Source: Podarcis vaucheri (taxonomy: Eukaryota). Taken from it: a stretch of 64,000 nt of DNA. The DNA lies in the NCBI GenBank assembly GCA_965113315.1, contig OZ220367.1. The stretch is one strand, 5' to 3'. The position numbers and the translations under genes are program-made. Below are positions 1 to 64,000 of this stretch, one piece after another (within the stretch, counting starts at the first letter, position 1; each line of letters opens with the position of its first letter). Under the pieces are notes generated by a model. The model worked only from the letters and a program-made list of their open reading frames with translations. It ran no database searches and was not told the DNA's origin.

Positions 1-869
1 CAGTGTGCTTTTGTTTTGGAGAAGACCAGAGGGTAAGCAGTTCTTCTGGAGCTTTTAATTCAAAGATGTTGCTTTGTTTCCTTCACAAAGCCTGGAGACA
101 CAAACAGGAAAGCACTGGTGGCCTTAAGGAAACACCTCATGTTTATATCTCACCAAATGGAGATGCAACATATTCAGAATTAATGCACCAGGTGGTGGCG
201 GTTTGTGCAACATGGATCTGGGGCACATTGGAACCAAGATGAATGCCATAGAAACAAAATGAAGGTTCTGGCATAAATCAATTTGCTTTGATAAAGAGCA
301 GGAAATCTGTATACACAAAGGCTCCCCCTCCCTTTTCCATACATTTGCACTGTAAGTGTGGATACCAAAGGGAGGAACCACTCAGAGGGTGAGGATCAAG
401 CGAATAAATCAACAATAGTTGCTGGTGATGACTTTCCCATACTTAACTGTACAAAAAGAGGAACTGGAAAATCACACCTGAGTTTCTTTTATTCGTCCTT
501 GCATGTATTATTGAAACACAGCCAGTTAACCAGGGGTTCCCTTCATTATTCCTGAGATGCATTGCACATTATCTTGTACTTTGAATTTCATGCAGGGAGG
601 ACATGATATTACTAGTATAAATCAAAAGGTGGTTGCTTTGCTTTGGAAAGATATGCTGTGTTCAATAAGCTTTGTGCCTGAAAGATTATGTATGGGGTGG
701 GCTCTCCCCCACAATAAGGATGAAATATAGCCTCTGTTCGTTCTATAATAGTTCTCTTTTTTTGCATACGCACTGCAAAGCTAACCAAGTTTACTCCATC
801 AGTAAGCTCTGCTGGGTTTAGTGGGACTTAGTTGATTGATCGTTTATTTAATTTCTATACCACTTAATA

Positions 870-1095
870 CAGTGGTACCTCGGGTTAAGTACTTAATTCG
901 TTCCGGAGGCCTGTTCTTAACCTGAAACTGTTCTTAACCTGAAGCACCACTTTAGCTAATGGGGCCTCTTGCTGCTGCCGTGCCGCCGGAGCATGATTTC
1001 TGTTCTCATCCTGAAGCAAAGTTCTTAACCTGAAGCATTATTTCTGGGTTAGCGGAGTCTGTGACCTGAAGCGTATGTAACCCGGGGTACCACTG
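870..1095 (+). mobile_element. Tc1/mariner-pogo type MITE, family A, copy 1
   Basis: TIR CAGTGGTACC...GGTACCACTG, TA on both sides, repeated internal TTAACCTGAA motifs; five copies in the window. Confidence 0.9.
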
Positions 1096-2094
1096 TATAT
1101 TAAAAATATCTCTAAGCAGTGTAGAAAAACTGAAGCAACCACAGACAATTTAAAACACAATATTACAACAAAACATGGCTACATTTTTTTAAAAAATACC
1201 TGAATACAAAGTTACTAATATATTAAAATCAGTATCAGGTGATTTTCCTTCTGACACACCCTCCCTGTCAGTCTCCAGTTCTTACCCAGGGTCGAAACAA
1301 ACTCTCAGCTCATCCACAAAATTCTCACAACGAGAAGAGTTCCTGGAAATAGTGGACACCATCCTAGCCTCTCACTCTAGAATTGCTTTTTATGGGCAGG
1401 CCCAAGGAGGCTGGTATGTACTTAATAATCCTAAATCAGGGATATTTTAGATGTCTTGGTTATCACCACCTTGGAAAATGTCATGTCTCCTGCACAGAAC
1501 AGAGCAACGTTTTGCATACAGCTTTGAGTTGTGCCTGCTAAGAGCACAAGATAAACTTCCACTAATACTGGGGAAAGTGGATTTTGTGTGCCCTTGATGA
1601 AATGAGACCATGTTTAAGGTTATGTAAAAGTCAAAGAAGAGTTAAAAAGAAGGCATAGCATTAGCATACGTAATTCTGACACGAGCGTGGAAGGTATTGC
1701 CAAGACAGTCTCCAGCGATAAGGCCAGGGCACAGAGTGCTGGTGGAATGGCTTATACTTAAAGGGTGCTGGCTATGTCTGTATCGGCACACTTGATCATT
1801 TGTCTAAGCCATATTGATTTTTCTCCTTTCTGCTTGAAGGGGCTCATTTCCAAAAGCTGCAAATAAGCTAATTAACCTAGAGGGCTGGCTTCAGGTTCTT
1901 TTGGAAAGGGAAACTTTTAAGTCTAGTAGCTAGTGGAATTATTCATTCAGCAACAGGGAAAATACTGATCCTATCTTATTGTTGCCTGGGAGAATTTCAT
2001 TTTGTGTCCTTCATTGCTGTGCAAGTTGCCTTTTCAACCACCACTCGCCATTATTTGCCATATACTTGAACACAGGTCAGCAGTGGAGACTTAA

Positions 2095-2130
2095 ATAATA
2101 ATAATAATAGTAGTAGTAGTAGTAGTAGTA

Positions 2131-2181
<51 letters not shown>

Positions 2182-2300
2182 TATTATTTATACCCCTCCC
2201 ATCTGGCTGAGTTTCCCCAGCCACTCTGGGCGGCACCCAATCAAGTGTTAAAAACAATACAGCATTAAATATTAACAACTTCCCTAAACAGGACTGCCTG
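2095..2300 (-). mobile_element. L2-clade LINE 3' end with compound (TAA)/(TAG) microsatellite tail
   Basis: Reverse complement of the gccgcccagagtggctggggaaac...ggggtataaataataa terminus seen at 56935-57048; microsatellite 2095-2180. Confidence 0.8.
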
Positions 2301-2774
2301 TTTATTTATAAGTGATGGACAGGTTTCAGGAGAGATCCTGACACGAACAGAGCTCTTTGAATGCAGAAAAAATGCTCAGACTGTTCCTAACACCACAGAA
2401 AAACTAAGCCACACCTTGAAAACAATTATTATTCTAACATAATTTATTTTCTGTTCCTGATCAGTGTAGTTACTGGTAGGGAACCTGAAGCCCAGGGGCC
2501 AGATGTAGCTCTTCAGGCCTCTCCCTCTGGCCCTGGTAACTCTCATCTCCCCAGACTATACCCCTCACTGGCCCGGCTTTTACCCCTCGCAAGTCTTTTT
2601 TGCCTTGCTGGAGTGTCAAATGGAGGACAGAGTATGTGAATGTGTAAATGCCCGATTCAGCAGTAAAGATTGCATTTTCCCCAGAAAAGCAGCGGGGCAA
2701 ATGGAAAACTTCTCAGATCTGTGCCTCAAAAACATAGGACAAGCAAGAAACCACTTGGACCTGTGATTTCTGGG

Positions 2775-3136
2775 CAGGGCCATCATTAGCATATGTGACA
2801 CCGGGGTGCAAAGATCCGCCCAGCTTTTCTTAGGGGCGCAAGTCCAAGCTGTTCAGCTTTTAAGGAGGGGGAGAACAAAAACCACTAACATGGAATATAT
2901 ATATATAAAAGTGGCAGCAATAGCTCCGTTTTTGTGATCATGCGAAAATGAAACATACCACTGTGGGGCGGCACCAGATACATTGGTTCTGCAGCTCTTC
3001 CGCAAAAGAGAACAGATCTTAAAAGCCAATCACAGTTAAGAGCTTAGGCGGCTTCAGCCACGGGCACCTGACGCCCCCCAGAATTCGATGCCCGGGTGCT
3101 CCGCACCCCTTGCACCCCTGGGTAAAGACGGCCCTG
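2775..3136. mobile_element. Non-autonomous hAT element
   Basis: TIR CAGGGCC(A/G)TC; 8-bp TSD tttctggg/tttctagg (7/8). Confidence 0.8.
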
Positions 3137-3220
3137 TTTCTAGGCATGGTGCAAGCTGAGGTGTGGACGAGCCCTCACTGCACAAGAAATGTGCCATTTA
3201 CAAAAACAACTGAGGACATG

Positions 3221-3222
<2 letters not shown>

Positions 3223-3260
<38 letters not shown>

Positions 3261-3590
3261 TATTATTATTATTATTATTATTTATACCCCACCCACTCTT
3301 CCCCAGCCACTCTGGGCGGCTTCCAACAAAATATTAAAATACCGTAATACATCAAACATTAAAAGCTTCCCTAAACAGGGCTGCCTTCAGATGTCTTCTG
3401 AAAGTCTGGTAGTTGTTGTTCTCTTTGACATCTGGCAGGAGGGCGTTCCACAGGGAGGGCACCACTACCGAGAAGGCCCTCTGCCTGGTTCCCTGTAACC
3501 TCACTTCTCACAGTGAGGGAACTGCCAGAAGGCTCTTGGCACTGGATTTCATTGTCTGGGTTGAACGATGAGGGTGGAGACGCTTCTTCA
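3223..3590 (-). mobile_element. L2-clade LINE 3' fragment with (TAA)n(TTA)n tail
   Basis: Same family as 11466-11886 and 54549-54898; minus strand carries a degenerate RAFSVVxPxLWNALxPDVKE C-terminus. Confidence 0.8.
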
Positions 3591-4642
3591 GATATAATGG
3601 ACATAGCCCCCAAATTTCAGCTCAGCAGTATGTTCTTATTTGTGGTGGCATTAATATTGTCCACATGATCATATTGTCTCATGCCCTACTTCCCACTTAA
3701 TCCTTACCACCAGTTTGGAGGACAATTTTGCAGGTATGTGAGTGCAGAAGATTGTTCTCACTAATAACCAGGAATGGGGTACTGGCATTGCGCCATCATT
3801 CCTCTGCTGGTGTTTAAGCCTTGTATAACTACTTGCTGAAAATAGTTTGGAACAGTGAAAGAAGGTTACTGCCTGTGGTCTGAAGCCACATGACACCCTT
3901 CAGTGATCAAAGGTTTGAAAATGTTCTATGAAGAGTTTGAGCTTGCACGGGAAATGTGTTGCCCAAATGTACAGTGTTAACAAGATCCCTGGAATGAAAC
4001 AAAGGGGTATATTTGTAGACAGCATGTTGCTTTCTTTTATGGAGACATCAGTTTGCTGATTGAAAATGGTCCTTCTTTCTATGCATAGTCTAATTTTAAT
4101 CTGAAGAGCTAACGTTGCAAATAAGAATTAAAATATGCCTGGAAGTGTTGCTAAAATGTGTGTACAGATCATAAGAAGAACAACTGAATTAGAGTAGAAC
4201 TGTAATTGTGAGAAACCAGCATTACATCTCAGCAGAGATGTGGAAGGTTTCTATTAGAGTTACTAAATATGTCTTTCCCAGAATACTTACCAGAACCGCA
4301 TCCTTTTTCTTCTTCTTTTCAAATTAGCAGACCTTTATTATATTCTTTCTATTCCATGTGTCTCAGCACAGATGCCAAACAGCTGCAAAAGTTCAATCAA
4401 ATACAGTGGGGGGGTAGTATGGGGTATTCTAAATTAAATACTTATCAGAAGTTTTAAAATATTCAGTGCAGGTTTGAAAAAGAACATTAGCTGTCACCTT
4501 GCATTGCCCTTTCCATCATGTCAGTCAAGAAACAGGAAGATAGGTAAGCTTAGCAACCTGAAACATCTTGTTGTGAAGGCAATGATATATGGATGATCCT
4601 CCAGAATCTAGTTTTAAGGCTGCAAGTAGCTTCTACTTCATA

Positions 4643-5011
4643 GGGACGCGGGTGGTGCTGTGGGTAAAAGCCTCAGCGCCTATGACTTGCCGATCGAAAG
4701 GTCGGCGGTTCGAATCCCTGCAGCGGGGTGTGCTCCCATCGCTCGGTCCCAGCGCCTGCCAACCTAGCAGTTCGAAAGCACCCCGGGTGCAAGTAGATAA
4801 ATAGGGACCGCTTACTGGCGGGAAGGTAAACGGCGTTTCCGTGTGCTGCTCTGGTGCCGGTTCGCCAGAGCAGCTTTGTCACGCTGGCCACATGACCCGG
4901 AAGTGTATGTGGACAGCGCTGGCTCCCGGCCTCTAGAGTGAGATGAGCGCACAACCCTAGAATCTGTCAAGACTGGCCCGTACGGGCAGGGGTACCTTTA
5001 CCGTTACCTTT
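4643..5011 (+). mobile_element. Sauria SINE, full length
   Basis: tRNA-derived head gggacgcgggtgg... with B-box ggttcgaatccc, (ACCTTT)-type tail; 14-bp TSD tagctt(c/t)tacttca, the right copy split by the adjacent MITE. Confidence 0.9.
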
Positions 5012-5020
5012 TAGCTTTTA

Positions 5021-5347
5021 CAGTGGTGCCCCGCAAGACGAATGCCTCTCAAGATGGAAAACCCGCTAGGCGAAAGGGTTTTCCGTTTTTGAGCTGCTTT
5101 GCAAGACGAATTTCCCTATGGGCTTGCTTCGCAAGACGAAAACGTCTTGCGAGTGTTCCGATTTTTTTTCGCTCCCCCCCTTTTTCTAAGCCGCTAAGCC
5201 GCTAATAACCTTTTAGCCGCTAAGCCGCTAAGCCTTTAATAGCCGCTAATCCGCTAATCCGCTAATAGGGTTGCTTCGCAAGACGAAAAAACCACTAGAC
5301 GAAGAGACTCGCGGAACGGATTATTTTCGTCTTGCGAGGCACCACTG
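5021..5347. mobile_element. Tc1/mariner-pogo type MITE, family B
   Basis: TIR CAGTGGTGCC(C/T)CGCAAGACGAA, TA flanks, repeated GCAAGACGAA motifs and an internal (AAGCCGCT/AATCCGCT)n array. Confidence 0.9.
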
Positions 5348-8112
5348 TACTTCAGCTAGCAGTGTTGCCTAGGGTATGTCCAGGAGCAATGAATTCATCC
5401 CTGCACTGGGATCGCCATTGGATTAACATTTGGCAGTAGTTGTTATATGATTTTAACATTTTTCATCCCTAATAACGGTGGGAAAGACAATTGGGCAGTG
5501 CTGCACAATCATTATTTATTTCAGAATTAAACAATGCTTATGGGTATGCAGTGTGCTTAGTTACATGTAAATGTGATGCGATGTGCATAAAATTATATGA
5601 TAAAATTAAAATGGTAAGATGCTCCATAAATGTCAAATAGCAATAATAAAAAATAGTTGAGACTAGGTAGTCCTGTGAGTTGTTCCCATGACTCATTCAT
5701 AAACAACATCTGACAAGGAAACTTAGAATTTTGAGCAGGCAGAAGGCAAGTGCTGTAGGCCCTGTAGAAATTTTTAGTTATTTATTTATATTTTAAGAAT
5801 TAATAGAAAATATCAATGCAGCAATTACAATACAAAAAAACCACACAAAAATCAAAATGGTAATGCAACTTTGTGCAGTATTGATTCATGTAGCTGTCAG
5901 ACAACTCAAACAAGGGAAATATGTGTAATAAAAGATTAATACATACAAAGGTGAATAACTTCACAATAAAGGACCGTGCATCCAGCTTACTTCTAATGCA
6001 CTGCAATTATTTTTTTTTAAAGAGTACTTAATTTGAACCAAAGTTGGCCATTTTGGGGAGTCTAGCAAAACAAAACACTGTTGCCAATGAAAACAACAGG
6101 CATGATGTAGAGATGCAGTTCACTTGGACTGCTGTGTTCTGCTAGAATAATGTTTACGCCGATACTTCCCTATTGGCAGATTTCCGTGCTCTGATTATTG
6201 TAAGGAACACAACAGAAGAGAAGAACAACTTAACCTATCACATACTATTACTTCAAGTATCCATTAACATATCTCTGCCTCTCTCTTTAACATTCAGTCT
6301 TCATCCTTTCATTTCCTCTTCTTAAACATTTAAGTATCAGCAGTGCCAACATCTGACACAAGCCAAAATATTACTGCTTTACAAGACGTAGAGCAGCTCA
6401 TCAGCAAAACACATGCCTTGCTGAACACCTTTCCAAATAGATCTGAGAGGAACAACAGATTGTGGCAATTAAAAGAGTCTCTCAAGCACTTCAGACCACA
6501 GGTACCTCAGCTGTGCATTTCATATTAATCCAAACCTTCCAAATGATAAAACTTGACACCAGAAGGTCTTTTATTAAGGTTCCACATTATCAGCTTCCCT
6601 AGCAAAATAAAAAAATAAAAATAGAATAGAATACATAACACACAATTATATCTTAGTATAATTCCTCTAGAAGAAAAGCTGTCATATTAGAGCAGCAAGA
6701 AAACCCTGAGGTACATAATGAGCAGAATTAGTCTGTGCATACACTGATTCATTAACTGCTGTATAGACAATGTAATATCTGTTTAATCTGCCTATCTCTC
6801 CGTGTATCCATATATTGAATGATGAAGTAACTGGAGCACTCCAATAGGGAAACAACAGCAAGTGACATTTTTATTTTAATGTATGGTCTTGAATCAGGCA
6901 AACAGGATTTGCTTGAAACCCTGTGCCATCAGTGTAGCCCCTCATGCTGAGAGAAACTTTTTTCCCCCACAATAATTTCCAAGTCCCCGCTGCTGTTTAT
7001 GAACTCACTTGGACAATTTCTAAGACCCAGGTTGCATATATATGCAGATCTGAGTCTTGAGACAAGTCCAAGCAGATCCAGAGCCAGAAAAATAGGCGCA
7101 GTGTTGACTGAATTCACTGAATCAAATGTGTGATGTAGGTTCAAAAGAGCTAGAGGAAAGAGTGGAGAAAGAAAATGGTGGGACGAAAGAACCAGATGGA
7201 GCCAGAAAGCCGGTAGGTTGTCTTGGAACACTGGGCAAGGATGAAAGTTGGCATACTTGGCTAGAGGCCTGACAATTTTGCAGGAATGGAGTAGAAAATA
7301 TGTAGGGTAACCTCCCAGTACATTTTAAATAAGCCTGCCACTTCTGTTTTTATCGCAGTGTCTGATTCAATGTTATGTAAAGGGCAAATGTCACATTTTT
7401 AGGCATTAAGATTAATTAAATTATGCAAATGCTAAGTGGCCTACAGTGGCGCAAAATTTCAGGATGGGCAGCTTCCAAGCATCAAGACGACATTTGTTGA
7501 TGGTTTGCAAAGCAGACCTCTTGAAGAAGGCTCATGATGTTGGCATGGGCCCTCCCTGAATCCATGTGCTGCATGGAGAGGTATTGAGCTAACTTGAAAT
7601 TAGATTCAGTTCACATTTCAGGTGACCCTGCGTAATTCACACTTTCTGAAACCACAAAGCAGAATACAGCCATGCTTTGAAAGTTGCATTTCTCTGTATT
7701 TTGAAATGGAGCTCTTGGCCATGTGACCAAGAGAGTTCTACACTTTTCCTTTTTGTTATGTGTATCCCTAGATTTGCTCCCCCTAGGTATATATGTAAAT
7801 AGTAGTACAACCAGGAGATTCCTTAGCCTGTCAAAGTCTAGTGTGTTGCTGCCAACTGGAACAGAGAATAGGACTGGACAATGCTAAACAGACCTTCTGA
7901 AGGTTCAAGTGTTCGATAACTGCCCAGAGGGTTCAGCAGGCAGTAATCATTGTCCTCCACATGATTTTATCCATGCAAGACCTAACATAGGGATTAAACT
8001 AATTTATGCACTGGGAATCTGTCCGGTAGACAAGTATTTCTAGTGTTTGTCTTGTGTGTAGGGTGAGGGGGGCAGTTTACACACCATCACCATTTGAACA
8101 AATTGATTGGTA

Positions 8113-8462
8113 AAGGTAAAGGGACCCCTGACCATTAGATCCAGTGGCAGACGACTATGGGGTTGCAGTGCTCATCTCGCTTTATTGGCCGAGGGAGCCG
8201 GCATACAGCTTCCGGGTCATGTGGCCAGCATGACTAAGCCGCTTCTGGCAAACCAGAGCAGTGCACGGAAATGCTGTTTACCCTCCTCCTAGAGTGGTAC
8301 CTATTTATCTACTTGCACTTTGATGTGCTTTCGAACTGCTAGGTTGGCAGGAGCAGGGACCGAGCAATGGGAGCTCACCCCGTTGCGGGGATTCGAACCA
8401 CTGACCTTCTGATCGGCATGCCCTAGGCTCTGTGGTTTAACCCACAGTGCCACCTGCGTCCC
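8113..8462 (-). mobile_element. Sauria SINE, full length
   Basis: Reverse complement of the 4643 and 49462 copies; 12-bp TSD aattgattggta (8101-8112 and 8463-8474). Confidence 0.9.
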
Positions 8463-9544
8463 AATTGATTGGTAGAAGGACTCAAATGTTTGAACTATTT
8501 CTCACTCAATATTACATGGAACAGTCCAGGGGAATAAGCAGCCATTTGCCCTGGCAATGTATCCAAGATTGCCTTGTAAATAGCCTTGAGACAAATGTAA
8601 ACGGCAATCCATAAATAAACCAATTATTAGAGTGAAGAAAATGATTAAGTCGTTGTTCTTCATGGTAACTTTTTTAAAAATAAAAATCTTACTGCTAATG
8701 TAATAATGTTTAAAAGTTAATTCCAATAACATTCATGAATTTCATTCTTTTGATAGCCAGGGCAGCAAGAATTATTCTAGGTTCCTTAATTAAACCTGAA
8801 GAATGAGAGAGAAAGTGTGTGTGAGTGCCCTTCCTATCCTTGTTTGTTTTTTTACAACATTTAATTAGCATAATAATACAATATCTGCAGTGAGTGTTGG
8901 TTTTTTGTAATTGTTATGTGCTTCAGTAACCTTATGGCACACACTCTTAATGTTTCAGGTGTAGTAGCAATGCATATGCAGTGATGCAATGACTATGCTG
9001 CTCCCACTGCCTCGGCCTCCGTCCATAGCGCAGGTCAATGCAAAGGCTGGATGTGTTGGAAAAATCATCTCATAATAGGCCCAAGAAATCCGGTGTTCCG
9101 CTGATCCCAGGGAAACAGGTGGAAACAAGACAGAAATGCTTGCTTCATACATATGAGAGTGAAACACGTTTATTCCCCCAGGAGCCCAAACTAATCACGA
9201 GTCGCTGTGGCATTTCCCTGTAGCTAAGCCAAGTCCTACAATGTAGTTGGAGAAGGGAAACCAAAATGGCTGAACTCGCTATCCTGTACCCCCACTTACC
9301 TGAGAGAAAGTCCCAGTGAAATCAGTAAGACTTGTGTCTGAGTCAACACACGTAGAATTGCACTTATCAGGCATGTATCTATAGCAACACATATGTTTTA
9401 GCACACCTGTGTTCTTAGCATGTTGTAGAATAGAGGTACGTGCCTGTGGAGCTGAAGTGACTGGATTGGCCATGTGCACAGAAGAAGTGGCTTCAAGGGA
9501 AAGCCATGTGGCATCCACAAAGACAGAAGCCTATTACTTGCAGG

Positions 9545-9994
9545 CAGTGCTGGATTTACATATAAGCTAAACAAGTTATAGCTTAGGGCCCCACTCTCTT
9601 GGGGGGCCCAAAAAATAAAGGGGGGAAAACTGGATGTACGTTTCCAAAATATAAGATAAAAAATAAATAAAATACAACCTACATACAGCAACAGAGTTTT
9701 GTGTTGTGTAGGCTCCTATGATGTAAATAATGGGCCCCGCCTGCTAGCCTGCTCCCTAAAATATCACTGGTTTGCTCATTTCTATATATAGGGTGCCTAC
9801 ATTCTGCCTAGACTGGTTGCATGGCAACATGTGCAAATGGCTTTAGATACCTATTAGGTCCATAAATTACCACATAGCATATATTCAACACAAAAGACAG
9901 TGACAATTTGTTGTTGACAAAGGACAGCTGGATATATAAAGGGCCCCATTACCTTCAGTAGCTTAGGGCCTCGTCAAACCTAAATCCGCCCCTG
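9545..9994. mobile_element. Non-autonomous hAT element
   Basis: Imperfect TIR CAGTGCTGGATTTA / TAAATCCGCCCCTG; perfect 8-bp TSD cttgcagg; subterminal GGGCCCC motifs. Confidence 0.88.
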
Positions 9995-10703
9995 CTTGCA
10001 GGAGAACAATAGAAATATGAAGTACTGGTTTTAAAAAATTAATACATAATTTCTGTGTGCCGTCTCTTTCTTGGTATTTAATGAGTAGCTGTGAGAGAAT
10101 TGCCTGAGGCTAAATCAAGGCAGCCTAACATACAAGTGGATCATTAATATTTCTGACAAGCTAACTGTATAGAAGTCTTCATCTTGTTTGCATAAATGAT
10201 CCTTTGTTTTAACAAATAATCGTGATTTCCCATACAAGCTGTGTATCCATCTGTAGTGTTCGCGTATAATGTGATATTTGCAGATATTTAAATAAATGGG
10301 ATAAATAATGTAAATTTGTTTTAATTGCAGTGATGATTAAGACTGCATTATTTCTCCATTTTAATAAATTGTTTATTTAAAAAAAATTATTCCAGCAGCA
10401 ACCTATCATACTTTTCCCACAAACACAGCTATTTCATAGAACTGAACATTTTGTTGTTGTTATTCCTACTACAGTAAGGTTATTTTGGAGGGGAAATTGC
10501 AGGATATCAAGTAGTTGTGCTGGCACTGAATGTGCTCATACTGACTAATTTTTCTGCTTACAATAATATATCTCTGCATATTAGCTAGATATTAAACTTT
10601 CATCTGCATATTAAGTATGTAGCATGATAATTTTGTACAATTGGGCATTTTTAGTACCAGTAAAATGTGGCAGTATGTAAACATGCACAATTTAGTTGTG
10701 TGT

Positions 10704-10851
10704 NNNNNNNNNNNNNNNNNNNNNNNNNNNNNNNNNNNNNNNNNNNNNNNNNNNNNNNNNNNNNNNNNNNNNNNNNNNNNNNNNNNNNNNNNNNNNNNNN
10801 NNNNNNNNNNNNNNNNNNNNNNNNNNNNNNNNNNNNNNNNNNNNNNNNNNN
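10704..10851. other. Assembly gap (148 N)
   Basis: Run of N; the left flank ends in gtgtgt, possibly a collapsed (GT)n. Confidence 0.99.
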
Positions 10852-11068
10852 CACTTTGTGTGCATAATGGCACAGCTTCAATCTCCAGCATTTTAGGCTA
10901 CCATTGCAACCCCACTTACTTACTTCTGATTAACCATGGTTGGGATTGTGCTGTTAAAGGACCTCTGGCAGCAGAGCTGGGATAGACATGTGCATAATGG
11001 TTTGGATCCTTTGCCAGGCATAATGCACAGTACTTGACTATATGGACCAACAGTATTACTCACTAATA

Positions 11069-11350
11069 TTAGGGATGGAGGAGAAATTTTATTCAGTTTG
11101 CTTTTAAAGGTGAACCGACCTAGTTATCACTTTCTGAAACAATTCATAAACTGAAACCCAGCCATCCTTCAAATTTCATACTTCTCCATATTTCTCAGTG
11201 CACTTTTCCAGAGAAACCATGGGTGCAAAAATGCATGTACTGGGCTGCAGTGTGCATAAGAATGCATGCATTTATGAACACAACGTACAAGAATGCATTT
11301 TATTAGGGTAAATAGCTTTGCAAAAAATGTGTCTAATAGGGGTTCTGTTC
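11069..11350 (+). mobile_element. Old dispersed repeat (probable non-autonomous DNA transposon, TAGGGATGG terminus)
   Basis: Similar degenerate copies at ~7590-7710, 27570-27938, 13820-14948 (-, interrupted by CR1) and 60230-60405 (-). Confidence 0.55.
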
Positions 11351-11465
11351 ACTTCTATCTGACAAGATGTCTGAAAAGAGGCATCTATACACATATAGCT
11401 GAATCCACATAGGTTCCCCTTTTCATATGTCCCACTGAAAGCACAGATACCAGTGGTGGAGCGAG

Positions 11466-11886
11466 TAATAATAATAATAATAATAATAATATAATTTATT
11501 ATTTGTACCCCGCCCATCTGGCTGTGTCTCCCCAGCCACTCTGGGTGGCTTCCAACAAAGATTAAAAATACATTAAAATGTCACACATTAAAAACTTCCC
11601 TGAACAGGGCTGCCTTCAGATGTCTTCTAAATATCAGGTAGTTGTTTATCTCTTTGACATCTGATGGGAGGGCATTCCACAGGGCGGGCGCCACTACCGA
11701 AAAGGCCCTCTGCCTGGTTCCCTGTAGCTTTGCTTCTCACAGTAAGGGAACCACCAGAAGGCCCCCGGCGCTGGACCTCTGTGTCCGGGAAGAACGATGG
11801 GGGTGGAGACACTCCTTCATACTGGGCCGAGGCCGTTTAAGGCTTTAAAGGTCAGCACCAACACTTTGAATTGTGCTCGGAAACGT
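11466..11886 (-). mobile_element. L2-clade LINE 3' fragment with (TAA)n tail
   Basis: Minus strand encodes RAFSVVAPALWNALPSDVKEINNYLIFRRHLKAALFREVF, an L2 ORF2 C-terminus. Confidence 0.85.
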
Positions 11887-12248
11887 AGCATTCAATGCCC
11901 ACAGGATGTGGCCCCAACAGCTGTGGTCTGTCCCTTCCATGGGCATGAGGAAGGTATGAATGAAAAGGGATTCTGCAACTGTTGAATCATGTTATAGTTG
12001 CCTTTTCATTTTTTCTTTTCTCAGTTAGCACAAGCACTGTTATGTCAACTGCAACACCCATTTCCATTTTCAGGGATGTTCACTTGGACCTCCAACCACC
12101 TTGACAGATGTTGCAGTGCTCTGTTGGTTCCTGCATTATACTCCTCATACATGACCTATAAAAAGAAAGGAAAAAGCCAATCATAATGTACACATCAACC
12201 CTGTTTCACTGATAAATTGTGTAGAAACAGGATAGAGTTATACCTATA

Positions 12249-12468
12249 CAGTGGTACCTCGGGTTAAGAACTTAATTCGTTCTGGAGGTCCGTTCTTAAC
12301 CTGAAACTGTTCTTAACCTGAGGTACCACTTTAGCTAATGGGGCCTCCCACTGCCACTGCGCCGCCACCGTGCGATTTCTGTTCTCATCCTGAAGCAAAG
12401 TTCTTAACCCGAGGTACTATTTCTGGGATAGTGGAGTCTGTTACCTGAAGCGTCTGTAATCTGAGGTA
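12249..12468 (+). mobile_element. MITE family A, copy 2 (right TIR truncated)
   Basis: TA-CAGTGGTACCTCGGG start, colinear with 870-1095, ends ...ctgaggta without ccactg. Confidence 0.85.
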
Positions 12469-13518
12469 TATATGCAACTCAAACCTACAGTAGCCAAATA
12501 AACTAGGTAGTTTGGGATTTATTTTTTTCAGACCAAGACCAAAGAAGTTAGCTCAGTGCTAATTTGTTTGATCATATTCTTTAAATTTAATTTATATTCT
12601 CACTATTGGAGGGTTCAAGTAAAGTCATCCATTTTCTTAGTAACTTTGCATATAACTATGTTTGTGATTTTACTAATTTGACACTGCCTGAGACCTTGCT
12701 GTTATAAATGGCAAGAATGTTCTCCAGTCTTCATGGAGAAATGTCAAACTTTTCATGTTGTCATGAGAATAATCCAAACTAATGCAGAGCTTGGAAACAA
12801 ATAATTATCTGACAACATGAAACAGAATTAACATGCACTAGAGCATGTCATGAACATTTCCTTCAGCAAACAAGCAAGGTAATTGCTGTCGGAGTACAAA
12901 GCAGGAAAAAAAGGGTTTTGTTCTCTTCTATATGACAATTTGGGGGGAGCACTGTTTATTTGCTTAACCCATCAGAACATGCTTCCTCAAAATGGTGCCA
13001 TTCAAGGACTGATGGAGTGAGACAAGCTTCCGGATTGCAGACACGTCTCATTTCACACTTCCTAGGTCTGATCAAACAGAATGTTCTTGCCCTGTTATTA
13101 CTAGCCTCAAAGCTGGCAGGTGCGAATGTTTAAGCAGGACAGTTCTATCACAGGTTCATGCTGATCAGTCATTAATTCCACAAATTTATCTCGGAAAGAG
13201 TTTGCCCTCATATCTGCACAGCCCTGCTGAAAACCACACTGCGTAAAAAGTTTTCTGATGAATTTGGTAAGAGTATAAGAAGTGATTAGTAGCTTATTGG
13301 CTTGCAGTTTGATGTTTATTGTTTCAGTGATTTGTTGTGATCGGGGTCACCGAAGATGAAGCAACGTATAAATTTTCAAAATAAGTAACAGTCCTGCTAG
13401 ATCGAACCAAAGGTCTTCCAGGAAGTACACAACTGGGCAGGGAAGCAACCATCTTCGTCAATTGTATACCCCTAGTCTCTGATACTCACAGATATACTGC
13501 ATGTCACCATGGAGACTA

Positions 13519-13609
13519 AATAAAAAAATTCCTTCCAGTAGCACCTTAAAGACCAACTAAGTTAGTTCTTGGTATGAGCTTTCGTGTGCATGCACACTTC
13601 TTCAGATAC
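13519..13609 (-). mobile_element. Very short Penelope-like element insertion carrying a hammerhead ribozyme
   Basis: Near-identical to 33530-33619 of the Penelope copy; flanked by 13-bp direct repeat accatggagacta (13506-13518 and 13608-13620). Confidence 0.85.
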
Positions 13610-13610
13610 C
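13571..13610 (-). ncRNA. Minimal type I hammerhead ribozyme
   Basis: Minus strand GGUAU-CUGAAGA-A-GUGUGCAUGCACAC-GAAA-GC-UC^AUACC: stem I GGUAU/AUACC, CUGANGA and GAAA cores, palindromic stem II, vestigial stem III. Confidence 0.82.
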
Positions 13611-14143
13611 ATGGAGACTATTCCACTGTATCTATTCTTCAGAGGGAGAGTACCATCACTTATGTAGCCAGCATCATACCACCTGTGCACCAGAGGGGGA
13701 GGTATCAGCATACCTAGGGAAACCATGAGATTTGCAGAAGTGCAAAAGAAAAAAAATATACAACCCACCTCTAAGGTGTAATGAGGACATATATATATGG
13801 CAGTGAGCTGCTGGCTGACTGTTGCAGATGGACAAATCTTTCAGTGCTGGTGTATCTCACTTACAATTTTTTCCCCATTTTGAGTTCGGTTAACTAGATT
13901 TCAACATTGGTTGGTGATTGTTATTTTTGTATAAAAATTTGTCAGCATTTCTCCAAATATGTACATTTTGGGATGCGTTTTTGCAGAATACGTGAATTTT
14001 TGCAAGTGGTTTTCCCCATAATGCATTTAGCGGACTGCCATGGGTGTCCATTGTGTATTGCTTTTTAAACTTGTCTGTTATTTCTTGTGCTATTTTGAAA
14101 CTGTTTCATTATATTTTGTATATCACCCTGAGTTCTTAACTTT

Positions 14144-14716
14144 AATAGGCGTATAGCATCTAGATCAAGGGAAGTAATAGTGCCACTGTATTCTGCTCTG
14201 GTCAGACCTCACCTGGAGTACTGTGTCCAGTTCTGGGCACCACAGTTCAAGAAGGACACTGACAAACTGGAACGTGTCCAGAGGAGGGCAACCAAAATGG
14301 TCAAAGGCCTGGAAACGATGCCTTATGAGGAACGGCTAAGGGAGCTGGGCATGTTTAGCCTGGAGAAGAGGAGGTTAAGGGATGATATGATAGCCATGTT
14401 CAAATATATAAAAGGATGTCATATAGAGGAGGGAGAAAGGTTGTTTTCTGCTGCTCCAGAGAAGCGGACACGGAGCAATGGATCCAAACTACAAGAAAGA
14501 AGATTCCACCTAAACATTAGGAAGAACTTCCTGACAGTAAGAGCTGTTCGACAGTGGAATTTGCTGCCAAGGAGTGTGTTGGAGTCTCCTTCTTTGGAGG
14601 TCTTTAAGCAGAGGCTTGACAACCATATGTCAGGAATGCTCTGATGGTGTTTCCTGCTTGGCAGGGGGTTGGACTCGATGGCCCTTGTGGTCTCTTCCAA
14701 CTCTATGATTCTATGA
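14144..14716 (+). mobile_element. Young CR1 LINE, 5'-truncated (ORF2 C-terminus and 3'UTR)
   Basis: Uninterrupted [19 protein letters not shown]...[15 protein letters not shown]1 ORF2 end; tail ttctatga repeats. Confidence 0.95.
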
Positions 14717-15827
14717 GTCTTATGTGGAAGACAATAACAATATTTTTTGTACACTTTTCACTAATATAGGTGTTTTTATGCAGACTTCTCCATAATATTC
14801 ACATCATTGTACATAATTTCTTGCAGTACAAAATTTGAAAAAGTGTGAATTAGAGGATAGGTGCATTATTTCTATATTGTTTCAGGAATGTGAATTGTGC
14901 AGATTTGCATTAAGGTGCCAAACAAACAAAATTTCTTCTCTATCCCTACTAATTTATTAGTATTTCAATCCCATCTTTACTTGATCCAAAGTGAACAAGC
15001 ACAAAACATTCATTGGTGTCCAAAGCTACCATCTCCTCCTTTTCTCCTCTGAAAGGCCCCAAGCAACTTCCCTGGGCAGGAGGAGGTGGAGTTGATAGCA
15101 ACCCCCCCCCCCCAAGACCTGCTGGTGAAGGGTGAGTAATAAAGATAAAAATTAAAAATATAATAAAGATGATGGTGGTGATGATACTACACAGTTACTT
15201 GTTTACTAAAAAAAAACTCTGAAAATATTTAGTTTTGATAATATTGCCCATCATTTTGATAGTTTTGATAATATTGCCCATCATTCCAGGAAGGCATCCA
15301 TTTAAAATAGCCATGTGCTATATCGAAATCCTGGCTAAAACACAGCTTTAGGAATCCTGTAGGCACTAAAGCTAGCATAGATGACTAGCTTTTATTTGAT
15401 CCCTTGCTTCTAAAAGTTTCTTTTGTTTGATCCCTTGCTTCTAAAATATCTTCACATTATAGGTACAGAACCTGTGAAGTAAAAGACTTGAAAGTCCGAA
15501 AGATGATGAAAAGATTAGCAGCCAGAACAAATGCATGTTTACTCAAATGTAAGTCCCTGCAGAGTTCAGTGGGCCTTACTTCCTGGCAAGCATGCCTAGG
15601 ATTGCAGCCTTAAACCATGAAATGATAAAAAGAATTAGATGAGGAATGACATGAATGGTTTTTAGAACAATTCATGCCATGAGCTTTACTGAGACTACCG
15701 AAACTATTCAAAGTACAATCTTATTTTAAAATTGAAAAAAGAAATCCAAACGTATTAAGAGAATGTTATTTAACTGTATTAGAAGTCTATTGAAATTAAT
15801 GTCAAGAAACTATTAGCATGTCAGGGT

Positions 15828-16035
15828 AGGGGCTATAACTCAGTGGTAGAGCACAGACTTGGCATATAGAAAGCCCCAGATTTAATCCCTACCATATCCA
15901 GTGTTTTCAAAAGGTAGATGATGATATGCTTGAGATCCAGGCAGCCACTGCTGGTCAGAGTACCTGTACTGTACTGTATACCAGGTCGATAGACAAATGA
16001 TACAGACAAATTGGCTAAGGTTGCTTCCTATGTGT
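15828..16035 (+). mobile_element. Degenerate tRNA-derived SINE
   Basis: ggggctataactcagtggtagagc A-box head; related copies at 43755-43870 and 43975-44295. Confidence 0.6.
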
Positions 16036-17214
16036 CTCTAAGCAAAGATCACACTTTTAAGGCATTTGCATAAGGACGCTTTCTTGCATCATTTGTGCAA
16101 AAGTCAGCAGTGGCATTTGCTCATCCCATTAGACGCCAATACATAATTTGCTACGGCATATTAAAAAAGGAAATTAACTGTCAAAGTCTTGCTGAAAGAT
16201 CATGCTTTTGGTTAGTAAATGATCCATGCCAAATGTCTTTCTGGCCTTCAGGAAAGCATCAGCAGGTGAGAGCCAGGATTCCACTCTCAATCTTTGTAGA
16301 TGATTAAAGTGGGGGGAAGCAGGACAGTTCTGGATGTTTCTGTTGTTTTGCAGTGATTGCCTACTGGGGGGATTTGAATGCAAAGGTTTGCTGAAGGTTA
16401 CCACAACAATCAAGTGAAGAGGCATTTTGGAAAGCAATTGCCATACAGAATTCAGGCCTCTATAGTCCAAGCACGCACTATTAGTCAGCTTTATTTGAAT
16501 GGGATCCTTGTAAGACAAGTGTGGCATAGTGGAAAGCATATCAGACAAGGCTGTGGAGAGCTGGGTTCAGGAATTGATGATGGATTACTTTTATTACTAT
16601 GAATCTTCTCCGTAAGGGTCATTAATGTTGTTACATGGTATCCTTCTGGCTTGCTAGAATAAATCTAACACTATATGAGGGGGGAAAGAGTAAATTAGAT
16701 AAGTTTTTTTTTTCTGAGCTATACAATTCTGTTCATATTTATATTTATCTACTGCATATCAGATTGTGTGTATCTATCCAGCCCCACATATCAACTCAAT
16801 TTTGGCTTGATCAGTAAAGTTTCACTTCTGTCTCCTTGTTACACTAGAAAAGAGACACACTTAGGCTGTTGTCATGGTCCCTGTTTCTAACAGTGTAGGG
16901 TTAAGAAACTGAAGCCGTGGTCTCTGGGTGTAATCCTGTATCCTTTCTCAGAATGACAGATAATAAACTAGCCCTTAAGGTATGCTGGCAAGCTCCCAGA
17001 TCTCCTTCCATATCATTGTTCTTCATTTCCAATCCTACAGTGTTGTTTGGTATACTCTCTCAGAGTTCTCCTAAATGATGGACGCGTTGTGTTCCACACA
17101 CAGTCATACACAGCAGGGGCTGAGACAGGGAAACGTATCCTGTCTTCAAGATACCACACAGGCTAGAATTGCATTGGACGCCTTTCCTAGCATCTCATTT
17201 GCACTTACAACTTA

Positions 17215-17306
17215 CAAGAACAAAACCATTTGGTAAAAGGTTCCATATGCTGATTCCTCTGTTGGATCAAGCATATGGAACCTTTTACCAAATGGTTTTG
17301 TTCTTG
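17215..17306. repeat. Perfect 37-bp inverted repeat with 18-nt spacer
   Basis: 17215-17251 is the exact reverse complement of 17270-17306. Confidence 0.97.
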
Positions 17307-18879
17307 CAAAGCTTAACTTGCTTATCCCTTTTGCCAGTAACCTTTCAGAAATCTCAGCAGAGAAAGTGAAACATTTTGAACTCTGCAGGTGAAGGTGATC
17401 AGAGCAAAAGGAAGTTACAGGTTGGGAGGTAAAATCTGCATGTGGTAGTACAGTTGATCTCTTCAAGCTAAACAGGCAGGCTGGGAGCATTTCCATACAG
17501 TCTGAGATGGTTATTAGAATTAATGCAATACCAGCACTACAAAACAGGTTGCAGAGGTGGGACAAAACTGGTTTTCTTCTCCTGAAAAGAGCGCAGTAAA
17601 AAAATTGCACAAGAAAAGCAGCTGTGCTCAGTTATTACGTGATGCACACAAATGTCTAAGCGAAGCTCATTCAAATTGCCAGACTATGTGGAATGACATG
17701 AAAATATGTCCCATTGAATTCAGTAGGGCGCATAGTCAGAATCAGGCTCTTGCCATGGCCAGAAATGAGTCGTAAGTGCTGAATAACTCTTAACAGGATT
17801 TTCTGCCTTTCACAGAGAGTAAATATGACTTCTTTCAGTGGCAAGCAGTCATATAAGCCTGTATTTAATTATACATTGGCTCCATAAAACATAAGTATTT
17901 ATTCAACAGGAAAGCCGTAGAAAGCTGACTGTGTCTAGTTATCTTACAGCCAAAACACAACAGAAATCTGTGAGACAATGAAGCAATCCTTCATCATGTA
18001 TAAAAGGACTTTTAAAAGCAAGCTCGTTCTACCATGTCGGAATGACATCAGGCTTTCAGATAATGAATAATAGTAATGATGAACATCAAGCTGCTTGTTT
18101 AAAAATAAAATTGAACTACAATTGGATATTGTCATGTTGACACAAATCATGTCTCTGATGCCCATCTGTAAAAAGTATGACACCGTGAACTTTTTGCAAC
18201 AGGGCTGAATAATTACCCTGTGTTTCTCCAAAAGAAAGGAGCATTTGTTGATGATGCATGCTTTTGTTGCCTCCCATGAAATATTGTGATGAATCACTGA
18301 ATGGTGTGTAATGTAAGTATATGTCAACATACTCAGTATGCGTCTAGTCTTACCACCTACCTCCTCCATTGTTTGAATGCTGTGAGCATAAGAAAGCAAT
18401 TGTCCATTTCTTGCAGTGTTCACCATTGTCCAATCTTCAGGGAAACAGCTAGTGGGTCACCTCAGAAGTAATAAAAAAAAATGAACAGTGGGAGGGGGAG
18501 TAGTTAGTGACTACACAGTCTCTTCTGATGAAAAAAAGGGGGAGGAAACGTTATGGGGGAAACTGAAAATCCTTTCTAATTCCTGCTGTACGCCCCGTAA
18601 CTAGAACAGCTATACAATACTGACGTTTCAAACCATTCAAAATGAAAGCAGCCCAAGCAAAATGATGATTGTTGTAAGTGATCATACAAAGGGAAGCTGA
18701 AGTTTTGAGACTAAAGATAGAAAGAAAAAAACCTCAACATTTTCAGTGATATTTATGCTTTTCATCACACTTGAGCTAGTGGAGGCCTTGTAAAGCAAAC
18801 AACAGCTTCAGAAAGGCTTGTCAGAACTATAGCACAGGGAGAGCTAAATTCTCCCTCCCTACCTGCCATGGTCCCAATA

Positions 18880-19123
18880 CATGGTCCCTTGGGTTACATA
18901 CCCTTCAGGTTACATACACTTCAGGTTACAGACTCCGCTAACCCAGAAATATTACCTCTGGTTAAGAACTTTGCTTCAGGATGAGAACAGAAATCGTGCA
19001 GCAGCAGCAGCGCAGTGGCAGCAGGAGGCCCCATTAGCTAAAATGCTGCTTCAGGTTAAGAACAGTTTCAGGTTAAGGACGGACCTCCAGAACGAATTAA
19101 CTTCTTAACCCGAGGTACCACTG
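18880..19123 (-). mobile_element. MITE family A, copy 3
   Basis: Reverse orientation; right end CGAGGTACCACTG-TA intact, left TIR degenerate. Confidence 0.85.
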
Positions 19124-20447
19124 TACTTCTCTCTGGCTGATATTTGCATAACAAAAAAAAATGTTATACTGATTGCAAATATGTTGATTGTATTGTGGCC
19201 CTCTGGATAATTGTATTGTAGAGTAGAGAGGGACTCCAAGGGTCAGTGTTGAACTCCAGCTCCCATCAGCACCAACATTGGCCTATATTGTCTGGGAACT
19301 ATAGTCTAACAATGTCTGGAGCAGCATTAGTTCCCCACCCTGTCCCAAGGAAAATACCCAGAAGTCTTTCTTTGCAACCCTATCTTCATTTCCTCTGCCT
19401 CCAGCTTAAGGAGGGAAGTCTTGGCAAACGAAAGAACAAAAAAAAACCAGAAGACTACTGTGGTCCCATCAGCACCCTGATAGCCTGCCTCTACTACTGC
19501 CCCTCCTCCCAAACAGAATTTTTGTTTATGTGGTGCGTCCTGCAGCAGTTCAGGAGCCTAGAGGCTTTAGAGTCCAGAATCCCTATTTGGGGGAAACAAG
19601 TAAAAATCAACATATGTGGCAGTTTTTCCATAAGTCTTTGACCTTAAGAAGGTGGTTCAGTAAGCTGTGTGCCCTGTAAAAAGAACCAAAAGGAAGTACA
19701 TATAGTGTATGTTTAGACTCCAGAATTAGTTTTTATGTGATGGCCAGCAACTTGAACAGCTTTAAAAGAATGGAGAATAAGGTTGCTAATGCCTACCAGT
19801 AGTGATGGTTGTATTACTTCCAGGATCCAAGGCGGTATGTTTCTGAATACCAGTTGCTGGGGAATGCAAGCAGGAAGAGCGCTCTTCCGCTCCCATAGGA
19901 ATCTGGTTGTCTGTTATGGGACCAGGATACTGGACCGGATAGGTTTTTGTTATGATCCAGTAGGGTCCTTATTCTGTTCTTATGAGTCACATCTATAGCT
20001 AGCCTTATCCCTGGGGGTTTTCACTGAACATTCATTGTGTCATATTCCAGCTCCTAGCCAATGCAATTACTGACTTCAGGAAAGTGGGGAAAGGAAGTGG
20101 TTGAAAAATGACAGCCGCCTTCACAACCTAACATCAGAGAAGCTGCAAGTGAAAGATGCTGTAAAGTGAAAGATTGACGTTGGAGAAGGAAGGAGATTTC
20201 ACTCAGCCAGATGTGCGTTCCAGGACCTCAAATGCCCAGTGTCTCATTTATGAGCTCTTCAATAACGTCCCACCTTCCATTCAGTGACTCTGTGCTGTTT
20301 GATATGGGCTGATATGAAATTGCAAGAACGTGGCTTCCAATGGGGAAACGGGCCAATGAAATAAGGAAGCCCCCAGCACCTTTCCTTTGAAGACAGAACT
20401 GTAGAAAATCATTAAAATGACAACCAACATTTTATTTTATTTTTTAG

Positions 20448-20598
20448 GGGGCGACTGAGAAAACAAACTTAAAGTCGGAAAGAATGGCTATCAGGGACGG
20501 CGGCAGTGGGAATGGAATGAATGAAGAGGTGGGATCCAGTGGAGAATGTGATGATGAGGACGGATGTCAAGGATCTGGTGAGAGAAGCCTCACGAAAG
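20448..20598 (+). CDS. Internal coding exon of a glypican-5-like gene (GAG-attachment exon, equivalent to GPC5 exon 7)
   Basis: Acceptor ttttattttattttttAG (20446-47) and donor AAG|GTAGGT (20599). 151 nt, open frame GATEKTNLKSERMAIRDGGSGNGMNEEVGSSGECDDEDGCQGSGERSLTK. The SG-x-CDDEDGC-x-GSG motif matches GPC5 (SGDCDDEDGCGGSG) as I recall it, and phase 0/1 matches the penultimate GPC3/5 exon. Orthology (GPC5 or a paralogue) cannot be resolved here. Confidence 0.85.
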
Positions 20599-23400
20599 GT
20601 AGGTCCAATAGTTCTGCATAGATTCACTAAGCTGTGTTTGACTTTTATCTCATCCAGGTACTACACTAACCCTTGGATAGGTAACCTTTAGCCTTCCAGA
20701 TGTTGCTAAGACTCTAACATGACCAATGGGTGGGTGGTGTAGTGCAGCAACATCTGGAGAGCCACAGGCTCCCCATTTCTGCGGAAAACAATGATTTGAT
20801 TCTATGGGAACGAACCTAGTCTCCTCCTGCCACCACTACTGTCCCATCTTCTTATGTGGCCTTCAAAAACATTTTTCTTCCCATTTTAGAAGCTTCTTGT
20901 GTTGTGTGGGCCAGCTATTGTTGCCTAACATTAGCTGTGAGATTCAAAACAAGCCAGCTTCAAACCACGGGCTGTGAATCGGGCGTGCTGGAACTACTTT
21001 CGGCATGGCAGGAAGGCATGACGCTTCCAAACTGCTTCTTTCAGCCGCACGAATGGTAAGCACGCATGCCCAGGAGGAAGCTAGGCTCCTTCACAGAGCA
21101 CTAAGCCATGGTTCAGCGTGAAGTCTAACCACAACCACTGTGACTTAAGCCTTTCTTGGATAGTACCGTGGCTCCACAAATTTTAAAATAACAACTGCTA
21201 GTTCTTTTGACTTGAACATAGTTGAAATAAGCAAGCATAGCACTTGAACCAAAGTTTTGCCATTTGATTATGGTATTTTACTAAAGGTGTATTGCCCGTC
21301 TGCTCATCCACAGTTCATTGTCTTCTCTGGTGTTTCTGTAAAGGAATGGTGACTTGTTTGCGGGGCAGGGCATGCGTTATGGATAATGTTGATGGAGTAA
21401 ACGTCTAAGCCTAAGGCAGTGTGCTGCTTTATAGGATAGGAGCTATGTTTCATCCGTGATTATAGGTTCTTCGCCTTAGGCCATACTGCAGTGGTGACTT
21501 CTAATTTAAAGCCATTATTTCTACGTTAATGTGCATTCTAGAAAACCCTGTGCAATGTTTTCCTTCCTGTGTTTTCCAGCCTGGATTTTAGACTTGTTAA
21601 GTGCTTTAAGTAACATGTTTTCTCTTCAAAGTGGTGCAAATTAAACATCAGCCAGGTGCTACTAAGTATTTTTTAATTGACTATTAGACTATTTAAATGC
21701 TATAGCTGTGCCAGAATCTACCAAGGCTCTATTGTCTCTCAGACACTCAGTAATGTAAAATGAAAAGCATTGAAATCTTGTCCAATAGTTGGCTCATCTA
21801 CACAATATGTGAAATCTGCATTCCTCCCTCCCCCTGATATTGCCACAGATGGAAGTGAGAAAGAGAAAAAATGTTTTTTCATAACTAGTGATGAAATTAT
21901 TTGGTAGAAACCATATATTCCAAAAATATAGTTCATATAAAGTGTTGCACATGCTTTATATTTATAGCATTAACAGCAGCAATTCCACCTTGAAAAAATT
22001 ATAATGGTATTTTGTAATTAACTCTAAAGTAGTGTTATGTGTTTAGGCCGCTAGCTGTAAATCTGTTTTGCATATTCCGATGCAATTAAGAGAGAGAGTG
22101 GGAGTCATCTAATTAAAGGGCTCCTTTGCTTTTACAGTAGTATGATTTTTCAGAATCCTAGTAATTTCAATCCATTGTCAGTTTTGTATAATGCCGTAAA
22201 CCTTGGTCTATTTAAATTGGTACCATAGTGTGGATGTGTGTATTTCACAGCTTGAGACATACCCAGAATAATTGTTCCATTTATATTGTTAGCACCAGTT
22301 TGAGCTTTCTGTCTGCCCTCTCTTAGCAGCCACCCTAATCTAATACAGAATTTGGTGTGACAGTGCTAGCACATAGAATGTTTGTTCGCGATTGGCCACC
22401 CCAAAATTGCCATGGCCATCTGAATAGGGTTAACTGGAAAGGAAGGTCAATTGTTTACAAAGATGTGGGGGATGGAATCAAATTGCTTGGATTCGTTTTG
22501 GAGGGGGCATTTATTTTAGTTGCAGGGAATGAAAAGCTTTTGCAGTCATGCGCCTTTGAGGGTGATAGAGGGCTTCCTCTCCTCTCTCTGCTGGTTCCAG
22601 CTTCTCCTGGTTCTTTAAGCAAATGTCATGGCTCCAGATACTGGAAGCGGAGGAAAGCACCTGCACCACAGTGCAAAAGCTCCAATCACTGTGACTTTAA
22701 GAGTTGAAGGGAATGTGATGGGGGAGGGGAGAAGTTACCTGCTCCCCTCATAAGCAGCAGCATTACAAAGATAAAAAGAGGAGGACTTGTCACCATTGCT
22801 GCCCCTAAGGTAAGCAGTCTCACCTGATTTGGCAAGATGGTGTGCCCTCCACTTCCAAAATTCCCCTCATTTGGGGGGTGGGAAGGGGACAGGGTAAACA
22901 GTGCCCAGAAGTTGAGGGGAAGAGGAAATGGAGAATGATTCATTACGTGCGTGTGCTATGTTCAGTTAGCAGAAAGTGATAATTCCTCGAGTATCTTACA
23001 ATTAAGCTTCTCCAAGCAATTCAGTGTGATAGGAGACACTTCCCCTTAAATAATAGCCAGTATTTAAAGAAGCGTGTGCTAAAGCATCAAGAGGATGAGT
23101 TCCTTTCATTGTTTGGATCCTGTGTAGCTTTCTCTACAGTGGATAAAATGTTTAGTAGTCAATGAGCAAATGTTCCAAGCATATTATGGAAAGAAATGAG
23201 TACTGCATTGCGTTCAACGGAACACATTGAATGACAATAGATGTACCTCCTTTTGGGTAGCTGGAATTTATTTTTTACCATCTCTTTTATGCTTCTGCTA
23301 CTTAGCTGCCCTCTTTTTTGGGTAGAGGGAATTGGCCACCTGGTTCCACCACGTTGGTCTACATGGTGACACCACCATGGATTGACAAGTTTTCAGAGTA

Positions 23401-23626
23401 CAGTGGTACCTCGGGTTACATACGTTTCAGGTTACACACTAGGCTAACCCAGAAATAGTGCTTCAGGTTAAGAACTTTGCTTCAGGATAAGAACTGAAAT
23501 TGGGCTCCGGCGGCGCGGCAGCAGCAGGAGGCCCCATTAACTAAAGTGGTGCTTCAGGTTAAGAACAGTTTCAGGTTAAGAACGGACCTCCGGAATGAAT
23601 TAAGTACTTAACCCGAGGTACCACTG
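23401..23626 (-). mobile_element. MITE family A, copy 4
   Basis: TA-CAGTGGTACCTCGGGTTA...TAACCCGAGGTACCACTG-TA. Confidence 0.92.
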
Positions 23627-24734
23627 TAAAGAAAAAGGATGAATACAGGGCGTTGCCAGTGGCGTAGCGGGGAGCAGCCTGCGGTGGAGAGAGGAGAGTC
23701 ATGGCAACGCTGCTGCCTGCCCTTCTCAGTTGTGGTGCACCGGCCACAGCAGCGCTGCAAGCCTGTCCCAGGCAGAGCTAGCCTACAGTTTGTGCCTGAT
23801 TTTATGGTGGGATGAGCAAGAGAGAAAGTGAGCTGCCGGAGATGTTTTCAGACCTTAAAGACGCGCAAGCAAAACTGTAAAATAATAAGCAAACCCAGGC
23901 AGATATACTCTGTAATGGAATTAGTTTGGTATGGAAAGCACAACCCATGCAGGTTATCACAGTCCTGGCTGATGTCATCATGGAGTTGGGCTGGACTGGG
24001 CAGTTGCCAGAGCTCAGGTGTCTTGAATAGCCACCATTTATTACTGCATTCTTCATCTTCCTTGATTTTACACACATGCAGGAGAGTCTCTGACCTCCTA
24101 TTCACCGTAGTGACAGAAATCTTTTGTGTGAACCACAACCAGAAACTTCATAAACATTTGAAATGAGAGGAGAGAAGTGCAACCTGGAAGATATAGCCAT
24201 TTTCCTAGAAACCCAGCATCCTAATGTTTTAAGGCTAGCTGCAGTAATGCAGTGGTAATGGAAAGCACTAGGTACATTCTCGAGGGCATTGTTTTCATGT
24301 TCACATCTCCAGGGTCAAAGTGGGACCAGCAATGTTGATTCACTGACAGCCTCTTAATCAGTGGCCCACAAATCCAGTTTTACCATCAAACTGGTTCCAA
24401 AATTAATGGACAGGTCAGCAAATGTTCATGCTTCTGGCATTTTTCTAAAAACCATGAAACTTCAATGTATTATTAACTGCTTTCCTTAAACTCTTCCATT
24501 AAAAGTTGGTTTTTTTTTAAAGAAATAATTCAGTGTTTTGTTTAGTATAATTGCAAATAAGCATTTTTATAGCAAAAGCTATTATTAGCTCTTAAAAAAC
24601 CCATTTAAATATTTAAGCACAATGTATTTAATTACATCTACAGACCCACATGAGCGTATTCAATACGAATCCACCTAGCAGAGCTAAACACATTCTCAAG
24701 TATTCCACAATTTGTCAGGCTTTCTAGGCAGTAA

Positions 24735-25620
24735 ATAGCTATTTAAATGTTTGGTAATAGTCCTGCTGAGCCAAATCTGGGGCCCCATTTCCTGGATATT
24801 TCCGCTCTCTGTGATATGTGCCTCCTTTCGCCACCTGAGGTAAAGCGGCGGAACTGCTGCCGCCGTCACTCCATTCTGCCATCCTGAGTCCCATCACTTT
24901 TCCACCAGCTACTTAAGTGTGTTTTCCTTCATGGAGAGCACGTGTTGCGGTGGGGTCTAACAAGACATCCCACTTTTGCTTGGCGGGTAAAGATAGTTGG
25001 CCACCATTGCGATTGGGCTTCTCTTGTCATTGGGGAGAATTTGATGTTGCCATTTTGTGATTGACAGCCTATTAGCTTTATATTCCCTGCGTGCAGCGTT
25101 GAGCTTCCTCTTTTCGCTGCATGCATCAGATCACCCGCCCACCCTCCCTATATTTAGGGTTGTTCGCATTGACCTTGCTATGCCTGTCATGGGGTCATCT
25201 GCTTTTGGGGCAGGGGCCTGGTAGGAATTTTGACCATTTGGCTGATTGGCTGGAGCCATTTGGTTTTTGCCTACTGTGTAGCAAATCGTCACAACCTGTA
25301 AGGTTGCAGTTAGGCATTGGTTTTATGAATTGGTTGGTGGAGGGGCATGGATTGGCTGTGCCTGCCCCTCCAATGCTGCTGCTGCAAAGGTATTCCATTA
25401 AAGGAACCCGGGGGTTGCCATGCTTTTGTCCGAACCCCTGTCAAGGGGCTAGGGCCACGCAAGAGCCCCCGGGAGCATTTGGGGAGAGGTGAGGGCATGG
25501 TTCCCAGCTCCATCTTTCTCCCCAAAATGTTTTCCCTTTCTGACTATCTTGGACGTGCAAATGTAAGTCTGTCCCCTTGCGGGGTCAGATAGTCACAACC
25601 AATGCCTAAGCAACCACTCA
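24735..25620. repeat. Unclassified, relatively GC/CpG-rich interspersed repeat (possibly a LINE 3' region)
   Basis: Composition shift from the flanks; no credible ORF; boundaries approximate. Confidence 0.3.
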
Positions 25621-27569
25621 CATTTTTTGTATTTTAATATAGTTGTGGCCAAAATTATGCCAAAAACCCTTAAACAAAAATTCTGCATGAATTGTGTTTT
25701 TATTGGGGTGGCTTGGGGAGCTCAACACGCAACTGCACATGCTGCAGAGAAGCTTTGTGTGGCTTCGCCCAAGTCCCACAGGACTTCACCGAACCTGTGT
25801 CAAAGATGGCACTAGCTCTCAGGAAACCTCACATGACATTTTGCAAGACTTGAGGCGGAGGCCTATACGAGGTCCTCTTTCCATATAGCCTGGTCTCGTA
25901 ATCCTAGCAGCTGCTGTTGAGTCTGGTCAGCCAGCCAGGCCTAGCGGGAAGTGAGCACCCCCTGCAATCCTACCTACCAGAACAATTGCCACTGCTTCCT
26001 TTCCCTGTTGTGTGGCTGCTTCACTTTAGACAAAAGACAAACGGACCCGCTAGTGACGTTTTACATCCCAGCCATTGGTTTCAGCTAAAATGAAATGTTG
26101 TGGTTCGTTTGGAGTTCTTTGTCAAGCTGGAAGATCTGAGGATTTTCAAGGGAGTCAGAAAGAAAAGTGTAGTGACATTTGCTCTGGGGATTCTGCACAC
26201 TCCTCTCCTTTCTTATTAAATCATAGTTACAAGTCAGAAATGTGGGGACTAGATGAATCGTTTTTATCTATAAATAAAAACAAGGATTAAAAGCTGCCTT
26301 GCATGCATGTAATTACCAAGAAGGAAAGAAGTGACACCTGTGTAGTGTGAAGAGCTCCTCTACAGGATTCAACCCTACAGGCCAAGCCCTTTTTCAGGAT
26401 ATTGCCTTTCACTCCCTTTCCCAGTTTTCTGTCCTGTCCCTGCAGCAATCTGTGCTAATTCAGTATGTTTAACCCTTACTTTGTGGTTTTGTGTTTTCTT
26501 CGCCATTAGAGTTTTTAAAAAATGTATTACTGCAACCCCCACCTGACTTACTTCCTGTGCATACATGTGGTGCTATTTCATCTCCAGAAGGACTTACATT
26601 CAGAGAGTGAGCTTGCTATAAGTATATATTATTTCCCCCTCTGCACTGATAGGCAGATGATTTAATATATATTTTAATGACATCTCCCTGCTTGATTTCT
26701 ATCACATCTCAACAGCTGTTCAGAACTAATGTATTTCTCTCATTGAGCACAAATGCTATCACTAGGCGCCGTTTTCACATGTCAAGAACCTTTTAGCCCT
26801 CATTATGTTCTTATCTGCTAACATTTCTATGCTGCTGCTCAACACCAATGTGCTGTATAAATTGCCATCTTAATCAGTCTTCCTGCCCCATGTGTCGCGT
26901 TCTCAGGTTGCGCTAAAGCTTCCATGTATCTAAATATGTAATTGTACAGCTGGTGATATTATTTTTTAAGCGATGATTATTTCATCAATATTCCAAGGGT
27001 AGAACGTCTGCTGGCAACATGCCAGAGGTACTAGATCTTCATCTCCACAGGTCTCCCACCTCCTAGCAGATTACCATATTACTGAATTTTCTCAATATTT
27101 TCCCTCTCTGCTCCTGCCATCTGAATTCTTCACATCTCACATCATTCTGAAAGTGCAGCCTCTCCCCCCCCCTCCCCCGGTATCCTGTGTTTCATGAGGT
27201 GTTTTGTTTCCGATTCCATCTTTACAATCCTTACAAATGATTTCAGTGTTGTACCACTGTAAATGGTTCATTCTGTTCAGGAAGAGCTTAATGGCCTACT
27301 TTAGCTTAAAACGTCCTTGACATCCAACTTATTTGGTGCCTTAGGTTCTTGCATGGAAGGATTACTGTCTGTCCCAGCTACAGCTTAATCAAGACCCATT
27401 ATCAACACAGTGGGCTGACTTTCTTCACAGTTTATGGGAAATCAAATGGCTTAGCAGAGCTGCTGAGGATGGCGCACAAATGAAAGCGGGGAAGGAAATG
27501 ACAGAAATAAAATGACAAAACGGCGTATCATACCGAGTCCACTGCAGCATTAACGAAGGGATGCCATGC

Positions 27570-27938
27570 TAGGGATGGGAGGTAAATTTGGTTTGGTTAG
27601 CCTTTCAACATGAAACTACCTAATTTGTACTTTACAAAACTATACATGAGCTAAAACGGAGCTATCCTTCAGAATTCACACTTCTCTGAATTTTGCAATG
27701 TAGTTCTCCACCCAAGTAATGCATACAAAAATTTATATTGGGGAAAAGGGTGAAGAAAAATGTGCATATTAGCAAAAGCAGCACACAACATAGCTTTATA
27801 TTTGGAGGAATAAAAATGTGGATTTTAGAGAAATCATGCACTAAATTTCTGACAATGGAGAAATGTGGAGTATTGAACTTGAGATTGGGGAAATGAGAAA
27901 CTGAATTAAACCAAAATGGACAGATTTGCCCAGACCTA
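27570..27938 (+). mobile_element. Old dispersed repeat, same family as 11069-11350
   Basis: tagggatggg start, cccagaccta end (imperfect TIR). Confidence 0.55.
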
Positions 27939-28124
27939 TGTTACACTATTGTGGCTGATACCAAAATCTAACTTGCGCAATGCACTCTGTTTCTTGACTA
28001 AACAGGCATAACAGGGCAGGGCTTTACATAGACAGCTTGCAGGAGGCCCGTTCAGAAGAGGGGGCAGTTAGGTACCCTTGCGGAGAGCTAAGGTAGTTGG
28101 GGAGGGGGCCTACTAGGGACAAAC

Positions 28125-28949
28125 TGTTACGATATAGAAGCAATGCGGCCGCGAGCTGCTAGCTTGAAAGCAAAACATAATGGGAATGTTGGGACTGTTC
28201 TGTGGGAAACAGAGGGACAGTCTATTCACAGTGCGAAGCACTGGAATTAGCTCAGAGTGTAATATGAGCTGTACAGGAAGTACAGGAGGAGTTTGACTCT
28301 TGACTGCTGGAGTTTGAAGAGAGCAGTCGTGTTTTCTGCAACGCTGCAAAGACAGAAATAAAAGCATGTACCGTATTTTTCGCCCTATAAGACACACTTT
28401 TCCCCCTCCAAAAATGAAGGGGAAATGTGTGTGCGTCTTATGGGGTGAATGCAGGCTTTTGCTGAAGCCTGGAGAGCGAGGGGGGTCGGCTGAGCTCCGC
28501 ACGCCCCAAGCTTCAGGATTAGCGCAGCTGTCCGCTAGCCCTGGGAGAGGCGCCCGGCTCTCCCACAGCTAGCGGAGACCTTACCGGCACCCAGAAGCTT
28601 GGGGTGTGCTGAGCTCTGCACGCCCCAAGCTTTGGGATTAGCGCAGCGCACCTGGGGGGGGGAATAAATTTTTTTTCCTTTATTTCCCCCTCAAAAAACT
28701 AGGTGCGTCTTATGGGCCGGTGCGTCTTATGGGGCGAAAAATACGGTAAATACTTTTCTGTCTATCTCTTTTCCCTGCCCGGGGGGGGGGCAGGAAAGAG
28801 GGGGTGTGTCATTCTCACGCCGAGAAGGATCGCCTATCGCGACCTAGCCTGTATCCTGCCGGGGAATGCAGACAGGGAGGTCAACCGGAGATCAAGCCAG
28901 GTGCCTGGAGAGTGGTCAGTTTCTCCTGATAAAGGCTTGATTCCCAACA
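28125..28949 (+). mobile_element. Solo LTR (~447 bp without the nested MITE)
   Basis: TGTT...AACA termini, 5-bp TSD caaac (28120-24 and 28950-54), internal AATAAA at ~28357; shares the cccaaca end and an aataaaa..tgtaaata motif with the 34675 LTR. Confidence 0.82.
28371..28746 (+). mobile_element. Tc2/pogo-type MITE with GC-rich interior, nested in the solo LTR
   Basis: TIR CCGTATTTTTCGCCC, TA TSD. Confidence 0.9.
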
Positions 28950-28991
28950 CAAACTGCTTCTTTGTTTGAGTTTATAACTTTATTCTAAAAA

Positions 28992-29273
28992 GTGGGTGTG
29001 GGTGGTGCTGTGGTCTAAACCACTGAGGCACTTGGGTTTGCTGATCAGAAGGTCAGCAGTTCGAATCCCGGCAATGGAGTGAGCTCCTGTTGCTCTGTCC
29101 CAGCTCCTGCCAACCTAGCAGTTCGAAAGCACACCAGTGCAAGTAGATAAATAGGTACCGCAGTGGTGGAAAGGTAAACGGCTCTGGTTTCTGTCATGGT
29201 GTTCTATTGTGCCAGAAGTGGTTTAGTCATGCTGGCCACATGACCCGGAAAGCCTTTAGCCTAACCTTGTACC
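28992..29273 (+). mobile_element. Sauria SINE, internally deleted
   Basis: Colinear with 4643-5011; TSD ttattctaa(a/c)aag. Confidence 0.8.
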
Positions 29274-29640
29274 TTATTCTAACAAGATTCTACCACCCCG
29301 GGCCTTAGACAAGCTGCATGGGCTTGGCTTACAGTCTAACTTCTCAATCCTGCCCCCTGCTGTAGATGTTACAGCACAAGCAGTGGCAACAGCTACTACC
29401 ACAGCATCCCACATGAATCCAGTAGACATATTTATTACTTGGTAGCACCCAGGCTTCAGAGTGCTCTGTCAGGTCTGAGTCACTATGCTTGTATCATGAG
29501 GTGGAGAATCCATCTTGCAGGAAGGTGTCCTCACATCACACACGCGAGAGATGTCTGAGTTCATATACAATGGTTTGATCCTTGTACACTGCAATAATAG
29601 TGCATACCAACAAATGTCTCCAGATGTTATTGGACTAAAG

Positions 29641-29776
29641 CAGTGATGGCCAAACTTGGCCCTCCAGCTGTTTTGGGACTACAACTCCCATCATCCCTAG
29701 CTGACAGGACCAGTGGTCAGGGATGATGGGAATTATAGTCCCAAAACAGCTGGAGGGCTGAGTTTGGCTATCACTG
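29641..29776. mobile_element. Palindromic hAT MITE nested in an older related element (~29615-29872)
   Basis: TIR CAGTGATGGCCAAACT / AGTTTGGCTATCACTG; near-complete fold-back; TSD gactaaag/gactacaa (6/8). Confidence 0.82.
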
Positions 29777-30214
29777 GACTACAACTCCAATCATCCCTGA
29801 CCATTGTCAGTGCTGACTGAGGCTGATGAATGACACATCCACAGTTGGAGGACTACAGGTTTCCCATCCCTGCTCTAGAAGTATTAGTTGCTTCAACTGT
29901 TGCTGGCACCTTGCTGGTCCTGTGGCATCTCCAGCTCTGGCTTCCCATGGCAGCTGTTGCCCACAGATATGAATATGTGGAACATGGGCTCTTGAACACA
30001 AGGCTGCCATTTTGCTGAAAGTAAGCAGTTCTGGCTTTGGTCAGTGCCTGGATGGGTTGCTGCCTGAGAAACACATGTTTACCATATTGGGTTCTGTGAT
30101 AGAAAAAGGCAGGAAATATAGGGAGGATTAATAATCAACATGTTTTAAAGATAGATTTTCATCACTGCAGCAAATGTTATACAGTATACAGTACTAGGTA
30201 CATAACTATAGTGA

Positions 30215-30232
30215 AAGAAGAAGAAGAAGAAG

Positions 30233-30264
<32 letters not shown>

Positions 30265-30518
30265 GTAGTAGTAGTAGTAGTAGTAGTTTGGATTTGATAT
30301 CCCGCCTTTCACTCCCCTTCAGGAGTCTCAAAGCGGCTAACATTCTCCTTTCCGTTCCTCCCCCACAACAAACACTCTGTGAGGTGAGTGGGGCTGAGAG
30401 ACTTCAAAGAAGTGTGACTGGCCCAAGGTCACCCAGCAGCTGCATGTGGAGGAGCGGAGACGCGAACCCTGTTCCCCAGATTAGGAGACTACCGCTCTTA
30501 ACCACTACACCACACTAG
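30215..30518 (-). mobile_element. CORE-SINE (MIR-related, Squam3-like) with (GAA)n(GTA)n tail
   Basis: Minus strand gtgtggtgtagtggttaagagc head; CORE-like gtgaccttgggccagtcac...ctctcagccccactcacctcacagagtgtttgttgtg; microsatellite 30215-30286. Confidence 0.8.
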
Positions 30519-33493
30519 GTGATTTTAGTATTTTAAAACAGTAAGCTTTATAAGCTTTATAAATGGATGCTTGCTCATTTCTGAGTCCTGGATTCTACCC
30601 CCCTGCCAGCCTACATACATTTGCAGAATAAAAAAGTTACTTTCTCATAGAGCTTTGTATAGAACAGTAGGGAACAGTACCAATGAGGCATAGAAATTTA
30701 ATAGAAGTCAATAAGCAAAAGATGTGAAATTCAAACTCAATATTAAAATAATCTAACAAACCATAAACAGCCAAATTACCTCTTGGCATGAATCAATTAT
30801 CACTGAGTCCATTGAATTATTTTGCAGAAGTCGCAACAAAAAGCCTTCTATTTTCTGCTTGGAAAAATATTGCCATCAGTGGTTTGTCATGGGAAAATGA
30901 AAACTTGCAATGAAAATTCTGGTACTATATTGAGAAATGGAAACATTTCAGTTTGGATCAACATTCCTTCACGGCAGTGAAATGAACTGTTCAGAATAAT
31001 GCCGCCGCCATACTTTTCAGAGTTATTTTTAATTCAGAAAGATTTAATTTTGCTTAGGTGGCTGTCAAGTTCAAAATTCATAGAAGATCATTGTCATGGC
31101 AAGTTTATCTTAAAGCTAAAAGGCAAACTAAAACTATCATTCTTAAAAGGTAAATCAAAACCTGTGGGGAAATTACATCTGTCTTAACCCCCCAGCATTC
31201 TGTTAGCCAATTTGATGGAGCATCAGAGATGTCGAAGGGTGGAAAATTGAACCTGTTCTCTTCTCCCTGCACCACTGAAGTTAATAGACAATATTAAGTA
31301 TTTTCATTGGGTTTACTCTAAGTTGGCCACAACCCCAACTTACAAGTCTCTCATTGTCAGCTGATACGAAAATATGTCAGTGGAATAGCACAGCTCCTTG
31401 CATCTTTTGAATCTCCTTCAAGATGTAGCTCTGGGGATGAGGCTGCCATGGTAAGTTCCTGTGTGTCAATATTTACCGCTACACCACTGCCTTTGTCGTA
31501 AACAAAACTCCCCAATTAACATAGTTAGGGTGGGTCTATGAGTCTCCAGTCTCGAAAGCTGAAACTGCTTTCATCTGACTGGACCTTCAGAATTCAATTC
31601 CATCGTAATTGATTTGAGACATGTAACACCGGCGCGTCTTCACTGTTCATTTGCCCCAGTCCTCTGAACTATTTTGTTGCTGTTTCCTGAGTTTGTTCCT
31701 GTTGGCCAATAAAACTGAAATCATGTGGGAATCATGCGGGGACATAAAAAAGCCTGCAGGGAAGACACTTTGATTGAATTACATCTCAAAACTGAAGATA
31801 AATTCTTTCTTTGTTATACCCAAGTGCCCAGTGTCAACTCTACAGTTTGTTCATCTTCCAAATGGATATATCCCTGAAGTCTACAATCTGTTTTTCATTT
31901 CAGGTAAATAAATTCCCGTTTCCTGATGTTGTGCTTCCTGAAAGTGAAGCATATTTTTCTTGATCAAGGCACATGGGGGAAGGGTGGGTTGTGGGGTTAA
32001 AAAAAAAGAACCAAGCAAATATTACCTGGTTAGCTTTTCTACGCAGAATGAAATGTGTACCCCTAGATTTGGGCTTTAAAAACAAATGAATATAGAATGC
32101 TTTCAACTGTGAGAACTGTAAATGTAATAGAAATTTCAACTTTTGAACAGTGTAGGGTATTATTTCTTGCAGGTCTTCCATCTTAAGCGTGTATTTGAAG
32201 TTTTGTCCAGGTGTTTTCAGTGATACAATAACTTTGTGGCATGAATGGTAAGCAATGATGTTCTTGGAAGCATACACAAGTAATAATTGATCCTTAATTT
32301 CCTTCCAATTAGTTCCTTAAAAAACCATTAAGCACTCTCAAAAAAAAGGAGAAGTTTAGCCCCCTTTTCATAGAATTGCTCTTCTCAGTTGGCAGATAAG
32401 GAGGGTTATATCAGATATTGATAAATCATTTAATTTGTAAGCTGGAAGTAGCCGAATTGAAGCCAATTGATTCACAGGAAGGCAACAAAAAAACAAACCC
32501 ACAGCCTGTATTTTGCTTTCCATGTTCTGGATCTTCACTCTTGAAAATAGAACTTTGGGCTTCTTCTCTGTGGATAATAACTGTTTGCTGCATAGATCCA
32601 GGAGAACCCACCCAAAGTACATGGAGGTAATGGCTCCCCAACAGCAAATACTTCCATGGCCCTTAGAATTCTATGGTTGCCCCCACCCTCGCAAAAAAAG
32701 ATCTCCCTGACCTGCCTATGCCTTCTGTGATATCATAATTTCTAAACCAATCACAGGCAGGGGGGAATACTCTGCCCAACCCCACATGCAAACAAAGCAG
32801 ATCAGTTATTGAGCAATATGTATAGCTCATGAGCTGTGAAGTGCTAATTTTGTGTAAAGCTCTGTTTATCACTTTTCAGAAGGCTAACTTTTTACAGATT
32901 CATGGCATCAACATGCCAAAAATTGCTATTATTGTGTGGATTTATTTTCACCAGCCAAGTAAGGTTTTGTTTTCACATTGTTTTTCAGTACATGAATATT
33001 TAAGTCTATTTTGCATAGTACGTTGTGAGAAAGATGGCTGTGATGAGGTCAATGGGGATTTAGCTTTTAATTTTAACAGAAAGATGTTTTATCCCAGTAA
33101 TTTCAGTACCAGGCTTCTCAATACGCTTCTGTGGTGTTCAGCTTTGCGTTGCGATTAGTGGGCATCACCATAACAAACATTGGTATGAATGGTAATTTTA
33201 AGCCATTACTCTTGTGTGAACAAGTGAAATGAACCTCATCCTATAATAGTCCATGTTCATTGTTTTACGAGCATGATCTGCTGCTTATATCTGTAAGGCT
33301 GGCTTTATTATTTGTCAGAAATAGGCGAAATGGCCATCTTAGGAAGCAAATGGTTGGTGGGGGGGAGAGGAAATGGCAGCAAGGTGTTGGAGGACAGTGC
33401 TGTGTATCTGCTCTACACTCTATAAGGTAGCCTGCGGACCTCAGGTGCAATGGAGGATGCATTGTTGAACTAAGATGTCACTGTTGGCCCAGT

Positions 33494-34135
33494 TACAGAT
33501 AGGTAGCCGTGTTGGTCTGCCATAGTCAAAATAAAAAATTCCTTCCAGTAGCACCTTAAAGACCAACTAAGTTAGTTCTTGGTATGAGCTTTCGTGTGCA
33601 TGCACACTTCTTCAGATACACTGAAACAGAAGTTGCCAGACCCTTCTATATAGTGAGAAGGTGGGGAGGGGTATTACTCAGAAGGGTGGTGGGAATGGAA
33701 GATTGGCAGATAGCTGAGATGAGCCTGTTGACGACTCTTAACGACTGTAATAGGTCTTACAGGAAAAGGCAAGGGGTGAAGAGGTGAGAAATGGCTTAGT
33801 CATGTATAATGAGATAAGAATCCAATGTCTTTGTTCAGACCAGGTCTCTCCATGGTTTTAAGTTTGGTAATGAGTTGCAATTCAGCAGCTTCTCTTTCCA
33901 GTCTATTTCTGAAATTCCTTTGTAGTAAAACAGCTACTTTGAGATCTTGTATAGAATGTCCTGGGAGATTGAAGTGTTCTCCTACTGGTTTCTCTGTTTT
34001 GTGAATCTTGATGTCAGATTTATGTCCGTTTATTCTTTGGCGTAAGGTTTGGCCTGTTTGTCCAATATAGAGAGCTGAAGGACACTGTTGGCATTTGATG
34101 GCATACACAATGTTGGCATTTGATGGCATACACAA
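33494..34135 (-). mobile_element. Penelope-like element 3' fragment (GIY-YIG endonuclease C-terminus and pLTR with hammerhead)
   Basis: NIVYAIKCQQCPSALYIGQTGQTLRQRINGHKSDI...HF...E..LI...GLN, a PLE GIY-YIG domain; 12-bp TSD tgttggcccagt (33482-93 and 34136-47). Confidence 0.92.
33582..33619 (-). ncRNA. Minimal type I hammerhead ribozyme in the Penelope pLTR
   Basis: Minus strand GUAU-CUGAAGA-A-GUGUGCAUGCACAC-GAAA-GCUC^AUAC, identical core to 13572-13609. Confidence 0.82.
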
Positions 34136-34418
34136 TGTTGGCCCAGTCATTTAGAAATCACATGAAGTAGGGAGATCACCATCTGGTTCTTTGCTCGAGG
34201 TGGTAAAATGTCTTGAGCTGGCCCCATGTTCTTATACTTGAGATAACAGCTGTTGAAATTATCTGAAGTATGTTGCCTCAGACCAGAATCTTTGATGCTT
34301 TGAACGTTAGGACACTGACCACAAACTGTTGTGCTGTACTATTCCCTTCTTTTCCTTGGCACCAACAAAAGCAACTCAAGTCTGACCAAACCCAGTTATA
34401 CCTGAGTTCCTTGCAATG

Positions 34419-34612
34419 CACTGGCGGAGGAAGGTGAGTGCGGTGGGTGTGATCCACCCGGGGTGTCGTCCCTGGGGGGGGTGACATCACTGTGCCGCCC
34501 CCCTGGGATGCTCAACACAGGTGGTGCACCCCTGCGATGCTCACCTGGCCCCCACGGGCACCTAGCCCTGCCCCCACCACTCCAGGTGCTGGTGCAGCTA
34601 GCTCTGCCACTG
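34419..34612. mobile_element. Non-autonomous hAT element, GC-rich
   Basis: TIR CACTGGCGGAG / CTCTGCCACTG; TSD ttgcaatg/ttgcagtg (7/8). Confidence 0.75.
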
Positions 34613-34674
34613 TTGCAGTGCTGCCATTTTAGTTGATCTTAGGCCTATCTTCATCCCACTCCTTTATTGTTAAC

Positions 34675-35060
34675 TGTTAGGATATTTCCGTTCCACCTTA
34701 AAAGGGAGCAGGCTTTGTGAGTCAGAGTCTGCGTATTTCCTGTTTCACAGGATGTTGTTGTGTCTTTTGTTTTCGCTCTCTCTGTGTCTGGAGACACTGA
34801 AGCAGGCAGTCATGTTTTTTTGTTTTGTTTTTTTGTTCTGATCAACGCTGAATAAAACTTGTAAATAATGCTCTCCTGAGTGCGACTTTTGCTGTGCATT
34901 ATCTGCTGATAGAGTGTGCATGAGCTCTGGAATGTGGCAAGCTATTTCTGGAAGCTTGTGTCGCTAATTGCTGATACTGTATCTACGGGAGATCGATGGA
35001 TCGTCCGGCAGCCGGCTTGGGGGCCATGATGGACTTTGTCTCCCTGGCAGTATCCCAACA
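34675..35060 (+). mobile_element. Solo LTR (386 bp)
   Basis: TGTTAGGATA...TATCCCAACA termini, 5-bp TSD ttaac, AATAAA at ~34851; homologous copy at 58428-58810. Confidence 0.9.
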
Positions 35061-35124
35061 TTAACATGTGTTTGCTTTCCCCTGCATTCCATTCTAATGA
35101 TGATAAAAATTTTGGGAACATCCC

Positions 35125-35272
35125 TAGTAAGTGCACCTCCCTCAGGAAGTGATGGAGTTTTTTTAAGTTGGATGACCATCTGTTATGGATGCTTTACTTG
35201 AGATTCCTGCACTGCAGGAGGTTAGACTAGATGACCCTTGGGTCCCCTGCAACTCCAGTGTTCTGTTATTCT
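35125..35272 (+). mobile_element. Old CR1 3' end
   Basis: ...ggttagactagatgacccttgggtcccctgcaactcc...ttcta CR1-type terminus. Confidence 0.6.
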
Positions 35273-36304
35273 AGTCTACATGCCAGCAATGAGCTGCATA
35301 TCTGTGGCTCCCACAAAAGGCACCTAACTCCAGCTGCTCTGTGGGCTCGTAGCGGTAGTAGTTGTTGCACAGAAACTCAAGATGCCTGGGTTTTGCAGAG
35401 TTTCAGATACCTGCCTGCACGGTTTTTTGTGGACCCCACCCTTGGTCTCTTTAAAAACTTGTATCGCATTTTATTCTGTTTCTTTATGGCATGCACGATA
35501 AACAAATTGAGTTTGCAGCATAGTTTAAAGATGAGCTGTTAGCCACAGAAAAAGCACACAATCAGGAAACTATACTGTTATGACGTTTTGGTTGGTTGCC
35601 AGAAACAGCTAGAATATTTTTATTGCACATCATAAAAAAATAATAATGAATGTGAGGATAGAAAACTCATATAATCTACCCCAAAGCCTGTGTCTTTTTA
35701 CAACAGCCTTGCAGATAAGAGGAAAAACAATCAAGTAGCCCACACCTCTCAAATAAAATGTCATTGATCTATAAATCCCTTCCTACTAACAAAGGCATTT
35801 TACGCCTGGCCTAGACACCACTACTTCCTTGGCAGAACCTACAATTTATCTGTAACCAGAACCCAGCAAAAGGGCTGAGACTTTTAGTTTTCCTGCCCAT
35901 GCTCCAGGAGAAGCCCTCCGGGGCTTGTATCCCAGTTACAGAAGAATGTGAGCCTTCACAAAAAATACTCTCTGATGAGGGCAGGGTGGCAGATGCAGCA
36001 CAGCCCAAACAAACCAAGGTCAAGAAACAGAATTGGTCTAGATCCAAATGTGACCCTGAGACAAAGTCAGGCAACAGCCCAAGGTCGTTATCGCAGGGAG
36101 TTCAGGCAACGTACAACACAACAAGGCAGGGAAATGAGAATCGGGGACTTGCAGCCAGGGACCTGTGGGATGTCTGGTTCATTCTCTTAAGGTCAAAGCT
36201 AAGAAAACTACCCAAAAATCTGGGAGCCCAGATTTTCCTGTCCTCTGCCATTCTTACATGGCCCAAGACATTTTGCTACCTAGGGCAAAGGGACAGATGA
36301 CACC

Positions 36305-36944
36305 TAGAATCATAGAATCATAGAATCATAGAATCATAGAATTGGAAGAGACCACAAGGGCCATCGAGTCCAACCCCCTGCCAAGCAGGAAACACCATCA
36401 GAACACTCCTGACATATGGTTGTCAAGCCTCTGCTTAAAGACCCCCAAAGAAGGAGACTCCACCACACTCCTTGGCAGCAAATTCCACTGTCGAACAGCT
36501 CTTACTGTCAGGAAGTTCTTCCGAATGTTTAGGTGGAATCTTCTTTCTTGTAGTTTGGATCCATTGCTCCGTGTCCGCTTCTCTGGAGCAGCAGAAAACA
36601 ACCTTTCTCCCTCCTCTATGTGACATCCTTTTATATATTTGAACATGGCTATCATATCACCCCTTAACCTCCTCTTCTCTAGGCTAAACATGCCCAATTC
36701 CCTTAGCCGTTCCTCATAAGGCATCGTTTCCAGGCCTTTGACCATTTTGGTTGCCCTCCCCTGGACACGTTCCAGTTTGTCAGTGTCCTTCTTGAACTGT
36801 GGTGCCCAGAACTGGACACAGTACTCCAGGTGAGGTCTGACCAGAGCAGAATACAGTGGCACTATTACTTCCCTTGATCTAGATGCTATACTCCTATTGA
36901 TGCAGCCCAGAATTGCATTGGCTTTTTTAGCTGCCGCGTCACAC
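36305..36944 (-). mobile_element. Young CR1 LINE, 5'-truncated
   Basis: Open ORF2 end [26 protein letters not shown]...; (TAGAATCA)n tail; about 13 mismatches by eye versus the 14144 copy over ~570 bp. Confidence 0.95.
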
Positions 36945-37946
36945 ACCTGACACATTCCATGCACAAAAGCTAACTGGATTTGGCAGTTGAATCTTACTTC
37001 CACAATGGTGACAACTTAGCATCCCCCACTACAACATTTTCTCTCCTGGCAGCCCCCTCGAATGGAGGCATGCCTGTTTTTCAGTCCTGCACTTGATGCA
37101 TAACTGAGATGGGTCTAGTGGGAGATGCCACATTGGATGCTAAAGATGAGTCATCTCAGCTCACATAGGAGTGAAAGAGTCGGTGTGTTTTAGTACACAG
37201 AATGCAGTCATCTAAGCTTCACAGCCCCATCATTCCTTTAAAGTGGGTTAGCAAACTTGCCATGCCATTTTTATTTTTTGTTTTTCAGTAAAAACTTGTG
37301 TAGTACTTTGTACTCGTGGCGACTTACTTTTATAAACTGCAGCTCGCTAGCAAGACTTATTTTGCAAAATGTGTAAAGAAAAATATTGCAAGCGATAAAA
37401 AGTGCTTATTGGCAAAGATAAACATTAAAATGTGTGCAAATGAATACATAGACATGTTTCAGGGGGAAAATCAATGCACAGATTACATCAAATGAAGGTT
37501 TGTAAGAAATATGCAAATAACAAATTGGTGGGATAAATTTCTCCAAGGGATTATGCAAACACTGAATGTGCTTACAGTGCAACCTCACTTCCTTTAAAAT
37601 GCAACTTGTGATGAATGGGTGCATATAATATTTGAATAGTAATTTGAAATTAATATTATTCTTACCTTATAAAGCATTTGGGGGAGGGAGGAAAGAGAGA
37701 ATTGAACTAGTGCAGATGTACTCAGTATGCATGAAATTTCTATTTAGTCTGGAAAATTTCAAAGAGACAGATAATAACCATTTGCTGGAATTGTAATTAC
37801 TGTCACCATTTGTAAAGCATTTATGTAAAGTACTAAACTATTGGCTAACCATGTGCAAACTCTCTGCATCTTGTTAAATAGCAAATCATAAAATTAAAAA
37901 TTCCCCACACAGTGCTGGTAAAAGAAGCTAGCTTAAAAGACTACTA

Positions 37947-38519
37947 CCGTATTTTTCGCCCCATAGGACGCACCTAGTTTTTTTGGGGGGGAATAAAGGG
38001 GGAAAAAATTCCCTTTATTTCACCCCCAAAAGCAGGTCGGGGAAACAGAACCAGGTCGGGGAACAGCGGGATGGCGGCGCTGCGCCTCCCTGCTGTCCCC
38101 CGAGCTTGTGGGGCTGGCCGATGTCTGCCCCGTGTGAGGGGCGCTCTGCATCAGGGCGCCCCCCCCTGCATGGCGGCAGGCTGCTATCCACAGCGTGGGG
38201 AGCCTTGCCGGGAACTCCTGCAAGGCTCCCCACGCTGCGGATGTCTGCTTGGCGCGGGGGGCGCTCTGCTTCAGGGCGCCCCTCTCGCCGGGCAGCAGGC
38301 TGCTATCCGCAGCCTAGACATCCCTGCCAGACCTCCCACAGGGCTGCCTAGGCTGCGGATGTGTTCCTGAAGCCTGGAGAGCGAGAGGGGCTAGTGCGCA
38401 CCGACCCCTCTCGCTCTCCAAGCTTCAGCAAAAGCCTGCATTCGCCCCATAGGACGCACCCAGATTTCCCCTTCATTTTTGGAGGGGAAAAAGTGCATCC
38501 TATAGGGCGAAAAATACGG
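37947..38519 (-). mobile_element. Tc2/pogo-type MITE with GC-rich interior
   Basis: TIR CCGTATTTTTCGCCC, TA TSD; ends homologous to 28371-28746 in opposite orientation. Confidence 0.9.
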
Positions 38520-39309
38520 TATATTTCCTTATGGATGGTTCTGCTGCTATTTGTAACATGTCTTATGGCTGTGGTCGAGCGATATGCCATTTCTCTTCAC
38601 AACAACCCTGTGAGATCTCTGAGCCTAATTCACATTAGTGTTTAAAACCTTAAATAACTTAAGCCCCCAATAAATGAAAGACTGTTATCATCAGATGCCG
38701 AAGATGCATCTCTATAGCCTGGTCTTCGACACCTGAGATATGTTTCAATATTTTTTTAAAAAATATTGTATTTTTTATTTGTTGTGTCCTACCTGGGGCC
38801 TCATAGTGAAGGGTGAGTGAGAACTCTAATAAATAGTAGCAGTAGTAGTAATATGCCAAGAGTTGCTCTCTGTGTTGTGCTTACACCAAGGGTACACTAA
38901 TTTCACAGTCACCTGAGTGAAGCTAAAGGAATCATGAAGTTTCAGGGAATCTGCAGAGTTCCAGCACCTCAGGAACAGAAGAGGTGACTGTTCTATGGGA
39001 AAACCCATGGAATTGGCTACTGCCAATGTGGTTGGGTAATCTAAACATTAGTTAATAGAAACTTGTCTGATATAAAATATTCTAGGCCCAGTTTTGGCAC
39101 AGAAACTGCTTTGTTTGCCCTGTAGGATGACCTCTGTCAGGAGAGAAACAGGGGAAATGTGTCCCTGATAATTTTTTCCTCAGCCTCTCAGCAGCATTCA
39201 ATATCATCAACCATTGTATCCTTCTGGCAGTCCAAGTTGGGGGGGGGGGTTTGCACCCCTTTGCAGTAGTTCCAGTCCTACTTGGATGGTCATTTCCAGA
39301 GAGTAATAT

Positions 39310-40103
39310 TTTGGGCCCTGTGGAGCCTTCAATGTGGGTTTAATCAGGGTTGAGTTTTATCCCCTATGTTGTTTAACATCTACATGAAACCGCTGAGTGA
39401 GGTCATCTGGAGTTTTGAAGTAAGTTGTCGGCAATATGCTGATGACACACAGCTCTAATTCTCCATTCTAATTCTTCAGGTGTGGCAATGGATGAGACAT
39501 TGTCTTGCCGCAGTAATGGTCTGGATGAGAGCCAACAAACCGAAGCTCACTCCAGATAAGACTGAGGCACTTAGGGACCAGCTTGTTCAGTGGGGCAAGA
39601 TGGTTTGAGCATATAACTCTGATCCTGGCCGGACTGCACTGGTTGCCAATCAACTGAGCCCAATTCAAAGTGCTGGTTTTGACCTATAAAGCCTCAGGAC
39701 CACAATACCTCAAGGGCTGCCTCTCTCCATATGAATGGACCCAGACCCTGCAATCATTCATCTGAGGCCCTTCTTCATGTGCCCCCTCCATGAGAAGTCT
39801 GGAGGGCAGTGACGTGAGAACAGGCCTTTTCTGTGGTGGCTCCCTATTTGTGGATTGCTCTCCCTTGGAAGGCTTGCCTGGTACCTTCATTACATATCTT
39901 TAGGTGCTAAGTAAAAATGTTTCTATATAACCAGACCTTTGGCTTATTAAATTATCTATGGACTTTTAAATGTGATTGTGGATTATTGGTATGTTTGTTT
40001 TTTGTTACGTTTTTCGAGTTCTCATTTTTAATTTTTATGTTGTAAACTGCCCTGTGATCTTCAGATGAAGGGCAGTATACAAATTTAATAAATAATAATA
40101 TAA
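39310..40103 (+). mobile_element. Degenerate, internally deleted L2-clade LINE
   Basis: SPMLFNIYMKPL...QYADDTQL reverse transcriptase motif; 3' end tgtgatcttcagatgaagggcagtatacaaat followed by (TAA)n. Confidence 0.8.
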
Positions 40104-41924
40104 TTACTCTTGAGGTCATGCACAAGGTGCAGTAACAACAGAAGATATCACGCTGCCTGTTAATGTTTTCCATTAAAGTCTCAGGATGCAAGGTCTTTAG
40201 TCTTCTGAAGTGTTAAGATGTAGACACTTAAGGAGATTTATACTGAAAAGAAATTAGAGAAATTTGGCAGTGCTAATGCTGTTAAATACCCCACATCAGC
40301 TGTGTGACTGCTAGGTTCTTAAGTAATATTCAGCAAGGAAAAATACTAATGGATGAGCCAGAGAGGCACTCCCACCTTGCTTCTAAAATTAGATTTTGAC
40401 ATTAATATTATTAAAGATTGATTCATTAGCCTGAAGTACTGCAGGCACCTTTTAGGAAAGGCACATTACAGTTCTTCTACATATGGTTTGACATCTCAGC
40501 TCTAAACACATTTATTTAGAAGTATGCCCCATTGATTGCCGCAGATGCTTTTTGCCATAAGAGTGTGTTTAGGATTACAACATAAATACTTTTGCATATT
40601 TCCGTTTTTATCTTTTTAAAGAAATGTAAACACATGTCAATTAAAGCAGTACAAACTAGCAAAATTGTAGCAAAAAAGTTCATTTTATTGAACTTTTTGT
40701 TTGCCTGTGTGCATTAGAACATTTGAAGAGATACAGTTACGAATCAGAACAGATATATTCAAACAGGCAATAGTGTTTCTTTTGTAAAATTAACAAAAGT
40801 ACATATATTTACACAAAGCTATAATATTAACATCTGCCATTTCATGATGTAGTACCGATTCTACGTTAGTCAATAAGACCTTCTGTTTTAATACACTAGT
40901 AGGTTTCCTGGATGTTATTGCTATTATGAAATTGGACATTTGTTAATTTAAAGCCTTCTTTCAGGGGGTTCAGCCTGGGTTTCAACATACTCTTTATACC
41001 TGTGAATTTAGATACTATGAAGAATAGTAACTTTGCAAAAGCCATTCAGGCTACTGTCATTATGGAAAGTGCATTGTTAATACCCAAGGTGTTCTATATA
41101 AACTGGTTTCCCAAAATAATTTGCAGCATTTCTGTCGCAATTTGTAGCCCCAGTCCAAATATTAAAGTGTTGTTGTTTTCTGTACTTATTTTTCATTGTA
41201 TTTTGTTGCTGGCATCTGTCTGTCTCGAGAAACAATGGAAGAGTGTGCCATTGGCTGTAAACTTGAACCATTGGAGAGTTAGGGCAACTGCTTTGTTTGT
41301 AGAGACCAATACGAAAAAGACATATTTTCTGTGATAGCTGTCTTCCATGAGTTGTTGACCTTCACAGCCAGCAGACATGGTTCTGACATTCTAGCTTGCT
41401 AGGCACAAGGAGATTTGTTTCTTTTCTTTGTTGCCTGGTACAGTGGTTCAGTCTGCTTGTCATGTGATACTCTGAGTTCCAAGCACCCATTGAAGTAGAC
41501 AGACAGTGGTGGGTCAGCAGCTTATTGACTGGGGGCACCAGGAAGACACAATGATCTCTGCCACCAACAAAGGCAACCATGACACTTGTACTTTATGCCA
41601 AACAGGTTGCTCTTATAACTGCTAGCTCCTGTGTTGGTTTTGCTGTTTTAGCAGCGCCGCAGTGATCTCTCTGGGACACAAGCCTGGGTGCAGTTTATAT
41701 GGAAGTCCTGGACTGCCCAGACAACAAGACCCCCCTGTTGGCCTTGCTGGTGTAGTCCAAAGGAAAGCAAAACAGTACAGTTGGCACCAGCTTGGCTGCA
41801 TGAGTTTTATGATCTCAGCCAGTCAGGGATCAAATAGTAAAGTTGATGGTGTAACAGCATGGTCAAGTCAAGAAAGTAGCATTAGGGGAGTGCTCTTCGA
41901 CACCCTAGCAACTGCGCTATGGGG

Positions 41925-42060
41925 TTACACAGGGGACGACTTTGTCTCCAATGCTATTTAACACCTATATGAAGCCACTGGGAGTGATCATTAGGAGTTT
42001 TGGAGCATGGTGCCATCAGTATGCTGATGACACACAGCTCTACTTTTCCATAACATCTGA
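41925..42060 (+). mobile_element. L2-clade RT fragment
   Basis: QGTTLSPMLFNTYMKPLG...HQYADDTQLYFS. Confidence 0.8.
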
Positions 42061-44036
42061 ATCAATCTGTGCTGTCAATCTATGCAGTGTAAATGATGTG
42101 CTCTCTCTTGTCCTGTCAAGTTGGAGTCCAAAGTGATAGTATTCTCTCAGAGGAGCAACAGAACTCTCTTATGCTACACAGGTGTGAGCAAGTCTACACA
42201 GGTGTCATGGAGTACCACATGACTATTGTTGTCAAGGATTGTCACTTGATAGTTTGGCTGGTTTCGTTGTACTTTACTCCTTTGATTGGCATTAGGTGAT
42301 ACCAGCATACAAAGCAGAAACCCTACCTGATACTCTTAAGATCTAGCTTCAAGAGCTTCTGTGGGGCTGAGTTCTTGCTGACAGCAGCCTAATGCCCATT
42401 TTTTCCCTTTAAAGCAGGGTTGAGATGGGGCAGGACAAGCTAGGGATCAAAATGAATAATAAAGAATATATTTCACCACAGACAACTCTATATTTACACC
42501 CTCCTGCTCTACCTTCCAAATGTCAGGTGCCATCAATATATCTGAGATGTCCTCTTCTTGCTGTCCTCTTCATCTCTTCAAGAGTTTCCATCTTTTTGAT
42601 TATTTCAAACTTGGATCAGCAACATACCAAATTGTCTAGTCAGCAGCACTTCCTTCCAACTCCACCATTTTCTCCTGACCCAACTCACAATATTCCTAAA
42701 CCTGCCGAAGGCCCCAGAGTACAGCACCATCATAAGGAACTGATTATTGCAGCAAATTTAAATTGATGCAAGTTTAATCTGTCTAGTACAAATGAGATTT
42801 TCCCATAACTTTCCTTTTATTGTAGTAATTTAAGTTAATGAAGATGAATGGAAGTGGAGTGAAATGGCCTCCCAAAAGTGTGGGGAAGGGATATGGAAAT
42901 ACCCAATTGTTGCAAATATTTAATGGATGAGAGTGAAATTAGTCAGGTGTATAGTGTGCTGATCTATACCAATCAGACAGATGTCTGTCCATAATAAGAC
43001 CCAAACTAGAAAACCTTTGGTGCATGAATTTAGCACTAGAGCACTTCCATTAACTATGATTAATCATAGGAACTTGAAACCTCTATGACTCCAATAATCC
43101 ATGGTGCCACTTTAAGAAATGAGGACTTCCACCCACTGTTAATTGGAGCTCCTCCTTCCTTTTCACTCAATTTAATCTCTAGCTTGGCTACCGGGGTCCC
43201 CACTACTCCACTGCAACCTCTTGTGGCTCCTTGTTTAAAAATGTTTAATACATTGGATCTGATCAAACAGTACAGCAAATGCCCAATTTGTTTTTCAGTT
43301 TATCACAAGCAGAAAACAGGAAGAGCAAAGACAACCCCTTGTTTAAGGTTTTGTTATGGCCTTTCTGTTGTAATCCCCCCCATTCAATTAGGGGGGCAAA
43401 TCTCTTTTTAATGGCCTTTGCTGCAGCATATATGTTGTAACAATAGATGTCCCTAAGTAGAGCCTGTTTTTCTTCCTCCTTTATAGGGCAGCAAGATAGC
43501 GAAATAGCAGCATAATAAAGAACAGAACATCTGCTGCTGCAAAAAAATGGCAGCTCTCTCGGTTGAATAGAACTTAGGGCTTCTCTGTAGAGTCACTCAC
43601 ATTTTCCAGTGACTATAACATAGTATCTCATCTGTACATAAGGCAAGCAGGGAGAATATAAAGTTCTGTTTATCACATTCTCTTAAGCTTGCTAGACGGA
43701 CAGGACAAGACAAGTCAACCCCTTCCAAAGAACTAGAAAACACATGAACATGTGGGGAAGAGTCATAGATCAGAAGTGGAAAGTATGTTCTGCATGCAGG
43801 AGGTTCAAGGTTCAATCCCTTGCATCTCTTTGTAGGGCTGGGAGAAATCCCAGGCAGTGTAGACAATACAGTTTTCATAAGGCGACCACCAAACTGTGCC
43901 GAATAAATCAAGGAAATTGCTGCTGCCAGATACAAATTCCCAGGTTATATATTGCACTACTCACACAAGTGGGTCTCTTGCACAGTGGAAGAGCATCTGC
44001 TTTGCATACAGAAGGTCCCAGCCTCAATTTCTAGCA

Positions 44037-44172
44037 CAGGCATAGGCAAACTTGGCCCTCCAGATGTTTTGAGACTACAATTCCCATCATCCCTGACCAC
44101 TGGTCCTGTTAGCTAGGGATGATGGGAGCTGTAGTCCCAAAACATCTGGAGGGCCAAGTTTGCCTATGCCTG
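44037..44172. mobile_element. Palindromic hAT MITE inserted into a tRNA-derived SINE (~43975-44295)
   Basis: TIR CAGGCATAGGCAAACTTGGCCCTCCAGATG, near-perfect fold-back; TSD ttctagca/ctctagca (7/8). Confidence 0.9.
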
Positions 44173-46121
44173 CTCTAGCATCTCTCAGTAGAGCTGAGAG
44201 AAACTCCATCCCAGAGAGCCATTACCAACCACTGTAGAGAATACTGAGCTAGACTGACCAATTGGTCTGTCTTAAGGCAGTTTCTTGTGTTCCTAGATCC
44301 TGCTAAACAAAAGGACCATGAAATGGTGTGGTATTTCTGCCTTTGCTCAGTGAAGTTTACTGAAGTTGTACAGCAAGGACCATGCGCACTCCATCTGAAA
44401 AAAAAAGTTTCTTAAATAAATGTTGCACAGATACTAATTGCTTCACACATACATTGAACCCTCCAGAGCCAGGTCACTCTTACAACCCCTAGTGTGTGTC
44501 AGTTTCCCAAGATACAACATATTATACTTTGCTGAGAAAATGTGATCACCCCAGAACACAATTTTCTTCATCAATCCAATCTTGAAGTGCAATCTCAAGG
44601 GGCAAATGGACAACGATGCACAACAAAAAAGAAGCAAATATAGATTTCTTATGTAGTGAATGGATTGTAGGGAGAGGTCTTGTATGTGCCCTTTACAGTG
44701 CGTTCTCATTATTTAAATACCCTTGCTGACCCAGTGACTATTCACATACTATGAACTCGGCTGCATGACACTTTTATGTTCAGTATACCCATTTCTGAGT
44801 GCCAAGTTTTATCGTATCTGAAGTCACTTTCTAAAGCAATGCATTTTCCTGGCTCCATGTTGCATTTTAGGAAAACTGGGCAGCTTTCCAAAGGAACAAT
44901 AATGCACTGGTTCACCTTGACTTACAGGAAAATTTAACCAGCTTCAGGGTTTTCTCTGCATTTTTATACTTTCTATAAAGTACTCATTGGAAGCATTTTG
45001 TGGCCTTTGAATTGCCCATTCTCCCTTTGGCTAGCACATGAAGGGATATTGAAGGTAGGTTGGCATGTCTGAGATCTCTTCCTGGCAGCCCCTACACATG
45101 TTTATATTCCATATTCGGACACGGTGCCTGAATAGGACCAGCGAGATTATTGTGATGTACTAACTTTGAGTATACATCTGGGAGAGGCAAAGGTGTGAAC
45201 GCAGCCTCGACATCATAAATGTTTCTTTCATGTCTTTATCAAATACTGTTGACACCCATTGGTGCTTTACTGCATCACCTGCAAACAGGATGGGTTTGAT
45301 CCATTTTTTAGCACTATTTTAAGGGGAAAGATTGGGAAATGTTTACTCTCTCAGAGACTTCAGAATGCCAAATGGGCTCTGGGTTCCCATATATTGAGTC
45401 ACACTACCGACCTCTCTAGCCCAGTTTTGCCTACTTAGAATGACAGAGCCTTTCCAATATGCCAGTGAGAACCTGCTCAGTCCCTACCTTTGTTAACTGA
45501 GCTTCTTTCAAATGGGAACGAGCTGGAAATGTTTTGCAAGCATAACATGTGCTCTTTCATATTTCTGGGCTACTATTCACATGTATTCAGCCCACTACTT
45601 TGAACTATAGTAGGAGTGTGTGTGGGGAGAGAGAGAGAGAGAGATGTTTTGAATATTTTCCGAAACAGAGATCTCCAAATCTGCAGTTTGAATGTCTCAG
45701 TTTGTTGTTTGACTCTCCAATCCTCCTCGCAATTTAGCTCTACACCAGAGTACTTTCAGCTCTGGCAAAGACCTAAGAGGGGATATGAGGACTTTCAGGG
45801 GATGGGAGAAAGTCTCATCATTTTCAGGCAGGTATGGGATTAGCTTTAAAGATGAGGTGGCCAAGTTGTTCTATTTTACAAGGAAAACAAAAAAATTGCC
45901 ACCACTTCAAGTGTTAGTGAAGATGTCCTGCCACGGAGGATGCAGTGTTCCCTTCTAAGTTGAAATAGAATGCCCCATGAGCTCAACTCTATGTCAGCAG
46001 GGAAATGGCCAATTGCACTGGCCAGTGGCAATGATAGCACTTCCAGCACTTGAATGTCTCATGCAGCATGAATGCCAAGGAAAACAGCTTGAATAAGGCA
46101 GATCTTCCCCTTACAGAAAAC

Positions 46122-46611
46122 AGAAAAAGATCACCAGTGTTGAAGCAATGTTTCCTCAACATCAGCTTCATTGGACTGGTCATGTTGTCCGGATGCCTGG
46201 ATGATCGTCTTCCAAAGCAACTACTCTATTCCGAACTTAAAAATGGAAAGCGTAATGCTGGTGGTCAACAAAAGAGGTTTAAAGACTCAAGGCAAATCTT
46301 AAAAAATGTAGTATAAACACTGACAACTGGGAAACACTGGCCTGTGAGCGCTCCAGTTGGAGAACAGCCTTTACCAAAGGTGTCATGGGCTTTGAAGACA
46401 CTTAAACTCAGAACGCAAGGGAGAAACGTGCTAGGAGGAAGGCACACTTGGCAAATCCACACCGTGATCAACTCCTGCCCGGAAACCAATGTCCCCACTG
46501 TGGAAGGACGTGTGGATCCAGAATTGGCCTCCACAGTCACTTACAGACTCATTGTTAAAACCGTATTTATGGAAGACAATCTTGACTACGAGTGATCACC
46601 AAAGAAGGAGG
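46122..46611 (+). mobile_element. RTE-clade LINE 3' fragment
   Basis: Frameshifted WTGHVVRM..DDRLPKQLLYSELKNGKR...RFKD and terminal CPHCGRTCGSRIGLHSHLQTH zinc finger; TSD acagaaaac. Confidence 0.88.
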
Positions 46612-47734
46612 ACAGAAAACTAGCCCAGAACAGTTTCTTCCAACGAGGATGGAAGCATCTACAAAATAGGCACAGCACTCACTGCCTTCTGGTAGGTGCT
46701 ATACCTGCTATGTTATTAAAGGGAGATCCCTAGGGAAAGGAAGGGGGAATGTTTTTGCCTTCTTTTATCTTCCAAGGCACTTTAACACACTGAACCATTC
46801 TGATAGTTCTCCAAGGCAATGAAAGGGTGGTGCTTTGTCCTTGCTGCCTCAGAGACTTTCCCTAACAGACTGTATACTGGGTTCTACACCTGATGAGGGA
46901 AGGTTTTGACCCACTGAGGGTCAAAAAACAACAGCATAAAAACAGCAGCACATCATTCTGTTTCAGAATAAGAGACCTTCTGATGGTATGGTGGGCCTAG
47001 CACATTGCCTGTGTTGCAGCTCTTTGCATTAGTATGAGAGTGGACTGGTTTTTTTAACTTCCCCTTAGCGGATTAGAACATGACAGTAGAGAATTGCAGA
47101 AGCTTTACTGATTCACACTGACATTTTGGTGGAGCAGAATGAGTTCATTCTGTTGAAACCTCACATTCTTTCACCTGTCCCTCAATATATGCCACTGCTT
47201 TGTAATTTAAAACGGCTGCAGGCCTGCAGTTTCAAGAGTAAGCCCCTCATGAATACACATATATTTACAGTCTAAGGTGTGAACCTCGTTTTTTGAGTTA
47301 AACGTATGAAATAAACAGTGTGTTCACTTCTCATTTTTCATTTTTGTGCTATTGCTTTTCAAGCCAACCTTGTGTTATCTTCAGGCTGTTTTGAATTACC
47401 ACCTTATGTGCTCTGAAGAGGCTTCACTATTTTATGGCACTTTTTTGCTTTGAAGCAGCAAAGCGGAATATTCCTAAGTTTCAATTGCCTTCTGAATAAT
47501 GAAATTATGAAGGAAAAAGAAATTATCATAATATATGGGGGGGGTGCATTTGGTAAAGTCCCATCAATTTGGCCTTAGCAGCATTTCCTAATTTTGGAGG
47601 TGCCCAATGATTCAGTGAACTCTGCGAACTGCCCATTCTCGTAATGTTTTAACTAAACCTGTGCCAAATGTTCATTCACAAACATTTTGGGGACTAAAAG
47701 GGGACTATTAGGGACTTTCAATGAAAGCAATTGT

Positions 47735-48075
47735 TGGAAGGCTCACAAAAGACAAAAGGAAGTATCTCTTCACTCAGCACATAGTTAAACTGTGGAATAC
47801 AGTCCCCACAAGATGTAGAGATAGCCACCAAGTTTGATGGCTTGGAAAGAGGATTAGACAAATTCATGGAGGATAAGACTATCATGGGCTACTAGCCAAA
47901 ATGGCTATATTCTGACTCCACTGTCAGAGGTCGTATGCCTCTGAATTCCAGTTGTTGGGGAATCATAGGTAGATCACTGTTGCTTGTGGGCTTTCCCATA
48001 GGCATCTGGTGGGCATTGAGTTCAGGTTGATGGACTAGTTGGGCCATTAGTCTGATCCAGGAGGGTTCTTATGTC
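47735..48075 (+). mobile_element. Old CR1 3' fragment
   Basis: gacaaaaggaagta..ttcactcagcacatagttaaactgtggaat...ggattagacaaattcatggagg; a related remnant lies at ~19740-19985. Confidence 0.65.
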
Positions 48076-49461
48076 CTGCCTCTCTTGTGTTTCCAAAAAT
48101 GTTTCCAATCTCCCCAAATCATTCTGTGCCTCTTTTCACTTCTGTTTGTTAGTGTTCACAGTTTTCCTCCCTCTCCTCTGCGCTTCAGCACCATTTTCCC
48201 ATCTTCTTTACTTCCCTGAACTCTCACAGCCAGTTATGTAATGAACATGATGTCACATACCACAAAGCCAATCAGATTCTGACTCCCCGTGTGCTTTTGT
48301 GCAGGAGAGTGTTTTGCCCCTCCTTCATGGAGGAAGAAACATCATCCTACTTCATGCAACATGACCAATGGGAGGGCAGCATGGCTAAGTTACTTTGGAT
48401 GATCATGTCTTACTTTTTCAGCCCAGCCACCCAACTTCTGACAAGAAAAAATTAGATGGCAGGAATTTTTTTAATGATTTCATTTCCATAATTGGTCATT
48501 GGAAGGCTCTTGGAACTTGTCCAGAGTGTGGCTTCCTTAATTAACATCCATCCATCTTTCAAACCATTTCACCTTCTAAGTAACGAATAAATATTGCTAT
48601 GTACAACATATAAATGAATAATTGGGGGGAATGGAGCACTGCTAACCATGCCATCTCCCCTCCTCCCCACCACACTGATGCCACAACACAGAAACTTATT
48701 TGAATAAGTCCCGTTATTCATTCAAATCAGAATCTGCAGCAAGGCAATAGCAAACAAGGACAAGTATGGCCACTACTGAACTAATCTACTTTGCCTCCAT
48801 CTGACTCAAGGTACCGACCCAGCAGAGTGGATCAACATCTGTCATAAACACCCTCCCATAAAGCCAGGCCAAGGGATCTGTGCTTGCCCTATCTATAACT
48901 TCTGGTCAGCATTCAACTAATGGATTTTCTGGGCCAAAGTGTGCTCCCATTCTCTCAAGCCAGCCAGGAATAAGAGGGAGGCTGGGTTAGCATCCATTCA
49001 CCCGCAAATGACTCGAGCAGTTCACCAAATCATATTCACTTCACATCTGTGGCCCGTACTGCCCACCCTAAAGAAACAAAGTAACATCACCCACAATCGA
49101 AAATAACAACAGTGAGTGGTAAATGAAAAGGGTCAATTTAGGGACACCCAAAAAATTCCCCCTGGCACCTGCCTCAGCCTTCACTATCAACCTAGGATGG
49201 TGGGTGAGTAGCTGCACTGAGGGAAAGGATCTGAGAAATAGGTGGGGCCACCATTCTGCCCTTGTGCGGGACGGTGGGGGAATAATATAAAGAAAACTGT
49301 GAAGGCAACCAATCTGGCCTCTTTGTAGCATGACTTCAATTCACTGTAATGTATGCAGTGAAACCCAGGCTTTGCAGTCAGGGACTTGGGACCAAACTAC
49401 CAAGGTCTTATGCCACATCAGTTTAGCCTTACAAATTACATTTTGGTAACATAACATAACA

Positions 49462-49845
49462 GGGACGCGGGTGGCACTGTGGTCTTAAACCACTGAGCCT
49501 AGAGCTTGCTGATCGGAAGGTCGACGGTTTGAATCTCCGCGACGGGGTGAGCTTCCGTTGCTTGGTCCCGGCTCCTGCCAACCTAGCAGTTTGAAAGCAC
49601 GTCAAAGTGCAAGTAGATAAATAGGTACCGTTCTGGTGGGAAGGGAAACCCCATTTCCATGCGCTGCTCTGGTTTCGGTGTTCCATTGCCCCAGAAGCAG
49701 CTTAGTGATGCTGGCCACATGACCAGGAAAAACTGTCTGCGGACAAACGCCGGCTCCCTCAGCCTGTAAAGTGAGATGAGCGCCGCAACCCCAGAGTTGT
49801 CTGTGACTGGACTTAACTGTCAGGGGTCCTTTACCTTTTCCTTTT
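49462..49845 (+). mobile_element. Sauria SINE, full length
   Basis: gggacgcgggtggc head to ggggtcctttacctttt tail. Confidence 0.9.

Positions 49846-64000: not shown

Follow-up and report, generated by a model that had tools for sequence, protein, structure and literature searches.

Short hammerhead-bearing copies of a Penelope-like element in Podarcis vaucheri share a sharp 5′ edge suggestive of an RNA 5′ end

Minimal hammerhead ribozymes (min-HHRs) of metazoan Penelope-like elements (PLEs) occur mostly as single dispersed motifs, which have been ascribed to probable truncation of PLEs (Cervera and de la Peña, 2014, PMC4209133, in the sections consulted). In the Poseidon PLE of Anolis carolinensis (PAc), two internal start sites of reverse transcription bound the tail, both strands are nicked and extended, and uncleaved RNA is the dominant template, according to the consulted parts of Frangieh et al. 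(2024, PMC11167929). A tail present on only one side of inverted PLE arms has also been published (excerpts of PMC3846280 and PMC8557442). A small insert in Podarcis vaucheri, together with its relatives, bears on two questions: the way in which the inverted and tandem pLTRs of PLEs arise, and the reason for which genomes contain solo minimal hammerheads in their thousands.

The insert lies in a 64,000-nucleotide stretch of contig OZ220367.1 (assembly GCA_965113315.1), which is referred to here as the window. The initial annotation described it as a minimal type I hammerhead plus a short tail on the minus strand, in a pLTR-matching segment bracketed by a 13-bp direct repeat, and both descriptions hold. 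The target-site duplication consists of identical 13-mers, on the plus strand, at 13506–13518 on the tail (priming) side and at 13608–13620 at the 5′ junction. The PLE stub between them is 89 bp long (13519–13607, minus strand), or 91 bp with a 2-nt microhomology, as the last two repeat bases match the element. Numbering follows the sense strand of the element, with the A of TTCAGT, at 33622 on the minus strand of the window, as +1. The first base of helix I is then +4 (33619 in the copy at 33 kb and 13609 in the stub), and the predicted cut falls at +37/+38. The stub covers +6 to about +94, with a short-tail 3′ end in a T tract, and 13608–13610 double as microhomology, corresponding to element +4 and +5 and to a recurrent extra G. 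The annotated match with 33530–33619 is confirmed (98.9% identity with window 33528–33619 over 92 columns, with one T-tract indel and no difference over +6 to +82), although the 33-kb copy extends further than was stated, its tail reaching 33492 and the end of its ORF about 34135. The 3′ end of the stub uses the first of two clusters of 3′ ends, leaving out the optional 36-nt tail, and the stub has no ORF of its own. Duplications of 8–16 bp, with a mode of 12, are found in 19 of 30 comparable simple inserts. By itself, the stub is an ordinary dead PLE copy. The window also holds two inverted copies, 97–98% identical, of a C-terminal LINE RT fragment (14144–14720 and 36322–36898), which we take to be CR1-like, and palindromic repeats at 29667–29750 and 44063–44146 that match mir-5408 below its gathering score and are probably a MITE-like repeat.

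The hammerhead occupies 13571–13609 on the minus strand, as judged from its sequence, its predicted fold and a layout like that in the consulted description of min-HHRs (PMC4209133). The 5′ strand of helix I (13609–13606) is followed by the core CUGAAGA (13605–13599), one bulged A, stem II in the form of a perfect 14-nt palindrome (13597–13584) and GAAA-GC-UC (13583–13576); the predicted cut site is 13576/13575, the 3′ strand of helix I starting at 13575. The conserved core (CUGANGA, GAAA and UH), stem II and an open helix I are all present. A stable helix III is absent, as had been noted, and an AGCU palindrome without a loop stands in for it, allowing a dimer. The covariance-model check did not bear the assignment out, an Rfam scan of the 64-kb window giving no hammerhead match at E≤1, and the ribozyme call therefore rests on the core consensus and the published min-HHR description. 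The isolated stub RNA is predicted to fold with a 6-bp helix I, to which target bases contribute two pairs; the target thus adds pairing, as the initial annotation had it, but by two pairs rather than one. Nor is the extra G that extends helix I a chance of this target: of 22 junctions known on both sides, 21 have a G immediately before helix I. With 40 nt of the real flank, helix I is not predicted (pair probability 0.00). A dimer pairing can be drawn on a natural tandem (L163), yet it lies about 20 kcal/mol above the free fold of that RNA. In read-through RNA (window 33530–33640, minus strand) the tail is predicted to pair with −9 to +14, burying the core, and in RNA starting at +1 to +4 with the long tail helix I is predicted to form with a probability of 0.5–0.8.

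The copy at 33490–34135 (minus strand) is a longer, 5′-truncated PLE comprising the GIY-YIG end of the ORF (PF01541, E 3.3e-5), the 3′ pLTR, the hammerhead and the long tail, within its own 12-bp duplication (33482–33493 and 34136–34147). Its optional 36-nt tail (33492–33527) lies between the two 3′ end clusters. The initiator-like TTCAGTG (33619–33625) is the hot spot of 5′ breakpoints and doubles as a 3′ splice-site-like sequence (pyrimidine tract and CAG). The first T of a TATA-like box (33643–33652), a putative promoter element, stands 30 nt before +1, and the box is kept in eight of nine divergent older copies, in five of them as TATAA. A direct duplication of ~25 nt at the 5′ junction of this copy (window 34090–34135) is probably another re-priming event. 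An intact ORF of 897 aa, starting at +139 and containing PF00078 (RT) and a C-terminal PF01541 above cut-off, is found in a pLTR-ORF-pLTR locus of the C37T/T76A subfamily (L278, G000:C25:3431600-3435900; monomer of 3,018 nt). The family thus has the hallmarks of an EN+ PLE, namely an ORF with RT and GIY-YIG, a hammerhead-bearing pLTR from a partial tandem (L278), an optional tail of 30–40 nt, an inverted 5′-truncated partner and a target-site duplication, and the domain order of the ORF fits the Penelope/Poseidon clade. It is young, the arms differing from the window copy on average by less than one base in 77, and it is represented genome-wide by 12,924 exact matches to a 25-mer of the tail and 118 to a 24-mer of the ORF start.

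Copies of this family stop at a sharp 5′ edge. In the whole genome, an exact anchor from +4 has 11,460 matches, which fall to 4,832 five bases further upstream and to 4,287 after five more; a reproducible stop at the ribozyme boundary, one of the two readings first offered for the insert, is strongly supported. The excess at the edge is 52%, or ~6,000 arms ending there. The per-base loss is 22, 10, 29, 8 and 8% at +4, +3, +2, +1 and −1, against 2.4% upstream, and the ends are estimated at ~2,510, 870, 2,320, 485 and 440, respectively, counts that are corrected for a filter pass rate of 82%, include some point mutations and are blurred at single bases by microhomology. Among the first 100 tail matches on contig C1, a sample from one 5-Mb stretch in which the arms of a pair are not independent, 25 end at −1 to +4, 13 at +5 to +10, 23 at +11 to +30, none at +31 to +39, 5 at +40 to +54 and 34 further upstream; nine end in the 99 nt upstream of the edge. 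Breakpoints scattered at random would have meant ordinary 5′ truncation, and longer copies do end at scattered positions (32 of 100 upstream of −10). The breakpoint count instead shows a 9–12-fold per-base excess at +2 and +4 genome-wide, and 25 of the 59 arms that reach +4 go no further than −1 (p ~1e-31 in a binomial comparison with the rate upstream, arms being taken as independent), which leaves random truncation next to no probability.

Self-cleavage by the hammerhead could in principle create the 5′ terminus of the template, as the core is intact with an NUH site and a minor cluster of ends at +46 to +51 (9 of 75 jumps) lies just downstream of the cut. However, the insert includes all of the ribozyme upstream of the cut, the ends cluster 34–38 nt upstream of the cut site, and none of 100 sampled arms starts at it; among 100 listed candidates, about 5 were judged by eye to be genuine starts at +38, and ~100 copies stand against ~2,500 at +4. 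As the source of the main edge self-cleavage is already refuted, and as a maker of template ends it is extremely improbable. A seeming peak of 1,496 matches at the cleavage site was rejected, as it consists mostly of the C37T subfamily and not of ends at the cut. The minor cluster, which also holds 4 of 100 arms, coincides with a small hairpin just beyond the ribozyme. Since the ends lie off the cut site and the edge has the properties of a physical RNA terminus, the boundary is probably not due to the ribozyme; very probably the edge is a discrete RNA 5′ end.

The behaviour of the edge is best seen where the ORF is followed by pLTR sequence. Ninety loci, most of the first 100 of the 118 ORF-start matches, gave 88 distinct junction rows, a few of which may duplicate one event: 75 join the ORF directly to a pLTR piece, 12 lack a pLTR piece and one is an internal deletion. 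The pLTR piece begins at −2 to +4 in 47 of the 75. Jumps starting at +4 number 22, of which 19 carry a G from neither side, two a G shared with the ORF and one an A. An untemplated 5′ G in L1 is regarded as a possible cap signature (PMC9341517, in part). Alternatively, the extra G may have been copied when the cDNA snapped back onto its own complement of helix I; TG and TTG extensions also occur. Immediately before +2, T is found at 24 of 30 loci and in 11 of 13 jumps, so that most of these junctions have T at +1 instead of the expected A. This T may stem from slippage, from untemplated addition or from the copying of one or two bases of the partner arm; a lariat origin was discarded, the jump donors being scattered and an A being replaced in only 3 of 11. 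Of 150 junction loci, 23 have a direct re-copy of the 5′-terminal bases immediately upstream, and re-copies of 7–14 nt recur at L211–L240, reminiscent of telomerase-type realignment. Extra bases, re-copying and jumping are known from reverse transcriptases that have arrived at the end of a template. If RT instead stalled on structure in a longer RNA, or if ends were picked by microhomology at GT repeats, the long stem predicted between −9 to +14 and the tail in read-through RNA, the use of microhomology at junctions and the role of stem II as a second junction zone (23 of 100 ends at +11 to +30) would be accounted for, but the upstream sharpness of the edge and an untemplated G, which is not microhomology, would not. 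Moreover, both partners of +1 to +7 are copied before RT arrives and are hence no longer free to pair, and this explanation is very unlikely.

The 3′ ends of the first 100 tail matches on contig C1 form two clusters, at +90 to +97 and +126 to +134, in agreement with the pair of internal RT start sites on either side of the Anolis tail. [quoted passage not shown] Either arm of a pair may reach the 5′ edge, and the pairs therefore cannot be explained by one self-folding cDNA; the short arm also often holds 5′ bases absent from the long arm, and fold-back of a single cDNA was rejected. The C37T allele is concordant in 159 of 163 arm pairs, a set enriched by the searches rather than random, and rare variants are arm-specific by 84 to 6. 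Twin priming on the RNA of one source element fits the inverted pairs best, and from these pairs we infer two primings.

The other reading first offered for the insert was a tiny non-autonomous ribozyme family, which would have its own master copies and be mobilised in trans by the PLE protein. The ~6,000 arms with a common edge, the clean duplications and the tandem arrays of the exact 91-bp unit, which resemble non-LTR retrozymes, all suit such a family, whereas the alleles do not: 278 stub arms and 106 read-through arms share the common alleles, and the stubs have none of their own. In addition, both ends vary, by several bases, the commonest palindromic junction is found in unique flanks and in both arm orders, the identical edge is shared by products copied from an ORF-bearing template, and the TATA, lying upstream, is missing from the stubs. 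A SINE-like family would be recognised by diagnostic variants and by fixed ends that differ from those of the autonomous partner; neither is seen in the stubs, and an independent family is largely refuted and very unlikely. A master-copy origin was also considered for a repeated palindromic junction and dropped, because its flanks are shared and it is therefore a passenger within another repeat; a palindromic stub with shared flanks, repeated at many loci (L339, L356, L390), is apparently carried by another mobile element. Tandem arrays occur in several forms. At L163 (G000:C1:13770000-13772300), at least three 91-bp units (the extra G and +4 to +93) stand head to tail in a retrozyme-like manner, and L162 has five pLTR-derived units of ~101 bp. 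Other pLTR-derived tandems, at L289 and L197–L199, consist of three 315-bp units or of three ~130-bp units, the latter without the ribozyme. The two or more consecutive hammerhead units that form part of the definition of retrozymes are present at L162 and L163, and 13506–13620 has one.

The reading that we prefer, at a probability of roughly two in three, is that reverse transcription begins inside the RNA, at the tail, and proceeds to the capped 5′ end of an mRNA, where it runs off, the edge being the transcription start. Pol II would start at the TATA/initiator within the pLTR, and the mRNA would begin with helix I of the hammerhead. The PLE protein would make staggered nicks ~12–13 nt apart and prime RT inside the RNA, at a distance of ~95 or 130 nt from the 5′ terminus. 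On the first pLTR of the transcript priming would be close to the RNA 5′ end, and RT would therefore run off after ~90–130 nt, as in the making of strong-stop cDNA, often adding a C that is read as the extra G. The cDNA end would be joined to the target by microhomology, giving this stub, or to cDNA primed on the other strand, giving inverted pairs, or would jump to more RNA, giving partial tandems and arrays of 91–101 bp, and priming on the downstream pLTR would give the long copies. Ribozyme cleavage would be unnecessary in this scheme. The start of the mRNA at the edge is suggested by the template-end behaviour (extra bases, re-copying and jumps) taken together with a TATA box at −30 and an initiator at +1. 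Against it, the A at +1 is a minor end, outnumbered by both +2 and +4, the T before +2 is unexplained by a cap, and the extra G may be a snap-back copy rather than a cap signature. In four RNA-seq runs, reads lie on both strands, more than 85% of them continue into unrelated sequence and ORF depth is little; no molecule starts at +1 to +4 among these passive reads, which carry no start-site information, and loose ends at +2, +4 and +5 repeat genomic junctions in other samples. Nor is a discrete RNA of the kind expected of a retrozyme seen in these runs, which are ill suited to showing one.

The corresponding position in the Penelope element of Drosophila virilis is the end of an intron, which stops at the 5′ end of helix I, and the start site lies ~120 nt upstream (consulted parts of PMC4209133 and PMC2377424). 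The RNA might likewise start further upstream in Podarcis, the edge being a 3′ splice site at which either a splicing factor sitting on the RNA or a break linked to splicing would halt or end the template, at the AG just before helix I. The sequence holds a pyrimidine tract with CAG at +2, a GTAAG donor at −138 and, near −36, a CTCAC resembling a branch point, and PLEs keep introns. On the other hand, a spliced upstream exon is absent from 150 junction loci and from the RNA-seq joints listed, where depth is low, the ends spread over −1 to +4 instead of sitting at +3, the branch point has no peak, and the extra G and re-copying suit a free end better; a splicing-related edge is accordingly unlikely. 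Run-off from the mRNA 5′ end predicts capped starts at −1 to +4, two primings in each event, of which one is long and the other short, and cleavage without a role. It can be extended, tentatively and at somewhat less than even odds, to a fuller account in which the mRNA starts at the first hammerhead base, both internal RT sites fire in each insertion, one per nicked strand, the strong-stop-like run-off cDNA is the main product, and its jumps build both the partial tandems needed for activity and the arrays of 91–101 bp, which would be newborn retrozymes.

Several described systems share parts of this picture. As far as the consulted parts of PMC11167929 go, Anolis PAc has in common with the Podarcis element RT together with GIY-YIG at the C terminus, a hammerhead at the pLTR-ORF junction, two 3′ ends bounding the tail, the copying of uncleaved RNA and the absence of ends at the cut; in Anolis, however, the ORF starts in stem II and priming lies inside the ORF, whereas the long ORF of Podarcis starts at +139, after the tail. 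The same parts of that text contain no 5′ edge, start site or rule of one long and one short arm, although its Fig. S2 coverage plot may show an edge. The core, the bulge before stem II, G10.1–C11.1, the short helix I and the palindromic 15.2–16.2 are shared with the min-HHRs of PMC4209133 as excerpted, which proposes cleavage and circular templates, whereas the ends in Podarcis do not map to the cut. In the consulted parts of PMC3846280 and PMC8557442, EN+ PLE insertions likewise have head-to-head arms, a one-sided tail and duplications of 8–16 bp, and TATA and Inr-like motifs are noted in a rotifer pLTR; inversions are put down there to self-priming or endonuclease resolution, whereas the arms in Podarcis, which are not nested, point to two primings on RNA templates, and the edge is quantified. 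Non-LTR retrozymes (PMC7229834; bioRxiv 10.64898/2026.07.22.740005; both in excerpt) are, like the stub, pLTR-derived, non-coding and hammerhead-bearing, but at 13506–13620 one unit stands alone, its ribozyme is minimal, the target is duplicated and self-propagation has left no sign. In a literature search in which many papers were judged by title or the start of the abstract, none emerged that dealt with a 5′ edge of PLEs at their hammerhead or with twin priming from two sites.

Run-off, if true, would explain why solo motifs far outnumber full elements (~12,900 tail matches against 118 of the ORF start). The thousands of young copies are a base-resolution record of PLE insertion, and the stub population is a sharp clue to that process, open to testing. 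Among other retroelements, minus-strand strong-stop DNA of LTR elements arises by internal priming near the 5′ end and subsequent run-off, and in L1 twin priming two primings give an inversion. The scheme proposed for the Podarcis PLE differs in that synthesis would be primed by nicked target DNA, the product would be integrated directly and both arms copy the same stretch.
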